DNA of 64,000 nucleotides from positions 1 through 64,000 of IMG/VR virus record IMGVR_UViG_3300005613_000030. The stretch is one strand, 5' to 3'. How positions within the stretch are numbered: the stretch's first letter is position 1; every line of letters begins with the position of its first letter. Under the pieces are notes generated by a model. The model was not told where the DNA came from and ran no database searches. It was given only the letters and a program-made list of their open reading frames with translations. A program made the position numbers and the translations under genes. This stretch comes from a virus. Shown here piece by piece: positions 1 to 64,000 of this stretch.

Positions 1-258
1 TACATAACTATATATAAGCGAAGTGGAGATACATGCACTAAGCTAGCTGATCCAGCTACTTTGCCAGCTAGTACTAGTCATGATTGCGCTTTCAGTTCTG
101 ATGATACTTATTTAGCGGTTGCTCATAGTGGTGCCCCTTACATAACTATATATAAGCGAAGTGGAGACACATTCACTAAGTTAGCTAATCCAGCAACTTT
201 GCCAACATTCAATGGCAATGCTTGTGTATTCTCAAACACTGGTTTTCCACAATCTTAA
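1..258 (+). CDS. 3' end of beta-propeller-repeat receptor-binding/fibre protein (5'-partial; paralogue of 630-2444)
   Basis: Frame is open from base 1 (YITIYKRSGDT...). It has the same 46-aa blade repeats and the same TGFPQ end as 630-2444. Confidence 0.8.
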   Translation, partial: YITIYKRSGDTCTKLADPATLPASTSHDCAFSSDDTYLAVAHSGAPYITIYKRSGDTFTKLANPATLPTFNGNACVFSNTGFPQS

Positions 259-269
259 TAACTAAGCAA

Positions 270-298
270 CCTTAGGTGAGTTAATAACTCGCCTAAGG
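270..298. promoter_or_regulatory. Intergenic stem-loop with no U-tract on the + strand
   Basis: CCTTAGGTGAGTT-AAT-AACTCGCCTAAGG inverted repeat. Confidence 0.5.
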
Positions 299-318
299 CA
301 CAATAACAGGATTATAAT

Positions 319-579
319 ATGAAACTACCAGATACACTGACTTTAGAGCAAGTTGAACAACTAAGGAAAATGTCAACTAAAACAAAAAGCTTTGACGATA
401 TGGTTAAAAAAGAAGATAAAGAAATTGACGTCGATAAAATTGTTAAAACACAAGTAAAGATAATTGATGGTAAAGAGGTATTTGTCCCTATAGAATCTGA
501 AGAAGAAAATCAAGAGGAAACTGAGACAGCGGAAGCAAAAGAAGACAACACTGAAGAAGCTCACAAAGAACAAGAATAA
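319..579 (+). CDS. Hypothetical protein with acidic C-terminus, inside the fibre cassette
   Basis: ORF with AGGA SD; no recognised motif. Confidence 0.7.
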   Translation: MKLPDTLTLEQVEQLRKMSTKTKSFDDMVKKEDKEIDVDKIVKTQVKIIDGKEVFVPIESEEENQEETETAEAKEDNTEEAHKEQE

Positions 580-629
580 CATTTTTAACGAAAGAAAATG
601 ATAAGATAGATATATTAATAGGAGGAGCA

Positions 630-2444
630 ATGGCAACTAGAACACATATAGCTAAGGTTACAGAAGGTGTAACTGAAAAAGCGGTACAAATGGTACCTTC
701 TGATCCTGGATCACCAGTTGATAGTCAAATTTGGATTAACACATCATCAAGAGAAATCAAGTACTTTGATGGAACAGTGGTACACAATTTAATTGAAAGT
801 GATGGATTAGAAAGGGTTGATCAACCTTTAGGTGTTTCGCCAATAGATGGAGCAACTGGAATTCAATTGTCAGCTACTCTAACTGCTTCTGATTTCATAC
901 CAGCTTATGATTTGAATACTCATGCCAGCTCAACTTGGGAAGTAAGAGATGCTGCTGACAATTTAGTGTTTTCAAGTATAGACGATGCTGCTAACTTAAC
1001 TAGCATATTAGCGACTGGCTTATTAGGTAACGTCACTTACAAATGGCGAGTTCAATATAAAGACATCAAAGGTTATACGAGTGCTTTTAGCGAGTATATT
1101 GAATTCAGTACAATACCTGTTTATATTGAAACTCCATCAATCACTTATCCAACTACTAGTCCAGATCTAACTGATGTTGACTTTGGAACTGATTTCACAA
1201 CTAGTACTTTCAATGTATTTGGTGCTAGTAATAATCACATCTCTACTCGCTGGCAAATAGCTCTAAGCTCAAATCCAACTTTCGATGTACTTGTATTTGA
1301 TAGTCTAGATGACCCTACTAACTTAGAGTCAATAACTCTAGATAGTGACGACTTTGAAGTGAGCACTGAATACATACTTAGAGTAAAACATACAGATAGT
1401 AACTATGGTGACTCAGCTTGGAGTGCAGTTAGAACTTTCACAACAGCTGCACAATTTGATATAGTACCGTTATTAGCAGTTGCTCACCAAAGTGCCCCTT
1501 ATATAACTGTCTATGATCAAGACATCGATACCTTTACTAAGCTAGCTGATCCAGCTAGTTTGCCAGCTAGTACTAGCTATAGCTGTTCTTTCAGTTCTGA
1601 TAACACTTATTTAGCAGTTGCTCATTTTACTTCCCCTTATATAACCATATATAAGCGAAATGGAGATACTTTTACTAAGTTAGCTAATCCAGCTAGTTTG
1701 CCACCTAGCCATGCATACGGTTGTAATTTCAGCTCTGACGGCACTTATTTAGCAGTTGCTCATAGTGGTGCCCCTTACATAACTATATATAAGCGAAGTG
1801 GAGATACATTCACTAAGCTAGCTGATCCAGCTACTTTGCCAGGTGGTATTGGCTTTAGTTGTGAGTTTAGCTCTGACGGCACTTATTTAGCAGTTACCCA
1901 TGATAATACCCCTAATATAACTATATATAAGCGAAGTGGAGATACCTTCACTAAGTTAGCTAATCCAGCTAGTTTGCCAAGTAACGATGGCTTTGGCTGT
2001 TCTTTCAGTTCTGATAATACTTATTTAGCAGTTGCTCACCAAAGTGCCCCTTACATAACTATATATAAGCGAAGTGGAGATACCTTCACTAAGTTAGCTA
2101 ATCCAGCTACTTTGCCAGCTAATACTAGTTATGATTGCGCTTTCAGTTCTGATGATACTTATTTAGCGGTTGCTCATAGTGGTGCCCCTTACATAACTAT
2201 ATATAAGCGAAGTGGAGACACATTCACTAAGCTAGCTGATCCAGCTGCTTTGCCAGCTGACAATAGTAATAGCTGTTCTTTCAGTTATGACGGGGTTTAT
2301 TTAGCAGTTGGACATGGAAATGCTCCTTACATAACTATATATAAGCGAAGTGGAGATACCTTCACTAAGTTAGCTAATCCAGCTACTTTGCCAGCTAATA
2401 CTAGTTATGATTGCGCTTTCTCAAAAACTGGTTTTCCACAATAA
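630..2444 (+). CDS. Putative receptor-binding/tail-fibre protein: N-terminal anchor, two Fn3-like domains, 7-bladed beta-propeller
   Basis: Fn3-like motifs YKWRVQY..SAFSE and EYILRVKH..SAWS; seven 46-aa repeats at 1473-2444; strong AGGAGG SD. Confidence 0.75.
   Translation: MATRTHIAKVTEGVTEKAVQMVPSDPGSPVDSQIWINTSSREIKYFDGTVVHNLIESDGLERVDQPLGVSPIDGATGIQLSATLTASDFIPAYDLNTHASSTWEVRDAADNLVFSSIDDAANLTSILATGLLGNVTYKWRVQYKDIKGYTSAFSEYIEFSTIPVYIETPSITYPTTSPDLTDVDFGTDFTTSTFNVFGASNNHISTRWQIALSSNPTFDVLVFDSLDDPTNLESITLDSDDFEVSTEYILRVKHTDSNYGDSAWSAVRTFTTAAQFDIVPLLAVAHQSAPYITVYDQDIDTFTKLADPASLPASTSYSCSFSSDNTYLAVAHFTSPYITIYKRNGDTFTKLANPASLPPSHAYGCNFSSDGTYLAVAHSGAPYITIYKRSGDTFTKLADPATLPGGIGFSCEFSSDGTYLAVTHDNTPNITIYKRSGDTFTKLANPASLPSNDGFGCSFSSDNTYLAVAHQSAPYITIYKRSGDTFTKLANPATLPANTSYDCAFSSDDTYLAVAHSGAPYITIYKRSGDTFTKLADPAALPADNSNSCSFSYDGVYLAVGHGNAPYITIYKRSGDTFTKLANPATLPANTSYDCAFSKTGFPQ
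1143..1447 (+). repeat. 305-bp direct repeat, copy 1 (second Fn3-like domain); copy 2 at 3048-3352
   Basis: High nucleotide identity from acttatccaactactagtccagat to agaactttcacaacagc. Confidence 0.9.
1473..2438 (+). repeat. Seven tandem 138-nt coding repeats (propeller blades)
   Basis: Units start at 1473, 1611, 1749, 1887, 2025, 2163 and 2301 (ttagc[a/g]gtt...). Confidence 0.95.
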
Positions 2445-2461
2445 GATACAATTAATAGTTC

Positions 2462-2488
2462 TGGTAGTCTCTATTTAAAAGACTACCA
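2462..2488. promoter_or_regulatory. Intergenic stem-loop
   Basis: TGGTAGTCT-N9-AGACTACCA. Confidence 0.5.
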
Positions 2489-2537
2489 ACTAAAGAAACA
2501 ACAAAACACGCTAATAAGCACAATATAGGAGATTAAC

Positions 2538-4007
2538 ATGGCTAAGACGCATATAGCAAAAGTTACGGAAGGTGTAACTGAAAGAGCAGTGCAAATGGTA
2601 TCAGCTGATCCAGGGTCACCAATAACTAATCAACTTTGGGTTGATACAGCTAATAATATAGTTAAATATTTTGACGGTTCTGTTGTACAAGTATTAAGCC
2701 AAAGTGGTCAATTAGATAGAATTGAAGCACCAGTTGGGGTTTTCCCAACTGAAGGGTCAACTGAAGGTGGAACATCCATTGGTTTAATTTCTAGCACTTT
2801 TAATCCTGTATATCCATCATTTACTCATGCTAGCTCAACTTGGGAAGTAAGAGATGCTGCTGACAATTTAGTGTTTTCAAGTGTAAATGACGCAGCTAAC
2901 TTAACTAGTATCTCAGCTACTGGTTTAAGCGTAGGTGTTGCCTATAAATGGCGAGTACTATATAAAGATAGTGAAGGTTTTATAAGTGATTTTAGTCCTT
3001 ACGTTAATTTCACTACTAACACTATATACACTGAAACGCCAGTTGTTACTTATCCAACTACTAGTCCAGATCTAACTGATGTTGACTTTGGAACTGACTT
3101 CACAACTAACGCTTTTAACGTATTTGGTGCTAGTAATAATCACATCTCTACTGACTGGCAAATAGCTTTAAGCTCAGATCCAACTTTCTCTTCACCTATC
3201 TTTGAGAGCTTAGACGATGCTGTAAACTTAGAGTCAATAACTTTAGATAGTGACGACTTTGTAGTTAGCACTGAATATATACTTAGAGTAAGACATACAG
3301 ATAGTAACTACGGTGACTCAGCTTGGAGTGCAGTTAGAACTTTCACAACAGCCTCTGAATTCTTACCACCAGCAGAAGCTTTTTGGGATTTTACAGACGG
3401 TAATCTTTTAAATGATAGTTCAGCAAATAATTATATATTGACTAATAATAATCTTGTAACTACTGGAGCCGTAGGAGCAGTATTTAATGGATCAGGTGCT
3501 CTTGCAAGTGGACAACCTTACTTATCTGAAAATGCTGAATCTATTTTGAACAGCATCCCAATTGGATTTGCAGTGGAAGCGTATTTTAAAATTAATAGTG
3601 CACCTTCAGTTGAATTTAACTTAGTGCGACAAGACAATGATGCCTCTAATTCGTTTACTTTTTGGATTAGAAGTGGTTTAGATATTCGAACTCGATATAA
3701 ATACAACGGAACTGTTGAATCTTCAACAGGTACTTCTCAGCTATCTACAGGCGTGTGGTATCATGTGATTTATAGTTGGTTTGCTACTACAGGTCTTCAA
3801 ATATATTTAGATAATTCTCTAGAGATCAATGAGCCCACTAAAACTATTGTGATGGGAGGTGGCGGTAGCACGACGGAACCGTTTACTATTGGAGCTGGCT
3901 ATGGTGGTGCCTATGGTATGAATGGGGAGATAAAATATGTACGTGTGTATAAAACAGAATTATCTGCAGCTGATAGAACAGCGCTATATGACAACAGAAC
4001 GTATTAA
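2538..4007 (+). CDS. Putative receptor-binding/fibre protein: same stalk as 630-2444 with a C-terminal LamG/ConA-like lectin domain
   Basis: Shared THIAKVTEGVTE N-terminus and Fn3 stalk; LamG-like motifs GVWYHV, LQIYLDN, FTIGAG, MNGEIKYVRVYKTELS. Confidence 0.8.
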   Translation: MAKTHIAKVTEGVTERAVQMVSADPGSPITNQLWVDTANNIVKYFDGSVVQVLSQSGQLDRIEAPVGVFPTEGSTEGGTSIGLISSTFNPVYPSFTHASSTWEVRDAADNLVFSSVNDAANLTSISATGLSVGVAYKWRVLYKDSEGFISDFSPYVNFTTNTIYTETPVVTYPTTSPDLTDVDFGTDFTTNAFNVFGASNNHISTDWQIALSSDPTFSSPIFESLDDAVNLESITLDSDDFVVSTEYILRVRHTDSNYGDSAWSAVRTFTTASEFLPPAEAFWDFTDGNLLNDSSANNYILTNNNLVTTGAVGAVFNGSGALASGQPYLSENAESILNSIPIGFAVEAYFKINSAPSVEFNLVRQDNDASNSFTFWIRSGLDIRTRYKYNGTVESSTGTSQLSTGVWYHVIYSWFATTGLQIYLDNSLEINEPTKTIVMGGGGSTTEPFTIGAGYGGAYGMNGEIKYVRVYKTELSAADRTALYDNRTY

Positions 4008-4073
4008 TAAATAGAGTAAATAAATAAGATTAATAAGTAAATGGCGAAAGCCTTAAAAATAAAGGAGAAAATT

Positions 4074-4565
4074 ATGATTTATGCAATAGTAAAAGACGGT
4101 CAACCAATCAAATTAGCAAGCCTAAGAAATAAAGTAGATGGAAAAGTTGGTTTTCATAAGATGACCGATGAGCAGCGTAAAGCTTTTGGTTGGTATCCAA
4201 CTAATATAATCTACGACGACTATAACCCTATGGTTCATCGACAGGTAGTTAATATGGTTTTAGATGAAGACCTTGAAGTAGTGAATGTTCACTATAGATC
4301 ATATGGTCTATCTCAATCTCAAATTAGAGAAAATAAGCTTCAAGCCGGTTTTGCCTTTGAATTTGATTCTAAAGAGTATCAGGTAAATTGCTCAGGCTCT
4401 GCTTTGTCAACATTGACAATTCATAAGCATCGAGTTATTGATGGAACAATTAATGTTAAATTAGATGGTCAATTTATTGAATTAAGTGAATCTCAATACA
4501 ACGATCTTCTGGCGCAGATAGCAGAATATGTTCAACAATGCTTTGATGAAGAACTCGCTGGATAA
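4074..4565 (+). CDS. Putative tail-fibre assembly/chaperone-like protein
   Basis: Follows the fibre genes; 'EQRKAFGWYP' and 'YVQQCFDEE' resemble fibre-associated proteins; AAGGAG SD before ATG 4074. Confidence 0.5.
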   Translation: MIYAIVKDGQPIKLASLRNKVDGKVGFHKMTDEQRKAFGWYPTNIIYDDYNPMVHRQVVNMVLDEDLEVVNVHYRSYGLSQSQIRENKLQAGFAFEFDSKEYQVNCSGSALSTLTIHKHRVIDGTINVKLDGQFIELSESQYNDLLAQIAEYVQQCFDEELAG

Positions 4566-4599
4566 TTACTACAGAATTAAATTAATATGATTACTAAAT

Positions 4600-4628
4600 A
4601 ATGGGAGTGCAAAAGTACTCCCATTTTA
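4600..4628 (+). terminator. Rho-independent terminator (possibly bidirectional)
   Basis: AATGGGAGTGC-AAAA-GTACTCCCATT followed by T residues. Confidence 0.7.
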
Positions 4629-4640
4629 GTAAGGTGCACT

Positions 4641-5435
4641 ATGACTAAATATTGGATTAACTATTCGCATGGAATGGAGTTGTCTCCAATTTCTACTGAA
4701 TATCAAGAACGCAGTGGCAATGAAAATGGTATTTTATTTTACCTTGTATACCTTGCAGTTCTCGATACACATGATATCTTAATGCCAGAAGATATTGAAG
4801 TATTTAAAAAGATCTGTATAGAATTACAAACTCACAACGATAATACACAAATAAAAGGTCTTTATGATCGTGGAGCACATGAATCTCACAATGATCATCC
4901 ATATTATAAATTACCAGAGAAACGTAGAAAGATTAGTCATGATAATATAACTGCTATATCTATTGGTAGTCGATATTTTAATTTACCATTTGCAAAACAT
5001 ATTGCACAATATGCTATAAACAATCAGTTTAAATTTGATAATAGATATCCTAACAATCAGCGCTTCATATTTAAGAATTCACAAGATAAATTAGACACGT
5101 CATTACAGCCTCATCCTAGAGATTGGTTTTTATGGCTTTTTAATGGTGGTGGATTTTATAGAGTACTAAGTTACATATTTTTCCCTGTATTCTTAATTGC
5201 TAATATTATGACATGCTATACACCTAAAGAAGAAACGTCAGGAAAACAACTCATGTTTGCTAGATTGGCTTTCGGTAGTAAAATATCATGGTTAATGAGG
5301 TTCAATTATTGGATATGTAAAAAAATATTAAGAAAAGCATATGGTAAGTATTTTATGTATGAGATTTTTAAAATTTATTATAAGAATGAAAATCATCCTA
5401 TTCGCACACTATCTAAAGGTTTGCTAATTAAATAA
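4641..5435 (+). CDS. Hypothetical protein
   Basis: 264-aa ORF with AAGGT SD; one hydrophobic segment near the C-terminus. Confidence 0.7.
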   Translation: MTKYWINYSHGMELSPISTEYQERSGNENGILFYLVYLAVLDTHDILMPEDIEVFKKICIELQTHNDNTQIKGLYDRGAHESHNDHPYYKLPEKRRKISHDNITAISIGSRYFNLPFAKHIAQYAINNQFKFDNRYPNNQRFIFKNSQDKLDTSLQPHPRDWFLWLFNGGGFYRVLSYIFFPVFLIANIMTCYTPKEETSGKQLMFARLAFGSKISWLMRFNYWICKKILRKAYGKYFMYEIFKIYYKNENHPIRTLSKGLLIK

Positions 5436-5473
5436 TTTCCCTATATTAGCAAGATTGCTAATCTAAGTAAATT

Positions 5474-5842
5474 TTATATTCCAAAAATTTCATCCATTAA
5501 CAGGTCACCGACATCAAATGCTTCTTGTTTTCCATCAGGAAAAGATATGACTACACTTTGAACTCTAACTGATTTCCAATCAACGTCATCTTCTTGTGTA
5601 TTCCAGATTGCATTGCAACTAATTCCTGGTGTAATATGTCTTAAGCGAGAATATAATAATCTATATTCTTTCTTAAAGCGGTGCTTCAGATCATTGGCAT
5701 CTGTAGCTTCAGCATAATGCTTATCCATATTGCGGAAAAATTGTTTTGCTTCTTGAGAATAATCGAAATCTCGAGAAGTACGATCTTTGATCGATTTAAT
5801 CTTATTGGCTTTTTTATTTATCATGTCCCATATATCTGTCAT
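5474..5842 (-). CDS. Hypothetical protein (probably leaderless; start 5842)
   Basis: Minus-strand GTATAAT (5849-5855) lies 6 nt before ATG 5842. Confidence 0.7.
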   Translation of the reverse strand: MTDIWDMINKKANKIKSIKDRTSRDFDYSQEAKQFFRNMDKHYAEATDANDLKHRFKKEYRLLYSRLRHITPGISCNAIWNTQEDDVDWKSVRVQSVVISFPDGKQEAFDVGDLLMDEIFGI

Positions 5843-5858
5843 AATATGATTATACAAA

Positions 5859-6737
5859 TTATTTATTTTCTATGTAGACGGGTTTGATTCTTTGAAGGAA
5901 GTATTTGGTGAATTCTTTTTGGCCAAGTCTCTGTAATTCGTCGTTCCAATCTGAGGCAGTGTCCGTGAGACAAAAATGAGTAAGACAATCAAACTCTGTA
6001 TATTTCTTTAATGCTTTTAATCCTGCTTCGTCTCTATCAGTTGCACAAATAATTTTATAACCATTGTCTTTTAATTCTTTAAGAACTTCGCGTTGATGAA
6101 GACTAGCACCAGAGCCGCTAGCAGCAATTGCCTTAAAGGGATTTTGAACTGCACTACCATATACGGCATTCAATGATTGTTGAATACTAGCTGCATTAAA
6201 AGCGCCTTCGCATACTACGATTGATTTCACATTAGGCATGATATTTTCTTGATTGTAATTCCAAAATAAAAGCCCACTGCGAGTGCCGGGAATCGTACTT
6301 ATTTTTGTAGTATCTCCATCTTTATTGACCCACGGCTTTAATAACCTAATCTGAGCACCAACGAATACACTTCCAAAATACAATGGAAACACTATGCCTT
6401 CATATTCCATATCATAATAAAAATCACCTTGACCCGTTAACCCTCTTGACTTTAGATATTGTAAAGCCTTTTTAGCGCGTGGATCACTCAGTGGAATAAA
6501 CTTATCTGGCCATTCCATTTTCTGTACTTCATTAGGTGTTGCTTCTTGAAAATCAAAATCACCGTTCAAAAATTCGCTTAGACTGATACCCGCTTGATAG
6601 CAATAATTATAAATTGAATAACCACGCTGACAACGCCCATTGCACCAAACCCAGATAGCACCACTATCTGGGTCAATATGCCAATGTAGCGTTGAATTTT
6701 TTCTTTGACATATAAGGCATTTTTTAGTATCAATCAT
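5859..6737 (-). CDS. DNA primase (N-terminal zinc finger plus Toprim)
   Basis: CLIC...CNGRC; YLKSRGL; VVCEGAFNA; TDRDEAG; DWND; adjacent to the helicase. Confidence 0.85.
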   Translation of the reverse strand: MIDTKKCLICQRKNSTLHWHIDPDSGAIWVWCNGRCQRGYSIYNYCYQAGISLSEFLNGDFDFQEATPNEVQKMEWPDKFIPLSDPRAKKALQYLKSRGLTGQGDFYYDMEYEGIVFPLYFGSVFVGAQIRLLKPWVNKDGDTTKISTIPGTRSGLLFWNYNQENIMPNVKSIVVCEGAFNAASIQQSLNAVYGSAVQNPFKAIAASGSGASLHQREVLKELKDNGYKIICATDRDEAGLKALKKYTEFDCLTHFCLTDTASDWNDELQRLGQKEFTKYFLQRIKPVYIENK

Positions 6738-7756
6738 TACTCCTCCTCTTTTGAAGGTGTAACGGGCTTAACTTCTACTTGTTCTGCTAACTTATCAATT
6801 TGTCCTTGTTTGACCTTACTTTTAAATTTATCATCATATGGAACAAACTTACCTTCTTCAAATCCACATTCTAATTTATAACCCTGTAAACCAAAGCGAT
6901 CTTTTTTGATAATGAAATCAGTTTTCTTCATTTCAAAATGTGGCACAATCTCTATAACAACTGTTGCTGCTTCAATTATAGCTGGACATTCCTTTATACG
7001 GCTATCTAGTTCCACGTTATTTCGTTTACCCATAGAATGTAATTGAGCAAACAATACGATCGGAATATTAGATGCTTTTATATATCGCTGCATATAAATA
7101 CGCAACTGATTCAATGCGTCGTATCTGGCCATATCTGGTCGTTTAGTACTGTTTATTATTAATTGATAATAATCTATCAAACAACACGCATAATCTTCCT
7201 TCTGGACAGCTTTAAGCGCATTAATAACGCCCTCTAATCTTGTGGTTAATCCATCTTTATAATTAACATCAAACACATGGATATATTTAGAGATATCTGG
7301 TAAAATACGAGCACACTGCTGCTGTTTAGCTTGAACCATTCGTCCTTTTTTATATTCATTAAAACTATAACCATAGTGTAAACAAGCAATACGAAATAAT
7401 ACATCAGATCTCGATTCTTCATTCGCAATAACTAAAACTTTTTTACCTTCTTGCCATAATGGATATGAAATATTTGCTGCGATGGTTGATTTACCGTTAC
7501 CTGTATATGCACACATAAGATACAGGTTCTCTCTCGTGAACGGTATCACCTTCGACATCGCAGGATTTATAAAGGTTATCTTCTCTTTAAGCATTCGGTT
7601 ATATTGCTTAATATCATCGAATACGCCCTTAAGAGATTCTTTACTATTTAATTCATCAATATCACCTAATGACACAGATATATCAATCTCTTCTTCTAGT
7701 GGTTTACCACCTTTAGTGAGGATAGCATCTCGCAGTTCTTTATCTAGTTCAGCCAT
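6737..7756 (-). CDS. dnaB: DnaB-like (SF4) replicative helicase
   Basis: Walker A AYTGNGKST; IANEES; IDYYQL; FAQL; IKKDRFG; GGAGGA SD before ATG 7756. Confidence 0.85.
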   Translation of the reverse strand: MAELDKELRDAILTKGGKPLEEEIDISVSLGDIDELNSKESLKGVFDDIKQYNRMLKEKITFINPAMSKVIPFTRENLYLMCAYTGNGKSTIAANISYPLWQEGKKVLVIANEESRSDVLFRIACLHYGYSFNEYKKGRMVQAKQQQCARILPDISKYIHVFDVNYKDGLTTRLEGVINALKAVQKEDYACCLIDYYQLIINSTKRPDMARYDALNQLRIYMQRYIKASNIPIVLFAQLHSMGKRNNVELDSRIKECPAIIEAATVVIEIVPHFEMKKTDFIIKKDRFGLQGYKLECGFEEGKFVPYDDKFKSKVKQGQIDKLAEQVEVKPVTPSKEEE

Positions 7757-7757
7757 C

Positions 7758-8267
7758 TTATATATCCTCCCCAAAATCTATTACATCATCTTCATGATCA
7801 CTGTTAAATAGATCTTCATCAAACGAAATATCATGCGATATCGTATTAGGGTCAATAGTAGGAAAAGAATCTGCATAACGTCGTTGCTTTAAATATTCTT
7901 TTGTTGACATGCTACCAAACTGAGCTTCTTTATTAGTGCTAGTAACTTGTGCATCAATTGGGTAATACTCATAGAATGTCTGCATTGCAATATCTTCAAT
8001 ATTTTTATTCCATCCATCAATAAAATCTTTTTCGGTGCCTTTAGATTTAGCCTTCTTGTAAACATACTTTGCTGTTGATATTGGTGGAAGATGAGCCTTA
8101 ATGGCTTCTTTCATTAAAGTATAAGCTTCTTCAAATAATACATCTGCGGTAAACCATGCTTCAATAAGTTCATCAAAATTACCACCAACACTAGACATTT
8201 TCTTATCTTTATCACGAAGATCAGCAATCCATTTCTGTAAGATTAATTTACTTACGCTCTTAGTCAC
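7758..8267 (-). CDS. Hypothetical protein in the primase/helicase operon
   Basis: 169-aa ORF coupled to its neighbours. Confidence 0.7.
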   Translation of the reverse strand: MTKSVSKLILQKWIADLRDKDKKMSSVGGNFDELIEAWFTADVLFEEAYTLMKEAIKAHLPPISTAKYVYKKAKSKGTEKDFIDGWNKNIEDIAMQTFYEYYPIDAQVTSTNKEAQFGSMSTKEYLKQRRYADSFPTIDPNTISHDISFDEDLFNSDHEDDVIDFGEDI

Positions 8268-8481
8268 AAGAGACCTCCAAGATTGCAGGTTCTTCTTTAG
8301 TTTTAAGATTGGTAATCTTAATCTTACAAGAATTATTTTCCTTGTCTATCCAGATTAAATCAATTTTATATTCATTATTAAGATTAAAACCGTACCGTTT
8401 ACCTAGCCAATAGGTGAATTCGTCAGTTATTTGAGTGACTTTCTTTGTCATTGGTCCTCCAAAAAAACGTTTATTAATCAT
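8260..8481 (-). CDS. Small hypothetical protein (leaderless ATG 8481 or SD-led ATG 8451)
   Basis: GTATAAT-N6-ATG at 8494-8479; GGAGG SD before the in-frame ATG 8451. Confidence 0.65.
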   Translation of the reverse strand: MINKRFFGGPMTKKVTQITDEFTYWLGKRYGFNLNNEYKIDLIWIDKENNSCKIKITNLKTKEEPAILEVSCD

Positions 8482-8487
8482 ATCGAA

Positions 8488-8567
8488 ATTATACGATATT
8501 GTAAAAAATCTATGTGTGTTTGTATTATATCTTGGTTGTACTGAAATGCGTCGATGTTAAGTATAAT
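8488..8567. promoter_or_regulatory. Divergent pair of GTATAAT -10 promoters (minus 8488-8494, plus 8561-8567)
   Basis: The same motif recurs upstream of genes at 11098, 11975, 12647, 18224, 20780, 22790, 27889, 34535, 39120, 41131, 42110, 52249, 52816, 55701 and 63844, and on the minus strand at 5849 and 60865. Confidence 0.75.
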
Positions 8568-8573
8568 CATACT

Positions 8574-11042
8574 ATGAAAGCAATAATCACCAATAAATTT
8601 ATTCTACTAAGAAATCCCACATTAGTCGTAAAGCGATCTCTCAAAGAATTATTATCTTATAAAGATAAGTCAAAAGCTTATCAATTACGACGAATGGCTA
8701 ATAATCCTTTTTTAAAGAGATCACCACAATATAAAAAATTACAACAAGAAGCAGAAGGTTGTCTACTTAAAGAACTGCCAAATGGAGATTTAGTTTTTTC
8801 TTCTGGATTTGTACATTATATACAATCTGCAAATATTGAAATCGAAGATCGACGAATTCAAACCGGGAAAACTATTCCATTGCCGTGGAAAAAACGAACT
8901 TTTGATCCATACCCGTATCAACGTGAAGCAGTTGACGCAATGAAAAATAATTATCGTGGAATTATTAATTTAGCAACTGGATTAGGTAAAAGTTTAATTG
9001 CTCTATATGCAACTCAAGAAATTAAAAAAAGAACATTGATCATAGTTCCTGGCGAATCAATTGCTAAACAGTTCTTAGAAGCTATGCAAGCTGCTTTTGG
9101 AGACAATAAAGTTGCTTTATATGGTGGCGGTAAGAAAAAAACAGCTGATATAACAATCGGTATTGGCGCATCCGTTGTTAGGAACATTAATACATTTAAA
9201 AAGCTAGATTTGGGATTAATAGTGGTGGATGAATGCTTTCCATATCGGCAGAATATAGCTACAATTGATGGACCAATGGAGATAGGTAAATTAGTAGGTA
9301 TGTGGGAACAAAATAAAACAATACCACTGGTTAAATCCTTTAATGAAAAAACCAAATCATTCGAATATAAAGCAGTTACCCATGCATGGCGAAAAACAAA
9401 TAACAATCTCATACGTATTAAAATGGGCAAACGCTCTATGTCATGCACTAGCAATCATAAAATGCTAACAGTCAATGGCTGGAAAAAAGCAAGTGAACTA
9501 GTTACAGGGGAATTGCTAGTTGCTAATCCTGATCTATCTAAAAAAGAACAACACGTTGCAAGAAGCTTGAATAATGATCAATACCAAATTTTATTGGGAT
9601 CTTTTTTGGGTGATGGAAACATAAACACTGTTAAAAGTGGACGACATAGATTGCGTGTTATCCATGGAGCACCTCAACGCGAATATTGTCAATGGAAAGC
9701 AAATATGTTTCATGTGGAATGTAAAAAAATATCTAATAATGGATACAGTAAAAAAGATGCTTATCGTTTTTCTACAAAGATAATAGATATACCAAATTCT
9801 ATACCAACTACAAAAACAACCTGTCCACAGTGGGTTATTGACGACTTAGATGCTAGAGGATTAGCAATCTGGTTTATGGATGATGGAACTATTAGTCAAT
9901 TAGGTAACGCTGCAGAAATAGCAACATGCTCTTTTGACCACAACACACAATTAAAACTAGTGAGTAAGTTGAATAAAATGGGAATTGATAGTAAACCAAA
10001 ATTTATAAAATACAATGATCATAGAGCACCTGGATACTGGGTAATTAAAATAAATAAAGTAGGATGCCATAAATTGAAACAGCTTATATTACCCTTTATT
10101 CATTCTAGTTTAACGTATAAAGTCAATAACATGCCAAATTATACACCTTACAACTGGGATAATACTTTTTTAGATTCTGGGACTATTCCAATTACAGAGA
10201 TATCCTATATAAAAAACAAACAAACTCGTACTCCATACGTTTTTGATATCGAAGTAGCTGATAATCATAATTTTGTAGTCTGCTCGTCAAGTGGAACTGC
10301 AGGACCAGTAGCTCATAATTGCCATCATATTCCAGCCGATACGTTCTATGAGATAGCTAATCAATTAGGTGATGTCGAAAAGATATTTGGATTATCAGCT
10401 ACTGGATATCGTTCAGATGGTAAAGATATTCTTATTTCTGCAGCTTGCGGTGATACCCTAATTAAGCGTGATATTAAGTGGGGTGTTAAAAATAAATTCT
10501 TAGCTAAACCAAATTTCATAATAAAAGAAGTAGATACAAATGGTGGAGATTTCAGAGATAATAAGCTGAAAAACTATAAAGCCAATGTATTACATGATGA
10601 TGCAATGAATAAACAAATCTTAGAAGATATTCAAACTAATTTAGCTAATGGTGAAGTTGTAATGTGTTTAGTATCAGAAGTAGCGCACGGTAAAGCATTA
10701 TCTACTGCATTAGGTTGTCCATTTGCACAAGGTAATGATAAGATGTCACAATCATATGTAAATGATTTAAATAGCAATAAAATCAAGTGTTTAGTAGCAA
10801 CCTCTGGAAAATTAGGCGAAGGTTCTGATACTAAACCAATTACAGTACTTATTCTGGCAAATTTTATTGCCTCAAAAGGTCCTGTTATTCAAGCTGTAGG
10901 TAGAGGTCTTAGAATTGCCAACGGGAAAACAACATGTACTATCATTGATTACATCCCAAATGGCTCTAAGATGCTAACTAGACACGCTAAACAAAGAATC
11001 AGTTATTATAAAGAAATAACTGACGATATTGAGATTGTGTAA
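8574..11042 (+). CDS. Superfamily 2 (UvsW-like) DNA helicase containing an intein
   Basis: PYPYQ Q-motif; LATGLGKS; VVDE|CHH after splicing; GLSATG; QAVGRGLR. Confidence 0.9.
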   Translation: MKAIITNKFILLRNPTLVVKRSLKELLSYKDKSKAYQLRRMANNPFLKRSPQYKKLQQEAEGCLLKELPNGDLVFSSGFVHYIQSANIEIEDRRIQTGKTIPLPWKKRTFDPYPYQREAVDAMKNNYRGIINLATGLGKSLIALYATQEIKKRTLIIVPGESIAKQFLEAMQAAFGDNKVALYGGGKKKTADITIGIGASVVRNINTFKKLDLGLIVVDECFPYRQNIATIDGPMEIGKLVGMWEQNKTIPLVKSFNEKTKSFEYKAVTHAWRKTNNNLIRIKMGKRSMSCTSNHKMLTVNGWKKASELVTGELLVANPDLSKKEQHVARSLNNDQYQILLGSFLGDGNINTVKSGRHRLRVIHGAPQREYCQWKANMFHVECKKISNNGYSKKDAYRFSTKIIDIPNSIPTTKTTCPQWVIDDLDARGLAIWFMDDGTISQLGNAAEIATCSFDHNTQLKLVSKLNKMGIDSKPKFIKYNDHRAPGYWVIKINKVGCHKLKQLILPFIHSSLTYKVNNMPNYTPYNWDNTFLDSGTIPITEISYIKNKQTRTPYVFDIEVADNHNFVVCSSSGTAGPVAHNCHHIPADTFYEIANQLGDVEKIFGLSATGYRSDGKDILISAACGDTLIKRDIKWGVKNKFLAKPNFIIKEVDTNGGDFRDNKLKNYKANVLHDDAMNKQILEDIQTNLANGEVVMCLVSEVAHGKALSTALGCPFAQGNDKMSQSYVNDLNSNKIKCLVATSGKLGEGSDTKPITVLILANFIASKGPVIQAVGRGLRIANGKTTCTIIDYIPNGSKMLTRHAKQRISYYKEITDDIEIV
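9234..10319 (+). mobile_element. Intein (362 aa) with LAGLIDADG endonuclease, inserted in the DExH motif
   Basis: Starts with C (CFPY); block B TSNH; LLGSFLGDG and LAIWFMDDG; VFDIEV; ends HN followed by Cys+1. Confidence 0.95.
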
Positions 11043-11124
11043 TCCACCTTCTATTAAAACATCAACATTAAATAACTGTAATTTAACTTCTTTTATAGTA
11101 TAATAAGCTATATAGGAGTATGAA

Positions 11125-11595
11125 ATGAATATCAAGAAATTCAAAAAAGGTGTAAAATCTAAATTATCTAAAAATTTTGCTTCAATAGAATTTGATTGCT
11201 CGTGTAAAAAATGTACTGAAACATTAATTGATTTAGATCACGTCATTAAATTGCAAAAACTAAGAGATGATTTAGGGTCATCAATTAAAATTAATTCTGG
11301 ATATCGTTGCCCAGAGCATAATGCTAATATTGGTGGTGCTAAACAATCTCAGCATGTATTAGGAACAGCTACCGATATAGTTGTTAAAGATATGGCACCC
11401 GATGAAGTAGCAGATTCTTGTGAATACTTCAAAGGACTAGGTCGTTATGACAGTTTTACTCATATAGATTCAAGAGATAGAATTAGTAAAGCTAGATGGG
11501 ATAATAGGAGCAAAAAGGAACATTTGCCAAAAGGACCTAGCAACGAAGAAATTGATAAAATGCTACAAGATATTGAAGATGATTTACTCAAATAA
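11125..11595 (+). CDS. Peptidase M15A (Zn D-Ala-D-Ala peptidase fold), probable endolysin
   Basis: NSGYRC..HN..IGGA..SQH..G.A.D and FTHID motifs. Confidence 0.85.
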   Translation: MNIKKFKKGVKSKLSKNFASIEFDCSCKKCTETLIDLDHVIKLQKLRDDLGSSIKINSGYRCPEHNANIGGAKQSQHVLGTATDIVVKDMAPDEVADSCEYFKGLGRYDSFTHIDSRDRISKARWDNRSKKEHLPKGPSNEEIDKMLQDIEDDLLK

Positions 11596-11602
11596 GGACA
11601 TC

Positions 11603-11848
11603 ATGAAGATTTGGGTAAAAAAAGACGATATCATTACGACTCCATACAATATATATCCACATATTACCCCATATAAAGGATATAAAGTCTTAGAAGAATT
11701 AGAGAACAATATGATAGCATTCAGGAATGACAACAACGATATAATTAATATGGAGTCACATCTTTTTTTTGAAATAAACCTATTTCATAAAATTAATCTA
11801 TATAGAATCTTTAAAACTTTAATTAAATTCAAAACTTTTATTAAATAA
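11603..11848 (+). CDS. Hypothetical protein
   Basis: AAGGA SD before ATG 11603. Confidence 0.55.
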   Translation: MKIWVKKDDIITTPYNIYPHITPYKGYKVLEELENNMIAFRNDNNDIINMESHLFFEINLFHKINLYRIFKTLIKFKTFIK

Positions 11849-12071
11849 GAATATTTCTTCACTTCTTTTTCCTTTGTCACGGGTACAATAGTAACAACGC
11901 TCTGCAACACAAGGCAAAGCATAGCTAAGCTATTCTTTTCTAATTATTTTTCAACATGCCTATATTCCTCATTAGTATAATTTTTCCATAAAAAGTTTTA
12001 ATATATTTGTAATTATTAAAGTGGCTTTAAATAAAAGAGAATTAAGTATTAATATTTTTATGGAGGACTTT

Positions 12072-12560
12072 ATGGAAAAAACAATTGCTGAAAAGCACAA
12101 AGCTCTTTTTGATGAAACTTATAAAATAGAAGTAGAAGTATTAGATAATGGAAAGTTGCCAATTAAAGCTCACAAAACTGATGCTGGTTTTGATTTATTT
12201 GCTACCGAAGATTTCACCATCCTTAATGGTTGTGTATCTAAACACCCCTTAAATATTAAGATGAAATTACCACGTGGTACTTACGCTCAGATTACTTCTA
12301 AATCAGGTTTAGGGAGTAAAGGTGTTTTAGTGTATGCCGGTGTTATAGATGAATCATATAGAGGTATTCCACATGTCGTATGCACACTTCTGCAGCAGCT
12401 TGATGGTATACCAAGTCGTCTACAAATAAAAAAAGGTCAAAAGGTTGCTCAATTAGTAATGCATCCATATTCTTCGCATTATTTCATGGAAGAAGTAGAA
12501 ACAGTGTCAAACGATACTGAAAGAGGTTCTGGTGGATTTGGAAGTACTGGGAAAGTTTAA
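12072..12560 (+). CDS. dut: Trimeric dUTPase
   Basis: AGFDL, KSG, GVIDESYRG, AQL and RGSGGFGSTG motifs. Confidence 0.95.
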   Translation: MEKTIAEKHKALFDETYKIEVEVLDNGKLPIKAHKTDAGFDLFATEDFTILNGCVSKHPLNIKMKLPRGTYAQITSKSGLGSKGVLVYAGVIDESYRGIPHVVCTLLQQLDGIPSRLQIKKGQKVAQLVMHPYSSHYFMEEVETVSNDTERGSGGFGSTGKV

Positions 12561-12681
12561 ACTATGATATATTATATGCAATAAGTCTATGATTTCAATA
12601 AAAAATTAAAAAATACTCCGATCTAAAAAAGCACAACATTAAGTTAGTATAATTAGGTAGAATACTTATTAAGGAAACTTT

Positions 12682-13398
12682 ATGGATAATCTATCTAGTA
12701 TTTTTAACACTAATGTTCGGATTAATTCCAATGACGTTAATGATCCACTGCATAAAGATGCAGTTTGGCCTAATTCTATTGAGATATGTATAGCTCGAGT
12801 TCCTATTAGACGTAGAGATGGTTATAGTGTTGAGAATATTAGAAAAATTGCAAAGCAATTAAAAAATAATATGGTCACCAATGGAATTGTATTCTTAATA
12901 TGCTATGCACCAGTTGAATGTAAATCTCGCCCATTTGAAATTGCTAAGGTTATGACTGAAGAAAAATTTACACATATTGATAATATAGTTATAGAAAGAT
13001 CTTGGTTACCTGGTAAAAGATCTGAAGTTAATTTAGTCAATTCACACGAATATGTTTTACATTTCTGCAATGGCAATGTATGGAACTTAGATAGATTACC
13101 TATTAAAGAGTACTTAAGAGCTGCCGATAGTATTTCATGTGTCGGTAATACTTGGAAAGTTGAAACTGGTAGTTTAGATGAGTCATATCCAATTGATCTA
13201 GCCGAATTATTAATCAGAATGACAGATGCTCTTCCGGGTAGTATAATATTTGATCCGTGGATGGGAGCTCAATCAGGTTTATTAGCTGCTTTAAAATTAG
13301 GACATAGTTTCTGGGGTTTTGAAAAAAGTGCCAGAAAGCTTAAAAAATATCAAAAAATTATTAATACTTTTGAACATAATTACAAACAACGAGATTAA
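12682..13398 (+). CDS. N4/N6 DNA methyltransferase-like protein (beta class) with a degenerate catalytic motif
   Basis: HEYVLHF; GNTW; YPIDLAELLI; IIFDPWMG; FWGFE. The expected S/DPPY reads RVPI. Confidence 0.75.
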   Translation: MDNLSSIFNTNVRINSNDVNDPLHKDAVWPNSIEICIARVPIRRRDGYSVENIRKIAKQLKNNMVTNGIVFLICYAPVECKSRPFEIAKVMTEEKFTHIDNIVIERSWLPGKRSEVNLVNSHEYVLHFCNGNVWNLDRLPIKEYLRAADSISCVGNTWKVETGSLDESYPIDLAELLIRMTDALPGSIIFDPWMGAQSGLLAALKLGHSFWGFEKSARKLKKYQKIINTFEHNYKQRD

Positions 13399-13402
13399 AT
13401 AC

Positions 13403-14161
13403 GTGATTGATAGAAAAGATTATCATGTGATTACGTTAAAAAATGGTAAGCATCGTACTACATATCGATATTATTGCGATAGTTGTAGTGCAGATAGAGG
13501 CTATCACCTTATGGATAGTAGAAAAAGTAAGCAATTATGTAAAACTTGTTCATACGCTGTTCGCAGTCAAAGAATAATACAAAGTAATAAAGAACCGCAT
13601 GATGGTTCGTGGATATGGCAGTATCGATCTAGTGGAAAAAGATATAAGAAGTTTATAGCGACCTGTAGTTCCTGTGGCAAAGATAGAGGATATCAATGCA
13701 AAAAAGATTCTTATAGATTATGTGGTGATTGCAGTTTACAAAAAAATACAGGTATGTGGAGTAAAGGTCACGTGCCATGGAATAAAGGTAAAAAATTAAG
13801 TAAAGAGTATAGTATTAAAAATAGTTGTGCACAGCGTCAAATAGAGATTAAAGATTTTGATTGCTTTACTACTCACAAGAATGATAAAGATCGCTCTATT
13901 TTAAAAAAGAGCAATCTTCATATTGAATGTTTTAAAAAAGCGGATTACACATGTCAAGTATGCAGTACTAAAGGCGTAACATTGAATGCTCACCATTTAA
14001 ATAACTTTGCACAATATGAAGATCAACGTTTTATTCTGGAGAATTTAGTATGTCTTTGCAAACAATGCCATAAAAAAATACATAAAGAATACGGGAATTC
14101 AACGACAAGATATAACTTTGAAGAGTATAGGAGAAAATATGAGTATCTACGAAAAAAGTAA
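13403..14161 (+). CDS. HNH homing endonuclease with Cys-rich N-terminus and PWNKG (NUMOD3-type) motif
   Basis: CQVC..LNAHH..NLVCLCKQCHKKIH; GTG start 13403 is approximate. Confidence 0.8.
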   Translation: MIDRKDYHVITLKNGKHRTTYRYYCDSCSADRGYHLMDSRKSKQLCKTCSYAVRSQRIIQSNKEPHDGSWIWQYRSSGKRYKKFIATCSSCGKDRGYQCKKDSYRLCGDCSLQKNTGMWSKGHVPWNKGKKLSKEYSIKNSCAQRQIEIKDFDCFTTHKNDKDRSILKKSNLHIECFKKADYTCQVCSTKGVTLNAHHLNNFAQYEDQRFILENLVCLCKQCHKKIHKEYGNSTTRYNFEEYRRKYEYLRKK

Positions 14162-15818
14162 AGCAAAAGATATTATTGCAGATAAAGATGAAATTGATAA
14201 AATAGTATCTGAAACAATGGATAATATGGCTGCTATTATTGGTCGAACTCTCGGTCCCGGAGGTAATCCTGTTTTAATTGAACGTGATTCTCAAGCGCCT
14301 TTGATTACAAAAGACGGAGTAACAGTTGCTAGATCTTTAGGTGTACATGACGCAGCATCACATGTGATTGTGGAATCCGCTAAAGAAATCTGCTTAAATA
14401 CAGCGAAAGATGCTGGAGATGGAACCACCACTGCTATTGTTCTTGCCAACGCTTTAGTTAAGGCTGGTAGGAAATTTTTAACAGATAATCCAAAATATAA
14501 TCCACAAAGAGTTGTTCAAGAATTACAACAGATGTACGACACAGTTATTATTCCTTTTTTAAAAGCGGAAGCAATTGATGCAGATACCGAAGCAAAATTA
14601 CTACATGTAGCTGAAATTTCCGCCAATGGGGATTCAAGCATAGCAAAAGTTGCTGTTGAAGCGGTATTGACTGCAGGGGAAGATGGTACAGTTCTATTAG
14701 AAGAAGCTCAAGGTAATGATATGAGAGTAGAGACTATTGAGGGATATGTCATTACAAACGGCTTAAAAGAGTTTGGACAAATTGGTCCTGTATTTGTGAA
14801 TGATAACGCTAATCAGCAATGCAAAATGGATCAAGGGTATGTGTTCCTATATGATGGCAGTATTACTGACTTAAAAGCATTAGGTTTAGTGCAGCAAGCA
14901 ATTGAAGGGACAGAATTATATGGTTCACCGATTATAGTTATGGCTCATGAATTTTCTGATAGTGTAATGGATAAAATTGCTCAAGCCATTAAAGGTGGAA
15001 TTACAATTTGTCCAGTTAAAACACCACGCTCTGGTGTACCGAATTCTAGATCTATGTTTCTTAAAGATATGTCTGCTTACACTGGAGCTCGTGTATTTGA
15101 TCCAGGTGATATTGCTGAAATTGAGCCAGAGCATTTTGGTGCATTTCAATCAGCTAAAAGTAACATGTATGAAACCTTCATATTGTCAATACCTGATACA
15201 GAAGCTATTGATGTGAGAGTTGAAGAGCTTAAAGGGTTAGCAGAGACATGTCATTCTGATTTTGATAAGATGTTTATAAAAGCAGCTATCGGTAAATTAA
15301 TTGGTGGAATTTCTACCATTTGGGTTGGTGGTGCTTCAGATCTTGAAGTTAGAGAGAAAAAAGCAAGAGTAGAAGATGCAGTAGAAGCTGTTAGATCAGC
15401 GATTGCTGAAGGTATTGTCCCTGGAGGTTGCTTTATACACCAGAAATTAGCGAATCAATTATGCGATAACAAAGATAGTAAGAAGTCGTGGAGTATTATG
15501 GTATCTGCATTGCAGGTTCCACTGAATCTATTGCTAACTAATTGTGGCGAGGATCCTAAAGAAATTAGAGCAGGGTTGAAGCGAAATAAGAATAAAATAT
15601 TTGATGCTAATAAACATGCTTTTGTTGATCCACATAAAGCTGGAATAATTGAACCAACTAAAGTTATTCGTGTTTCTTTAGCTAATGCGTTATCTGTGGC
15701 TAGTTTACTGATTAGTCTTGGCGGTGTTGTATGTGTTCCTCGTGATTCTGGTTTAGAAAATCAATTAGCTTTATCTAAACAGGCTTTTAAAGATATGATG
15801 AGTGATATGCCGAGATAA
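14139..15818 (+). CDS. groEL: Phage-encoded GroEL-like chaperonin
   Basis: TLGPGG; ITKDGVTVA; AGDGTTTA; ISANGD; EKKARVEDA; EGIVPGGG-like motif. Confidence 0.95.
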   Translation: MSIYEKSKAKDIIADKDEIDKIVSETMDNMAAIIGRTLGPGGNPVLIERDSQAPLITKDGVTVARSLGVHDAASHVIVESAKEICLNTAKDAGDGTTTAIVLANALVKAGRKFLTDNPKYNPQRVVQELQQMYDTVIIPFLKAEAIDADTEAKLLHVAEISANGDSSIAKVAVEAVLTAGEDGTVLLEEAQGNDMRVETIEGYVITNGLKEFGQIGPVFVNDNANQQCKMDQGYVFLYDGSITDLKALGLVQQAIEGTELYGSPIIVMAHEFSDSVMDKIAQAIKGGITICPVKTPRSGVPNSRSMFLKDMSAYTGARVFDPGDIAEIEPEHFGAFQSAKSNMYETFILSIPDTEAIDVRVEELKGLAETCHSDFDKMFIKAAIGKLIGGISTIWVGGASDLEVREKKARVEDAVEAVRSAIAEGIVPGGCFIHQKLANQLCDNKDSKKSWSIMVSALQVPLNLLLTNCGEDPKEIRAGLKRNKNKIFDANKHAFVDPHKAGIIEPTKVIRVSLANALSVASLLISLGGVVCVPRDSGLENQLALSKQAFKDMMSDMPR

Positions 15819-15822
15819 TAGT

Positions 15823-16380
15823 ATGATAAAAGAATGTAGTAAATGTAAAAATCACAAGGATGTGATTCTCTTTAACAAGAATAAGAAAAACACTACAACT
15901 GGTCGATCATCATGGTGTAAAGCGTGTATTAAAAAACACGATGCTAGTAAGAATTATAAACCTATTTATCGTGGCACAAAGATATGTCAAACATGCAAGA
16001 TAACTAAAAAAGCCACTGAATTCCATGTAAATAAAAAACATAAAGATGGATTAGAGCGACGATGTAAAAAATGCAATATGTTGCGAAAAGACAATAATCA
16101 TTATAGAAATAAATATGGTATAACATTAGATGACTATAACAACTTAATTAAAAGTCAGAATTATCAGTGTGCTATATGTAAAACGGTAGATCCAGGTGTT
16201 GGAATTAATCGTTTTCACGTTGATCATAATCATTCCACTGGTGTAGTTAGAGGATTATTATGTTCGAATTGTAATCGAGCATTAGGTCAATTTAAAGATG
16301 ATATATCGATTCTTGAATCAGCAGCGGAATACATAAGAAATAACTTGGAGACAAAACATGATTTCAACGATCCTAAATAA
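15823..16380 (+). CDS. Endonuclease VII-family (His-Me) endonuclease, probably homing type
   Basis: KYGITL..Y..Q..CAIC; HVDHNH.TG.VRGLLC..CN..LG. Confidence 0.85.
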   Translation: MIKECSKCKNHKDVILFNKNKKNTTTGRSSWCKACIKKHDASKNYKPIYRGTKICQTCKITKKATEFHVNKKHKDGLERRCKKCNMLRKDNNHYRNKYGITLDDYNNLIKSQNYQCAICKTVDPGVGINRFHVDHNHSTGVVRGLLCSNCNRALGQFKDDISILESAAEYIRNNLETKHDFNDPK

Positions 16381-17062
16381 TAGATATATTCAAATAGTTA
16401 TTGCGTTATTAATTGGTTGCGCTATAGGAGCCATATTTTATCCTTCTAAGACAATTAAAGAAGAGATAGAGCAGAAATATGAAAGACAATTACAGCAGAA
16501 AGAAGAGGAACATATTAAGGCTTTTTATGAGTTATCTACAAAACACACCGAAGAGATTAATATTCTAAAATCGAAGACCGAAGAGACAACTAGTAAAATC
16601 CATTCTTTAACACAAGAGAATTATGAATTACGTCAAAAATCTGAAGAATCAACTCTTCGCATAGTGAAACCCGATGGCACTATCGTAGAAAAAACATATA
16701 AAAAATCCGAAACTGAACAAATATCACAGATCACAACAGAAATAAAATCTGAATTTAGTCGTAAGGTTAAAGAGATCGAGCAGAAGTGGACAACTATACA
16801 TAAAGAGAGAGTTAGTAGAATAAAGATAGAGCATGATAAAGTGATAGCAATTAAAGAAACAGAGATAGCGCAGTTAAAAAAGAAAACAACTATAGAAATC
16901 AATAAACGTAATTTTGGTATTTATGGTGGATATATGACTAATAAGAATTATTACAGCGGTGTGCAATATGATGTCTTTGGGCCAGTATTTTTAGATGCTC
17001 ATGTTCAATCAGATTTTCAAGATAATGCAGCCGGTGGTATAGGCTTTGGTTTTAGGTTTTAA
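16358..17062 (+). CDS. Membrane-anchored coiled-coil protein with C-terminal beta-strand anchor (spanin/trimeric-autotransporter-like)
   Basis: N-terminal TM segment, a long charged coiled coil, and four amphipathic strands ending GIGFGFRF. Confidence 0.6.
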   Translation: MISTILNNRYIQIVIALLIGCAIGAIFYPSKTIKEEIEQKYERQLQQKEEEHIKAFYELSTKHTEEINILKSKTEETTSKIHSLTQENYELRQKSEESTLRIVKPDGTIVEKTYKKSETEQISQITTEIKSEFSRKVKEIEQKWTTIHKERVSRIKIEHDKVIAIKETEIAQLKKKTTIEINKRNFGIYGGYMTNKNYYSGVQYDVFGPVFLDAHVQSDFQDNAAGGIGFGFRF

Positions 17063-17065
17063 ATT

Positions 17066-17416
17066 ATGGCAAAGAACAGATATAAATGTAATCAATGTAG
17101 TAATGAAGAAATTAAATACACAGCTATTAAAGAGTATGCTTGTGAGTGTGGTGGCTGCATGAATAGGCAGATGCCGAAGTTATCCGGTGAAGCTCAAGTG
17201 AATGAAGTAGTTGATAAATATAGAAATATTAAGCATAAATCTTATCAAAAGAAAACAATTCAAGATAGGAAATTAGTACATTACTGGAAAGTTAAAGTAC
17301 CTCAAATGGTTAATTCCGGTGTATATAGCTTACAAACAATGATAGAAATGGGATGGGTTTATTATAATGAAAAAGAGGAGTTATGCACACGCACGTCTCC
17401 TCCAGCAGCTAAGTAA
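17066..17416 (+). CDS. FmdB-like zinc-ribbon protein
   Basis: YKCNQC...CECGG.M.R. Confidence 0.6.
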   Translation: MAKNRYKCNQCSNEEIKYTAIKEYACECGGCMNRQMPKLSGEAQVNEVVDKYRNIKHKSYQKKTIQDRKLVHYWKVKVPQMVNSGVYSLQTMIEMGWVYYNEKEELCTRTSPPAAK

Positions 17417-17426
17417 AGGAGTTTTT

Positions 17427-18188
17427 ATGAAGCATTTATTATTAACTATATTATTAACTACGTTGTTAACTAGTTGTTCTAGTGTCACTGCTTCTAATCA
17501 GGGCATTATATTTAACACCACTGATAAAGTTAATGTTGTTAATAAGACAATTTCATACGAGTTTAATGATACTAATGATTTTTTTGTGGTCACAGCAAGT
17601 TATGACGAAGCGCTATTAGAACGTTTTATTAAAAAGGTAGCAACCTTTAAAAAGAAAACTATGTATATTTATTATGATAGTCCAGGTGGATCAGTTATTT
17701 CATTAAATAGGATGTTAGGTATCATGGAAAATTCCGATATAAAATTTATCTGCATGGCTCGATTTGCAGCTTCAGCTGCTTTTACAATGTTTGAAATGTG
17801 TGATGAACGATATTTACTTGCTGATGGTATACTCATGTCACATGATGCTAGTATTGGGCTGCAAGGTAATATACATACAATTAAAGGTATGCTAGATATG
17901 TATATATTAATGCTAGAAACAATTGAAAGAAAGATAGCTAAACGCATGAAGTTATCTTTTGAAGAATATGATTACTTGAAAAGTAGAGAGCTATGGATGA
18001 ATATAGATTTAGCAAGAAAATACAATGCAATTGATGGTGAAGTTAAAAAGCTTAGTTGCTCTGAGAAATTAATAAAGCAAACAGTCGCTAAAGACGTATC
18101 AGTAATGACTATATTAGGGCCAATGACCGTTACCGAAACATTTTCAGCATGTCCATTATTGACTGCACCAATTAAAAACGACAAATAA
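17427..18188 (+). CDS. ClpP/crotonase-family serine protease with lipoprotein signal
   Basis: Lipobox LTSC after MKH plus hydrophobic core; DSPGGSV; AASAA (Ser); LMSH (His); AIDG. Confidence 0.8.
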   Translation: MKHLLLTILLTTLLTSCSSVTASNQGIIFNTTDKVNVVNKTISYEFNDTNDFFVVTASYDEALLERFIKKVATFKKKTMYIYYDSPGGSVISLNRMLGIMENSDIKFICMARFAASAAFTMFEMCDERYLLADGILMSHDASIGLQGNIHTIKGMLDMYILMLETIERKIAKRMKLSFEEYDYLKSRELWMNIDLARKYNAIDGEVKKLSCSEKLIKQTVAKDVSVMTILGPMTVTETFSACPLLTAPIKNDK

Positions 18189-18255
18189 TCTAATTAATCC
18201 ACACTATCATAAAATGCATGTCAGTATAATCTTCTTTATATAAGGGGATTATCGT

Positions 18256-20052
18256 ATGCAAATCACGAATATTGAAATTCATAATATTTTAAGCATTGAG
18301 GATATTGAGTTATCGTTTGATGACAATGGATTAACATTGATTGAAGGTTGGGACTATGATGAAAATCGTTCTAATGGAGCTGGTAAATCAGCGATATTTA
18401 ATGCAATTTCATTTGGGTTGTATGATAAAGTTCCTCGTAAAATAACAAAAACTGAGATCTTAAGGAAAGGGACTAAAGAAGGGTATTGTATTGTTACAAT
18501 TGTGTCTGGTAAAGATACATATATTGTAAAGCGATCTCGGCCAACTGCTGTTGAATATCGCGTCAATGACGAAAAAGTAGATATGACTCAAGAAGAATTT
18601 GAGAGTAAAATAGGACTTGTATATACGCAATTTATTACTACTATGTACACCGCTCAAAATACTCAAAGTAAATTCATTTATCTTAATGACCGTGAAAAGA
18701 AAGATTTTATTTTAAATTTAATGAAATTAGGTGAATTTAACGATTTCCATAAGCAGGCTAAAATTGCTATGACTGAACTAGATAAGGATTTAGCAGTTAA
18801 GAAAGTAGAGCTATCTGGTTTACAATCGGAAGTGAATCTGTACAAAGAATCCTTAGTTGATCCTGATATTCTACAGTCTCGAATAGAATCAAATAATGCA
18901 GATATCAAAGAGCACACAAATAAAATTATTGAATTACAGAAAACATCTAAACCAGATTTTAGTGAATATCAAGATCTTGAAAATAAAGTATCGGCATCAC
19001 GACAGCAACTAGCTATTGATAGAGATAATAGATCACGAATTATGAATGATTATAATGCAGCATGCATTGAAGCTTCTACTGAATTTCAATTTTACACACC
19101 TACAGCTGATACTAAATGCCCAGATTGCGATACACCTTTAGTTATTAAAAATAACCAAGCATTTCATTTAGAAAATGTAGAGGACCAACGTAGAGAAGCT
19201 AGAGCTCAATACGACAACGTTATAAAAGATGCACAGAATAATGTAAAGCTATTAAAGCAACAATTAGACGAATATGATATAAAGTTGGCAAAAAAACCTC
19301 AAATTGAAGCATTAGCTGCGAAAATTAGACAGCAGAAAGAGATTGATTTTCGTGATTACAATACGGCACAACAGAATATCAACGAATATCAACGAGTTAT
19401 TTCAATAAAAGAATCAGATAATGCCACATTATTACACGCATTGCAAAAAAATGCTGATATTAAACAAAAGATTAATGGTGTAATACAAAAAGCTATCGTA
19501 TTAGATGCACAGAAGAAGCAGCTATCTAATGAATTAGATATTGTAAAATCATGTTCCCAGATATTTTCCCCTACTGGAGCACCAGCTTATATAATGGATT
19601 CAGTTATAGAAGCGTTTAATGAGATTGTGCATAATTACATACAAATGGTTTGGGCTAATGCCTCATATAAGATACAGACTTATAAAGTCAAAAGTGACAA
19701 AACAGTGTCAACAAAATTCTCGGAAGAATTAATAATTAACGGGAAAAATAGATCTATTGGTGGATTATCTGGTGGAGAACTTAGATTATTATCATTAGCC
19801 CTAGATTTCGCTATTTTAGAGGTGTTATCTACACAATTTAATATGAAGTTGAATCCAATTATTTTAGATGAACCTTTTGATTCACTAGATGCCGTTGGTC
19901 GTGAAGCGGTAATTGATCTGTTAAATCAACTATCTACGAGTTATAATATAATCGTAATCGATCACGCCACTGAAGTAAAAACACTTTTTAGTCAAGTGAT
20001 TAAAGTTGAAAAGAAAGCCGGTATATCGTCTATCGCTAACAATAAGGTGTGA
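18256..20052 (+). CDS. sbcC: SbcC/Rad50 (gp46-like) ATPase
   Basis: NGAGKS; CPDC zinc hook; LSGGE; ILDEPFD; VIDH. Confidence 0.95.
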   Translation: MQITNIEIHNILSIEDIELSFDDNGLTLIEGWDYDENRSNGAGKSAIFNAISFGLYDKVPRKITKTEILRKGTKEGYCIVTIVSGKDTYIVKRSRPTAVEYRVNDEKVDMTQEEFESKIGLVYTQFITTMYTAQNTQSKFIYLNDREKKDFILNLMKLGEFNDFHKQAKIAMTELDKDLAVKKVELSGLQSEVNLYKESLVDPDILQSRIESNNADIKEHTNKIIELQKTSKPDFSEYQDLENKVSASRQQLAIDRDNRSRIMNDYNAACIEASTEFQFYTPTADTKCPDCDTPLVIKNNQAFHLENVEDQRREARAQYDNVIKDAQNNVKLLKQQLDEYDIKLAKKPQIEALAAKIRQQKEIDFRDYNTAQQNINEYQRVISIKESDNATLLHALQKNADIKQKINGVIQKAIVLDAQKKQLSNELDIVKSCSQIFSPTGAPAYIMDSVIEAFNEIVHNYIQMVWANASYKIQTYKVKSDKTVSTKFSEELIINGKNRSIGGLSGGELRLLSLALDFAILEVLSTQFNMKLNPIILDEPFDSLDAVGREAVIDLLNQLSTSYNIIVIDHATEVKTLFSQVIKVEKKAGISSIANNKV

Positions 20053-20064
20053 TATAATCAATAT

Positions 20065-20769
20065 ATGGATAATTTAATTAAAAAGATCAATATACTTGAA
20101 GAACTATTAAAAGGATTACAGACTAATCTAAATAATTCATCTGTGTTACCTTCAATCAAGCAGCCTTCTTCAAAAACCAATATAGCTTCTGGTCCTAAAA
20201 TACCAAGTGTTGCTCCATCTAACAAGAAGAACCCAATCAAACAAGCAGAGCAAATAAAAAATAAAGATTTCAAAGATATTAAAATGCGAGAAGCTAGAGA
20301 GGCTTTAAATATAAATAAATCTACTGGTCAATGGTCTTTAGGTAAAGATTGTTCTGCAGATTCCGATATTGAGAAAGAAGAAAAGAAGTGGCCAAAACCT
20401 AATCGTCCAGGGACTTTTCCGAATGAATCGCATGTATTAGATACAGTAGATGGGCATAGAACAGTACGATATCCTAAGAGCTCTTCAAATGGTAAAGATG
20501 CGTACGGTCATCGAAAGGTGCCCAATAAAGTTAAAGTCACACATATATGGGATCATGATAATAAAGAATGGAAGTACAGTAAGCATTCAAGTATTCGCGA
20601 TAGTGAAAATAAAAAAAATGCATCTCAAAATACTATAGAGTCTAAAAAGGAAGAAGCTAAATACAATCCGGGTCTTCGCTCTCGCTTAGAGGCAACTGGG
20701 GTAATTAAGCCCGAAGAAAAGAAGCCACCTAAGCAAAAAACAATAAGACGACCCCATAAAAAACAATAA
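20065..20769 (+). CDS. Basic low-complexity hypothetical protein, possibly an internal head protein (leaderless)
   Basis: TGATATAAT-N6-ATG; contains LIKK, LLKG and INKS motifs. Confidence 0.65.
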   Translation: MDNLIKKINILEELLKGLQTNLNNSSVLPSIKQPSSKTNIASGPKIPSVAPSNKKNPIKQAEQIKNKDFKDIKMREAREALNINKSTGQWSLGKDCSADSDIEKEEKKWPKPNRPGTFPNESHVLDTVDGHRTVRYPKSSSNGKDAYGHRKVPNKVKVTHIWDHDNKEWKYSKHSSIRDSENKKNASQNTIESKKEEAKYNPGLRSRLEATGVIKPEEKKPPKQKTIRRPHKKQ

Positions 20770-20792
20770 AATAATTCAAGTATAATCCCCAT

Positions 20793-21428
20793 ATGAATAT
20801 TTTAATTTTAGATCCAGCTAACAGCACTGGTTATTGTGTTGTGCAAGTTAATAATAATATTGCCAATATTACTAATTGGGGCTTCATTGATATTGAACCA
20901 AATGAAATAGCCGGCAATGAATATCTATCGTATATAGATATGGTTGAAAACTTAATTAAGGCATACGATATAGAAGAAATTGCTCATGAAGATTATTTCT
21001 TTTCTAAATTTGCTTCTCAAGGTGCAAATAAGAACTGCTCTTTTAGAGCAATGATACAGATGGTTGCGTGTAAACACCATATTCCATATACAGTAATTAA
21101 CATATCTCTATGGAAGAAATTTATTAACGGTAGAACTACACCTACTAAATTACAGAAAGATCAATGGGGAAAAGAACCTGCTAAAAAGTTAATGACACAA
21201 GAATCCTTATGGAAGACATGGGGTATTAAATTCCCAAATCACTCTTTATCTCAAAAAACAAAAAAACCTATTAAATTTCGTTATGATATAGTTGACGCTG
21301 TAGCAATGGCTATTTTTTATGTCTCTATTTATCATCGTATTCATAATATAAATTATAATGTCGAAACGATCCCTGATCATAAGTGGAAAAAACAACCAAA
21401 AGGTATTTATAATTATGGTGATATATAG
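20793..21428 (+). CDS. RuvC-like Holliday junction resolvase (leaderless)
   Basis: ILILDPA..TGY; IAHED; WKK; DIVDAVAMA. Confidence 0.8.
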   Translation: MNILILDPANSTGYCVVQVNNNIANITNWGFIDIEPNEIAGNEYLSYIDMVENLIKAYDIEEIAHEDYFFSKFASQGANKNCSFRAMIQMVACKHHIPYTVINISLWKKFINGRTTPTKLQKDQWGKEPAKKLMTQESLWKTWGIKFPNHSLSQKTKKPIKFRYDIVDAVAMAIFYVSIYHRIHNINYNVETIPDHKWKKQPKGIYNYGDI

Positions 21429-22059
21429 AATATATAATATTAACACCAATAAGGCTTATATTGGGCAAACAATTCAAAAAGTGCAACGTCGTTGGAATGT
21501 CCATATAAGTAATTTACGTAAAAGAATACACTATAATACTTACTTACAGCGTGCATGGGATAAGTATGGCGAAAAGTATTTTAAATTTGAAGTAATTAAA
21601 GAATGTCAATCGATTAATGATTTAAATTTCTGGGAAGAATACCTAATAAAACGAGAAAAGACACATAAAAAAAATCACGGGTATAATATTGATTTCGGTG
21701 GAAAGAATTTCAAGAATAGAATTCCATGGAATAAAGGTAAAAAAGATTGTCAACGAGCATGGAATAAAGGTAAAAAGGGCGTTTCAAAAACAACTGCTGA
21801 ACGCATGTCGCGCGCACATAAAGGATCTAAACCGTGGATAGCGGGTAAACATCACACTGATCAAGCTCGATTGAAAATGAGTATTAGTAAGGGTATGAAA
21901 CCATTTAAAGTGTATGAAAAAGTCAATAAGCAGTATGTGGGTACTTGGATTAGTATGGCACAATGTGGCAGAGATTTAAACATTAAGAACTATCGCAACA
22001 TAGGAGATGTTTTAATTGGTAAAAGAAATACATGCGATGGTTTTATTTTTCAATATTAA
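21415..22059 (+). CDS. GIY-YIG homing endonuclease with NUMOD3-type repeats
   Basis: VIYRI..AYIGQT..R; HGYN; PWNKG repeats. Confidence 0.9.
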   Translation: MVIYRIYNINTNKAYIGQTIQKVQRRWNVHISNLRKRIHYNTYLQRAWDKYGEKYFKFEVIKECQSINDLNFWEEYLIKREKTHKKNHGYNIDFGGKNFKNRIPWNKGKKDCQRAWNKGKKGVSKTTAERMSRAHKGSKPWIAGKHHTDQARLKMSISKGMKPFKVYEKVNKQYVGTWISMAQCGRDLNIKNYRNIGDVLIGKRNTCDGFIFQY

Positions 22060-22071
22060 AGGGAGAATGCA

Positions 22072-22365
22072 ATGAGTAAAAAGAATAAAGTGTTAAGTAG
22101 TTCATTTGTTGAGAATAATAAAGGTATTAGTGAAGATGAAGCATATGAAAAAGTAATTCAATGTGAATTAACTATTAAGAGTTTAAATGAAGAGAAGAAA
22201 AATGACGATAAGTTGAATGCCGCAAAGCAAATCGCCAAAGATTTAAATGCGGGATATTCATCAGCTCTAGCTTATGAAAAAGCTAAAATTCAGTTCCTGT
22301 TAGAAGAAATCGAGAAGATTCAAGCTAATCAAGTTAACCCCACTAGTGGATTAAACGAAGATTAA
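22072..22365 (+). CDS. Hypothetical coiled-coil protein
   Basis: GGGAG SD; ORF. Confidence 0.7.
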   Translation: MSKKNKVLSSSFVENNKGISEDEAYEKVIQCELTIKSLNEEKKNDDKLNAAKQIAKDLNAGYSSALAYEKAKIQFLLEEIEKIQANQVNPTSGLNED

Positions 22366-22412
22366 AATAGTAAAGTTTTTTAATATCAAATATATAAATA
22401 CTGGAGAATTGC

Positions 22413-22754
22413 ATGTCACTTAAGACAGATTATGGATTAGCCGCTGCGTTAGACACAGCATTTAATGCGGGTAAAGATTATATTGGAACCGAATTGGCAC
22501 CCGGTTCTGCTTATCCAACACTATCGGCAGGTTTAACTGATGCTGCAAGTCAAGGTAAGGAAACTTTCCTTATTTCAGTTGCAGTTCTTCACGCACCTGA
22601 AACATTAAAATTACAGAATAAATATTGGTTAGCATTTCAATCTGGTATGTATCAGGCATTAGCTGATGAAGGTATTTATAATACAGAAGTCACTTTTACT
22701 TTAAACGTAGCCGATACTCTAGAAACTAAAATCGATTTCAACTTCTCATTCTAA
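22413..22754 (+). CDS. Hypothetical protein (possibly virion)
   Basis: GGAG SD; ORF. Confidence 0.7.
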   Translation: MSLKTDYGLAAALDTAFNAGKDYIGTELAPGSAYPTLSAGLTDAASQGKETFLISVAVLHAPETLKLQNKYWLAFQSGMYQALADEGIYNTEVTFTLNVADTLETKIDFNFSF

Positions 22755-22832
22755 TTACACCTTATTATTCTTAGAAAATTCCCCTTATTGTATAATATAA
22801 AAAAGATGTTATTACACAGATAAGGATATATT

Positions 22833-25800
22833 ATGAATCTCTGCTGGATTGACTTAGAAACAACTGGACTCGATGAAAGAAAACACGATGTTATTCAGTT
22901 AGCTTGTATTCCGGTTATTAATGGTGTTCGTCAAAAAGCATTTAATGAATTTTGTCAACCATCTAATTGGGACACAATTGAACAAGAAGCATTAAATGTC
23001 CATGGGATTTCAAGGGAACAGTTAGCGACATTTCAATCGCAAGAGCAAATGCTAAATAATTTCATAGCTTATGTTAGTTCTTTTAATACTCGTTTTGGTA
23101 TTGCTGGACATAATGTTGCTTTCTTTGACAAAAGATTTTTATCAACCTTGTTTAAAAATTATAATAAAAATAATGCGTTTTTTGCATTATTTAATTTAAC
23201 TGTGCATGATACATTAGTACGAGCTAGATCATTAAAGGGTGTCTTAAAGACTGAAAATAATAAATTAGAGACATTAGCTAATCATTTTAATATTGAAATT
23301 CAAGCGCACGATGCATTATCTGATATATCTGCAAATATTGATGTTGACCGTGAATTAGCGAAAATATTACAAGAAAGCACTGAATTATATAAACCATCTA
23401 TCGATAAAAATAATATAGAAATCAATGAGAAGTTACCAGAACCAATGCAATTACACTTGCACTCTCAATATTCAATGGCAGGTGCAATTCCTACACCTGA
23501 AGATTGGGCTAAATGGTGCGAAGAAAATGATGTTCCTGGTTTTTCTGTTGTTGATCATGGTTATGCTATATCTTTATTTCAAGTGGCTAATAATAAATCT
23601 AAAGTAGTCAGTATTCCAGGTGCTTGTTTAAATTTTAAATTTAATTTAGAAGATGAGGATTTTTATCACTTAAATATTTGGGGAGTTAATACAGCTGGAT
23701 ATTTTAATGTAATGAAGTTAACATCATTGGGATGGGATAGTTTCATTACTCATGATAAAAAAGATATACCAATTATTACATTTCAGCAGATATTAGATCA
23801 CAGAGAGGGATTGAAATTTGGAACAGCTGATATAGAAGGATATGTAGGTAAAGCAATTATTGAGGGAAAAGCTGAGATTGCGGAATTGAGATATAAGCAA
23901 TTAATTCAAAGCTTTGGAAACGATCTATATATTGAATTTAATCCAATTGACATCACGCATTACTATGATAAAAAGATAGGATTTAAACCTGTAAGTAGCA
24001 ATGCTATAATTACAGACAATAATTCACAGAAAGCATATAATAACTTTTTATTTAGCATGCTACAATATGGAGGTAAACCAATTCCTGTATCAGGTGCTTG
24101 TTTTATTGATCATGATGATAAAATTCTGCAAGATTGCATATGTAAAAACAATAATAAAGATGGTAAATTCTTCCAAGAATCATATCACGCTAAAACTGCT
24201 AATACATTATATAAAGAATTAAAAGTCCACTTACATGATAAAGACTTCGATATCTGTGTGTTTAAAGAGTGGATACAGAATACCATGGAATTTCATAAAT
24301 CTGCAACTGATATATCTGTGTCGTTTAAGTATCATTTAGCAGAGATAGAAATACCAGAGCATATAAAAACACAAACTTCTAGTTACGATGAGCAATTATA
24401 TTTGTATACATTAGAACGTATTAAAAAACATGGACGATGGAATAATAGCGATAAATACCGTGAACGATTCTTAAAAGAATTAGATGTTATTGCTAAAAAT
24501 AAAGCCATGAATTTCTTACCTTACTTTTTAATGTATGATGATTTCGGTGAATTTGCAAGAAATCAAGGCTTTTTACAAAATATAGCACGTGGTTCTGCTG
24601 GTGGTTCATTGCTATCGTATTACCTCAAGATTATCCACGTTGATCCTGTTGATAAGGATATCCCATTTGAACGTTTTTTATCTCATGCACGTATTAATGC
24701 TGGTTCATGGCCAGACATTGATATGGATATATCTAAGTCCGCTAGACCACATTTAATGAGGTATATGAAACAAAAATATGGATCAGGTTTTGCACAAGTG
24801 GCTACATTTTCTACTATGAAAACTAAAAATGCAATAAAAGACACAATGAAAGCTCTTTATGGACGAAATAGAAAAGATTTTGAAGTAGAAGCTGTATGCA
24901 AATCAATCCCAGATTCTCCACAAGGTGTATCTGAAGCTAATTTCTTGTATGGGTATGAAGATAAAGAAGGGCATTATCATGAAGGTCAACTAGATACCAA
25001 TCAACATTTACAGACATTTTTTGAGCTGTATCCCGATGTAGCGAGTGTAGTTAAGCGCTTAATCGGTGTGGTTAGAGGGCTTTCTCGGCACGCTTCAGCA
25101 TTTGTTGTATCAACACTGGATCTTCCAGCAGAAAGAGTTCCTACATTAACTATGTATGATAAAGGTATGGGAGAGAATATCCATGTAACTCAATATGATG
25201 CATCTATGTGTGAAAAATCTGAGTTAGTAAAGGCTGACGTCCTTGGATTAAAGACATTATCAGTTGTAACTGATGCCCTTAAATTAATCGAAGATGTCGA
25301 TTATAGAGAGCCTGATGAAAATGGTATGAATTTAATATATCGTTTACCTGAGGATGAACAAGTATATGCGAATTTTTACAATAAAAAGACTGATTCATCA
25401 TTCCAATTTAATACACCTGTTGTAAAAGCATCAATACAGAATTTTATTCCAACTGAAAGAAAGCACTTATCTGCATTAACAGCACTGTTGCGACCTGGAG
25501 CTATGGATGCTAAAATGACTAGTATTGACGGTTGCGATAATATGTCAGCTACTGAATACTACATGCAAGTTAGAAGTGGAACACGCCAAGTTGAATATAT
25601 TCATCCAGATCTTGAATATATTTTAAAAGACTCCAACGGCGTGTTTTGCTTTCAAGAGGAAATTATGCAATTTTTGGTTGAAATAGTTGGTTATACTTTA
25701 GAAGAATCTGACCAAATTAGAGCAGCAATTGCAAAAAAGAAACATGATGTGATGATGGCAGCATTTGATCGTATTAGGGCTGCAACAGCAGCACGAGGCT

Positions 25801-26813
25801 GGAGTAATGAACAACAAGAGGCAATATGTAATGTTATTATGGCATTTTCACGTTATTCTTTCAATAAAAGCCATTCTCACGCATATGCAGAACTTGGATA
25901 TATCACAATGTATTTAAAGCATTATCATAAATTAGAATGGTGGGCAGCTGTTTTAAATAATGAAGATAATGAGGATAAATTGCGACATTATATTTCTATT
26001 TTAGGTGATTTAATTAAGCCGCCTTCAATGAAAAGCCCTATGGAAAGATTCACTATTAATGGCGAATATATAGTTGCACCAATATCAGTGATAAAAGGCG
26101 TTGGCCCTAAGACATATAATGAATTAACTGAAAAAGGGCCATTTACTGATATTCAAGATTATTGTAATAGAGTTGATCATCGTAAAGCAGATATCGGTGC
26201 AGTAAGCATGCTGATTATGGCTCGTGCTGCAGATGATTTTATGGATAAAACTCTTGATTATGTAAGTGCTCGTTTTAAATTTATGGATGATTATAAAAAA
26301 GCTCGTGGGAATATTAAAACAAATTTTAAACCAGAATTAATAGCAAAAGATCCCTTAGATATATTGCTATTAGAGAAAAAAGCAAATACAGCTTTCAATA
26401 AAAGTGTTTTATCAGAGCCTGATTTAATGAATTTGATCCTATCAAAATGGAAGGGATTACAGCAAACAGGTAGAAAAGGCATACCATTGATGTTAAACGG
26501 TATACCAATTTTAACTAATGTTAATGTTGCAGTTGGACTATTAGAAAAGAATTATGAAAAAGATATAGGTATGATTCTATTATGTGAAAAATCAGCTGTC
26601 CGTAAAGGGATATCTAAACGTACAGGGAAACCATATTGTTTTGTTAGTACTACATTAAATGACGGCTTTATGGACGTTGAGGCAACTGACTGGAATGCTA
26701 AAATTGCCTATAAATTCCCTAAAAATAGCTTAGTATATGTGCGTGGTGAGATAAAACAAGGTTGGAAGGCACCGATTTGTATAAATATAAAAGAAATTGA
26801 ATTAATTGAATAA
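22833..26813 (+). CDS. dnaE: DNA polymerase III alpha (DnaE) with fused N-terminal DEDDh 3'-5' exonuclease
   Basis: DLETTG, GHN..FD, HDALSD; PHP motif LHLHSQYS; RGSAGGSL; PDIDMD; KADVLGL; FNKSHS; IKGVG. Confidence 0.95.
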   Translation: MNLCWIDLETTGLDERKHDVIQLACIPVINGVRQKAFNEFCQPSNWDTIEQEALNVHGISREQLATFQSQEQMLNNFIAYVSSFNTRFGIAGHNVAFFDKRFLSTLFKNYNKNNAFFALFNLTVHDTLVRARSLKGVLKTENNKLETLANHFNIEIQAHDALSDISANIDVDRELAKILQESTELYKPSIDKNNIEINEKLPEPMQLHLHSQYSMAGAIPTPEDWAKWCEENDVPGFSVVDHGYAISLFQVANNKSKVVSIPGACLNFKFNLEDEDFYHLNIWGVNTAGYFNVMKLTSLGWDSFITHDKKDIPIITFQQILDHREGLKFGTADIEGYVGKAIIEGKAEIAELRYKQLIQSFGNDLYIEFNPIDITHYYDKKIGFKPVSSNAIITDNNSQKAYNNFLFSMLQYGGKPIPVSGACFIDHDDKILQDCICKNNNKDGKFFQESYHAKTANTLYKELKVHLHDKDFDICVFKEWIQNTMEFHKSATDISVSFKYHLAEIEIPEHIKTQTSSYDEQLYLYTLERIKKHGRWNNSDKYRERFLKELDVIAKNKAMNFLPYFLMYDDFGEFARNQGFLQNIARGSAGGSLLSYYLKIIHVDPVDKDIPFERFLSHARINAGSWPDIDMDISKSARPHLMRYMKQKYGSGFAQVATFSTMKTKNAIKDTMKALYGRNRKDFEVEAVCKSIPDSPQGVSEANFLYGYEDKEGHYHEGQLDTNQHLQTFFELYPDVASVVKRLIGVVRGLSRHASAFVVSTLDLPAERVPTLTMYDKGMGENIHVTQYDASMCEKSELVKADVLGLKTLSVVTDALKLIEDVDYREPDENGMNLIYRLPEDEQVYANFYNKKTDSSFQFNTPVVKASIQNFIPTERKHLSALTALLRPGAMDAKMTSIDGCDNMSATEYYMQVRSGTRQVEYIHPDLEYILKDSNGVFCFQEEIMQFLVEIVGYTLEESDQIRAAIAKKKHDVMMAAFDRIRAATAARGWSNEQQEAICNVIMAFSRYSFNKSHSHAYAELGYITMYLKHYHKLEWWAAVLNNEDNEDKLRHYISILGDLIKPPSMKSPMERFTINGEYIVAPISVIKGVGPKTYNELTEKGPFTDIQDYCNRVDHRKADIGAVSMLIMARAADDFMDKTLDYVSARFKFMDDYKKARGNIKTNFKPELIAKDPLDILLLEKKANTAFNKSVLSEPDLMNLILSKWKGLQQTGRKGIPLMLNGIPILTNVNVAVGLLEKNYEKDIGMILLCEKSAVRKGISKRTGKPYCFVSTTLNDGFMDVEATDWNAKIAYKFPKNSLVYVRGEIKQGWKAPICINIKEIELIE

Positions 26814-26822
26814 GGAGGATTT

Positions 26823-27083
26823 ATGCCATATATTACAATTAAAAATAGAAAGCAATTCGATAAAATTCTAGATGAGGTAAAGAGTGCCTATCCTACTAAT
26901 GCTGGAGAATTAAATTACTTAATCACATCAATATGTAAGATTTGCTTAGATAATAGTAGAAGAAAATATCAAAACTACAATGATGTTCTAGGGGCATTAG
27001 AGGGTGTTAAATTAGAGCTTTATAGACGATATATCGCAGAATACGAAGACGAAAAAATCAAAGAAAATGGAGATGTACAATGA
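26823..27083 (+). CDS. Conserved phage protein (MPYI...GELNY...KLELYRR...YEDEK..ENGDV family)
   Basis: Recognisable conserved small-protein motif pattern; AGGAGG SD. Confidence 0.75.
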   Translation: MPYITIKNRKQFDKILDEVKSAYPTNAGELNYLITSICKICLDNSRRKYQNYNDVLGALEGVKLELYRRYIAEYEDEKIKENGDVQ

Positions 27084-27406
27084 GTCGAGAATTTGGAGAT
27101 GATTGTGGTAGCTTTTTTCATGAAAAGATACGTAATGCGGTTAATAACTGCAAATATGAGGGTAACTATGAATTAACAAAAAAATGGGGTGAATTTTTAC
27201 AAGAGTTTTATAACATTGCATATTCTATATCCTCCTGTGAAGCTAGTGATACTTGTGAGAGTGATCTTATCATGGATACTATTTACAGACTACCACTGTT
27301 GCAGGGAAAACTCGATGAAATACAACAATACGTACAATTACATAAAACAATAGCAAATCACGCTGTACGAGATTATATTAACAAGGAGAAAAAAGATGGC
27401 TGTTAA
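27080..27406 (+). CDS. Hypothetical protein
   Basis: ATGA-coupled ORF. Confidence 0.7.
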   Translation: MSREFGDDCGSFFHEKIRNAVNNCKYEGNYELTKKWGEFLQEFYNIAYSISSCEASDTCESDLIMDTIYRLPLLQGKLDEIQQYVQLHKTIANHAVRDYINKEKKDGC

Positions 27407-27881
27407 ATACTGTCGAGTAAATGAAGCGCCTAGTGATATTACGTCAGAAGAATATATTATCACTATGCCGAAGTTTTTTGAAGAGATTAAAAAAGCTAGT
27501 CGTTTTCGGGGACAACAGAGTGTAATTACTACAAACTATTTAAGAGCTATTTTTGTAGAGATAGTATCAAAATACGATATTGATGTCAATCCATATACTG
27601 ACATGCATTTAGCTCGTTATAACGGACGACCGTCAACAACTGATGACAGCACATCGGCAATTATAAATGAAATAATTCAAAAAGAAAAACCCGATATAAT
27701 TGGTAAAGCCCTTGATTTTGCTATTCGTAATCGCCCTAAAAAAACTAAAATTATTTATTTTGTTGCGCCAGATTTTACTCATACTGGGGCTTTTATTACT
27801 AATGGAATGGACAGTATCCAACTAAAAGAGATTGATACATTATTAAATAAGAAAAAGAAAAAGTCAGCTAAGAAAGAATAA
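27396..27881 (+). CDS. Hypothetical protein
   Basis: AAGGAG SD. Confidence 0.7.
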   Translation: MAVKYCRVNEAPSDITSEEYIITMPKFFEEIKKASRFRGQQSVITTNYLRAIFVEIVSKYDIDVNPYTDMHLARYNGRPSTTDDSTSAIINEIIQKEKPDIIGKALDFAIRNRPKKTKIIYFVAPDFTHTGAFITNGMDSIQLKEIDTLLNKKKKKSAKKE

Positions 27882-27961
27882 TATTATGGTATAATATAAT
27901 TATGCCGAAAGGTAGAAATAATAACAATGCCACTTTAGGTAGCAATAAAAAAGGATTAAGC

Positions 27962-29032
27962 ATGGCAAAGATTTCCCTGAATATGGATTCCCTAAAACCT
28001 AAGAAAGAATGGAAACGTCACAAAGTTCAAGACGGTTCTAATACCTTTCGTTTTCTTCCACCTTTTGGACCTGAATCAAACGGTTACCATTATCGTAAAT
28101 GGGGTGTAATTTGGGGTCTTGTTGATCCTGTTTCTGGTAGAAAGCGACCTTTTGCATCTACATCTACTTTTGAAGGTAAATGTCCAGTTTACGAGTATTT
28201 AGATGTCCTTAAAGTTCAGATTAAAACACTTGAAGCTCAATTGATTCAATCTGGTATGTCGGAAGCTGATATTAAAGCTCGTTTAAAAGATACTAATACC
28301 TTTATCGGTAACCTTCGTCCTAAAACTGTATTTGCTTACAATGCATGTGATAAATCTGGTACAGTCGGTATCTTAGAATTAAAGAAAACGGCACATGATG
28401 AGTTATGTAAATTGATTAATCAATATATTAGGGATTATAATCAAGATCCGACATCGTTAAATAGTGCTATGGATGATTCAGGTGTATGGTTTAATATTAC
28501 GCGTGAAGGAACTATGTTTGAAACTAAATACGGTGTTGTTAAGAATCAAACTCGTGTAAAAGATCCCAATACTGGTGCATTATCGTATCAAGATGATAGA
28601 ACTGCATTACCGGAGCATGTAGTTACTGATTACGAGAATTTAGCATATGATTTAAATTCAGTTTATCAAAAGAAAACTTACGATGAATTAAAAGAGATCT
28701 TAATTGCTAATTTATCGTATCTAGTCGAAGACAATCCAGATTTAAAAGTTGAAGGGTTTTACGTTGATACTTCAACAATTCAGCAGCCAGCAGTACAACC
28801 AGTAAATGCCCCCGTTACACCACAGGCTACATCAAAACAAGGTGCGGGTAAGATTAACATAAACATGGGTGCTTTAAAGACTGAAGATGATACTACAATT
28901 GCTGCGCCTGCGGCACCACAACAACCGACAGCAACGCAATCAGTCACTATGACCACCCAAGCGACACAACCAACTAGCACTGAAGATACAGATGACCTTC
29001 TTAAAATGGCTGATGATATCTTCAATCAATAA
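27962..29032 (+). CDS. gp32-like single-stranded DNA-binding protein (alternative leaderless start 27902)
   Basis: FRFLPP; CPVYE; low-complexity linker; acidic DDLLKMADDIF tail. Confidence 0.75.
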   Translation: MAKISLNMDSLKPKKEWKRHKVQDGSNTFRFLPPFGPESNGYHYRKWGVIWGLVDPVSGRKRPFASTSTFEGKCPVYEYLDVLKVQIKTLEAQLIQSGMSEADIKARLKDTNTFIGNLRPKTVFAYNACDKSGTVGILELKKTAHDELCKLINQYIRDYNQDPTSLNSAMDDSGVWFNITREGTMFETKYGVVKNQTRVKDPNTGALSYQDDRTALPEHVVTDYENLAYDLNSVYQKKTYDELKEILIANLSYLVEDNPDLKVEGFYVDTSTIQQPAVQPVNAPVTPQATSKQGAGKININMGALKTEDDTTIAAPAAPQQPTATQSVTMTTQATQPTSTEDTDDLLKMADDIFNQ

Positions 29033-29042
29033 GGGATAAATA

Positions 29043-29510
29043 ATGGCAGATCAAAAAAGTGCCATTGATAAAATCCATAAAGCTGTTGATGTGACTAAGC
29101 TCGTAAAGTACACTAACAAAATTAAAGATATAGGGAGTCTTCAGAAAATGATGGCTCCCTTATATTTAAGGGATTTTATTGAGGCAATCGATGTTTCTTC
29201 GACTATGCTATCTATGGCAATTCATGCTGATCATAAAGCTGATGCTTTAGTTAAAAATGCAGAAGCTATTGCGTTTTTAGATAAAGCAGGGGATTATCTT
29301 AAAGCTAAGGGAATTAAAGATTCAGCAGAAGCACGTAAACGATATATAGATATTGACAGCGATGTGGTAGCAGCTAAAGATGAAAAAGCTAGAACTACTG
29401 CACTGGTTAGTTTCCTTAAAAATAAGGTGCGTGTTTTTCAAGATGCGCACAATGCTATTAAGAAAATAGCATATGGTGATCAAAATATGACTGATTGGGA
29501 GGGCATGTAA
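29043..29510 (+). CDS. Putative UvsY-like recombination mediator
   Basis: Helical protein with 'RKRYIDIDSDV'; located between SSB and RecA. Confidence 0.5.
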   Translation: MADQKSAIDKIHKAVDVTKLVKYTNKIKDIGSLQKMMAPLYLRDFIEAIDVSSTMLSMAIHADHKADALVKNAEAIAFLDKAGDYLKAKGIKDSAEARKRYIDIDSDVVAAKDEKARTTALVSFLKNKVRVFQDAHNAIKKIAYGDQNMTDWEGM

Positions 29511-29881
29511 TGAAATATTTAATTGTATTGTTGCTGTTAATTGGATGTACTGATAATGAAACTGTAATGAATAAATTTGGGACTCTTAAAGAAGAATGTC
29601 AACAACTAGCTAAAAAATTAAATACAGAATATGATATTCATGGAAATTTAGAGCAGTCTAAATGTTGGATAGTTGATACACGAGTGGACTATAGGTATTC
29701 TATTGGCAATATAGATGCTACAATTGGTGCTAGTCGTGCCCTAGAAATACAAGAAAAATTAAAAACCAATATTGAATTTCATAACTGTGTTGAGATAAAA
29801 TGCGCAAAGACATGTGATTCTGAATACACAACACATAAAACATATTCTGAGTGTGCAAAGCAGTTTAATAGGGAGTATTGA
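29510..29881 (+). CDS. Putative lipoprotein
   Basis: MKYLIVLLLLIGC lipobox-like signal. Confidence 0.6.
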   Translation: MKYLIVLLLLIGCTDNETVMNKFGTLKEECQQLAKKLNTEYDIHGNLEQSKCWIVDTRVDYRYSIGNIDATIGASRALEIQEKLKTNIEFHNCVEIKCAKTCDSEYTTHKTYSECAKQFNREY

Positions 29882-29883
29882 TA

Positions 29884-30213
29884 ATGGATAAGCAATTAAT
29901 ACAAGATGTTGTTAATACAATATCACCAGAGTTAACATGGTTATTTATTCAAGGCTTTATGGCATTGTTTATCTTCTCTTTTATGAGAAACCTTTCTACA
30001 GCAGTTGCGAACTATCTTAAACTTCGTTTCTCATTATGGGGTTTGAACACAAAATTAAATATCGAAGGTAAAATCGGATATATACGGGATATTACATTTA
30101 AAGAGGTAATTATCCATGTAAGCAATAAAGAAACTATGTATATACCGATTGATCGTTTTTTGATATTAACTAAGACAGTGTATCATAACGGCTATACAGG
30201 AGAAGATAAATGA
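29884..30213 (+). CDS. Small membrane protein with MscS-like beta domain
   Basis: TM helix, then LNIEGKIGYIRDITFKEVII...MYIP. Confidence 0.55.
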   Translation: MDKQLIQDVVNTISPELTWLFIQGFMALFIFSFMRNLSTAVANYLKLRFSLWGLNTKLNIEGKIGYIRDITFKEVIIHVSNKETMYIPIDRFLILTKTVYHNGYTGEDK

Positions 30214-30530
30214 TATGCAATAGAATCTGTGGAATATTATGTATACTACTAGTGATAGCTGCTTGCACATATGTGTTTATTAAAGGGCCTTCTATATATG
30301 ATAAAGAAACTGTATTCTCTTATGGTCAGAAAGTTAAAGTGATAAAAGGATTTTATAAAGGTTATAACTGTTTCACTGTTCAGCATCAATACACTGATAT
30401 ACGCATATTTACTACTGATAGATATTATTATGCCCTATCAAGCAAAGATAAGAATCTCAATATGATAATGGTATATGGCGATGAATTAGAATTAGAGGTT
30501 GATGGAGAACAATGTGATGCAATACAATAA
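30210..30530 (+). CDS. Hypothetical membrane protein with KOW-like motif
   Basis: N-terminal TM; GQKVKVIKGFYKG. Confidence 0.6.
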   Translation: MICNRICGILCILLVIAACTYVFIKGPSIYDKETVFSYGQKVKVIKGFYKGYNCFTVQHQYTDIRIFTTDRYYYALSSKDKNLNMIMVYGDELELEVDGEQCDAIQ

Positions 30531-31656
30531 GCAATGCATTATTTGTAATAAAGATTTTGTATCGATGAGACGACATGCAAAAACATGCTCAAATATGTGT
30601 CGCAGTAGAGTTCATTCGAAGAAACATCGTAATAAGGTTATCATTAAATTGTGTGGTTATTGTAAAATAGAATTTTCATGCGGTGGACAGACACATGCTA
30701 AAAAATACTGTTCTAAGAAGTGTAGAGATTCTAATAGATATATAGTCGATAAAAATAATCTTCATGAGCAGTTAAAGAAAACAATTAGATGTCGAGTAAA
30801 TGACGCATTAACTGATCGAGCAACTAGTTACTCTGTGGTTAAAAATCTAGGTTGCTCTATTAAGGAATTAAGGACGTATTTAGAATCTAAATTTACAGAA
30901 GGTATGACTTGGGATAATCGGGGATATTACGGCTGGCATATAGATCACATTAAGCCACTAAGTAGTTTTGATTTAACTAACCCTGAAGAGCTTAAGAAAG
31001 CATGCCATTATACCAACTTACAACCATTATGGGCAGAAGATAATTTAAAGAAAGGAAGTCAATGTGAAAGGCAATGCACCAATTGTAAGCAATCTTTTTA
31101 TAGTAAGCAATATAATAAAAAATTTTGTTCTACAGAATGTCAAAAACGCCATTGGAATCTTAACAACAAAGAGCACAAATTAACTCTACAAAGAGAGTGG
31201 AGAAGAAACAACCCAGATAAGGTGTTAAAAGATAGTCAAAGTTTAGGGCACAGTAAAGCAGTTAATAAATGGAAAAATAAAAACATAGAAAAGGTAAGAC
31301 ATTATAATAATGAGTTTCATAAACGGCATCGACAAGAATCACCACAATATCGTATAGCTTGTAATATTAGGAGTCGTGTATCTAAGGTGCTACAAAAGAA
31401 TATAAAAACAGGCTCAGCGATAAGAGATTTAGGCTGCTCTATCTCAGACTTAAAGAAGCATCTAGAATCTCAGTTTACAGAAGGTATGTCCTGGGATAAC
31501 TACGGCTCACATGGTTGGCATATAGATCATGTCAAACCGTTAAGCAGATTCAATTTAAATAATAAAGAACAATTTAAAGAAGCTTGTCATTATAGTAACT
31601 TACAACCATTATGGGCAGAAGATAATTTAAGTAAAGGGGCAAAATATGACGAATAA
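30514..31656 (+). CDS. Tandem double-HNH endonuclease (two WHIDH...NLQPLW modules, each preceded by Cys-rich domains)
   Basis: Two copies of LGCS..L..ES.FTEGM.WDN.G..GWHIDH.KPLS.F...CHY.NLQPLWAEDNL.K. Confidence 0.85.
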   Translation: MMQYNKQCIICNKDFVSMRRHAKTCSNMCRSRVHSKKHRNKVIIKLCGYCKIEFSCGGQTHAKKYCSKKCRDSNRYIVDKNNLHEQLKKTIRCRVNDALTDRATSYSVVKNLGCSIKELRTYLESKFTEGMTWDNRGYYGWHIDHIKPLSSFDLTNPEELKKACHYTNLQPLWAEDNLKKGSQCERQCTNCKQSFYSKQYNKKFCSTECQKRHWNLNNKEHKLTLQREWRRNNPDKVLKDSQSLGHSKAVNKWKNKNIEKVRHYNNEFHKRHRQESPQYRIACNIRSRVSKVLQKNIKTGSAIRDLGCSISDLKKHLESQFTEGMSWDNYGSHGWHIDHVKPLSRFNLNNKEQFKEACHYSNLQPLWAEDNLSKGAKYDE

Positions 31657-32761
31657 ATGGATGTCAAAATTGACAAAAGATTTTGGTACGCTGGCTAGTG
31701 ATTTACATGAGCAACAAAATAAGGACATGGATCCTATTACATTAGATAGTCCATCGTTAAATTGGGCTGTTGGAAATGGTGGTTTTCTACCCGGTAAAGC
31801 AGTAATCTTATATGGTGCTGAAAGTGGTGGTAAGTCGCTTATTGCAATACTTACAATTATTGCTCATCAGAAAGCTAATCCAGATAGTATTCAAATAGTA
31901 TTTGATGCAGAATATAGTTTTTCAACATCATGGTTTAAGAAGTTAGGTGGTAATTTGGATCAGTTGATTGTTAAGCAAACTAATGACCCTGTTAAGATAT
32001 TTGACTTTATGTTTGAAGGCGGAGAATTACATGAGATGCTTCAAGATGGTTGTCCAGTTAACTGCGTAATGATAGATTCAATTAAATCAATTGTATGGCC
32101 GACTGATATAAAAAGTAAATCAACTAATATAACTATGGGTGGATCTGGATCTAAGTTTTTAGGATCAACACTTAAACGAATTCTTCCGGTAATCCGTGAA
32201 TTTAATATTTCTACACTCTTAGTGCAGCAAGTATACGAGGAGCTAGACCAATATAAAGCAATGAATAATCCTTATAAGATTCCCGATGGTCGGAATTTAA
32301 AGCATTTCGCTGACTACATGCTAGAAGTATCTAAGTTAGAAACTAAAGCCGGAAGAATAGAGGTAGGTAAAACTATGACTGGTTCAGCACAGCAAGTTGG
32401 TCATAAAGTTAGAGTGAAAATTAAGAAGAATCGCTGTGGTGCACCATATCGTGTAGCTGAATTTACATTGGATTATACGCAAGGCATTGCAAATACGGGT
32501 GAAGAGTTATTTGAATTAGCAAAATCTTTAGGTGTTATTTATCATCCAATTAATGAAGCAACTGGTAAATCCAATGTTCAAATGTGGCAATTTAGTAATT
32601 ATGATGCTATTCGTGGAGAAGCGAATATAAAGAAATGGGTTGTTGAGCACCCTGAATATCATGCAGAAATAATAACTGCTTGTAACAGTGTCGGAGAAGA
32701 GATTGTAAATGCTAGAAATGAAAACATGGGGATAAATGACGATAAAATCGATCTTGGATAA
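31646..32761 (+). CDS. recA: RecA/UvsX recombinase
   Basis: YGAESGGKS; FDAEY; IDSI; KIKKNR.GAPYR.AEF. Confidence 0.9.
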   Translation: MTNKWMSKLTKDFGTLASDLHEQQNKDMDPITLDSPSLNWAVGNGGFLPGKAVILYGAESGGKSLIAILTIIAHQKANPDSIQIVFDAEYSFSTSWFKKLGGNLDQLIVKQTNDPVKIFDFMFEGGELHEMLQDGCPVNCVMIDSIKSIVWPTDIKSKSTNITMGGSGSKFLGSTLKRILPVIREFNISTLLVQQVYEELDQYKAMNNPYKIPDGRNLKHFADYMLEVSKLETKAGRIEVGKTMTGSAQQVGHKVRVKIKKNRCGAPYRVAEFTLDYTQGIANTGEELFELAKSLGVIYHPINEATGKSNVQMWQFSNYDAIRGEANIKKWVVEHPEYHAEIITACNSVGEEIVNARNENMGINDDKIDLG

Positions 32762-33077
32762 TATTATTGATCAAGCCCTTGATGCATATGAAGAAGGCTT
32801 TATTGCTAAGTGTATTTTGATACATCCAGTGCGATATCGCGAGTTATCACATGAATTACAGAAACGTAGTACGCGTAATAGTGTGCAGCATTGTGCGCCA
32901 CAATATCAAGTTGTCTCACTTACACTACCGATGGGGCAAGTTGAATTAAAACTTGATAAAACAATCCCGCGTGATGGAGATGGTTTTTATATTGAGGGGC
33001 ATAAAAAACACATACTACATAAGATGCATCAGCAGGCTAATAAAATCTTATTAGGAGATATTGAAGATGAGCTTTAA
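32736..33077 (+). CDS. Hypothetical protein
   Basis: Overlapping ORF within the operon. Confidence 0.65.
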   Translation: MTIKSILDNIIDQALDAYEEGFIAKCILIHPVRYRELSHELQKRSTRNSVQHCAPQYQVVSLTLPMGQVELKLDKTIPRDGDGFYIEGHKKHILHKMHQQANKILLGDIEDEL

Positions 33078-33525
33078 ATACCATAAAATAAAGAATTTCT
33101 TATCAATCGCAAAAGCAGTCGCAGAACAATCTCCTGATGCTGAAACTAAAGTTGGAGCAATATTAGTAAAAAATACTACTAATGCAGTTATAGCAACTGG
33201 GTTTAACGGTTTTGTTCGTAAGGCACCGGATAAAAAGCTACCAAAAACTCGTCCTGATAAATATGAATATATGATTCATGCAGAAGTAAATCTAATTTTT
33301 AATTGTGCAAAAGAAGGCATTTCTACGGAAGATACCACTCTAATATGCACTATGAGTCCTTGTGAAAACTGTATGCGCGCATTATGGCAATGCGGTGTAA
33401 CAAGAGTGGTCTGTGATAAACTATACACTGACCATGAAGATAATAAAGGTCTAAAAGATTTAGGATTAAAAGTACATAAACACGATTCATATTATATATT
33501 AGATTTTATTGCTAAGGAGAAATAG
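33067..33525 (+). CDS. dCMP deaminase
   Basis: KVGA; TGFNG; HAEVN; SPCENC. Confidence 0.9.
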   Translation: MSFKYHKIKNFLSIAKAVAEQSPDAETKVGAILVKNTTNAVIATGFNGFVRKAPDKKLPKTRPDKYEYMIHAEVNLIFNCAKEGISTEDTTLICTMSPCENCMRALWQCGVTRVVCDKLYTDHEDNKGLKDLGLKVHKHDSYYILDFIAKEK

Positions 33526-33527
33526 TT

Positions 33528-34517
33528 ATTAAAATATTATTTATAGGTGATCTACATTTAAAGATGAATAGATTTGATCTATCAGTTAATTGCCTCAAAT
33601 GGATAGAAGACATCATTGATCTTCATAATCCTGATATTGTTGTCAATTTAGGTGATACATTTGACGGCCACAGTGTACTTAGATCTGAATTATTATGTGA
33701 ATTTAGAAACCATATACAACGCATAAATAAACCACATTATTATATTCTAGGTAATCATGATTTTTTTAGACCAAAAGACAGTAAGTATCACGCTTTACAA
33801 GTGTTTAAAGATTATCCAGAATTTTATGTTATTGATGAACGTTGTGATATAGATAACATGACAATGGTTCCGTATATCGCAGATCTTAATAATTTTCCCT
33901 TAGACACCAAAGAGATATGTATAGCTCATCAGACTTTTATTGGTGCAGATTATGGATATCATCGTCCAGATGCTGGAGTAAATGCGGATAATGTGTCAGC
34001 TGACATAATCATTAGTGGACACGTGCATAAAAAGCAAGAGTTTGGAAAAGTTATTTACCCAGGTACACCATATGCGTGCGGTGCAAATGATTTAGATATG
34101 ACTAAAGGGTTATTAATATTCGACACTAAGAGTTATGAACAGACTTTCATAGAATCTCCTTTTCCGAAATGGAAATCAATTGAATTCATTATTAGTAATG
34201 AACAAACAATGAGTGACTTACACAGTATATTAAAAGAGACTATAAATGAACAAGATCATTGGATAATAAAAGTTGCTGGCCCTAAAGTTGAAATGTCAGC
34301 TTACTTTAAAAGTGCTCAATATAAGAAAATATCTAAAGGTAAGCATATTACTCTTAAATTAACAGCAACTGATAAAGAGAAAAAACAAGTAAGAATTAAA
34401 GCAGTTTCTACTCCAGATATAATTAAAGAGTACATTGATAAAGTATATAAAGGTACAATTGATAAAAAACAATTAGAATCTAAGGCCTTAGAGATCATTA
34501 CAGGTCAAAACAAGTAA
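33528..34517 (+). CDS. sbcD: SbcD/Mre11 (gp47-like) nuclease, probable ATT start
   Basis: Motif I (ILFIGDLH) lies upstream of the first ATG 33564; also LGDTFD, LGNHD, AHQ, SGHVH, YPGTP. Confidence 0.9.
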   Translation: MKILFIGDLHLKMNRFDLSVNCLKWIEDIIDLHNPDIVVNLGDTFDGHSVLRSELLCEFRNHIQRINKPHYYILGNHDFFRPKDSKYHALQVFKDYPEFYVIDERCDIDNMTMVPYIADLNNFPLDTKEICIAHQTFIGADYGYHRPDAGVNADNVSADIIISGHVHKKQEFGKVIYPGTPYACGANDLDMTKGLLIFDTKSYEQTFIESPFPKWKSIEFIISNEQTMSDLHSILKETINEQDHWIIKVAGPKVEMSAYFKSAQYKKISKGKHITLKLTATDKEKKQVRIKAVSTPDIIKEYIDKVYKGTIDKKQLESKALEIITGQNK

Positions 34518-34560
34518 AATTAGCAATGATTATGGTATAATAGCTATAAGGAGTTCAGCA

Positions 34561-35019
34561 ATGAATGAGTTAGATAGTAAAACACAACAATCAGTTGATC
34601 ATTGTAGATGGCTAATGAATAGCGGTCTTGCAAATGACACTATTAAAAATCAATTGATTACTTATGGTGCAATTACTCATCCTGATATACAAGCGGTTGA
34701 ATTAACAGTGGATTTTGAAAATAAAACAGTATTTTACAGATTGTATATAGATTCTAAACTTCTCAATAAGGTTGATAAATTCAAAGAGTTATCTAAAGCT
34801 ACAAAATTTTGGGGCTTATATAAATTTAAGAGATTACTTAAAAAGGAAGGCAATTTGAATTTTAATAGTATTTTAGATAAATTTATTAAAGACTATTGTG
34901 GATTACAATGGAAAGCTGAGGTTGATATTTTGAATCTTAGTGAATATGATGACAAAGGATACGAGGATAGTAATGAGAGCGTTAACTTCAGTGACGAAAA
35001 AGATAAACCTGTTAACTAA
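34561..35019 (+). CDS. Hypothetical protein
   Basis: TGGTATAAT promoter and AAGGAG SD. Confidence 0.7.
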   Translation: MNELDSKTQQSVDHCRWLMNSGLANDTIKNQLITYGAITHPDIQAVELTVDFENKTVFYRLYIDSKLLNKVDKFKELSKATKFWGLYKFKRLLKKEGNLNFNSILDKFIKDYCGLQWKAEVDILNLSEYDDKGYEDSNESVNFSDEKDKPVN

Positions 35020-35350
35020 TGATGAAGATCTAAGACAGGAACTGTGGCTGTATTATTTAGAGGGAAATCCTTTTGATACACTCTCAGAGCATTTCAATGT
35101 ACTAAAACGACGCATCCCAGAACAGAAATCAATTGATCGAATAGCATATGATCTAATAAAATCCCCTCTTTCAGATAATACAGCTAAAACTCTTCAGTAC
35201 CTTACAGAATTAGAAAAGTCCATAATATTAATGTTATTATTAGATAGAGATCTTAGTGATATCTCAAAAGAAAAAAATATCAGTGAAATAAAAGTACAAC
35301 AAATGGTTAATAATATAAAAAGAAATTCTAACTGGAATAGGATAGAATAA
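34973..35350 (+). CDS. Small ECF-sigma-like / late transcription activator
   Basis: Region-2-like DEDLRQELWL; region-4-like LTELEKSII...LSDISKEKNISEIKVQQ; sits upstream of the packaging genes. Confidence 0.55.
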   Translation: MRALTSVTKKINLLTNDEDLRQELWLYYLEGNPFDTLSEHFNVLKRRIPEQKSIDRIAYDLIKSPLSDNTAKTLQYLTELEKSIILMLLLDRDLSDISKEKNISEIKVQQMVNNIKRNSNWNRIE

Positions 35351-35961
35351 TGGCACTAAAGAAAAAATTCACAGATGAGGAAATAGTTGGATTGACTCAA
35401 GAAGAAATTAAATTAGGGTTAAAGTACTTGAGAAAACATAAAACAGCAGGTGCGGTTCCTGATGTAGAAGCGCTTAAACTATACGAAATGTATCTTATCG
35501 GCTGTACATTTACCGAGATTAGTAAGCAATACCCACAATATGAGTTAGGACAGATTATATTAACTGCTGCAATTCGAAAATGGGGTATGGATCGTGATCG
35601 TATGCAATGTACTTTAAAAGATAGGGTACAGGCTAAAGTTGTTAAATCCGTAATTGAGCAAGTAGACTTTTTAACATCTATGTTAAGTGTCAGCTCTGCT
35701 GAACATATTGAAGCAATGCGAAATTACATAATCAACCCGGATAAGTATCCTAAACCTGATATGAGAATAGCATCAATTAAAGAGTACAAAGATGTAACTG
35801 AAACTTTATATAAAATTGTGTCAGGAGCAACTAGTAATTCTAAGTCTTCACCCATGTTTGGTGCATTAGGTTCAAAGCAACCACAACAAAAAAAGATAGA
35901 AGAAAAGAAAAAAGACTATGATATAGATTTAGATGATATAGAGATCGACAGTGATAAATAA
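35350..35961 (+). CDS. Candidate terminase small subunit
   Basis: Helical with an HTH-like segment; positioned upstream of TerL, separated only by an HNH. Confidence 0.45.
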   Translation: MALKKKFTDEEIVGLTQEEIKLGLKYLRKHKTAGAVPDVEALKLYEMYLIGCTFTEISKQYPQYELGQIILTAAIRKWGMDRDRMQCTLKDRVQAKVVKSVIEQVDFLTSMLSVSSAEHIEAMRNYIINPDKYPKPDMRIASIKEYKDVTETLYKIVSGATSNSKSSPMFGALGSKQPQQKKIEEKKKDYDIDLDDIEIDSDK

Positions 35962-36646
35962 GAAGTTATGTAGTAAGTGTGATAAATTAAAGCAGCTTTG
36001 TGAATTTACAGCTCGTAAAGATGCTAAAGACGGATTACGTGCAGATTGTAAGGTGTGCCGTAATCAACATAACTTAGAATATTATTATAGTGAAAAATCT
36101 AATAGGCATAATTGTTGTAAATGCAATACTGATCTTAATCTAGATACACAGCGCGTGCATAAAACATTGTGTCAGTCATGTTATAGAAAACAAGAAAGAG
36201 CTATAGTGAGTCAAAGAAGAGACAAAACTTGTATAGACTGCAAGTCGAGTTCATCTACTAAGTGGTATAATGGACCAACTTGTAGAAAATGCTATCGTGC
36301 ATCTAATTATGCTAAGCACCGTGAAAAAACAAGTGAAGTATATAGGAACAAACGAATTAAAAATAATTTACGGACAAGATTAAATATGGCAATTAAGAAT
36401 AATCAAAAAGTAGGCTCAGCAGTTAAAGATTTAGGTTGTTCAGTTGAAGAATTAAAGGCTTATTTAGAATCTAAATTTACAAAAGATATGACTTGGGATG
36501 ACTATGGTAAATGGCATATAGACCACATTAAACCGCTAAGTAGTTTTGATTTAAGTAATCCTGAAGAACTAAAGAAAGCATGTCATTATAGTAACTTACA
36601 ACCACTATGGGCTAAAGATAACTTAAAGAAAAGTAATAAATATTGA
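35951..36646 (+). CDS. HNH endonuclease (WHIDH/NLQPLW family) with multiple CxxC pairs
   Basis: Conserved C-terminal module. Confidence 0.85.
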   Translation: MINKKLCSKCDKLKQLCEFTARKDAKDGLRADCKVCRNQHNLEYYYSEKSNRHNCCKCNTDLNLDTQRVHKTLCQSCYRKQERAIVSQRRDKTCIDCKSSSSTKWYNGPTCRKCYRASNYAKHREKTSEVYRNKRIKNNLRTRLNMAIKNNQKVGSAVKDLGCSVEELKAYLESKFTKDMTWDDYGKWHIDHIKPLSSFDLSNPEELKKACHYSNLQPLWAKDNLKKSNKY

Positions 36647-36653
36647 GACCAAT

Positions 36654-38603
36654 ATGCAAAAAAAAGTAACAAAATCTACTAAAAAGAAGAAAAAGACCTT
36701 AAAGGATCTATCGATTGCACAGCGTGAAAAGCTTTTTTTTAAGAAATGTAAAACTAAACAGGAATTAAGTCGATGGATTAAGACTTTTCTCGGTTTATAT
36801 ATGCCAGATGAAGTAGTATCTAGGTTTGCTGATTGTTCTCCATTAGATATGATATGGGAATTGTATGATATATGTGTCAATTGTAGTAATCCAGACAATA
36901 TCATGGAAATATTGTTTGTTGCTGGTAGAGGATCAGGTAAAACATTAGGGTGCGCAATAGCAGAATTTATGATATTAATGCATGACCGCAGAGATGCAGT
37001 ACACGTTGGAGCAGTTATGGCACAGGCTAAGCGTTGCTATGATTATCAGGTCAAATTCATGTTAAACGCAAATGTTAAATCGATAATAGATAATAGAGAT
37101 AAACACGAAAGCGATAGAATAATACAAAAAATGAATATGGAGAAATCTATATTTAATTTTGATGGAGAGCAAGTTTCGCTAGAAATTTTACCATGTACAT
37201 TAAAGGCATTAAATGGTCCGCACGTACCATTAGTAACTATTGACGAAATTGACACTGTTTCAGGTGAAGGACTAAAAGCTTTTCGTGAAATTTCTGGTAT
37301 GCTAGATTCTAAAGGTGGAAAAAGAGCACTTAGAGTTGGTATTTCTACGAGAAAATCTAGATATGGATTAATGAATAAACAGATTGAAAACGCAGAAGAA
37401 GAGGGAAGAACTGTTCGCCGATGGACTGCATTAGAGTTCTCACAAAGATGTCCAGATTCTAGATCGGGAACAACACCCACAGTTGCATATACTATGTTAG
37501 AAGATATGGAAATGATATCAGCTGAAGAATATAAGCGTAAAAATGCAAAGAAAAAACGAGAATATACGCAGGTAACTTTACCTGGAGAGAATTGTCTTAC
37601 TTGTCCAGCTGCAGCTATATGTTTAGGTGATGCAAAAAAGCAGAAATCAAAATCGTGGATGCTTAAACCAATTGATGAGTATATACAGAAAGTTCGCTCA
37701 GAAGGTGCAGATTGGGCATTATCTCAATTAATGAACTTAAAGCCGTCATTAGAGGGCGTTATCTATAAAGAATTCGATCCTAGAATTCACGTTAAAACTT
37801 GGAACGAGATGTGGCTTCGTTTAGTAGGTAAAGAGTTTCCAGGTGAATGTACTCATGATATCTTTGTTAAGAAATGCCATCAATTAAAAATACCTTGTTA
37901 CGGTGGAATTGACTGGGGATGGAGTAAACCATCTACTATTACTTACGCTTTTATTGATAAACGAGATAATGTTTATGTTGTTAAAACAGATGGTATGACT
38001 TTTGTTTCAGATCCAGAATGGATCCATTATATAAAGCATAAATATCATAATATATATCGTCCACAACTATACTTCCCTGATCAAGCTAGTCAAGGATCTG
38101 TTATTGAGATGAGAAAAGCTGGTCTACTGTCACACTGTGATCCACATAAACCAGATGTAAATCCTGGGATACAAGTTATAAAGAAGTTGCTCCGTGTTCC
38201 TGGTTCAGCTGATACAAAGATTGTCTTAGCGAAAGAAACATGTCAATCATTAATTAACGAATTTGGCTTATATCACTTTAAGACATCAGCTGATGGAACT
38301 ATATCTAACATGATTGATACAGAGAATGATCACTGGCTCGATGGATTACGCTATATACTACATGAATTATTAGGTAAAGCACAGTTTTTATATACTGGTG
38401 AAGCATATTCAGGCGATAATAAAGTAACAGATCAAGATGGTAATTTTTATCATGCACCAAATGCCGAAGAATATGCAAAAGTGATGGGTATTCAAGTAAA
38501 CATTAATGAAGAGGATATATCTAAATTAGGTAAAATTGGTACCTTAAACGACTTAGATGATGATGACGATGACGATGGTAGTGGTATGTTATGGAATTTT
38601 TAA
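36654..38603 (+). CDS. terL: Terminase large subunit
   Basis: AGRGSGKT; TIDEID; ISTR; GGIDWGW; NDHWLDGLRY. Confidence 0.9.
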   Translation: MQKKVTKSTKKKKKTLKDLSIAQREKLFFKKCKTKQELSRWIKTFLGLYMPDEVVSRFADCSPLDMIWELYDICVNCSNPDNIMEILFVAGRGSGKTLGCAIAEFMILMHDRRDAVHVGAVMAQAKRCYDYQVKFMLNANVKSIIDNRDKHESDRIIQKMNMEKSIFNFDGEQVSLEILPCTLKALNGPHVPLVTIDEIDTVSGEGLKAFREISGMLDSKGGKRALRVGISTRKSRYGLMNKQIENAEEEGRTVRRWTALEFSQRCPDSRSGTTPTVAYTMLEDMEMISAEEYKRKNAKKKREYTQVTLPGENCLTCPAAAICLGDAKKQKSKSWMLKPIDEYIQKVRSEGADWALSQLMNLKPSLEGVIYKEFDPRIHVKTWNEMWLRLVGKEFPGECTHDIFVKKCHQLKIPCYGGIDWGWSKPSTITYAFIDKRDNVYVVKTDGMTFVSDPEWIHYIKHKYHNIYRPQLYFPDQASQGSVIEMRKAGLLSHCDPHKPDVNPGIQVIKKLLRVPGSADTKIVLAKETCQSLINEFGLYHFKTSADGTISNMIDTENDHWLDGLRYILHELLGKAQFLYTGEAYSGDNKVTDQDGNFYHAPNAEEYAKVMGIQVNINEEDISKLGKIGTLNDLDDDDDDDGSGMLWNF

Positions 38604-39125
38604 ATGCTTAATAAAGTATGTATAATGTGTGGTAATTTATTTAATGGATATGGTAGCAGTAATACTTGTTCATTGACCTGTAAAGACACACGTAGAAAAC
38701 ATAAACGATTGCTAGCACAGCGTGCATGGAGAAAAGCTAATCGCGATAGAGATCGCAATAATTACAGGATATGGGAGCGTAAACAGTTAATCAACAACAT
38801 ACAGTATAAAATAATCAGTAGATTACGGATTAGATTATGTAAGGCTATAGAGATACATCAAAAAGGCGGTTCAGCAGTTAAAGATTTAGGTTGTTCAGTT
38901 AATAAATTAAAAATCCATTTACAACTTAAGTTTTATAGACGACATAAGAATGGTGAAATCATGTCTTGGGATAACTATGGCTTACACGGCTGGCATATAG
39001 ACCACATTAAACCGCTAAGTAGTTTTGATTTAAGTAATCCTGAAGAACTGAAGAAAGCTTGTCATTATAGTAACTTACAACCACTATGGGCAGAAGATAA
39101 TTTAAAGAAAAGTAATAAAGTATAA
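38604..39125 (+). CDS. HNH endonuclease (WHIDH/NLQPLW family)
   Basis: Conserved C-terminal module. Confidence 0.85.
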   Translation: MLNKVCIMCGNLFNGYGSSNTCSLTCKDTRRKHKRLLAQRAWRKANRDRDRNNYRIWERKQLINNIQYKIISRLRIRLCKAIEIHQKGGSAVKDLGCSVNKLKIHLQLKFYRRHKNGEIMSWDNYGLHGWHIDHIKPLSSFDLSNPEELKKACHYSNLQPLWAEDNLKKSNKV

Positions 39126-39159
39126 TAAATAAAGAAAATATATATAAGAGGGAGTACTT

Positions 39160-41061
39160 ATGGGAATTTTCGGTAAATTTGGTGAATATTTAGCAAAGAG
39201 TCAGAAAGATCAAATAGATGAATTAATGAAAGCCGATGGTGATGATTTAGTTGAAACACCAATGACATTAGAAGATGAAGAAAATAAGATTGGTAGAAAA
39301 GCTATCATTGATGATCCGTATTTTGATCATCAACAAACGTCAACTATTTATAGATCTAAGCAATCGCGTTTAACTAATAAGACGTTAAAAGATGTTTCTT
39401 TAAGAGATTGGTTAGTAAGTGCTATTATTCAAGTACGTGTTGATACATTGATGCGCTTTAGTAGAAAACAGTATAAGAAATTTGATATGGGATATCGAAT
39501 TATAAAGCTCGATCAATCACATGAATATACTAATGAAGATAGAGAAGAAATTGCTAATTTAGAAAACTTCATATACAATTGTGGTAGAACTGAAGGAACT
39601 CCTCCAGATGATAAGTTGTTATTTGGTGATTGCTTAAAGAAGATAGTTAGAGATGCATTAACTTTTGGATACATTGCTGTTGAGAAAGTATCCACTAGAA
39701 GAGGTGCACTACATCGTTTTAGACCATTACCAGCAGAGCAAATTTATCATATTAATAAAGAAACTGCTAAAAAACAAATAATTCAAGAAGCTGCAGCTGC
39801 TAGAAAAATGTATAAACCAACATCAGATAATGACCCAAGAATGGATCATGAAATCAATGAAGTAACAATTGATAAATATAAATATTGTCAAGTGTCATTT
39901 GATAATCGCACGTTAGCAGTATTTGGTGATGAAGATATGGCATTTAAGTTATTTAATCCTCAGAATTTTGCCGATTCAATGGGGTATTGTTATAGTCCAG
40001 TAGAATTATCAATATTAAACATATCAAACCATTTAAATTCTGAAAATTATAATGCTAATTTTTTCACACACGGTTATGCAGCTAGAGGATTACTACATCT
40101 TAAGGGCACTGTAACTCAATCACAATTAATCGCCTTTAGAAGGCAATTCTACAATACTATCTCTGGCACACAGAACGCATGGAGAACACCGATTGTTGCT
40201 GGATTAGATGATGTTCAATGGTTACCAATGAGTGGTAACGCACGTGATATGGAGTATATGAACTACAATATGCATTTAATGCGAGCCATATGCACTCAAT
40301 TTCAAATTGACCCTATTGAATTAGGTATGGATTTTCTTACCTCTGGTACAGGCAGAGCATCTGGAGCTGGTCAACAAGGGAATCAGCAAAAAATTGAATA
40401 CTCAAGGGAAAGAGGTTTATATCCAATTTTAATGTTTATTGAAGATTTTATTAATTGCGATATCATACCTGCCATTGATCCTAAATTAGCAAAAAAATAT
40501 TGCTTTAGATTTGAAGGATATACTGATGAGACACCACAAACTGAAGTAGCTTTATTGCAAGCTGAAATGACTGTTCATAAAAGTATGAATGATCTTCTTG
40601 ATTTAGCTAGAAAAGACCGTATGAAGCATCCAATTGCTGATTTACCGATGAATGCAGCTTTTTGGGCTAATGTTGAAAAGCATATGACAAAAGGTGAAAT
40701 ACGAGAATTCTTCTTCAATGATAAAGGCGCAGCAGAAAGAAAAGAACTCCAATATTTTCCAGCTGATCCAGCATTCTTAAATTGGCAGCAAATGTTAATG
40801 GCTATGGATGCTCAAAAGAAACAAGAAGAAATGCAGAAAGAGCAAATGCAAATGCAAGCTCAACAAGCTAGTCATGCAGAAGAAGAGCAGAGACGAGCTG
40901 CAGAAGAGCATGAGGCTAATATGAGCGATAGATCAGCTCAACAAGCACATGCAGCTGTTTCTGCAGGGCGTGAAAATTTACGAGAAGAATCTTCAAAATT
41001 TGGCAAAAATGCAGCAACTAATATTAATGGAAAAGTGGTTAAAAATCCTTTAAATGAGTAA
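39160..41061 (+). CDS. Portal protein (Twort/SPO1-like)
   Basis: KIVRDALT; YSPVE; YNANFF.HG..ARGLL; G..NAWRTP; RDMEY; QIDPIELG; SRERGLYP. Confidence 0.9.
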   Translation: MGIFGKFGEYLAKSQKDQIDELMKADGDDLVETPMTLEDEENKIGRKAIIDDPYFDHQQTSTIYRSKQSRLTNKTLKDVSLRDWLVSAIIQVRVDTLMRFSRKQYKKFDMGYRIIKLDQSHEYTNEDREEIANLENFIYNCGRTEGTPPDDKLLFGDCLKKIVRDALTFGYIAVEKVSTRRGALHRFRPLPAEQIYHINKETAKKQIIQEAAAARKMYKPTSDNDPRMDHEINEVTIDKYKYCQVSFDNRTLAVFGDEDMAFKLFNPQNFADSMGYCYSPVELSILNISNHLNSENYNANFFTHGYAARGLLHLKGTVTQSQLIAFRRQFYNTISGTQNAWRTPIVAGLDDVQWLPMSGNARDMEYMNYNMHLMRAICTQFQIDPIELGMDFLTSGTGRASGAGQQGNQQKIEYSRERGLYPILMFIEDFINCDIIPAIDPKLAKKYCFRFEGYTDETPQTEVALLQAEMTVHKSMNDLLDLARKDRMKHPIADLPMNAAFWANVEKHMTKGEIREFFFNDKGAAERKELQYFPADPAFLNWQQMLMAMDAQKKQEEMQKEQMQMQAQQASHAEEEQRRAAEEHEANMSDRSAQQAHAAVSAGRENLREESSKFGKNAATNINGKVVKNPLNE

Positions 41062-41091
41062 ATAAAATACTCCCACTTATTTGCTCTATTT

Positions 41092-41119
41092 AAAAGGGTC
41101 ACTTCGGTGACCCTTTTTT
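41092..41119 (+). terminator. Rho-independent terminator after the portal gene
   Basis: AAAAGGGTCAC-TTCG-GTGACCC-TTTTTT. Confidence 0.9.
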
Positions 41120-41166
41120 ATTTCACAATAGTATAATGTTTCCATGTATAAAAACACTAGGAGATT

Positions 41167-41364
41167 ATGATACCGCAGACACATACGAGTATAACGATTT
41201 GTAGCTTACCATTATTATTTACTATATTTTTTATTCTATTGAAATTTACTAACTACATATTGTGGCCATGGTTTTGGATATTATCACCAATGTGGATGTC
41301 CTTTATATTGATCGTATTACTTATATTGATTCATTTAAGTATTTTTATATATAAAAGCGTATAA
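41167..41364 (+). CDS. Small two-TM membrane protein
   Basis: IFFILLKF..YI.WPWFWILSPMW pattern; AGGAG SD. Confidence 0.75.
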   Translation: MIPQTHTSITICSLPLLFTIFFILLKFTNYILWPWFWILSPMWMSFILIVLLILIHLSIFIYKSV

Positions 41365-41374
41365 GAGATGCAGC

Positions 41375-42115
41375 ATGTTTGACGAATCAGATTACATTAA
41401 GAAGGGAAATCATAAATATTTTAAAGCTGTTTGCAATACTTGTGGTAAAGACAGAGGATATCAGCGATTATCTAGTGTAATTCGAAACTGTTTATCATGT
41501 GCTACAAAGAAGAGATTATCTGATCCTAAAAATAACCCTATGTATGGTAAAAAACATAAAAATACAGCGCAGTTCCGCAAAGATACATATAGCAATGTTG
41601 ATTATAGTGATACTAAAATACGTTACAGTAAAAATGGTAATAAGTGTATTACCTATAAACAAAGATGTCCAATATGCAATAAAAGCGTTGGATATAGGCG
41701 TCATATTGATGCTAAACGCACATGTCGAGCATGTCAAAGCGATAAGTTACGTAAATACTCTAAAGAACATAAACGAATACGTTACTCAATGAAAGCTAAT
41801 TTACACTCTAGGCTGAAGCAGCATTTAATTAATAAGAATAAGAAATCTACGTTCGATATATTAGGGTATACTGTAAATGACTTAAAAATACACTTAGAAT
41901 CACTATGGGAACCGTGGATGTCTTGGGATAATTATGGCGCTTATTGTTCATATAAAAGAACATGGCAAATTGATCATATTAAACCAGATAGTTTATTTAA
42001 TTATGAATCGATAACAGATCCGGAATTTAAAGAGTGCTGGAGTTTAAGTAATTTACAACCCTTAGATAGCTTTAAGAACTTAAAAAAAGGCAACAAATAT
42101 AATAAATCAGTATAA
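41375..42115 (+). CDS. HNH endonuclease (divergent WQIDH/NLQPL) with CGKDRGY N-terminus
   Basis: LGY...L..HLE...MSWDNYG...WQIDHIKP...NLQPL...NLKKG. Confidence 0.8.
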   Translation: MFDESDYIKKGNHKYFKAVCNTCGKDRGYQRLSSVIRNCLSCATKKRLSDPKNNPMYGKKHKNTAQFRKDTYSNVDYSDTKIRYSKNGNKCITYKQRCPICNKSVGYRRHIDAKRTCRACQSDKLRKYSKEHKRIRYSMKANLHSRLKQHLINKNKKSTFDILGYTVNDLKIHLESLWEPWMSWDNYGAYCSYKRTWQIDHIKPDSLFNYESITDPEFKECWSLSNLQPLDSFKNLKKGNKYNKSV

Positions 42116-42153
42116 TTATATTGTAAAGATAATAATCACAATAAGGAAGATAT

Positions 42154-42987
42154 ATGACTTGGATTTGTTTAGAGGGCGTCGATCGTACGGGTAAAAGCTC
42201 TGTTGCTGAATATTACAAAACTCAAGGATACGAAGTTGTACATATGAATGCGCCAGATAAAAAGTATTCAGAACCAGGATATACTGGTCCTGGTTATGTC
42301 GATGAATTATTAGAGACATATATGCAATATGATGGTAAAAAAGTAATTTTTGACCGTACTATCTATGGTGAAAAAGTATGGCCTACAGTTTTTGGTCGTA
42401 AATCAAAATTATCTGATGAAGATTTTGATGCACTAAAGGACTTTGAAGATCAAAATGATACACAGTACATTTTAATGCATGATCCAAATTTTGAAGCTCA
42501 TTGGCAACGATGTGTAGACTGTAATGAACCATTAACTCGTTCACAATTTAATACAGCAATTGCTATGTATGAAAGGTTAATTAATGACGGCTTCGAAAAA
42601 AGAACTCTCCCCGACTTCAACACAGAAATATCAAGCTTATCAACAGAGAGAGTCGTGGAGGAATCTGATGTATCTGCTGTACAAACTGGAGATAATACAA
42701 AACCTACTACAGACGTTTATAAACAATCCTCAGCAGTGGAAAAATCCACCCCAGTAGAAAAACGATTACAAAAAGCTAACGCTATTAATACAATATTAAG
42801 TAGTAGAATTGTTAAACGAAAAGGTGATATATTTGATGACCTTGAAAAAGATATTCGTAATTTTTTAAACAGCAAATTAGATAGTATATTTGGCAATGAA
42901 CAAAATAAAACGTTTACAGACGAGCAAGTGTTGATTCTAAAATCAATGGCGGATCGCATTGTAGAGAAACAAAAGGGGCAAAAATGA
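42154..42987 (+). CDS. Thymidylate/dNMP kinase-like protein with C-terminal extension
   Basis: LEGVDRTGKSS; IFDR. Confidence 0.8.
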   Translation: MTWICLEGVDRTGKSSVAEYYKTQGYEVVHMNAPDKKYSEPGYTGPGYVDELLETYMQYDGKKVIFDRTIYGEKVWPTVFGRKSKLSDEDFDALKDFEDQNDTQYILMHDPNFEAHWQRCVDCNEPLTRSQFNTAIAMYERLINDGFEKRTLPDFNTEISSLSTERVVEESDVSAVQTGDNTKPTTDVYKQSSAVEKSTPVEKRLQKANAINTILSSRIVKRKGDIFDDLEKDIRNFLNSKLDSIFGNEQNKTFTDEQVLILKSMADRIVEKQKGQK

Positions 42988-43205
42988 TTTTTATTCATAG
43001 AAAAAATGGTAGTATTGTGATTGCTGAACGAGATGGTATATCCTTAGATGATCAGCATGGTAGTTATGAGCACGTTGGTGGCTTCATAATGTATAACAAG
43101 TATCCACGAACTGTGCACTTACATATAGAAGATATAAAAGGTGATATAAACTTTTACTCATTAGAAGAGTTATTAGACAAATATGACTTTATTGGATGTT
43201 TATAA
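42984..43205 (+). CDS. Hypothetical protein
   Basis: ATGA-coupled ORF. Confidence 0.6.
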   Translation: MIFIHRKNGSIVIAERDGISLDDQHGSYEHVGGFIMYNKYPRTVHLHIEDIKGDINFYSLEELLDKYDFIGCL

Positions 43206-43217
43206 TAGGGAGACATT

Positions 43218-43862
43218 ATGAAAGGTTTTAAACAGCAAAGTAGTCCATCGACTAAAAGTAAAATGCACGACTTAGAAAAGAATTTACAAAATGCTCAAAT
43301 GGCTGTAAATGTTACTCAACAAATGACTAAACAATTAATGAACAGTGTAACTATGTTGAGTAAAGATTCTAATAATATTTTGAATTTAGCTAATGATTTA
43401 CAATACAGAACTCTTGCGATGATTCAATTGTTAAAAGTTGATGTAGATGAATTAGATAAGCTAGCCGATGCAATTAAATTAGAAGAATACAATAAGTTAT
43501 CTGATGAAGAAGATGCAAGAATGAATTATTCAATCGGTGATATCGTTAAAGAAGAAAGTATCATTATTATAACATCGACTACTGATACTGAGCAAGACCA
43601 CGGTATCTTTAGATCAAAGATTGGTGTGTCTCAAATTCCTTATCCAGAAATGAAAAAAGATATAATTGGTAAAAAAGCTGGTGATAAATTTGATGCAGAT
43701 ATTCAAGGAGTGCTTCATCATATCGAATTGCTAGGTATTCGCGAACTACCTAAAAAATTAGAAATAGTCGAAGAAGAAACAACACCTAAAAAATGGGCTC
43801 ATAAAGATTGCGAGTGTGATAATAAAGATTGTGGGGATAATTGCGCCTGTGAAAAAAAATAA
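43218..43862 (+). CDS. Coiled-coil protein with FKBP/trigger-factor- or GreA-C-like domain
   Basis: PEMKKDIIGKKAGDKF...IELLGIRE resembles the FKBP/GreA C-terminal pattern. Confidence 0.45.
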   Translation: MKGFKQQSSPSTKSKMHDLEKNLQNAQMAVNVTQQMTKQLMNSVTMLSKDSNNILNLANDLQYRTLAMIQLLKVDVDELDKLADAIKLEEYNKLSDEEDARMNYSIGDIVKEESIIIITSTTDTEQDHGIFRSKIGVSQIPYPEMKKDIIGKKAGDKFDADIQGVLHHIELLGIRELPKKLEIVEEETTPKKWAHKDCECDNKDCGDNCACEKK

Positions 43863-44292
43863 CGACGAATCACAAATTGTCAAAGCTAAAATGGACAAAA
43901 GATGCCCAAGGAAATTAGAACATCATCCTTGCTCCTTTTGTCCATTAGCTGTTTTACGTCTTAAACAGCTAAGAAACGCTGGGCATGAATTAACTGAAGA
44001 AGAAGAAAGCAACCTTCCAGGGTGTCCTTGGGCTATCAATCATCAAATGTCAGATTATTGTTTTTTCAAGTTTGCAGCAGAGTATCTTGATTCAGGAAAC
44101 CCACCAACTGATATTGAGATTGCTCATATGAATTCAGTATCAACTGACACAATTAAGAAAAGTTTTAAATTAGGTCTTGAAAAGATAAAACAATCAGATA
44201 TGATGCAGGAAATTAATGAATCATACAATGGAGATGGTGTTCTTGATTCTACTCAGGAAAGTGATCCCGAGTATGAAATAAAGTATCGTTAG
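43849..44292 (+). CDS. Cys-rich protein with sigma-70 region-4-like HTH
   Basis: TDIEIAHMNSVSTDTIKKSFKLGLEKIK; start codon uncertain. Confidence 0.5.
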   Translation: MKKNNDESQIVKAKMDKRCPRKLEHHPCSFCPLAVLRLKQLRNAGHELTEEEESNLPGCPWAINHQMSDYCFFKFAAEYLDSGNPPTDIEIAHMNSVSTDTIKKSFKLGLEKIKQSDMMQEINESYNGDGVLDSTQESDPEYEIKYR

Positions 44293-44304
44293 GGGTAATA
44301 AACA

Positions 44305-44573
44305 ATGGAGCCAGTGTAACTTTTTGGTCAATAATTGGATGGATAGCTGCTTTAGCTGGCTTATTTTATCCACTTCCACAAGTAAAAAAATGTATTAAAT
44401 ATCGTAGTGCTTTAGGTATTAGTCGATATTTTTTATTTTTGTGGTTAATAGACAAAGCATTAACATTAGCATTAATGATCCATATGGATAATACAGCAAT
44501 GATAGTTAAATATGGATGCGGATTGGTGTGCGTGTTGATAATCATATACTTTAAGTTTTTTGGAAATAAGTAA
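44305..44573 (+). pseudogene. SemiSWEET/PQ-loop transporter, frameshifted after codon 4 (absent from the ORF track)
   Basis: Frame 44325-44573 reads WSIIGWIAALAGLFYPLPQVKKCIKYRSALGIS...FGNK*. SD-led ATG 44305 reads MEPV*. Confidence 0.7.
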
Positions 44574-44640
44574 CTTATATTACTACTTATAATTTATAGG
44601 TTGTATCTCTGATATAATATTTTATGGATAGGAGTGTTAT

Positions 44641-45183
44641 ATGGCTAAAACTTGTGAAATTTGTTCAAGAGTCATATGTGAATTATCAAAACAAAAAAAG
44701 TATTGCTCTAAGCAATGCCGTGCTGTAAAAAAAATAATTACAGCTAAACAATGGAATTTACAGAATAGTGTAAAACATGCAGCACATCAGGAAAAATGGC
44801 GTAAGAATAATAGAGAATTAGATCGCATTAGATCTTTAGAAAGTAAAAAACGAGCTACAGTTAAGCAGAAATTAAAAACAAGAATAGCAACTAACCTGCG
44901 CAGTCGTATTCGTAAGGCTCTTCAAAAAGAGCAAAAAACAGGTTCAGCAGTGAGAGATTTAGGCTGTTCTATTGTGGATTTTAAGCAGCACTTAGAATCT
45001 AAATTTACAGAAGGTATGACATGGGATAACTACGGTAGAAATGGCTGGCACATAGATCACATCAAGCCATTAGCTAGTTTCGATCTTGAAGATCTTGAAA
45101 AGTTTAAGAAAGCTTGTCATTATAGTAACTTACAACCCCTTTGGGCTAAAGATAACTTAAAAAAGAGTGATAAATATGAGTAA
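44641..45183 (+). CDS. HNH endonuclease (WHIDH/NLQPLW family)
   Basis: Conserved C-terminal module; overlaps the protease start. Confidence 0.85.
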   Translation: MAKTCEICSRVICELSKQKKYCSKQCRAVKKIITAKQWNLQNSVKHAAHQEKWRKNNRELDRIRSLESKKRATVKQKLKTRIATNLRSRIRKALQKEQKTGSAVRDLGCSIVDFKQHLESKFTEGMTWDNYGRNGWHIDHIKPLASFDLEDLEKFKKACHYSNLQPLWAKDNLKKSDKYE

Positions 45184-46603
45184 AAATAAATCATTAGAAG
45201 TCGATATGTGTGCTGGATCTGAGTTATGCGACTCGCAAGGTGAAACACTTTCAATTGAGGGTGCCGACATTAGTGAGTTAGAAGCTGGACGTGGAAGATT
45301 AAATGATAATCACGGGAAATCATATATGTCTAGCATTGGCCGCGTAACTGGTGCTAAAAAAATATTTAAAGCTGAAGACTGCGAAGATGAACGTCAACTG
45401 TATTATTGGGATAAAATAAAAGCTCCATATTTATATGTTAAAGGTGTTTTATATAACGATGAAGATCACTCTAATGCAAAAGCGGCTGCAGCAATTTTAA
45501 GAAATATCCATAAATCTGATTGTCCATTAAGGATTAAAGCCTCGGTAGAAGGTGGCGTAATAAGTCGTGGTGTTAAAGATCCCAACAGATTAGAAAGAAC
45601 TAAAGTTCACTCTATAGCGCTGACGTTCACGCCTGCGAATCAAGCCACGTTAGTAGAACCACTTAACTTATCAAAATCATTAGATCCTAATCAGAATAAA
45701 ATAGATGAAAATCTAATTAAATCAGTTATACATTTAGCTAAAAAAGACGAAGAAATACCATCTTTTAGACATGTACAACGAAATGCTCAAGCAGAAAAAA
45801 TAGTAGCTAATATAGATAAAATACAAAAATTAGCAAAAGCAACAGGTATTGAAGTACAATTTAAAACAACAGATCCAGGGTTATTAATAAAAAAAGCGAT
45901 TGAATCTAAGGTATTAAGTAATGTACAAAAAATTAATGCCTTAATGAAAGCAATACGGACTAAAAACAATACAGCATATGGAATACGTCAACCTAGTGCT
46001 GCTTCTAAAACACCTGTAACCCCACAAGCTGGGAAGACATATAATGCTGATAGAACATCTAAAGTAGTTAAGCCTGCTCAACCAGCTATAGCTAAAGATA
46101 CTTTTCATAATGACAAATCTAGTGGCCCACTAACCGAAAATACTCCTGCAGGTGGAACTGAAACTTCTATCCCGTTAAAGACTGGAAAACAGTTTGTACA
46201 GAGACAGCTGATACATAGTATTGCAAAAGGTATCCATGAAGGTACACATAATATTAATGACATACAAAAGCAATTAAATGATAAAGGAATTCATCCAGAT
46301 CGAGTTAGCAAAATAATAGCACATTTACATGATTATTCATCTAAGTTTCATAAATCAATAGACGAGATTGATGATCTAGATAAAGCACTAATGGCTGGCA
46401 CTGGTGGAGCTGGAGCTCCAACTGATTTAACGGGTGGTGGTGTTTTTCAATCTGAATCATTAGAGGGTGATGGACGTTTTAAATACATTACTTGTGATAA
46501 CTGCGGTAAAGAACAGATACATAGTAAACATCAAGTGAAATGCCGTGATTGTGGTAAAAATTTCAGTCTAAATAAGTTATTCAACACTATGGTACAAAAA
46601 TAA
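45176..46603 (+). CDS. Prohead (capsid maturation) protease with long C-terminal extension
   Basis: DSQGE; NDNH; LYVKG.LY; ASVEG; IALT..PAN..T; located before scaffold and MCP. Confidence 0.85.
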   Translation: MSKNKSLEVDMCAGSELCDSQGETLSIEGADISELEAGRGRLNDNHGKSYMSSIGRVTGAKKIFKAEDCEDERQLYYWDKIKAPYLYVKGVLYNDEDHSNAKAAAAILRNIHKSDCPLRIKASVEGGVISRGVKDPNRLERTKVHSIALTFTPANQATLVEPLNLSKSLDPNQNKIDENLIKSVIHLAKKDEEIPSFRHVQRNAQAEKIVANIDKIQKLAKATGIEVQFKTTDPGLLIKKAIESKVLSNVQKINALMKAIRTKNNTAYGIRQPSAASKTPVTPQAGKTYNADRTSKVVKPAQPAIAKDTFHNDKSSGPLTENTPAGGTETSIPLKTGKQFVQRQLIHSIAKGIHEGTHNINDIQKQLNDKGIHPDRVSKIIAHLHDYSSKFHKSIDEIDDLDKALMAGTGGAGAPTDLTGGGVFQSESLEGDGRFKYITCDNCGKEQIHSKHQVKCRDCGKNFSLNKLFNTMVQK

Positions 46604-46766
46604 AATCAATTATTTCATATATTTATAATCTATATAAATAAAAAAAAATCACATTAATTTTAACTAATCTTTAAGTCAACTTAAGGTTGGGTATAAGTAT
46701 GCTTAAGCAGCCACTTATGGTATTATGAAATCTTAAGTTAAACTGTAAGGTATTAATATTAACAAT

Positions 46767-46794
46767 GTTCTGTTTATTTCAAGGGTAACAGAAC
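46767..46794 (+). promoter_or_regulatory. 5' leader hairpin just upstream of the SD of 46811
   Basis: GTTCTGTT-N12-AACAGAAC. Confidence 0.45.
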
Positions 46795-46810
46795 GATAAA
46801 GGAGATTAAA

Positions 46811-47185
46811 ATGGGTAACAAAGTAGCAATCCTAGACAAACTCAAAAGAAACCTTGACATGAGATCTATTTCTTATGTTGACAGTGGTTCTTTTATTGTT
46901 GTTGATACAGATTGGACTATCTCTTATGAAGACGCTAGCATTCAAAAGCCTATGGGTGGAATAGATGATAGTTCTTCTCCATTTCTAGGGATTGGCATTG
47001 GTAATCCTGGAAAGATTAAGATAGTTGATTCAGCTAATTTACTAAATGTTATGATAGATAGTGAAGTAAAGCAAATTGTATTTGCTTTTGTTTGTAGTTT
47101 CGCTAATGATAAACTGTTAGTTGATAGTGGCGCCAATGAACGTGTTGTTCCTGGACATTCAGATTTTAATGGTTTAGGACAATAA
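46811..47185 (+). CDS. Hypothetical protein in the head operon
   Basis: AAGGAG SD. Confidence 0.7.
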   Translation: MGNKVAILDKLKRNLDMRSISYVDSGSFIVVDTDWTISYEDASIQKPMGGIDDSSSPFLGIGIGNPGKIKIVDSANLLNVMIDSEVKQIVFAFVCSFANDKLLVDSGANERVVPGHSDFNGLGQ

Positions 47186-47209
47186 TTTACTCTATCTAAG
47201 GAGACTGAG

Positions 47210-47929
47210 ATGAAAAACGAAGAATTAACGAAATCTCTTGTTAGTCTCATCGATGAAACTCTAGAGGAACTAGAGGAACTGAAGAAGTCAAAATTTACTG
47301 CTGCAGAAATCAAAATTGAAGGACCAGGAGATAAAGATGTTGCTGGCAAACCTACCAATGGCGAATTAGATGCTAAAAAAGCAGAAGATGAAGATGAAGA
47401 AGACGATGAGAAAAAAGTAGAAAAAGGCGTTTTAGACGAAGCTGAAAAGTCTGAAAAAGACGAAAAAGACGAAGAAGACGAAGATAAGAAAAAAGATAAG
47501 AAAATTGCTCAAAAAGAAATTGATAAGCATAATGAAAAAAAGCATGGCGAAAAAGAAGATGAAGATTCTGCTTATAAGTCAATGCCAGAAGAAGATAGCT
47601 TAAAGAAATCTCTAGAAGAACAAGAAGAACTTATTAAATCTTATGTTGATTCTAAATTTGCTTCTTTTGAAGAAAAAATTGCGGGCTTGATTAAAAAGAT
47701 CGATGAGATCGGTGATGCTCCTGTTGAAAGAAAAGGCGTTTCTGCTGAAAACTTTAGTGCTCTTAAGAAATCTGAAGAAGAAGTAGCACCTCTTTCTAAG
47801 GCGCAAGTAGCTGATAAGCTTTTTGAACTTAAAAAATCAGGAAATATTGTAGACACAGAAGATATTATCAGGGTTGAAACTGGCTCAAATGCAGACTTGA
47901 TGTCAATCGCTGAAAAATATAAATTATAG
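47210..47929 (+). CDS. Capsid scaffold/core protein
   Basis: E/K-rich coiled coil with repeated xxK-S/A motifs, immediately before the MCP. Confidence 0.7.
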   Translation: MKNEELTKSLVSLIDETLEELEELKKSKFTAAEIKIEGPGDKDVAGKPTNGELDAKKAEDEDEEDDEKKVEKGVLDEAEKSEKDEKDEEDEDKKKDKKIAQKEIDKHNEKKHGEKEDEDSAYKSMPEEDSLKKSLEEQEELIKSYVDSKFASFEEKIAGLIKKIDEIGDAPVERKGVSAENFSALKKSEEEVAPLSKAQVADKLFELKKSGNIVDTEDIIRVETGSNADLMSIAEKYKL

Positions 47930-47952
47930 TAAACTCTTAAGGAGAGAATAAG

Positions 47953-49407
47953 ATGAACAACGACATGGTTAATCAAATTTCAAATGGATTGAGTCAGGGT
48001 CTAGTGTCTCCAGAGGACGTTGAACGACTTAATAAGGCGATCACAGCAGGTTACGGCGGAGCCGGAAAACCTACGGATCTTACTTACGGCGGCGTACTTC
48101 AGGCAGAATCACTTGAATCAACTCTAAAATCAATTACTTTCGACATGAAAAATCTTAAGTTTTGGCCTGCTGTTGCAGTAGACAAAGCTTATAACTTGTT
48201 CGAGCAGTACAACAGACTAGTTGGATACGGATCCGATTCTAGTCCTTACATGGGCGAAGGCGGAGCTCCTCAAGAAGAGGATTCTACTTACATTCGTGAT
48301 GGACAGAGAATTGTATTCTTTGGAACACGAAGAAAAGTATCCCATCAAATGACTTTAGTTAGAACTACAGTAGGTGATGTTGTAGCTCAACAAGCTAAAG
48401 AAGGAACAATGCATCTCCTAAAGAACATCGAAAGAGAACTTTATTGGGGACATGCTCATTTCGCTAATGTTGCTACTGGTGCTCAGAATGGATCAGTTTC
48501 CGATCTTCCTGCTAATTCAATTGCTATGAATGGTCTTCTTCAACAACTGTTGAAAGGCGACGATGATGAGCAACATAAATCAGGTGATTTCGCTGGTTTC
48601 GGAGATTTCCGATCAATAGCTCAAGATCTAGGCGGAAACGTTATGGCTCAAGATGATATTGAAGATCTATCAGTTATTGCTTTGGAAAACTTTGGTAATC
48701 CAAATGAATTACATGCTGAACCTCTAGCTATATCTGCTTTTATTAAGCAATTTTATCCACAATTCAGAAGCGCTCCAGGAATGTCAGCGCAGACAGTTGG
48801 ATATGATGTGAATAAAATGACCACATCAGCTGGTACTGTAGATTTTAAACCAAATCTATTTTTACGTCCACGTTATCAAGCTCGATCAAGAGCCGTCAAT
48901 GCTAATGCTCCTGTATTAGGTGCTGCTTCTTTCACAGCTGCTGCTGCTGGAACTGGTGGAAATATTCCTGCTGGAGATTATCAATATAAAATGACTTTTG
49001 TAAATGACTTTGGTGAGTCAGCTCCTATTCAGTTATCTGGTGGAGCAGTTACAGTTGCAGCTGGTGAAGTTGTTTCTTTAACTTTAGCAAATGTTCCTTC
49101 AAATGTTAAATCTATAAAAGTTTATAGAAGTAATGCTGGTGGAGCAGTTGGTGCAGAGTATTTTATTGCTAACTATAAATTAGCTGGTAGTGTTTATGTA
49201 GATTCTGGAGCTAAAGAGCCAGGACTAGGTGAAGCTTTCTTACTAGATATGAGTGCTGAATGTTTACGCTTTAAGCAACTTTCCCCACTTAGTAAGATAA
49301 ATTTCGCGATAGTATCTACTGCACTTGAGTTTGGTATTGTACTATACGGAGCTCTATTTGTTTATGCGCCGAGATTTAATTGCGTATTTAAGAATGTCGG
49401 TCGTTAA
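47953..49407 (+). CDS. Major capsid protein (Twort/Herelleviridae-like, with Ig-like insertion)
   Basis: KAITAGYG..GG.L..ESLE; EQYN; ELYWG; DYQYK.T.VND.GESAP; VYRS; LYGAL.VYAP. Confidence 0.9.
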   Translation: MNNDMVNQISNGLSQGLVSPEDVERLNKAITAGYGGAGKPTDLTYGGVLQAESLESTLKSITFDMKNLKFWPAVAVDKAYNLFEQYNRLVGYGSDSSPYMGEGGAPQEEDSTYIRDGQRIVFFGTRRKVSHQMTLVRTTVGDVVAQQAKEGTMHLLKNIERELYWGHAHFANVATGAQNGSVSDLPANSIAMNGLLQQLLKGDDDEQHKSGDFAGFGDFRSIAQDLGGNVMAQDDIEDLSVIALENFGNPNELHAEPLAISAFIKQFYPQFRSAPGMSAQTVGYDVNKMTTSAGTVDFKPNLFLRPRYQARSRAVNANAPVLGAASFTAAAAGTGGNIPAGDYQYKMTFVNDFGESAPIQLSGGAVTVAAGEVVSLTLANVPSNVKSIKVYRSNAGGAVGAEYFIANYKLAGSVYVDSGAKEPGLGEAFLLDMSAECLRFKQLSPLSKINFAIVSTALEFGIVLYGALFVYAPRFNCVFKNVGR

Positions 49408-49434
49408 TAACTAGTTGAAATTATTACGCAAAAT

Positions 49435-49460
49435 AGGGGTCACGTAAGTGACCCCTTTTT
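49435..49460 (+). terminator. Rho-independent terminator after the MCP
   Basis: AGGGGTCAC-GTAA-GTGACCCC-TTTTT. Confidence 0.9.
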
Positions 49461-49532
49461 ATTTCCCTATATCAACATAGTTATATATCGTTATAGTACA
49501 ACATAATAAATATCAACCATTATGGAGTTATT

Positions 49533-50291
49533 ATGTTTAATCGTGAACGAACTAAAGAGCTTTTTGGATATGATTTAGATCTTTCAGTTACACGCCGTAC
49601 TAAAAAAGAAATTGAGCAATCAAATGGTGTTGTTAGAAAGCATCTAAAAGTTGTAGATAATTGTCCTATATGCAATATTGAAAGAATTATATTACTTCGG
49701 CAATCAAGAAAAAATAAACCATGTAGTAAATGTTTCCATAATCTACCAACGACAATAGCGGCAAAAAGAAATCAAACTAAATTTGTATCTGAAGAGACTA
49801 AGCAAAAAATGAGAGATAATCATTGGTCTAAAAATGGTGGAGTATCTGCATTTAAAGGTAAAAAACATACAGAAGACACTAAAAATAAATTGCGATTACA
49901 TAGACAGCGACAATGTTTAAATTACACAGACGAACAGTTAAAACAGTTTCATATTAAGGCATCTTGTACTGTTCGTAATATTTCAATAGAGGATTTTGAT
50001 GGCTTCTCTTCTCCTAAAAACACATTAATTAGACAATCAGCAGAAGGTAAGCAATGGCGAATAGATGTCATGGCTAAAGCAAATTTTACTTGCGATAACT
50101 GTAATGTACGCGGAAAGAGTTTAGTAGCTCACCATCTTGAGGCATTTCATTGTAATCCGGAATTACGTTTTGATATCAATAATGGTGTCTGCTTGTGTCG
50201 AGATTGTCATGCTGAATTTCATACACAATACGGAAAGCGAAATAATACTAAAATACAATATGAAGAGTTTCATTGTAAAAATAAAAGTTAA
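49533..50291 (+). CDS. HNH homing endonuclease with NUMOD3-type motifs
   Basis: SEETKQKM; GKKHTEDTK; CDNC..LVAHH..NGVCLCRDCH..H. Confidence 0.85.
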   Translation: MFNRERTKELFGYDLDLSVTRRTKKEIEQSNGVVRKHLKVVDNCPICNIERIILLRQSRKNKPCSKCFHNLPTTIAAKRNQTKFVSEETKQKMRDNHWSKNGGVSAFKGKKHTEDTKNKLRLHRQRQCLNYTDEQLKQFHIKASCTVRNISIEDFDGFSSPKNTLIRQSAEGKQWRIDVMAKANFTCDNCNVRGKSLVAHHLEAFHCNPELRFDINNGVCLCRDCHAEFHTQYGKRNNTKIQYEEFHCKNKS

Positions 50292-50363
50292 TTCACTATA
50301 ATCCTATCTATTTTCATCAGTGGTGTTAATTGCTATTTGGTATAATATCATGAAGGAGATAAC

Positions 50364-51575
50364 GTGATTATATATAAAATAACTAATCTAATTAATAACA
50401 AAATATATATAGGTCAAACAACACAGCCATTAAATTGTCGATGGAATGATCACTGTCATTCAAAAAGAAAAAATAACGCTATTACAAATGCTATTCGTAA
50501 ATATGGTAAAGATAATTTCTCAATAGAGGTGTTAGCAACAGTGTACAAAACTGACGATTTAAATAGATTAGAGAAATTTTATATAGAAGAGTTTAACTCT
50601 TTGGCACCTAAAGGTTACAATCTTAAAACTGGTGGTCAAGATCACAATCGATACACAGATGAAAGTAAAAAGAAAATGAGCAGTGCTAGAATTGGTACTA
50701 CTATGCCAATTGATGTACGTAAAAAAATAAGTAAAACACACAAACAAAGATTTAAAGATAATCCGTTATTATCACAGCAGAGAAGTGAAATGGTAAAAAA
50801 AGCATGGACAGATCCACAATACCGAATAAATAAGAGTATTAAGCAAAAAGAATATTGGTCTGATGACATTAATCGTAAACGGCATAGTGCAATAGGGAAA
50901 CAACTTGTTTCTGATCCTGAATACTTAAAAAAAGTTAGCAATGGTGTTAAGAAGGCACAACAACGCCCAGAGGTAAAACAACGCATGGAACAATTTTATA
51001 AAACTAAATGTAAAAAAGTTATCAATGATTTACAAGAAATATTTGATTCAATTAAGGATGCTGCAGAGGCATATGGTATTCAATCATCTTCAATCACAAA
51101 ACAAATTCAAGGTGAATACAAAACAGCTGGTAAAAGAACTTGGAAATACTTAGATGACCGTCAAACAGTGTACATGTTAATTGGAGCTCCAGCATCAGGT
51201 AAGTCATGGGTAGCAAATCAATTATTAGATCAATACGATTACGTATCGTATGATAAAAATCGTAAAAAAGACCATTTACAATTATTAGCTAATCCTTCTG
51301 ATAAAGATAAGTTATACGATCCGACATTTAAAATTAGTACAATGATCAGACGACATTCAGATGAATTTAATTTTATTATAGTATGTATTCACGAATCGGA
51401 AGATGTATTACGAGATCGTATAGCAAGTCGAAATGGTCAATGGACCGACACAATATTAAAGCGAAATGAGCAAGTTCGTAAACGATATGAGAAATATGGA
51501 AATGGTGGGATTATTGGCACGTCTAATGAAGTATTAGAATATTTAAAATCGTTAAATAGAGTAAAAGATGAATAA
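50364..51575 (+). CDS. GIY-YIG endonuclease fused to a C-terminal P-loop kinase-like domain
   Basis: IIYKITN..IYIGQT; PKGYN; C-terminal VYMLIGAPASGKSW. Confidence 0.8.
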   Translation: MIIYKITNLINNKIYIGQTTQPLNCRWNDHCHSKRKNNAITNAIRKYGKDNFSIEVLATVYKTDDLNRLEKFYIEEFNSLAPKGYNLKTGGQDHNRYTDESKKKMSSARIGTTMPIDVRKKISKTHKQRFKDNPLLSQQRSEMVKKAWTDPQYRINKSIKQKEYWSDDINRKRHSAIGKQLVSDPEYLKKVSNGVKKAQQRPEVKQRMEQFYKTKCKKVINDLQEIFDSIKDAAEAYGIQSSSITKQIQGEYKTAGKRTWKYLDDRQTVYMLIGAPASGKSWVANQLLDQYDYVSYDKNRKKDHLQLLANPSDKDKLYDPTFKISTMIRRHSDEFNFIIVCIHESEDVLRDRIASRNGQWTDTILKRNEQVRKRYEKYGNGGIIGTSNEVLEYLKSLNRVKDE

Positions 51576-52224
51576 ATCAGAACACATAATTAAACGTTAT
51601 GAAAATGGACTAGTTCAATATGAACAGTGGCTAGTTAATGATCAGTTTCATAGAGTTGATGGCCCAGCTTATATTAGTTACCATAAAAATGGGCAAGTTA
51701 AATGTGAACAGTGGCATGTTAACAGCCAGTTACATAGAGTTGATGGCCCAGCTTATATTAATTACTACGAAAATGGACAAGTTAGTTGTGAACAGTGGCG
51801 TGTTAACGACCAGTTGCATCGAGTTGATGGCCCAGCTTATATTAGTTACTACAGTGATGGTGAGGTTGAATATAAACAGTGGTATGTTAACGACAAGCGG
51901 CATAGAGTTGATGGTCCAGCTTATATTAGTTACTATGAAAATGGACTAGTTGGATGTGAGCAGTGGCGTGTTAACGACCAGTTTCATCGAGTTGATGGCC
52001 CAGCTTGTATTAGTTACTATGAAAATGGACTAGTTAGATGTGAGCAGTGGCGTGTTAACGACCAGTTGCATCGAGTTGATGGCCCAGCTTATATTGGTTA
52101 CTACAAAAATGGGCAAGTTAAATGTGAAGAGTGGAGAGTTAACGGTAAGCAATTAACTAACGAACAAATAGAAGAAATCAAATGGAGTTTACAATTTAAC
52201 AAAGACTTAGAAGAGATACTGTAG
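51568..52224 (+). CDS. MORN-variant (YwqK-like) repeat protein with six HRVDGPA repeats
   Basis: 28-aa / 84-nt tandem repeats. Confidence 0.8.
   Translation: MNKSEHIIKRYENGLVQYEQWLVNDQFHRVDGPAYISYHKNGQVKCEQWHVNSQLHRVDGPAYINYYENGQVSCEQWRVNDQLHRVDGPAYISYYSDGEVEYKQWYVNDKRHRVDGPAYISYYENGLVGCEQWRVNDQFHRVDGPACISYYENGLVRCEQWRVNDQLHRVDGPAYIGYYKNGQVKCEEWRVNGKQLTNEQIEEIKWSLQFNKDLEEIL
51598..52150 (+). repeat. About 6.5 tandem 84-nt coding repeats
   Basis: cat[a/c]gagttgatgg at 51649, 51733, 51817, 51901, 51985 and 52069. Confidence 0.95.
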
Positions 52225-52285
52225 AAACTGAAATTTATTTTTAAAATAGTATAATCATATTAAATATTAACATCAAAGGAGTTTT

Positions 52286-52525
52286 ATGCAGGCAGCAAAT
52301 AAAGAAGCAATATTAAAGTATTTACAAGATTTAACTGAAGTAGCACTTAAACATGGTATTATAATGGGGCAAGATTTAGCAACCATAAGTCAAACCCCTG
52401 ATATGGGTTTACAAATTGGATGGGATGTAACAACACAAGAATATGTTGCAGTAGATAGCACTGGAGAATATAGAAATTCTACTTCTATTAATGTATCAGA
52501 CGATACAGATACTGAAACACCATAA
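52286..52525 (+). CDS. Hypothetical protein
   Basis: GTATAAT promoter and AAGGAG SD. Confidence 0.65.
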   Translation: MQAANKEAILKYLQDLTEVALKHGIIMGQDLATISQTPDMGLQIGWDVTTQEYVAVDSTGEYRNSTSINVSDDTDTETP

Positions 52526-52620
52526 ATTGTATTGTGGTAAGTGATAACTTAATTTATTTAGATATTAAAGATATTTTTAATCTAATAGTAATAAAATTAA
52601 AATCTTAAAGGTTATTGCTG

Positions 52621-52797
52621 ATGAAAAATGACAATAATAAAAATCAATGTGAACAATGTAAAAAGAAATCGTCAGAATTATATGCAACAAATGCACATAC
52701 ACCATATTGTGTTTTTTTATGTAGAAAATGTTATATAAAGAAACATGGTCAAGATGACTTCAATGAGTTTAATAAGTATGACACACACGATGATTAG
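52621..52797 (+). CDS. Small CxxC...CxxC protein
   Basis: CEQC...LCRKC. Confidence 0.5.
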   Translation: MKNDNNKNQCEQCKKKSSELYATNAHTPYCVFLCRKCYIKKHGQDDFNEFNKYDTHDD

Positions 52798-52838
52798 TTT
52801 ACACCATAAATAATGGTATAATATTTTAAGGAAACTTT

Positions 52839-53222
52839 ATGTCAAATGATCTAAAAGCAATTGCTCAACTTATTTGTAATCGACATGGGTATGAGATACA
52901 ACATGAAACAGAAAAGTCGATCTGTTTATCTCTTAAAGATAAAATTGCACGTATTGTAATAGTAGACAAAGATAATAATGCAAATGAATTAGATGTGACT
53001 TTTAGTTTAATAGTTCCACCATCTGAATCAGCTACTTTAATGCAGACATTAAATAAAATGTTATATGTTATAAATGTTAATCAAGATTTTTACTGTGCTC
53101 AAAATAAAAAAATATATCAAGGTGAAGACGCCATAACACAATATCAAGATGATATATATGCAGAGATAGAAGTAACGAAATATAAAAGCAGTTTTGATGA
53201 TGGAAAATATACTATTCAATAA
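52839..53222 (+). CDS. Hypothetical protein
   Basis: TGGTATAAT promoter and AAGGA SD. Confidence 0.7.
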   Translation: MSNDLKAIAQLICNRHGYEIQHETEKSICLSLKDKIARIVIVDKDNNANELDVTFSLIVPPSESATLMQTLNKMLYVINVNQDFYCAQNKKIYQGEDAITQYQDDIYAEIEVTKYKSSFDDGKYTIQ

Positions 53223-53233
53223 AAAGGGATACT

Positions 53234-53716
53234 ATGGAAGAGATTGTTATAAATTGTAAATGCTTAGATTGCGGTTTGCAATATATGAGTAAAGATATAG
53301 AATCTACCTGTGTATGCGGTAGTACAAATCATGAAGTAATTAATGATTTTGGAAAAGTTAAAAAAAATTCTAATGAAATAGATGGTAATGCTCAAAGATT
53401 TAATGATAATAAACTAATGATGAATCTTGTTCCTGTATCAGCTGTTAATTCACTAGCACGGGTATTAACGTATGGTGCTAAAAAATATGATGCTGATAAC
53501 TGGAGAAGAGGTTTTAATTATAGTGTTCCATATGCATGCTTAATGCGCCATATGATGGCATTTTGGGATGGTGAAGATATAGATCCAGAATCAGGGCTAT
53601 CTCACCTAGATCATGCTATAGCTAATTTAGCAATGCTAATTGAATTTGAACGTGAATGTCCACATCTAGATGATCGTTGGACGACACGCGTAAAACAGAA
53701 TAAGGCAGAGAAATGA
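53234..53716 (+). CDS. dATP/dGTP diphosphohydrolase-like (DUF5664-type) protein with N-terminal zinc ribbon
   Basis: K..MNLVP; VLTYGAKKY..NWRRG; MRH..AFW.GEDID.ESGL.HL.HA.AN. Confidence 0.8.
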   Translation: MEEIVINCKCLDCGLQYMSKDIESTCVCGSTNHEVINDFGKVKKNSNEIDGNAQRFNDNKLMMNLVPVSAVNSLARVLTYGAKKYDADNWRRGFNYSVPYACLMRHMMAFWDGEDIDPESGLSHLDHAIANLAMLIEFERECPHLDDRWTTRVKQNKAEK

Positions 53717-55392
53717 AAAAAATAGCAAAAAAATCTAAGAAGACCGTAGTTAAAATTGCTTCAAAAGCAGAAGCAAAAAAGATAATTAAGAAAAAAGCTT
53801 CTGAAAAAAAGAAAGCAATTCGTCGAGATTACGCTAAACTACGTAAAAAGATGAAATCTGATCTTAGCATGGAAGACTTTACATTGAACACACAGTATAC
53901 AATTGATATGTTAAAGTATCACTGGGGGTCATTAGCTGCATTAGATAAGGCAGCACGAATAAAATACCCTAATATGTTTTCAGATGTTAGAATTGAAAAT
54001 ATAATATCTCCCAAGAAACGAAAAGCTCTTAGATCTACTATTGCTAAAAATCAACGATTTTTTATTACTACTGCTGTAACTAGTTGTGATTTAGATGTTA
54101 CTGCTTATAAAACAGCTAAATACTACTGTAAAAAAAATAACGCAAAAATGTTGATACTTGTGTCGTCTGATCCTGCTCATAACTTAGATAAAGACTCATT
54201 AGGTCGAATTGATAAGCGATTAACAGAAGAATATATTGTTGTAGAAGATTCCACATTAAATTCAAATTTATTCTTATCTACTATTAAGTTATCTGCAAAA
54301 CAAATTGATCCAATAACTGGATTGAGTCGAATTGGTCAACGCGATGGTTCTTTTATTTTTGCATCACCGAAACAACGATTAAAAGGTACAGCAGTATCAA
54401 ATCAAAAAATGCCACATTTTTTAATGACCACTGGTGCAATTACATTACCAGATTACTCCTCTACTAATTATATGTCTAATCGTACGGCTGTTATTGCAGA
54501 TAGTGACCATGTGATGGGTGGAGTAATTGTTGAAGTTGTTGATGATACTTATTTTCATTTTAGGCAAGTTCAGTTTGATAGTAAAGGTAAATTTATTGAT
54601 TTAGGTATTGAATATTCTAGTAGAGGTACTAAAAAAGTAGCACCAGAAGCTTTTGTATTAGGTGATTGGCATGCAGGTGATACATCACCAATTGCTAAAC
54701 GGTGTTGGCAAGAAGTATGTGAACAGCTTAAGCCTAAAAGTATTATATTGCATGATTTATTCAATGGAATGTCAATAAATCATCATATTGATAACAATAT
54801 TGTAACACGTGCACAAATCGCTAAACAAGGATTATTAGATCTAGGCATGGAATTACAGCATGTACGAGATGATTTAAATGAATTATCTACGTGGGTAAAT
54901 AAATTAGTTATCGTTAAATCTAATCACGATGAATTTTTATCTAGATACTTAGAAGAAGCTAGATATGCAAAAGATCCGCATAATCATGCAGTTAGTCTTA
55001 AGTTAGCTGATGCTATGGTTAATGACGGTAAGGATCCTTTAAAATTTGCGATTGTTGAGCTTTATGGTTTAAAGCGGTCTAATAAAATTAAATGGTTAGA
55101 GCGTGATGAAGACTATAAAGTAGCTAGAATACAATGCGGTAATCATGGAGATAAGGGTGCTAATGGTGCTAGAGGATCAATCAAGAGCATGGAAGATGCA
55201 TATGGCGATTCGGTATCTGGGCACTCTCATAGTCCAGAGATATTAAGAGGTGCATGGAAAACTGGTACTTCGACTCATTTAAAATTATTATATAATAAAG
55301 GACCAAGCTCATGGATGCAAACATCATGTCTAATATATCCAAACGGCTCGAGACAATTGATCAGTGTGATCAACGGTTATTGGAAACTTTAG
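53713..55392 (+). CDS. Calcineurin-like metallophosphoesterase with basic N-terminal extension
   Basis: GDWH; HDLFNG; SNHD; NHGD; GHSH. Confidence 0.8.
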   Translation: MKKIAKKSKKTVVKIASKAEAKKIIKKKASEKKKAIRRDYAKLRKKMKSDLSMEDFTLNTQYTIDMLKYHWGSLAALDKAARIKYPNMFSDVRIENIISPKKRKALRSTIAKNQRFFITTAVTSCDLDVTAYKTAKYYCKKNNAKMLILVSSDPAHNLDKDSLGRIDKRLTEEYIVVEDSTLNSNLFLSTIKLSAKQIDPITGLSRIGQRDGSFIFASPKQRLKGTAVSNQKMPHFLMTTGAITLPDYSSTNYMSNRTAVIADSDHVMGGVIVEVVDDTYFHFRQVQFDSKGKFIDLGIEYSSRGTKKVAPEAFVLGDWHAGDTSPIAKRCWQEVCEQLKPKSIILHDLFNGMSINHHIDNNIVTRAQIAKQGLLDLGMELQHVRDDLNELSTWVNKLVIVKSNHDEFLSRYLEEARYAKDPHNHAVSLKLADAMVNDGKDPLKFAIVELYGLKRSNKIKWLERDEDYKVARIQCGNHGDKGANGARGSIKSMEDAYGDSVSGHSHSPEILRGAWKTGTSTHLKLLYNKGPSSWMQTSCLIYPNGSRQLISVINGYWKL

Positions 55393-55667
55393 TGAGTAAT
55401 TTGGAGTATATGAATGCTCCTAATATTGGTAAATTTAAAGGGTATAATGTGCGATATAAGCTGTTAAAGATATTTAAAACTTTAGGCTTATCGGTACCAA
55501 TTGAACAATCATTTTCAGCTGGCACACCTGTATACATAGATGATAATGGCAATTTATCTGCAACTCCAGCTATAAAAGCTAATAATATAGTTATTCAAGT
55601 TGGTATAGCTTCTGGCTGTGAAGATCAAATTATTATTCAACCTCAAATAATATCTTTTAATTATTAA
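55392..55667 (+). CDS. Hypothetical protein (C-terminus resembles capsid-cement/fibre-base motifs)
   Basis: GTPVYIDDNGNLSATP...QVGIA; start uncertain. Confidence 0.45.
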   Translation: MSNLEYMNAPNIGKFKGYNVRYKLLKIFKTLGLSVPIEQSFSAGTPVYIDDNGNLSATPAIKANNIVIQVGIASGCEDQIIIQPQIISFNY

Positions 55668-55741
55668 CAGATATTTCTAGTCTGTTAACACTCAGATATG
55701 GTATAATAATTCTTATAGTTTTAGTAATTATAGGAGTTATT

Positions 55742-56074
55742 ATGTCTGTCCCCAAATCATCAATAAGAAAAGTTTACTCTAACAATGTCAATGATATAGC
55801 ACAAGGTCTTAACGGAATTGTATTTCCGGGAGATGTTATTACTGATGATATTAGTGCTGCAGGTGTTAGTGTTGGTAAAGGTAATATCTGTCGAATAGAA
55901 GTCGGTGGTGCTGATATTTATGTCGCTTTTGGTGATAAAGATATAGCTGCTGTAGATGTTAATACTAGTCCGGCATTAAAATTAAAAGCTAATACTATAT
56001 ATCATGTGTTATCTTCTGATTTATATATACGCGCAAGTGTTAATCCGATTAGAGTAGAAGTTATTTATACTTAA
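55742..56074 (+). CDS. Hypothetical beta-rich protein, probably virion
   Basis: TGGTATAAT promoter and AGGAG SD. Confidence 0.65.
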   Translation: MSVPKSSIRKVYSNNVNDIAQGLNGIVFPGDVITDDISAAGVSVGKGNICRIEVGGADIYVAFGDKDIAAVDVNTSPALKLKANTIYHVLSSDLYIRASVNPIRVEVIYT

Positions 56075-56089
56075 TATATGGAGTAATTA

Positions 56090-57145
56090 ATGAAGATTGA
56101 TAGCTTTAGAGAATTATTAATTAAAAAAGCACATGATAAAAATCTTCAAACTCTTATTAAGCATGCTAAAGATGATTTCTTAGTAATGAGTTTGTTAGAA
56201 TCGTTAGAAAAGATGGCTCGCTGGTCGACTCATAGAAATGCTAATTCTGCAGTCCAGCACTTTGGTGCTGAAGTAGATCCCGAATTACACCCTAAGATGA
56301 TCCATGATGCTGTTAGTCATCATGCATCACAATATAAAGCAGCATTGAACGCGAAAAATGACGCAGTTGCTAATAAGCATGCACGTCAGCTTTTTAAGTA
56401 TATGCATTTTTTACATAAATTAACTGATGATGGTGGGGTTAATCATACCGATGGCGCGTTAAAAGTAGAAGCCGTTGATCCTAAGCCATGGGAAAGAAGT
56501 AAATACAGCACTGTAAATGATAAAACAGGTAAATTTAAAACAGACACTAAAGGATGGAGTAGAGACTCTACAGATTACTCTTTTCTAAAAGGTGCACCAC
56601 ACGAAGCTTACAAAACTGAAGTAAGTCGTCATGGCCATAATGAGGCATATCCATTAGAGCAGATCAAAGTTAACGGTAAACATCTTCATATTGAGGATCC
56701 ACAAGAGTTTAGTGGACAATATGAATCACATCCATTTGACAATCATCCTATTTTACAAAAACCAGCTGGCTCAAGAACTAGTCATTATGCAATGCCATCT
56801 CGTGCTCATACTGAAGATCATCATCACGCATACTTAGAAGGCGTTGATGAGTTTCATAATAGTCCACATATGGATACTTTTTTTGATAAACATGAGAAAT
56901 TAGAATCAGAAAATCCAGAAGCATATGCAGCAAGAGGTTCAAAACCTAGTGATAAAGTGCATGCACCTATAGATAATCCATTAGATTTTTCTTCTAAACC
57001 TAAAGATATCGCCCCAGCTAAATCTCCAGTTACTGAGCAAAAAGCTGCTGCTCCAGCGCAGAAACCTACAAAAGCAGCTGCTGTAGATATAGAGAGTTTA
57101 CCACCAGATATTGCTAAAATGCTGAAAGATAGAGGGCTTATATAA
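56090..57145 (+). CDS. His-rich hypothetical protein, candidate internal head protein
   Basis: N-terminal LLIKKA and LEKM motifs. Confidence 0.65.
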   Translation: MKIDSFRELLIKKAHDKNLQTLIKHAKDDFLVMSLLESLEKMARWSTHRNANSAVQHFGAEVDPELHPKMIHDAVSHHASQYKAALNAKNDAVANKHARQLFKYMHFLHKLTDDGGVNHTDGALKVEAVDPKPWERSKYSTVNDKTGKFKTDTKGWSRDSTDYSFLKGAPHEAYKTEVSRHGHNEAYPLEQIKVNGKHLHIEDPQEFSGQYESHPFDNHPILQKPAGSRTSHYAMPSRAHTEDHHHAYLEGVDEFHNSPHMDTFFDKHEKLESENPEAYAARGSKPSDKVHAPIDNPLDFSSKPKDIAPAKSPVTEQKAAAPAQKPTKAAAVDIESLPPDIAKMLKDRGLI

Positions 57146-58428
57146 TGAAAAAAATCATAAAAACATTAAGTGATATAAGAGATATCATTGTTAAAAACAA
57201 TGACTTTTTACAAGAAAACCCTGAAATTACAGCTGGCATTTTAAGTCAATTACAAAAAGCAATTGATGACGATGCAGATAGTTGGCTTAAAGAAAATGAT
57301 CCATCATATTCGGAAGACCAATATGACGATGACGATGACGATGAGTATGCTATTCCTGTAGATGAAGAAGGATCAGAAATGTTTGATACTGATATAGATG
57401 ATGAAGATATTGATGCAGACGATGAAGATGCTGAATATATTAGTCAAGCGCCAAAGCAGTATCAGGACATTGAATCTGAAGAGCCAACTGCTGAAGTTAA
57501 CGAACCTGTAACAGTGTCGGATAAGCCACAAGAAGAAGCGTCAGTTGATTTGCAAACGACACCTAAAAAGAAAACATCTTCTGGATACAGAGATTGGGAA
57601 CCTCAAAAACAGTATTCTGCAGAACATCAAGCGAGTATAGATGAGCACATGAAAAATGGATATTCGCACCGCGAAGCTGAAAGATTAGCCGGTGCATATC
57701 AAGGACCACATAACATTAAAGATGCCCTTAGCCATCAAGTAAAACCATCAGATATGTCTCCTAAAATGTTAGCGGAATTAAAAGAGTTAACTGGAGAATG
57801 GTTGGGGAATGCAAGACGCGTTTCATATGATAAAGCGTCTGCTGAAAAAAATCCTATTAAATATGCAAAAGGTAAAACTTTAAAAGCGCATGAAGAAGCT
57901 ATGGGTGATTATAAAACTGCATTAAAAGAATATCAAAATTCCGATGAACTGAAAAGTATGAAGATGAGAGATAGACATAAAGCAATTCAAAATTGGAAGA
58001 AAGAATACAAAGAACAAAACCCTGACTTTCATGGTAAGGCAGCAAGTGTTGCAACTGCTCATAGCACATCTAGTAATGAAGCTAGTCAAGCTAGAAAGCA
58101 ACTATTAGATGATCGATTGCATAGTATTGCAACTGCTGGGTTAAGTGATGGTGATAATCAAATGAATTTTCAAGAAGCTGCTCAACATGTGGGCGGTGGT
58201 AAAGCGGATGAGGGCTATATAGCATCGTCAATTAAAGACCCTGCTGCATCATTTGCACAAGCTAATCCTGATTATATGCAGAGTAAACAATTTAGAGATC
58301 GATTAAAAGGCGCATTACCGGAGGATGCTTTAAATAGATTGAAACATGTAGATAATGCTGCAAAGCACCAAGGTATTGAAAGACAACCAAAAATAAAGAA
58401 ACCTGGAGACGATAATGGCGAGAAGTAA
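57145..58428 (+). CDS. Acidic hypothetical protein, candidate internal head protein
   Basis: LQKA followed by a D/E-rich tract. Confidence 0.65.
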   Translation: MKKIIKTLSDIRDIIVKNNDFLQENPEITAGILSQLQKAIDDDADSWLKENDPSYSEDQYDDDDDDEYAIPVDEEGSEMFDTDIDDEDIDADDEDAEYISQAPKQYQDIESEEPTAEVNEPVTVSDKPQEEASVDLQTTPKKKTSSGYRDWEPQKQYSAEHQASIDEHMKNGYSHREAERLAGAYQGPHNIKDALSHQVKPSDMSPKMLAELKELTGEWLGNARRVSYDKASAEKNPIKYAKGKTLKAHEEAMGDYKTALKEYQNSDELKSMKMRDRHKAIQNWKKEYKEQNPDFHGKAASVATAHSTSSNEASQARKQLLDDRLHSIATAGLSDGDNQMNFQEAAQHVGGGKADEGYIASSIKDPAASFAQANPDYMQSKQFRDRLKGALPEDALNRLKHVDNAAKHQGIERQPKIKKPGDDNGEK

Positions 58429-59245
58429 AACACCAGAGCAAAGTCCTTGGCCTGCTAGATACACTAACCAAGAAGGTGATGTTAATAGATATACATCACT
58501 TCCGACTCCAACTGTGCTTAAAACTACAGCTTTATTTGGAATTCCATTGCGTAGTGCATTAACAGGTGAAGAAGTTACAGATGATGCACTACAACATTAT
58601 ATTAATGTCGCTATAGGTGAAATTGAAAGTGAATTTGATTTGTACATAAACCCCGTAGAATTCTATGATAGGTACGACTATGACGCAGAAATGTTTAGAC
58701 ATTCATTTGCCTTTCTTCAATTAAAGCATCCTAATGTGTTAGATGTTGATCAAGTTGATTTAAGTTTTAGTAATGAGCCTGATACTGAAATAGTAGAATT
58801 TCCGATGGAGTTTGTATATGTTAATCATCAAGAGGGTAATCTTCAACTCGTACCTGCATACGGTACTAGTTTTAGTGGGTTTTTATTATCTGCATTTTCT
58901 GGCGCTCAATATCATGCATTGAAAGCTACACTTCAAAACGGTGGAAAGTTCCCTGGCGGTATCTGGGTAAAATATAGATGTGGATTTAAAGAAGACGAAG
59001 TTCCAGCTGCAGTAGCAGGATTAATTGAGAGCTTGGCTGCATATAAATTACTTAGCATGTTAGGCCCAGTATTATTTCCTTTAAATTCTGTCGGTATTTC
59101 CATCGACGGAGTTAGTCAAAGTACCGGATCAATGGGACCACAATTCTTAGCAACAAGAATGGGTGATTTAGAGAAAATAATTGAAGCACAAAAGAATGCA
59201 GTTAGAGCAGCATTCCAAAGAGGCATTTTAGTGGATTTTATATAG
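58415..59245 (+). CDS. Head completion/neck (adaptor-like) protein
   Basis: LFGIPL; HYINVAI..IE..FD..I.P; YDY; VKY..GF; ISIDGVSQS; resembles Twort-like post-capsid proteins. Confidence 0.65.
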   Translation: MARSKTPEQSPWPARYTNQEGDVNRYTSLPTPTVLKTTALFGIPLRSALTGEEVTDDALQHYINVAIGEIESEFDLYINPVEFYDRYDYDAEMFRHSFAFLQLKHPNVLDVDQVDLSFSNEPDTEIVEFPMEFVYVNHQEGNLQLVPAYGTSFSGFLLSAFSGAQYHALKATLQNGGKFPGGIWVKYRCGFKEDEVPAAVAGLIESLAAYKLLSMLGPVLFPLNSVGISIDGVSQSTGSMGPQFLATRMGDLEKIIEAQKNAVRAAFQRGILVDFI

Positions 59246-59254
59246 GGTACAGAT

Positions 59255-60238
59255 ATGAAAAAGAAATTTATAGAAATAGCACCAGATGGCAAACGATCTA
59301 TTGAACCAGGTAATGAGCCATTAGATAAGCAACCTATAGAAGAGCAACAAGCTCAATCTGCATATTATAATGCTGAACAAGCTCGCGACGAAGAAAAACG
59401 AGCCGATAAGAAAAAGAAAAAAAAGCTAAACAATATTAAGAAATCAATTCTAGAAGAATGGAAATTATTGAAAGCTAAATTAAATCACGAAAAGGCAATT
59501 ATGTCTATAGGGGATGATGAAGATGAGCAAGATCAACTCGAAGGTCAACCACAAGAGGACGAGAGTGGCACAGAAAATATAGATCCACAAGCTGAAGAAG
59601 AAGCAGCAATGCAAGCTGAAGAAGAAGCAGCAATGCAAGGTGAAGAAGAAGCAGCAATGCAAGGTGAAGCAATGCAGGGTGAAGAAGAAGCAGCAATGCA
59701 GGGTGAAGAAGAAGTTCCTGATGATGTTGCTCAAGAAGCTGAAGCAGAAGGTAAAGATCCTGAGCAGTTATCTGAAGAAGATATTGAAGAAATTATGGAG
59801 CAATTAGGTTATTCTCCAGCAGAGATAGCACATGTTATACATGGACACGCTGCACCACAAGTTGACCCTAAACAGCAGCATGAATTAGCAAGCTTACAAC
59901 AAAAGAGTGACCATGCACAAGCTCAGCATGAACATGACTTAGAAGCTAAAAAACAACAAGTTGTAGCTAAGCAGCAAGAACAAGAATTTAAACTTAAAAA
60001 TGCTAATGAGATAAATGAATTAACAGTAGAGCATGAGCGACGAATGAGAGACATGGAATACGCTATGGCACGTCGTGAAAAAGAATTAGAATTAAAATAC
60101 AAAGAATTAGCGTTAAAGCAGAAATTAAATCATACAAAATCAGAATCAGATATTAAATTAAAGCATAAGCATGAAGCACACAAAGCGAAATCAGCACAAA
60201 ACGCAAAAAAGGAAGATAAAGATGTCGAAAACAAATAA
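59255..60238 (+). CDS. Acidic/coiled-coil protein with (A/G)EEEAAMQ repeats
   Basis: ORF containing an internal 24-nt repeat array. Confidence 0.7.
   Translation: MKKKFIEIAPDGKRSIEPGNEPLDKQPIEEQQAQSAYYNAEQARDEEKRADKKKKKKLNNIKKSILEEWKLLKAKLNHEKAIMSIGDDEDEQDQLEGQPQEDESGTENIDPQAEEEAAMQAEEEAAMQGEEEAAMQGEAMQGEEEAAMQGEEEVPDDVAQEAEAEGKDPEQLSEEDIEEIMEQLGYSPAEIAHVIHGHAAPQVDPKQQHELASLQQKSDHAQAQHEHDLEAKKQQVVAKQQEQEFKLKNANEINELTVEHERRMRDMEYAMARREKELELKYKELALKQKLNHTKSESDIKLKHKHEAHKAKSAQNAKKEDKDVENK
59588..59714 (+). repeat. 24-nt coding minisatellite
   Basis: Repeated gaagaagaagcagcaatgca[a/g]g[c/g]t with one truncated unit. Confidence 0.9.
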
Positions 60239-60680
60239 AAACGGCCCAGGATCTTTAGATTGGTCAGATTTGTACGCTGGTAAAGTTGGTGAGCCAGAAG
60301 ATCCACGTTCTAAACCAGTGGAGAAAGATTGTCATAAAGGTGGAGAAAAAATCACAAAAGACGATCTAAAGAAAGATGCTCAACGAATTCTTGATGGTTT
60401 TAATGTGCCAGGTAAAAAGCAACCCAATAAAGCAGAATTTGAAGCAGCTCTTAAATTAATGTACCCAGAATTAAATAAAACAGATGAAGAATGGGATCAA
60501 GTTGAGAAAAGATGGAACAACATGTTTCAGGATTGGATGAATACAGCTGCAAATGTATCAATTGATAATAAATCTGTTGAATGGGGTAATGGTAAATCAT
60601 TTAAAGAAATGCTTTCTGAAGAAGATTTAGAAAAATATCAAGAAGAAGAAAAACAATTGAATAAAAAGATTACGGAGTAG
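60222..60680 (+). CDS. Hypothetical protein
   Basis: AAGGA SD before ATG 60222. Confidence 0.65.
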   Translation: MSKTNKNGPGSLDWSDLYAGKVGEPEDPRSKPVEKDCHKGGEKITKDDLKKDAQRILDGFNVPGKKQPNKAEFEAALKLMYPELNKTDEEWDQVEKRWNNMFQDWMNTAANVSIDNKSVEWGNGKSFKEMLSEEDLEKYQEEEKQLNKKITE

Positions 60681-60858
60681 AAGAGTCAGATGATTGCTCA
60701 TTTTGAAGTATTTCATCTAATGCATTTATAGCACCTACAATTTGAGCTAATCGGGTCTCAATATCAGATAACTGTTGTTTGATACCTTTTCCAACTCTAG
60801 TTAAGGTTTCTGCTTCTTTTTGTAATTCTAATATCTTATTTTGTATTTGTGTTTTCAT
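60670..60858 (-). CDS. Small coiled-coil protein (leaderless, antisense to neighbours)
   Basis: Heptad pattern; GTATAAT-N6-ATG on the minus strand. Confidence 0.65.
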   Translation of the reverse strand: MKTQIQNKILELQKEAETLTRVGKGIKQQLSDIETRLAQIVGAINALDEILQNEQSSDSSTP

Positions 60859-60942
60859 ATAATGATTATACTTAAAAATATGATATTATAGTAGTTAAAG
60901 ATATATTTACACAACGGGTGTAAACTTAGGTTTGGGAAATTT

Positions 60943-61929
60943 ATGGCTACAAGGCAACTAATAGTAGAGAAGCGCATTCTCGCGATCCCTGCTGTACCAT
61001 TGACATTAGACGGAGATACACAATATATAGGACGCATTGACGTTGAAAAACGTTGTGAATTCCGTGTTGGCCAGATGGTTATCCTAAAATCTAGCACTCA
61101 ACCCTCAATAACACTTCAAATCAAGCGAATAATTAATCAAGATCATGTCTCTCCCTATGATCCAGTAGGTATTTACCTTGGTCCAGCAGATAAACATATT
61201 AGAGAAAGAACAGATGTATCTGCATACAGAATAGCTGATGGTGCTACATTAGAAGCAAATGAGCAAATGAGGCCAAAAGTACCTGAACAAGAAATTGAGC
61301 GGGCTACATACGAAGAAGAACCAGTAGTTGCTAGAAGATCTATATTAGTTGATAAGTGTGGTAAGCATTACACAGTCGATAATCCAGTGCCTGTTCAATT
61401 ATCAGATGGTACAATCAATATTGGGAGTGTAAATGCTGAATTAGAAGTGCAGTTATCTCACTTAGATAACTTTCCAGATGTTGGAGATATACATGATTCT
61501 GTGCGAATTGGTGATGGGGAAGATTTATTAGAGATTAACCCTGATGGCAGTATTAATGTTGTAATACAGTCATCAGCTGATATTCCAGTAATTCATAAAG
61601 AACCTAATACTTATATAGGTGGTGCTGAACAAACTGTTGCTACTTTTACTACAACTGACGACAATACTAATGTTATTAAGATCTTTGGTGAAGCTCAAAC
61701 TACGGGGACCTGGAAAATATATGCTGACACTGTTACAGCAGCGAACTTATTTGGTGTAACTAGGACATCAGCTATGCATAGAAATGCAGAAATTCACTTT
61801 GTTCAACCTGAAAGCATTCCTACTGCAGGTACAAAAGTATTAGTAACTTTTACGCCGGATTCCTATCGTGTGTGTAGAATGGGTGGATTAGCTCACTCTA
61901 CTTTTACTCGAATTGAAATGGCTAAATAG
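60943..61929 (+). CDS. Putative virion structural protein
   Basis: DNPVPV and DSVRIGDG..LEINPDGSINV motifs typical of phage fibre/structural proteins. Confidence 0.55.
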   Translation: MATRQLIVEKRILAIPAVPLTLDGDTQYIGRIDVEKRCEFRVGQMVILKSSTQPSITLQIKRIINQDHVSPYDPVGIYLGPADKHIRERTDVSAYRIADGATLEANEQMRPKVPEQEIERATYEEEPVVARRSILVDKCGKHYTVDNPVPVQLSDGTINIGSVNAELEVQLSHLDNFPDVGDIHDSVRIGDGEDLLEINPDGSINVVIQSSADIPVIHKEPNTYIGGAEQTVATFTTTDDNTNVIKIFGEAQTTGTWKIYADTVTAANLFGVTRTSAMHRNAEIHFVQPESIPTAGTKVLVTFTPDSYRVCRMGGLAHSTFTRIEMAK

Positions 61930-61937
61930 GAGATTAT

Positions 61938-62291
61938 ATGTTAGTTAAATATGTTAAGAGTGCTTTAAATGCGCATTTAGAATGTGGATTATTGGAAGAT
62001 ATTAACTTAACAGACGAGCAAAAAGATGAATTAGCTTTGATTAGTGATTTAGTTGAAGGCATTAAAAAAGAATATTTAATATTTTTACGTAAATATAAGG
62101 TTGAAAATATTAAAGATCTCTTAGAAAAGGCTAAAACTGATAAGAAATTAGAAGATAGTATTAAAAAATGGATGGATGGAATTTATTCGCGTAAAAATAA
62201 AACTATACAGAAAGCCGTTGATAACTTCAATATCAAACACAATGAATCATACGCCAAATATATGAAATCGCTATCTAATGAAAAGAAATAA
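61938..62291 (+). CDS. Hypothetical protein
   Basis: AGGAG SD. Confidence 0.65.
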   Translation: MLVKYVKSALNAHLECGLLEDINLTDEQKDELALISDLVEGIKKEYLIFLRKYKVENIKDLLEKAKTDKKLEDSIKKWMDGIYSRKNKTIQKAVDNFNIKHNESYAKYMKSLSNEKK

Positions 62292-62427
62292 GTTAACTAT
62301 CAAGTATTATTTACATCTACATTTATATATAAAAACAATTAAGGTTGCATGTGAGTTAAGGTTAAGTTAATGCTATAATTAATTTGATACGTATATCATA
62401 TATAGTAAAACATTTTTGGAGGAAACT

Positions 62428-63768
62428 ATGAATGACTTCGGGTTGCTAATTGCTTATTATAACTCAACTTTGCCAGATCTAACACTCTGCGACAACTCAC
62501 CTCATGAATTACAGGTTGATTCAAGTGGTAGACTAATTATATCTGGTAGATATTTTGAAGATTCTCAACACGTTAGTGGTGATGCTGGCTTGTTCATCAT
62601 GGGTGTTCGTGACGATGGCGTAGCATCGTCAGTAGTTTACGATACAGTTACTTTTACAGCAGTTACACCTGGTGCTGATAGTAATGCTATCGATCTAGTT
62701 TTCAATGGTAGTGATGATATTGATACCGTTGTTAATGCTTGGAACGCAGCTAATCCTAATAATCAAGTTTCTTTTTCTGGCCAAGCTGGTACTTATATAC
62801 CTACAAGTGGTACTGCAGATTTAGATGGTGGCGCAGATGATACTATTTTTACTGATGCCAACTATGACTACACCCCTTTTGCAACAGATAAATACGGTCG
62901 TTTAAAAGTTGTTGCTGATTTAGATGTAGATTTTGACTTTATATATGCTGAAGATTCTGTACATAATTCAGGTGATCTTGGCTCTTTTCAATTATCAATT
63001 AGATTAGACGATCTAACTGCTGATAATAGTGCACAACTTGCTGGAACAAATGGAGACTATCAAGGCTTTTTCACTAATGATAAAGGCGAGCTCTATGTAA
63101 AAGATTCTGATGTATTGGCTCAATTAGTAACAATAGATAGTGTATTAGATGCTATTAAAGTTGATACTGGTAATATCGATGTTAATATTGGTGATATCGA
63201 AACTTTAATTAGTGCCTTAAGTCACAGTGAAGATGATACTCACGTTAGTGGCGATAATGGAATCATGGGGTTAGCGGTTCGTAATGACGCTGATACCAGT
63301 TTAGTTGATGCTGATGGTGATTACTCTCCACTTCAGGTTAATAATGTTGGTCGTTTAAAAGTTACAGCAGTTATAGAGCCAAACGGTACTGAAGATTATG
63401 TAGTCACTGATGCACTAGCTGATGGTGGTGATGGTCTTGAAACTATTACAGCTGCTGGGACTCCTTGGGTAACAGTTGCAAGTTACGCTAATGTAGCCGG
63501 ACAATCCGCTGAAATTTATGGTTGGCAATGGGCTGCAGATGCTAATGCTGTCGCTAGATTAATTACAGACACTGATGGAACTATTAACGTATATAAAATT
63601 GATCTAAATAGCTCTGCTCAACCTGGAAAAAGTGAACATTTCGCAGATGGTGGTAACATTGAAATAGTTGGAGCCACAAACCAGATAGTTAAGTTACAAA
63701 TTAGAAAAAGAAATGCTGGTTGCGGTGATGCACAAGGTAGTGGTTCTGTCCATATAAGAAAAATGTAA
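62428..63768 (+). CDS. Putative virion fibre/decoration protein with EDxxHxSGDxG repeats
   Basis: Three EDxxHxSGD.G....R.D...DY....GRL.V-type repeats; GGAGG SD. Confidence 0.6.
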   Translation: MNDFGLLIAYYNSTLPDLTLCDNSPHELQVDSSGRLIISGRYFEDSQHVSGDAGLFIMGVRDDGVASSVVYDTVTFTAVTPGADSNAIDLVFNGSDDIDTVVNAWNAANPNNQVSFSGQAGTYIPTSGTADLDGGADDTIFTDANYDYTPFATDKYGRLKVVADLDVDFDFIYAEDSVHNSGDLGSFQLSIRLDDLTADNSAQLAGTNGDYQGFFTNDKGELYVKDSDVLAQLVTIDSVLDAIKVDTGNIDVNIGDIETLISALSHSEDDTHVSGDNGIMGLAVRNDADTSLVDADGDYSPLQVNNVGRLKVTAVIEPNGTEDYVVTDALADGGDGLETITAAGTPWVTVASYANVAGQSAEIYGWQWAADANAVARLITDTDGTINVYKIDLNSSAQPGKSEHFADGGNIEIVGATNQIVKLQIRKRNAGCGDAQGSGSVHIRKM

Positions 63769-63803
63769 TTAAGATTTTTCATATCATTTCAATAATTTAG
63801 TTT

Positions 63804-63836
63804 AAAGCCCATTCTTAGGAGTGGGCTTTTATTTTT
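63804..63836 (+). terminator. Rho-independent terminator
   Basis: AAAGCCCATTC-TTAG-GAGTGGGCTTT-TATTTTT. Confidence 0.85.
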
Positions 63837-63856
63837 AGGTTAAGTATAATTAAAAC

Positions 63857-64000
63857 ATGAATAACTATGTTATATATAGGATTTGCTTTCCAAATGGTAA
63901 ATATTATATTGGTCTCACTAAAGACTTCAAACGACGTAAAAAAGATCACTTAGCGAATCGCTTACATAAAAAGTGTGTAATTGAGCACGCATTAAGTAAA
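63857..64000 (+). CDS. GIY-YIG endonuclease, 3'-partial (absent from the ORF track; leaderless)
   Basis: MNNYVIYRICFPNGKYYIGLTKDFKRR; GTATAAT-N6-ATG. Confidence 0.8.
   Translation, partial: MNNYVIYRICFPNGKYYIGLTKDFKRRKKDHLANRLHKKCVIEHALSK

Follow-up and report, generated by a model that had tools for sequence, protein, structure and literature searches.

The closest described systems are the spanins. Lambda Rz has an inner-membrane anchor of type II and, after it, two helical segments that are joined by a hinge, a layout described as CC1-linker-CC2 (PMC6139136), and the protein described here is built in a similar way. T1 gp11 has an N-terminal lipoprotein anchor for the outer membrane, a C-terminal membrane helix for the inner membrane and a beta-rich periplasmic part. 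The known unimolecular spanins do not have periplasmic cysteines (PMC6139136). About 13% of the phages of Gram-negative hosts, including phages of Bacteroides and Croceibacter, carry no recognizable spanin (PMC6139136). According to a preprint (10.1101/515445), phage phiKT uses a cationic peptide to breach the outer membrane.

We analyzed a stretch of 64,000 nucleotides (the window; positions 1 to 64,000 of IMG/VR virus record IMGVR_UViG_3300005613_000030). The source genome of 86.6 kb is about 51% complete and belongs to an uncultured phage of about 170 kb, probably with a host from the Bacteroidota; the large phages of this kind are SPO1-like myoviruses. For one gene of the window (Table 1), the original prediction had proposed a one-component spanin with an inner-membrane anchor, a coiled coil and a YadA-like outer-membrane anchor, or otherwise a surface autotransporter, which implied a diderm host. 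Such a host is indeed likely, since contigs were binned with MAGs of Flavobacteriaceae and Cytophagales and, among cultured phages, the closest relatives have Myxococcus and Bacteroides as hosts. The translation of the open reading frame was identical to the one quoted in that prediction, and the start codon was backed by N-terminal conservation in the family alignment. The gene encodes an unannotated phage envelope protein. In its predicted architecture, a membrane helix precedes a long helical stalk that folds back on itself, and a four-strand beta tail of outer-membrane-like character follows.

Table 1. Features of the hairpin-stalk gene and its surroundings in the window
Feature	Position	Strand	Remarks
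Peptidase_M15_3 endolysin candidate, single domain	11125..11595	+	5 kb upstream; context only
GroEL-like chaperonin	14118..15818	+	invariant upstream neighbor in ~170-kb phages
Endonuclease VII-type homing endonuclease	15802..16380	+	between chaperonin gene and hairpin-stalk gene
Hairpin-stalk gene (whole)	16358..17062	+	234 aa and a stop codon; family unannotated and confined to phages, with this protein as founder
N-terminal transmembrane helix, residues 10-27	16385..16438	+	predicted from hydropathy, conservation and covariation with the beta domain
Helix 1 (CC1), residues 29-96	16442..16645	+	heptad-like hydrophobic seam; antiparallel covariation with CC2
Tip beta-hairpin, residues 97-115	16646..16702	+	surrounds the near-invariant P105-D106-G107 turn
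Helix 2 (CC2), residues 116-184	16703..16909	+	same length as CC1 throughout the family
C-terminal four-strand amphipathic beta-meander, residues 185-234	16910..17059	+	last residues G-x-G-x-R-F
116-aa cysteine-rich (zinc-ribbon-like) protein	17066..17416	+	invariant downstream neighbor in ~170-kb phages

Homologs of the protein formed 185 clusters at 50% identity, had lengths of 146-257 aa and were restricted to phages. That the architecture is kept in all these clusters argues against a chance arrangement. The family had no significant match in Pfam or PHROG, and for the whole protein these searches returned only coiled-coil noise. The most conserved element is the KPDGT tip of the hairpin. 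The C-terminal residue is F, L, W or I in 97% of the 188 members of at least 140 aa, and none of 209 aligned members extends past this residue. A search for longer proteins bearing the beta domain found none. Three family members were compared by tblastn to 50,697 cultured phage records and nothing was found. The nearest cultured relatives, Myxococcus phage Mx1 and Bacteroides phage DAC16, were not matched by the family profile; the gene order of Mx1 is chaperonin, a 93-aa gene and SbcC, and the hairpin-stalk gene is absent. One locus in a MAG of Acidobacteriota (L004) was discarded as a false positive.

The N-terminal hydrophobic helix of the original prediction was confirmed, with a mean Kyte-Doolittle value of 2.44. 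G20-x3-G24 is invariant and Y28-P29 is conserved in close relatives. The net charge was +1.3 for the N-terminal flank as compared to +0.3 after the helix. This suggests an N-in topology as expected for an i-spanin, where a periplasmic domain of helical coiled coil comes after the N-terminal helix. Since the helix is conserved at G20, G24, Y28 and P29 and covaries with the beta domain, it appears to be part of the mature protein and not a cleaved signal peptide. An LIGC motif that resembles a lipobox was found only in the window copy, position 21 being I or V in relatives. No cysteine was present after residue 30 in 180 of 188 members, and no open reading frame with a lipobox was found inside or adjoining the gene at any of 77 loci. 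The proposed independence from a lipoprotein was thus supported, with no lipoprotein partner gene among these loci.

The claim of about 150 aa of coiled coil held for the helical character; the region consists, however, of two helices of 67 residues that are split by the conserved KPDGT beta-hairpin. AlphaFold2 placed the helices of the full-length protein at residues 29-95 and 116-182, the beta-hairpin between them and four strands at the C-terminus. These strands were the same as those originally proposed, and the last residue is F. The full-length model was built from a shallow alignment and had the form of an extended rod with a pTM of 0.27; it was given no weight against the covariation. 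Foldseek found no match of this model, and straight coiled coils were its sole matches in VIA.

Throughout about 12 length classes of the family, CC1 and CC2 are equal in length (77/77, 81/81, 59/59 and 43/43 among them). In the DCA, the antiparallel diagonal i+j=212 had a mean score of 0.51, compared to 0.21 or less for any other diagonal, and this also held in gap-free sequences. The pairs 97-115, 99-113 and 101-111 covaried in the tip hairpin, and the hydrophobic seams of CC1 and CC2, one per helix, face one another. Equal helix lengths together with a single antiparallel register indicated a hairpin tipped by the KPDGT beta-turn rather than a straight rod, and we concluded from the family sequences that CC1 and CC2 form an antiparallel hairpin. 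Covariation also connected the membrane helix to the beta domain, with the pairs 22-207 (rank 4, z 8.9), 18-190 and 14-194, while strand 1 and strand 4 covaried weakly (z about 4). The hairpin, with its matched helix lengths, and the contact of the membrane helix with the beta sheet contradict the rod bridging the periplasm that had been envisaged.

When the last 62 residues were modeled alone with 51 homologs, a pLDDT of 87.9 was reached, with strands at 186-192, 198-207, 210-218 and 224-232. One face of the sheet is hydrophobic (186/188/190/192, 200-206, 210-218 and 226-234) and the opposite face is polar and rich in glycine (G187 E189 G191, Y199 H201 D205, F211 G213 H215 E217 and G227 G229 G231 R233). 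The domain shows strict two-residue alternation, aromatic residues at both strand ends and short turns; the only loop of variable length lies between strands 3 and 4. Among the six best Foldseek matches were 2lme, 9vnj, 2gr7, 3emo and 2gr8, with non-significant E values of 0.17-0.37. In VIA, trimeric autotransporter anchors had Z values of 4.7-4.9 and were tied with many unrelated beta-meanders, and the structural neighbors in the ESM Atlas included four YadA_anchor clusters. The YadA_anchor HMM (PF03895) found no match at E<=1 in the 86.6-kb genome, while a control E. coli genome scored above the cut-off, and it did not match any of 51 C-terminal domains of the family at E<=10. Comparison of the beta-domain profile to PDB sequences gave chance matches only, among them a designed transmembrane barrel (6x9z, E 0.72). 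Of the predicted YadA-like anchor, the four strands, the preceding helix and the terminal aromatic or hydrophobic residue were found, but not the match to the PF03895 HMM. Based on the alternation, the glycine-lined polar face, the aromatic strand ends and the obligatory terminal residue, the modeled C-terminal domain has the appearance of a beta-type membrane anchor. The beta-barrel proteins of the presumed hosts have heterogeneous and not uniformly aromatic C-termini, so the terminal F/L/W is only a candidate assembly signal.

The position of the gene differs between large and small phages. In the window and about 40 related large-phage loci it lies between the genes for the chaperonin and SbcC, in a replication and recombination block with no adjoining lysis genes; the window gene is not part of a lysis cassette. 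In all large-phage loci it belongs to the core genes and has the same orientation as genes of early/middle type (chaperonin, SbcC, RuvC). The homing endonuclease gene, which overlaps its start by 23 nt in the window, is missing at this position in most relatives. An ortholog of the Peptidase_M15_3 protein is kept in a complete related genome (G001). The order in five related small-phage loci is tail-fiber genes, a gene for a tail-anchored coiled-coil protein of 78-86 aa, the hairpin-stalk gene and terminase. In two of them the hairpin-stalk gene overlaps the upstream gene by 4 nt, and we concluded that the two genes are translationally coupled in small phages. Three other short contigs encode a neighbor with the same tail-anchored coiled-coil architecture. 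The tail-anchored neighbors had weak matches to XhlA (PF10779) in Pfam (4/9, E 0.003-0.7) and to "hemolysin" PHROGs (3/6, E 2.7e-4 to 0.075). Judged by gene order, the short family members seem to occupy a lysis-cassette-like position, but the window copy does not. At one locus (L066), the gene immediately upstream encodes a papain-like protein that shares its PHROG with Peptidase_C92 of the source genome. A scan for promoters and terminators gave results at chance level.

As a tentative reading, which we prefer but hold with some doubt, the protein may be a single-chain, spanin-like lysis protein that acts by collapse of the hairpin and is a functional analog of a spanin. The N-terminal helix, oriented N-in, would anchor it in the inner membrane, and the C-terminal meander would oligomerize and enter the outer membrane as a small beta-barrel that substitutes for the lipoprotein anchor of spanins. 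After removal of the peptidoglycan by the endolysin, the two helices of equal length would zip from an extended precursor into the antiparallel hairpin and draw the beta-anchor onto the inner-membrane helix, so that the two membranes fuse or rupture. The end-state would be comparable to that of class I viral fusion proteins. Phages may thus have a new, lipoprotein-free route for breaking the outer membrane at lysis. We consider it rather unlikely that the family represents a third class of spanins, in which an inner-membrane helix and an outer-membrane beta-barrel segment in one polypeptide fuse the membranes by hairpin zipping.

No significant similarity to known spanins was detected; the best PHROG was the Rz-like phrog_9841 (E=0.031), with the match covering the membrane helix and the first part of the coiled coil. 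The search for conventional spanins agreed with the original prediction, as none of nine membrane-protein candidates from the source genome and G001 matched an Rz-like PHROG. A cluster of lipoprotein and membrane-protein genes at 29495-30530 of the window was rejected as a clade-wide conventional spanin, since it is absent from G001 and had no PHROG match. A 188-aa membrane protein (81813-82379 of the genome) was rejected as an i-spanin because a basic run after its membrane helix indicates a cytoplasmic domain. Several observations speak against a spanin-like function. A conventional spanin could be located in the missing half of the source genome, and G001 has an uncharacterized cluster of lipoprotein and membrane-protein genes at 2440-3464. 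The large-phage gene position and the heterogeneous C-termini of host barrels do not favor it, and the homology of the neighbor to XhlA is weak and absent for three small-phage copies. The shortest members have arms of about 40 residues, which could hardly cross the periplasm as helices. The contact of the membrane helix with the beta sheet would be simpler if both were in one membrane, and the single seam of each helix is already satisfied inside the hairpin; the extended state is inferred.

The main rival, which we regard as unlikely, is a lysis protein of the inner membrane that is either a holin similar to T4 holin T or the partner or regulator of a holin. The hairpin would then be the resting structure and project into the periplasm for about 100 Å. 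The beta-meander would be packed against the membrane helix, within the inner membrane or at its surface, and oligomers would make or gate the lethal hole. The covariation fits this, as the membrane helix touches the beta sheet and the antiparallel coiled coil looks permanent; so do the conserved GxxxG of the membrane helix, the coupling of the gene in small phages to that of a small, tail-anchored membrane protein, and the lack of a clear holin in the source genome. T4 holin T, likewise from a large myovirus, comprises about 220 aa and has a single membrane helix at the N-terminus, with a large domain in the periplasm. This domain is globular, however, and not a 100-Å hairpin with a beta-meander, and neither holin T, for which there was no sequence match, nor any other holin family was among the Pfam or PHROG matches at E<=0.1. 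Moreover, beta-barrels are not known from bacterial inner membranes, and it is outer-membrane proteins that are characterized by the traits found here, namely an obligatory F/L/W as the last residue, a face lined with glycine and strands with aromatic ends.

It is distinctly improbable that the protein acts in the envelope of the infected cell without a role in lysis, for example in superinfection exclusion or by mimicking the adaptor of an efflux pump. Its hairpin tip would dock on a periplasmic or outer-membrane component of the host (a TolC-like channel, BAM or peptidoglycan). The co-orientation with chaperonin, SbcC and RuvC genes in large phages would agree with this, as would the high conservation of the tip; PDG is, however, a generic tight-turn motif, and this conservation may therefore be purely structural. 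With its membrane helix and alpha-hairpin, the protein is reminiscent of efflux-pump adaptors of the membrane-fusion-protein type, but no similarity to any adaptor family was found in Pfam, PHROG or PDB-sequence searches, and the position by terminase and tail-fiber genes and the coupling to the tail-anchored protein in small phages also speak against a non-lytic role. Very improbable is a secreted or outer-membrane protein like a trimeric autotransporter; the same applies to an ejection protein of the virion that would enter host membranes during infection. The autotransporter anchors are the best structural neighbors of the beta domain, and at one locus (L063) the gene follows genes for a 1090-aa protein and a glycine-zipper protein that resemble podovirus internal virion proteins. 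Against this, the YadA_anchor HMM was unmatched, head or stalk repeats were absent, and ejection proteins of such kind are unexpected in SPO1-like myoviruses. The conserved N-terminal helix, which co-evolves with the beta domain and so is probably not a cleaved signal peptide, also makes the surface autotransporter of the original prediction unlikely. A prefoldin- or Skp-like chaperone, suggested by the helical hairpin with a beta body next to a chaperonin gene, was rejected as unlikely in view of the fully apolar 18-residue N-terminal helix and the small phages without chaperonin.

Should the protein have no part in lysis, the family would still be a well-delimited and widespread group of unannotated phage envelope proteins, and its combination of membrane helix, alpha-hairpin and beta-meander corresponded to no significant Pfam or PHROG family and to no solved structure matched here. 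A third class of spanins, if true, would account for lysis by "spanin-less" phages of Bacteroidota and other hosts, and for these phages the family provides a concrete and testable candidate. Compared to lambda Rz/Rz1, the family shares the proposed collapse of helices that joins inner and outer membranes, and its short members are found at the usual site of spanin genes. It differs by the lack of an Rz1-like lipoprotein partner at the 77 loci and of conserved periplasmic cysteines, by an additional C-terminal beta domain, by a conserved beta-hairpin instead of the flexible linker of Rz, and by the absence of sequence similarity. As in T1 gp11, one polypeptide without periplasmic cysteines is proposed to touch both membranes; the polarity is reversed, however, helices make up the middle part and a beta-barrel segment would serve as the outer anchor. 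With YadA (2lme), Hia (2gr7/3emo) and AtaA (9vnj) it shares a helix that leads into four long antiparallel strands, an inner face rich in glycine and an aromatic residue at the end, but in contrast to the trimeric autotransporter anchors (PF03895) it is not matched by the HMM, exports no passenger and seems to retain its N-terminal helix. The class I viral fusion proteins are not homologous, and the single-seamed helices of the family can be satisfied by a two-helix hairpin. As in those proteins, however, two heptad-repeat helices pack antiparallel and would bring the membrane-inserted ends together, which would represent convergence if the family is a third class of spanins. The covariation shows the hairpin end-state that was postulated, but never seen, for membrane fusion driven by spanins.

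Translation of the studied ORF on the plus strand reproduced the 234-aa protein of the original prediction, including its N-terminal hydrophobic helix (residues 10-27, strongly hydrophobic) and its four C-terminal strands, which AlphaFold2 recovered both in the full-length protein and in the tail modelled alone. With 12 close homologues, AlphaFold2 placed helices at residues 9-27, 29-95 and 116-182, a beta-hairpin at 97-103/109-115 and the four strands at the C-terminus. A word-indexed search found 13 relatives with 36-61% identity, and an exhaustive HMM search from their alignment yielded 185 representative clusters (50% identity), of which 79 fell below 1e-30. Full-length members comprise 146-257 aa and share an N-terminal hydrophobic helix, a helix, a KPDGT turn (P105, D106 and G107 nearly invariant), another helix and a four-strand tail ending in R/K-F/L. 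We concluded that this is a real, sizeable and unannotated family. No Pfam or PHROG family rose above noise for the studied protein, the best matches being coiled-coil artefacts and phrog_9841 'Rz-like spanin' (E=0.031). The sole source name found, 'YhcB (DUF1043)', is due to the membrane helix and the coiled coil. No cultured phage in a collection of 50,697 records encodes a member, and the gene is absent from Myxococcus phage Mx1 and Bacteroides phage DAC16, the nearest cultured relatives checked, which were picked via capsid protein and chaperonin. Only the window's copy has a lipobox-like LIGC motif inside the membrane helix (Cys21, 16418-16420), where relatives have I or V. The motif is probably due to chance; this copy alone could be a lipoprotein through Cys21.

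The predicted coiled-coil stalk stood as regards its helices and heptad-like seams, but not as a straight rod from membrane to membrane, which was contradicted by matched lengths and antiparallel covariation. Judged from sequence, three independent lines (lengths, covariation and facing seams) agree on a hairpin stalk. The PDG is as far from the membrane helix as it is from the beta domain in each of about twelve length classes (85/85, 81/81, 77/77, 75/75, 73/73, 59/59, 51/51, 49/49, 43/43 and 40/39 among them). Mean-field direct-coupling analysis of 172 sequences, repeated on the 131 sequences without gaps in the helices, gave a mean score of 0.51 on the antiparallel diagonal i+j=212, compared with ≤0.21 on other antiparallel and ≤0.11 on parallel diagonals. 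The top 100 pairs included 30 between helix 1 and helix 2, of which 20 lay on sums 209-213, running from the tip (94-118) to the base (35-177, 29-182). A single heptad-like hydrophobic seam runs along each helix, and in the covariation register the seam of helix 1 faces that of helix 2. The tip hairpin was also seen (pairs 97-115, 99-113 and 101-111) and thus served as a positive control for the method. With ~130-170 effective sequences, single pairs may carry phylogenetic effects, while the diagonal patterns are robust. The AlphaFold model from a shallow alignment was an extended rod (pTM 0.27), which aligns to 160-residue straight coiled coils; it was counted for neither rod nor hairpin.

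The membrane helix covaries with the beta sheet. Pair 22-207 ranked fourth in the whole protein (z 8.9; combinations A-F, T-W, V-F and L-W), followed among helix-sheet pairs by 18-190, 14-194, 19-188 and 26-200/206/210. Helix positions 14, 18, 22 and 26 form one face, which runs antiparallel to strand 1 in the covariation. Together with base pair 29-182, these pairs put the membrane helix and the sheet at the same end of the molecule, so the co-evolved structure is not a static rod with one end per membrane. Either the ends meet only after a collapse that joins the membranes, or both are always in one membrane.

The last 62 residues, modelled alone with 51 homologues, gave four long antiparallel strands (pLDDT 87.9). 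By column statistics the tail alternates strictly, with one aliphatic/aromatic face and aromatic residues at both strand ends. The opposite face consists of G187, E189 and G191; Y199, H201, S/T203 and D205; F211, G213, H215 and E217; and G227, G229, G231 and R233. Its residues covary strongly (189-201-213; D205-R233 with charge swaps; 215-227) and therefore pack against one another. Strand 1 leads into strand 2 by a four-residue turn and strand 2 into strand 3 by a tight turn at G208-P209; the loop between strands 3 and 4 varies in length across the family. The chain ends in F, L, W or I in 97% of 188 members of at least 140 aa, and no residue follows this position in any of 209 aligned sequences. 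As modelled, the tail resembles a segment of a membrane beta-barrel. Strands 1 and 4 covary in a consistent register (sums 418-422) but weakly (z about 4); such covariation would mark barrel closure by oligomerisation. Of the proposed YadA-like anchor, the four strands held. Foldseek against 350,542 chains placed the YadA, AtaA and Hia anchors in the top six, but at E of only 0.17-0.37, and an exhaustive aligner scored them at Z 4.7-4.9, the same range as for gasdermin and complement pores, OmpA-type barrels and soluble meanders. Structure neighbours in the ESM Atlas included four YadA_anchor clusters (TM ≤0.47). The YadA_anchor HMM did not match the family tail, so the likeness is resemblance and not membership.

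The IMG/VR virus record that contains the window has 86.6 kb and an estimated completeness of 51%. Among ~186,000 species genomes, the family's only matches were phage contigs from the bins of two MAGs, one of Flavobacteriaceae and one of Cytophagales. The phage has an SPO1-like capsid protein, a chaperonin nearest to that of Mx1 and then to those of Bacteroides DAC phages, and a 156-aa endolysin candidate with a single Peptidase_M15_3 domain. For these reasons the diderm host implied by the original prediction is likely, and is probably a member of the Bacteroidota.

We compared 42 IMG/VR loci, nearly all from the large-phage clade. Gene order there is essentially invariant: dUTPase, methylase-like gene, chaperonin, studied gene, 116-aa cysteine-rich protein, SbcC-like gene, variable gene and RuvC. 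The large-phage locus is not a lysis cassette. The M15 endolysin candidate (window 11125) is on the same strand as the studied gene, 5 kb upstream of it. The studied gene is present in all five of the searched relatives with a CheckV completeness of 91-100%, and one of them has a second, marginal match (E 1e-3) containing an internal stop. Endonuclease VII/HNH homing endonucleases occupy differing insertion points around the chaperonin and the studied gene (loci L003-L045). As no SbcD-like gene was seen at this locus, the 116-aa protein may be part of the SbcC nuclease module; its place in Mx1 is taken by a 93-aa gene. The 253-aa protein has a counterpart of only 29% identity in the complete relative genome G001; a periplasmic lipoprotein protease is unusual in a phage.

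Coordinates of the studied gene and of other features in the window, its genome and small phages
Feature	Position	Strand	Remarks
Studied gene	16358-17062	+	234-aa protein
Homing endonuclease, window's copy	15802-16380	+	23-nt overlap with start of studied gene
116-aa cysteine-rich protein (CxxC...CxC)	17066-17416	+	always 3' of studied gene, before SbcC, in large phages
253-aa protein, lipoprotein signal MKHLLLTILLTTLLTSC and ClpP/SppA-like serine protease domain	17427-18188	+	PF00574, E 1.5e-9
Three consecutive small envelope genes	29495-30530	+	lipoprotein, membrane protein, signal-anchor protein
65-aa protein, two membrane helices	41167-41364	+	phrog_1374 (function unknown), E 1.9e-8
Peptidase_C92 region	genome 69602-71121 (L093:5602-7121, beyond the window)		permuted papain-like amidase, E 3e-19
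62-81-aa protein	L066 4101-4289; L065 1672-1902; L110 4148-4375; L111 6398-6643; L112 6314-6544; L046 451-696		small phages

Short variants of 165-191 aa occur on small contigs. Four of these contigs (L066, L110, L111 and L112) share one gene order: tail-fibre-like genes are followed by a 78-86-aa protein (coiled coil at the N-terminus, membrane helix at the C-terminus), the family gene, a 62-81-aa protein, a 94-115-aa protein and the large terminase; the 5'-truncated L046 matches this order 3' of the family gene. The upstream neighbour overlaps the family gene by 4 nt in L110 and L111, and a protein of the same architecture again adjoins it on three different contigs (L062, L065, L081). Weak matches were obtained to XhlA in Pfam (PF10779, E 0.003-0.7) for 4 of 9 neighbours and to the 'hemolysin' PHROG families 1193 and 937 (E 2.7e-4 to 0.075) for 3 of 6; three of the tested neighbours matched neither, and cross-profile links were weak. 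XhlA is a membrane protein that acts with holin XhlB and endolysin XlyA in PBSX lysis (PMC5589764). Upstream of the pair in L066 lies a phrog_1128 gene, and phrog_1128 is also matched by Peptidase_C92 of the window's genome. In the 62-81-aa protein the N-terminal part is acidic, and most copies also contain a lysine-rich stretch. Its gene, which overlaps the family gene's stop codon and lies ahead of the terminase, could encode a small terminase subunit or a further lysis factor.

No lipobox ORF was embedded in, overlapping or ≤400 nt downstream of the family gene in 77 loci, in line with the predicted independence from a lipoprotein. The search for conventional spanins elsewhere gave no Rz-like PHROG match among nine membrane-protein candidates from the window's own genome (51% complete) and G001. 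Of the envelope genes at 29495-30530, the first encodes a lipoprotein rich in cysteine with an LIGC lipobox, the second a single-pass membrane protein whose tail is beta-rich, and the third a signal-anchor protein. They were rejected as a conventional spanin of the whole clade: the block looks like an accessory (moron-like) insertion because G001 lacks it and has the flanking genes adjacent. The Peptidase_C92 gene, which has no counterpart in G001, is 0.6 kb from a gene whose 106-aa product is a tail-anchored coiled-coil protein that matches XhlA weakly; the two may form a second lysis module beside the M15 endolysin. The 65-aa protein, encoded among structural genes, is a possible class II-type holin.

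The best-supported reading, which we hold tentatively, is that the studied protein is a candidate single-chain spanin analogue. Its N-terminal helix would sit in the inner membrane, its beta tail would anchor in the outer membrane, and zipping of the two helices into the hairpin would be the force-generating step; the inferred elements of this reading are localisation, oligomeric state, the extended precursor and the lytic role. The main rival places the whole base in the inner membrane, with the protein as holin or holin partner of the T4 T type. It is the simplest account of the contact between membrane helix and beta sheet but leaves the outer-membrane-protein-like tail unexplained, and we consider it rather unlikely. 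A non-lytic envelope role, to be set beside the gene order in large phages, is unlikely, and a role as autotransporter, the alternative in the original prediction, or as ejection protein is improbable.

For the spanin analogue, no description of a beta-anchored spanin was found in the literature searched. In a spanin survey, 13% of phages had no identifiable spanin, including Bacteroides phage B124-14 and Croceibacter phages (PMC6139136). Periplasmic cysteines are missing in 180 of 188 family members, as in unimolecular spanins and unlike in two-component spanins (PMC6139136).

Follow-up and report, generated by a model that had tools for sequence, protein, structure and literature searches.

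The prohead protease of this phage carries, downstream of an HK97/S78-type protease domain, a copy of the predicted maturation site and the N-terminal arm of the phage's own major capsid protein (MCP), and selection on the protein has kept this copy. Both genes lie in the window, the stretch of 64,000 nucleotides that we analyzed (positions 1 to 64,000 of IMG/VR virus record IMGVR_UViG_3300005613_000030).

The protease and its domains

The protease gene has the following parts, with residues counted from the GTG at 45167.

45167..46603, + strand, prohead protease gene, 478 aa from GTG 45167 (from the list of open reading frames)
45176 (ATG start), + strand, database form of the protease (P0003), 475 aa
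45167..45679, + strand, catalytic domain, HK97/S78-type serine protease, residues 1-171 (BLASTP; confident AF2 model)
45674..45679, + strand, K170 S171, predicted first self-cleavage site just behind the catalytic domain (K170 invariant, S171 nearly so)
45680..46354, + strand, linker, residues 172-396 (AF2: helices 174-270, disorder 273-337, helical domain 340-399)
46355..46384, + strand, P-side of the predicted cut, residues 397-406 ending LDK406 (BLASTP alignment; K406 invariant)
46385..46492, + strand, copy of the MCP N-terminal arm, residues 407-442 (sequence match; predicted disordered alone)
46493..46600, + strand, predicted C4 zinc ribbon and C-terminal helix, residues 443-478 (invariant Cys; pLDDT about 90)

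The protease matches phrog_1028 (head maturation protease, E 8e-12) and has 752 homologues. Residues 5-162 are 40% identical to the Mx1 prohead protease, and BLASTP finds 32% identity (E 1e-11) to the SPO1-type protease of an Exiguobacterium phage. In the latter alignment His49 (NDNH) pairs with NYDH and Ser126 (ASVEGG) with FSVEGK, and both residues are invariant in 62 homologues. A Pfam search with the protease did not match PF04586 (peptidase S78); its relatives in SPO1 and Romulus pass this family at 23.7 and 26.2 bits (cut-off 21). The best Foldseek matches of the AF2 model are all herpesvirus proteases and are weak (E 0.01-0.1, target TM 0.33-0.42).

The predicted site behind the catalytic domain has the context EPLNLSK/SL (the slash marks the bond), compared with EPLDK/SL in SPO1, and it is located where SPO1-type proteases have the beginning of their arm copy. 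This second invariant Lys-Ser site makes more than one self-cut likely. Conservation of the linker is low (0.30-0.64). The predicted cut before the arm copy falls at a helix end in both protease and MCP (helix 377-409 in the protease model). Residues A410, G411, G414, G424, Q428, and E430 of the arm copy are invariant in 62 sequences, and residues 400-434 have pLDDT <50; in being disordered in the AF2 model, the motif resembles a linear motif.

The segment CDNC-x12-CRDC, which an earlier note on this DNA had placed behind the match, is indeed there and is predicted to be a C4 zinc ribbon with two CxxC knuckles on beta hairpins. Its cysteines (C443, C446, C459, and C462) are invariant in 62 homologues, and strands 440-442 and 449-451 are modeled with pLDDT about 90. 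The first ribbon strand, YITCD, aligns with ITFD of the MCP. The ribbon has a weak likeness to Ribosomal_S27e (E 0.009).

The capsid protein and the head genes

The genes that follow the protease are these.

46811..47185, + strand, conserved 124-aa gene between protease and scaffold (same place in at least 20 related loci)
47210..47929, + strand, scaffolding protein, 239 aa, acidic (position and C-terminal ADKLF as in SPO1 scaffold gp3.3)
47953..49407, + strand, major capsid protein, SPO1/Herelleviridae type, 484 aa (phrog_752, E 4e-60)
47953..48036, + strand, propeptide of the MCP, residues 1-28 with LNK28 at the end, removal predicted (alignment to residues 1-23 of SPO1 and phage K-type MCPs)
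48037..48144, + strand, N-terminal arm of the MCP, the copied original, residues 29-64 (conservation; invariant columns)

The MCP also matches PDB 9vel (SPO1 gp6.1, E 4e-64) and 5lii (phi812, E 1e-7), and scores 22.3 against Pfam SU10_MCP, slightly below the cut-off of 24.1. It is ~30% identical to Herelleviridae MCPs; the phage, implied by the earlier note to be Twort-like, is instead a distant relative (MCP about 30% identical to that of SPO1). The arm is the most conserved part of the protein (0.96, compared with 0.80 for residues 65-484).

The order protease, 124-aa gene, scaffold, MCP is kept in related loci and is the same in SPO1, and the protease and MCP genes are 1.4 kb apart on one strand. 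Pfam and PHROG searches with the 124-aa gene matched no family. The scaffold has eight Lys-Ser sites where 3.2 are expected (p 0.007), the clade alignment keeps these sites, and such enrichment occurs in seven of nine scaffolds. The sites lack the long motif shared by protease and MCP, so the long motif would not be required for cutting.

The match between protease and capsid protein

The resemblance of the two proteins exceeds chance. Translated, positions 46376-46465 (protease) and 48028-48117 (MCP) give 30-mers identical at 22 of 30 residues, exactly in the places and letters that the earlier note had given for the two 90-nt segments. BLASTP extends the match to protease residues 397-444 and MCP residues 19-64 (27/48 identical, pairwise E 7e-11). 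When the 86.6-kb contig is searched with a 50-position profile of the motif, the protease and MCP ORFs stand out alone, with E 1e-25 and 5e-24, and the third-ranked match has E 2. In database-wide searches, phage K-like and SPO1 proteases match solved MCP chains solely through the motif (E 5e-7 and 2.4e-6, respectively).

The DNA is far less alike. The two 90-nt cores share 54 of 90 nucleotides, and the copies, 1.6 kb apart, have 49-60% DNA identity and differing codons. Across 46 aligned codons with 23 identical residues, the same codon occurs in 5, compared with 10.1 expected from codon usage. Codon differences beyond this expectation argue for maintenance of the likeness at the protein level, as the earlier note had proposed from the divergence of synonymous codons, and for the absence of recent gene conversion.

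Conservation, spread, and concerted evolution

All 25 related IMG/VR loci with a protease C-terminus carry the motif, as do all 20 with an MCP. In the protease, its conservation is 0.79 and that of its flanks 0.30-0.45, a conserved island in a fast-evolving tail. The protease/MCP pair also occurs in SPO1, Exiguobacterium phage, Hakuna, EF24C, Romulus, LP65, and Mx1, and the groups having it are SPO1, Exiguobacterium, Bastille-, Enterococcus-, and phage K-like phages, LP65 phages, and Myxococcus phage Mx1. We conclude from these comparisons that the feature is shared by the whole Herelleviridae-type head module and reaches beyond it. Of the interpretation in the earlier note, the match, the selection at protein level, and the conserved C4 ribbon behind the match hold up, but the feature is not special to this phage. 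Bacteroides phage DAC22 has the MCP arm, and a second copy was not detected in its 179-kb genome; the copy therefore appears dispensable in at least one lineage.

Protease copies score higher against the MCP of their own clade than against the proteases of other clades, and just 15 of 40320 pairing permutations reach the score of the true pairing. At the column of MCP Q50 the residues in protease/MCP are Q/Q in the window and Mx1, R/R in SPO1, Twort-like phages, and LP65, and M/M in record G001. The alignments show an ancient and conserved copy that changes together with the MCP encoded in its own genome. A search for the motif and its co-variation in related proteases and MCPs had been proposed, with absence or decay of the motif as the adverse outcome; the motif is conserved and co-varies.

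What lies behind the motif is shown by the alignments and domain predictions to differ between lineages, the putative zinc ribbon being one of several passengers. Herelleviridae have a helical tail and no zinc ribbon, and elsewhere there are HEAT repeats, an ADP-ribosyltransferase-like domain (a weak ART-PolyVal match), and, in Mx1, ~1000 residues. The distance from copy to catalytic domain also differs, from a few residues in Herelleviridae to about 235 in the window clade. The copy is not confined to proteases. In record G001 it is on a separate 950-aa protein adjoining a 269-aa protease gene, and such separate giant proteins beside the protease carry it in P0328 and P0332 too. T4 gp61.1 combines a capsid-targeting leader with a copy of gp23 residues 57-93 spanning E65/A66 (17/37 identical, E 1e-9), so arm copies exist in T4-type phages as well.

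Predicted cleavage at the Lys-Ser/Ala bond

The chain of phage K-type capsids in PDB 9row, 9rox, and 9roz is deposited from Ser24, directly after the aligned Lys, and in the virion proteome of Bc431v3 the MCP is covered only from Ser34, after Lys33. Both agree with the claim of the earlier note that such capsids mature at a Lys-Ser bond near the N-terminus, with the reservation that trypsin also cuts at Lys-Ser, for which reason the Bc431v3 proteome is no proof of an MCP cut. From the alignments we infer removal of the propeptide at the Lys-Ser/Ala bond in the window MCP and a cut of the protease after Lys at K406 A407. A cut at K406/A407 would release a piece of 72 residues, the size estimated before (~72 aa). 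In the papers that we read we found no report of cleavage of these proteases at the motif. Bc431v3 virions yielded one low-scoring arm-copy peptide (ion score 23) and a catalytic-domain peptide; the solved SPO1 and phage K-type capsids have no protease chain deposited.

A possible route for protease loading

We propose that the segment combines a self-release site with an arm mimic that engages the partner of the MCP arm in the prohead, loading the protease and its fused passengers; we give this reading an even chance. The protease would cut itself after Lys (hydrophobic-x-K/A or S), as in the MCP and at the scaffold Lys-Ser sites. A cut at K406 A407, and probably another at K170 S171, would free the catalytic domain from the tail. 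The ~35 residues behind the cut would imitate the MCP arm and would not be required for cutting. Through them the uncut protease may engage the arm's partner inside the prohead, and small numbers of protease molecules, along with any passenger fused downstream of the motif, would thereby be built into the head. In other phages the arm's partner is the scaffolding core. MCP N-terminal regions touch scaffold in proheads of T4, P22, T7, SPP1, and 80alpha (PMC9546572).

Concerted evolution is equally expected if both segments merely fit the same enzyme. Under such extended substrate recognition the protease would read well past P4-P4', through an exosite or local fold, and the copy would serve timed, efficient self-release with no docking. 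We regard this as rather unlikely. In its favor, both copies have the same placement relative to one kind of Lys-Ala/Ser bond at a helix end, co-variation with the MCP would follow from a shared enzyme, the motif in isolation is disordered like other substrates, and SPN3US gp245 and T4 gp21 self-cleave. However, the conserved scaffold Lys-Ser sites make do without the long motif, G001 and T4 gp61.1 carry the copy off the protease, and the ~35 conserved P'-side residues, ending in a strand shared with the MCP, extend far past known protease subsites. We know of no subsites in the herpesvirus, T4, or HK97 enzymes that span ~35 P'-side residues.

The arm and ribbon piece might instead stay in the mature head, filling empty arm sites near the portal or vertices and perhaps tying DNA to the shell. 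After the cut the arm would be on the C-terminal piece and not on the enzyme, an arm-copy peptide was found in purified Bc431v3 virions, and passengers such as the HEAT repeats and the weak ART-PolyVal match are cargo-like. We nevertheless consider such a structural role improbable: the peptide is low-scoring and comes with one from the catalytic domain, so that whole protease may contaminate or persist, the solved SPO1 and phage K-type capsids hold no such chain, and Herelleviridae tails lack the ribbon.

Less probable again is a pseudo-substrate brake or timer, in which the copy would sit in the active site, in cis or trans, until the many MCP arms of the shell out-compete it. Premature proteolysis has to be prevented in all such phages, T4 gp21 is restrained, and in Herelleviridae the copy is within a few residues of the catalytic domain. 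Yet in the window clade it is about 235 residues away and in G001 on another protein, in the AF2 model it is not packed against the domain (pLDDT <50), and a cleavable site makes a poor lasting inhibitor. A functionless relic of duplication or recurrent gene conversion between neighbors, as the 1.4 kb between the genes on one strand might suggest, is close to refuted by the 5 identical codons where 10.1 are expected, by the conserved island in a fast-evolving tail, and by retention from Firmicutes phages to a myxophage.

The proposed loading role may extend further. Arm copies on S78 protease tails (Herelleviridae, Mx1, and this freshwater clade), on separate giant proteins, and on T4-type gp61.1 could be a general, as yet unrecognized head-incorporation signal of tailed phages that imitates a subunit's contact with scaffold or shell and causes passengers to be packaged, an extension we put forward only tentatively. 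The gp61.1 parallel suggests that the principle reaches past one protease family.

To our knowledge, how the protease enters the shell in the right number and not active early is understood for few model phages. We know of no description of the step in Herelleviridae, a family to which the main phages used in therapy against Staphylococcus, Listeria, and Enterococcus belong, and a co-evolving arm copy is a concrete and testable answer. The comparison also singles out the first ~35 residues of the mature MCP as a very strongly constrained contact surface. Should the copy prove to be a loading signal, it would give a criterion by which packaged, and perhaps injected, proteins of uncultured phages could be recognized, and if anything fused behind the motif is packaged, the motif could act as a portable tag, matched to each phage's own MCP, for loading foreign proteins into capsids.

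Comparison with known systems

We did not find a published description of a capsid-arm copy in a head protease. In herpesviruses (pUL26/pUL26.5) and lambda (C/Nu3), the protease enters the procapsid by carrying a copy of the scaffold, encoded by nested genes in the same DNA, and pUL26 and C have a release site similar in kind to the site cut in maturation. The likeness is a protease loaded through a copy of an assembly protein and freeing itself. These proteases copy the scaffold, whereas in the window the copy is of the capsid arm, separately encoded with different codons beside a separate scaffold gene. We rejected nested protease-scaffold genes for the window on this ground and on the 1.6 kb and 49-60% DNA identity between the copies.

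HK97 gp4 belongs to the same S78 family. Duda and co-workers reportedly found that a short C-terminal element of gp4 is required for encapsidation and binds the scaffold-like delta domain of the capsid protein; we know of no description of this tail as a capsid-protein copy. HK97 is without a separate scaffold, and its cut removes 103 residues.

In T4, IPI-III and Alt carry short targeting peptides that direct them to the core of the prohead, where the head protease acts on them (PMC7411985). The T4 peptide precedes the cut and is not retained, whereas in the window the conserved part follows the predicted cut and would remain with the released piece. With its ~35 conserved residues on the far side of the predicted cut, the segment is not a T4-type capsid-targeting sequence and is at most like a loading signal. 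The head proteases of T4 and of the window phage differ in family and specificity.

The closest published analogue is SPN3US gp245, whose self-cleaved C-terminal propeptide has been suggested to direct the enzyme into the prohead; the likeness is a self-removed tail behind the catalytic domain (PMC7411985). It is of the T4 gp21 type and cuts after Glu, and its 64-residue tail has no reported likeness to a capsid protein (PMC7411985). In contrast, the window enzyme is of the S78 type, probably cuts after Lys, and has as its tail a co-evolving copy of the MCP arm.

A copy of the capsid arm in the protease

The C-terminal region of the prohead protease resembles the trimming site and N-terminal arm of the major capsid protein (MCP). 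Both are encoded in the head-gene block of the window.

Head-gene block of the window, from the ORF list (coordinates, strand, feature)
44641-45183, +, HNH nuclease gene
45167-46603, +, protease ORF, 478 aa
46811-47185, +, conserved ORF, 124 aa
47210-47929, +, acidic scaffold, 239 aa
47953-49407, +, MCP, 484 aa

Protease residues 397-444 and MCP residues 19-64 are identical at 27 of 48 positions (BLASTP, E 7e-11). The two 30-residue stretches first quoted in the earlier note translate exactly as written there, with 22 of 30 positions identical. The match runs from about 10 residues before the Lys of the predicted cut (K406|A407 in the protease, after Lys28 in MCP) to the first Cys of a zinc ribbon (YITCD versus SITFD). 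The core DNA of the two copies is identical at 54 of 90 positions, and the 46 aligned codons include 23 for the same residue, with 5 identical codons versus 10.1 expected from codon usage. Because codons are shared less than codon usage predicts, the likeness is kept at the protein level; recent gene conversion between the copies is rejected for the same reason. A motif profile matched only the protease and MCP ORFs, and no third carrier was found in the 86.6-kb contig, which is incomplete.

The MCP belongs to the SPO1/Herelleviridae type (phrog_752, E 4e-60; SPO1 gp6.1 in PDB 9vel, E 4e-64) and about 30% identical to Herelleviridae MCPs. The protease catalytic domain is of the HK97/S78 kind, 40% identical to the protease of Myxococcus phage Mx1. 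The window protease shares 32% identity with an SPO1-type Exiguobacterium phage protease, whose catalytic pair aligns with His49 and Ser126; the SPO1 and Romulus proteases pass Pfam PF04586. Given these similarities, the phage is a distant uncultured relative of the Herelleviridae and not Twort-like. Its clade is large and environmental, with 752 protease homologues and 26 IMG/VR loci.

Residues are numbered here from GTG 45167, the protease start called by the ORF finder. ATG 45176 is favored by the N-termini of homologues and by the 475-aa database form (P0003); starting there would lower the numbers by 3. The protease start shares 17 nt with the HNH ORF. Homing-endonuclease-type genes flank the head genes (44641-45183, 49533-50291, 50364-51575), those downstream of MCP being a further HNH gene and a GIY-YIG gene. 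The 124-aa gene, without an assigned family, occupies the protease-scaffold interval throughout this clade and is not at that position in SPO1-type phages. The scaffold C-terminal regions of the window phage (47780-47929), SPO1 (gp3.3, L027 4198-4932) and Bacteroides phage DAC22 (MT074141.1, L030 6210-6764) have (I/V)ADKLF in common, outside which these acidic proteins cannot be aligned. This region is a candidate capsid-binding end.

Conservation and distribution

The motif occurs in all 25 related loci that reach the protease C-terminus and in all 20 with MCP. We looked for decay in the orthologous proteases and found none: the commonest-residue frequency is 0.79 after the Lys versus 0.30-0.45 in the flanks (0.85 in the catalytic domain), so that these residues form a conservation island. 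The arm is also the best-conserved part of MCP (0.96 for residues 29-64 versus 0.80).

The same arrangement, a catalytic domain, Lys-Ser/Ala, about 40 residues resembling the MCP start and a tail, is found in SPO1, Exiguobacterium phage 132, Bacillus phage Hakuna, Enterococcus phage EF24C, Staphylococcus phage Romulus, Lactobacillus phage LP65 and Mx1. The Romulus protease matches the phi812 MCP in PDB (E 5e-7), and the SPO1 protease matches gp6.1 (E 2.4e-6) and the MCP family phrog_752 (E 4e-5). The protease/MCP pair long predates this clade. DAC22 retains the Lys-Ala site and arm in MCP and has no detectable second copy in its 282-aa protease or in any ORF of its 179-kb genome; the arm copy can thus be lost.

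In Herelleviridae the arm copy directly follows the catalytic domain. In the clade of the window phage, the place directly after the catalytic domain, where SPO1-type proteases begin their arm copy, is taken by an invariant K170|S171 (45674-45679), and the arm copy is 235 residues further downstream. It seems to have been shifted by about 235 residues through an inserted helical and disordered region. Two self-cuts at the predicted sites are therefore likely in the window protease.

The AF2 protease model contains the catalytic domain (1-165), helices (174-270), a disordered region (273-337), a helical domain (340-399) and a confident zinc ribbon (440-478); its domains are good, and the motif (400-434) has pLDDT <50 and is not placed. 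All four zinc-ribbon Cys are invariant in 62 homologues. The MCP model has a mean pLDDT of 49.7 because its alignment is shallow (all rows >=69% identical), too poor for placing the arm. A three-chain complex prediction (MCP 65-484, scaffold 125-239, protease 397-478), run without controls, scored 0.00 and speaks neither for nor against an interaction.

Portability of the arm copy

The arm copy is a portable module. In the IMG/VR record G001 the arrangement is split: the protease gene is without the copy, and the next gene bears it near its end.

Features of record G001 (coordinates, feature)
L038 1069-1878, protease, 269 aa
L038 1896-4748, 950-aa protein with arm copy at K749
L035 9983-11521, MCP, about 20 kb away on the same record, with lineage-specific residues in common

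In the 950-aa protein the copy is followed by a CxxC...CxxC zinc-ribbon-like element and a 190-aa end domain. Other passengers behind the motif include HEAT repeats (database protein P0257), in P0312 a domain between motif and zinc ribbon that weakly resembles the ADP-ribosyltransferase of polyvalent proteins (ART-PolyVal, E 1.4e-4, under the Pfam threshold), and about 1000 residues without assigned function in Mx1 and P0347, the Mx1 tail having no Pfam or PHROGs match. In Herelleviridae the passenger is a helical tail only. Because Herelleviridae and Mx1 lack the zinc ribbon, it is rejected as an element common to all forms of the module. Two giant motif carriers (P0328, P0332) have no recognizable protease domain. 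Searches for related loci with P0328, P0312 and P0325 returned nothing, and P0323 led to G001.

Co-variation of the two copies

Protease copies are closer to the MCP of their own clade than to the protease copies of other clades. With its own MCP the window copy reaches a score of 116, compared with no more than 71 for any other protease; the corresponding Mx1 values are 80 and no more than 54. Among all 40320 pairings of 8 proteases with 8 MCPs, just 15 reach the score of the true pairing, and those differ by close-group swaps only. Searching 1.84 billion representative proteins with a motif profile yielded 109 carriers. Almost every one is a protease, an MCP or a fragment of either, and lineage variants (e.g., GYGYAG.PG...VLM.ESL) appear in protease and MCP carriers alike. 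In G001, MCP and the 950-aa protein both have Met where this clade has Gln, one variant paired by genome; across lineages the pairs in that column are Q/Q, Q/Q, R/R, R/R, R/R and M/M. If the copies were paralogues left to diverge since an ancient duplication, they would not track the MCP of their own clade, and we infer that a single evolving partner constrains the two of them.

Proposed function and alternatives

A cut after the motif Lys is predicted for the window phage by homology. The phage K-type MCP in PDB 9row, 9rox and 9roz is deposited from Ser24, right after Lys23. Proteome data on Bacillus phage Bc431v3 virions cover MCP from Ser34, after Lys33 (PMC3601020, supplement 2), which is consistent with a Lys|Ser maturation cut and not proof of it, as trypsin cuts there too. 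Lys-Ser is significantly enriched in the scaffolds of seven of nine lineages (8 to 13 sites each, p <=0.007), with the consensus hydrophobic-x-K|S; the sites are conserved within this clade and do not have the long motif. The protease therefore appears to need the short site only, and the approximately 35 conserved residues past the cut need another explanation.

The best-supported reading is a self-release site joined to a mimic of the capsid arm. The protease would cut its own Lys-Ser/Ala site and so release itself. Until then, the prohead component that binds the MCP arm may, because of the arm copy, recognize the uncut protease as if it were a capsid subunit. In T4, P22, T7, SPP1 and 80alpha the partner of the MCP arm is the scaffolding core (PMC9546572); candidates here are the scaffold, the shell or an enzyme exosite.

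The main rival is extended substrate recognition alone, which accounts equally well for the co-variation but leaves unexplained both the scaffold sites without the long motif and the copies on non-protease proteins. It is also possible, as the earlier note proposed, that the released piece stays as a lasting structural part. Purified Bc431v3 virions contain two low-abundance protease peptides (emPAI 0.11), one from within the arm copy (175-197) and one from the catalytic domain (PMC3601020, supplement 2). The arm-copy peptide fits a retained piece but is weak, and with its catalytic-domain companion it suggests that the protease or its pieces are incompletely cleared from heads. A discarded leader of the T4 type is rejected because the motif is located after the cut.

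Comparison with known systems

The self-release site of the best-supported reading resembles the herpesvirus protease R site, and self-release is similar to the loss of the SPN3US gp245 C-terminal propeptide, which the enzyme itself removes (PMC7411985). T4 offers a parallel in gp61.1, a protein without known function.

T4 features (coordinates, strand where noted, feature)
L040 4967-5131, -, gp61.1, 54 aa
L042 1330-2895, gp23

Residues 2-38 of gp61.1 and 57-93 of gp23 are identical at 17 of 37 positions (E 1e-9 for the pair, 1.4e-5 genome-wide), and the alignment spans the known gp23 cleavage site E65|A66. In gp61.1 a CTS-like leader precedes the segment that copies gp23 residues ~66-93.

A full-text literature search found no published account of the protease/MCP likeness, which is weak evidence of novelty since key papers lie outside its coverage, and we therefore place the arm copy among known targeting tails and signals. 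Prohead proteases with self-cleaved targeting tails are already known, as are capsid-targeting signals; what would be new is a targeting signal that imitates, and co-evolves with, the arm of the capsid protein itself.
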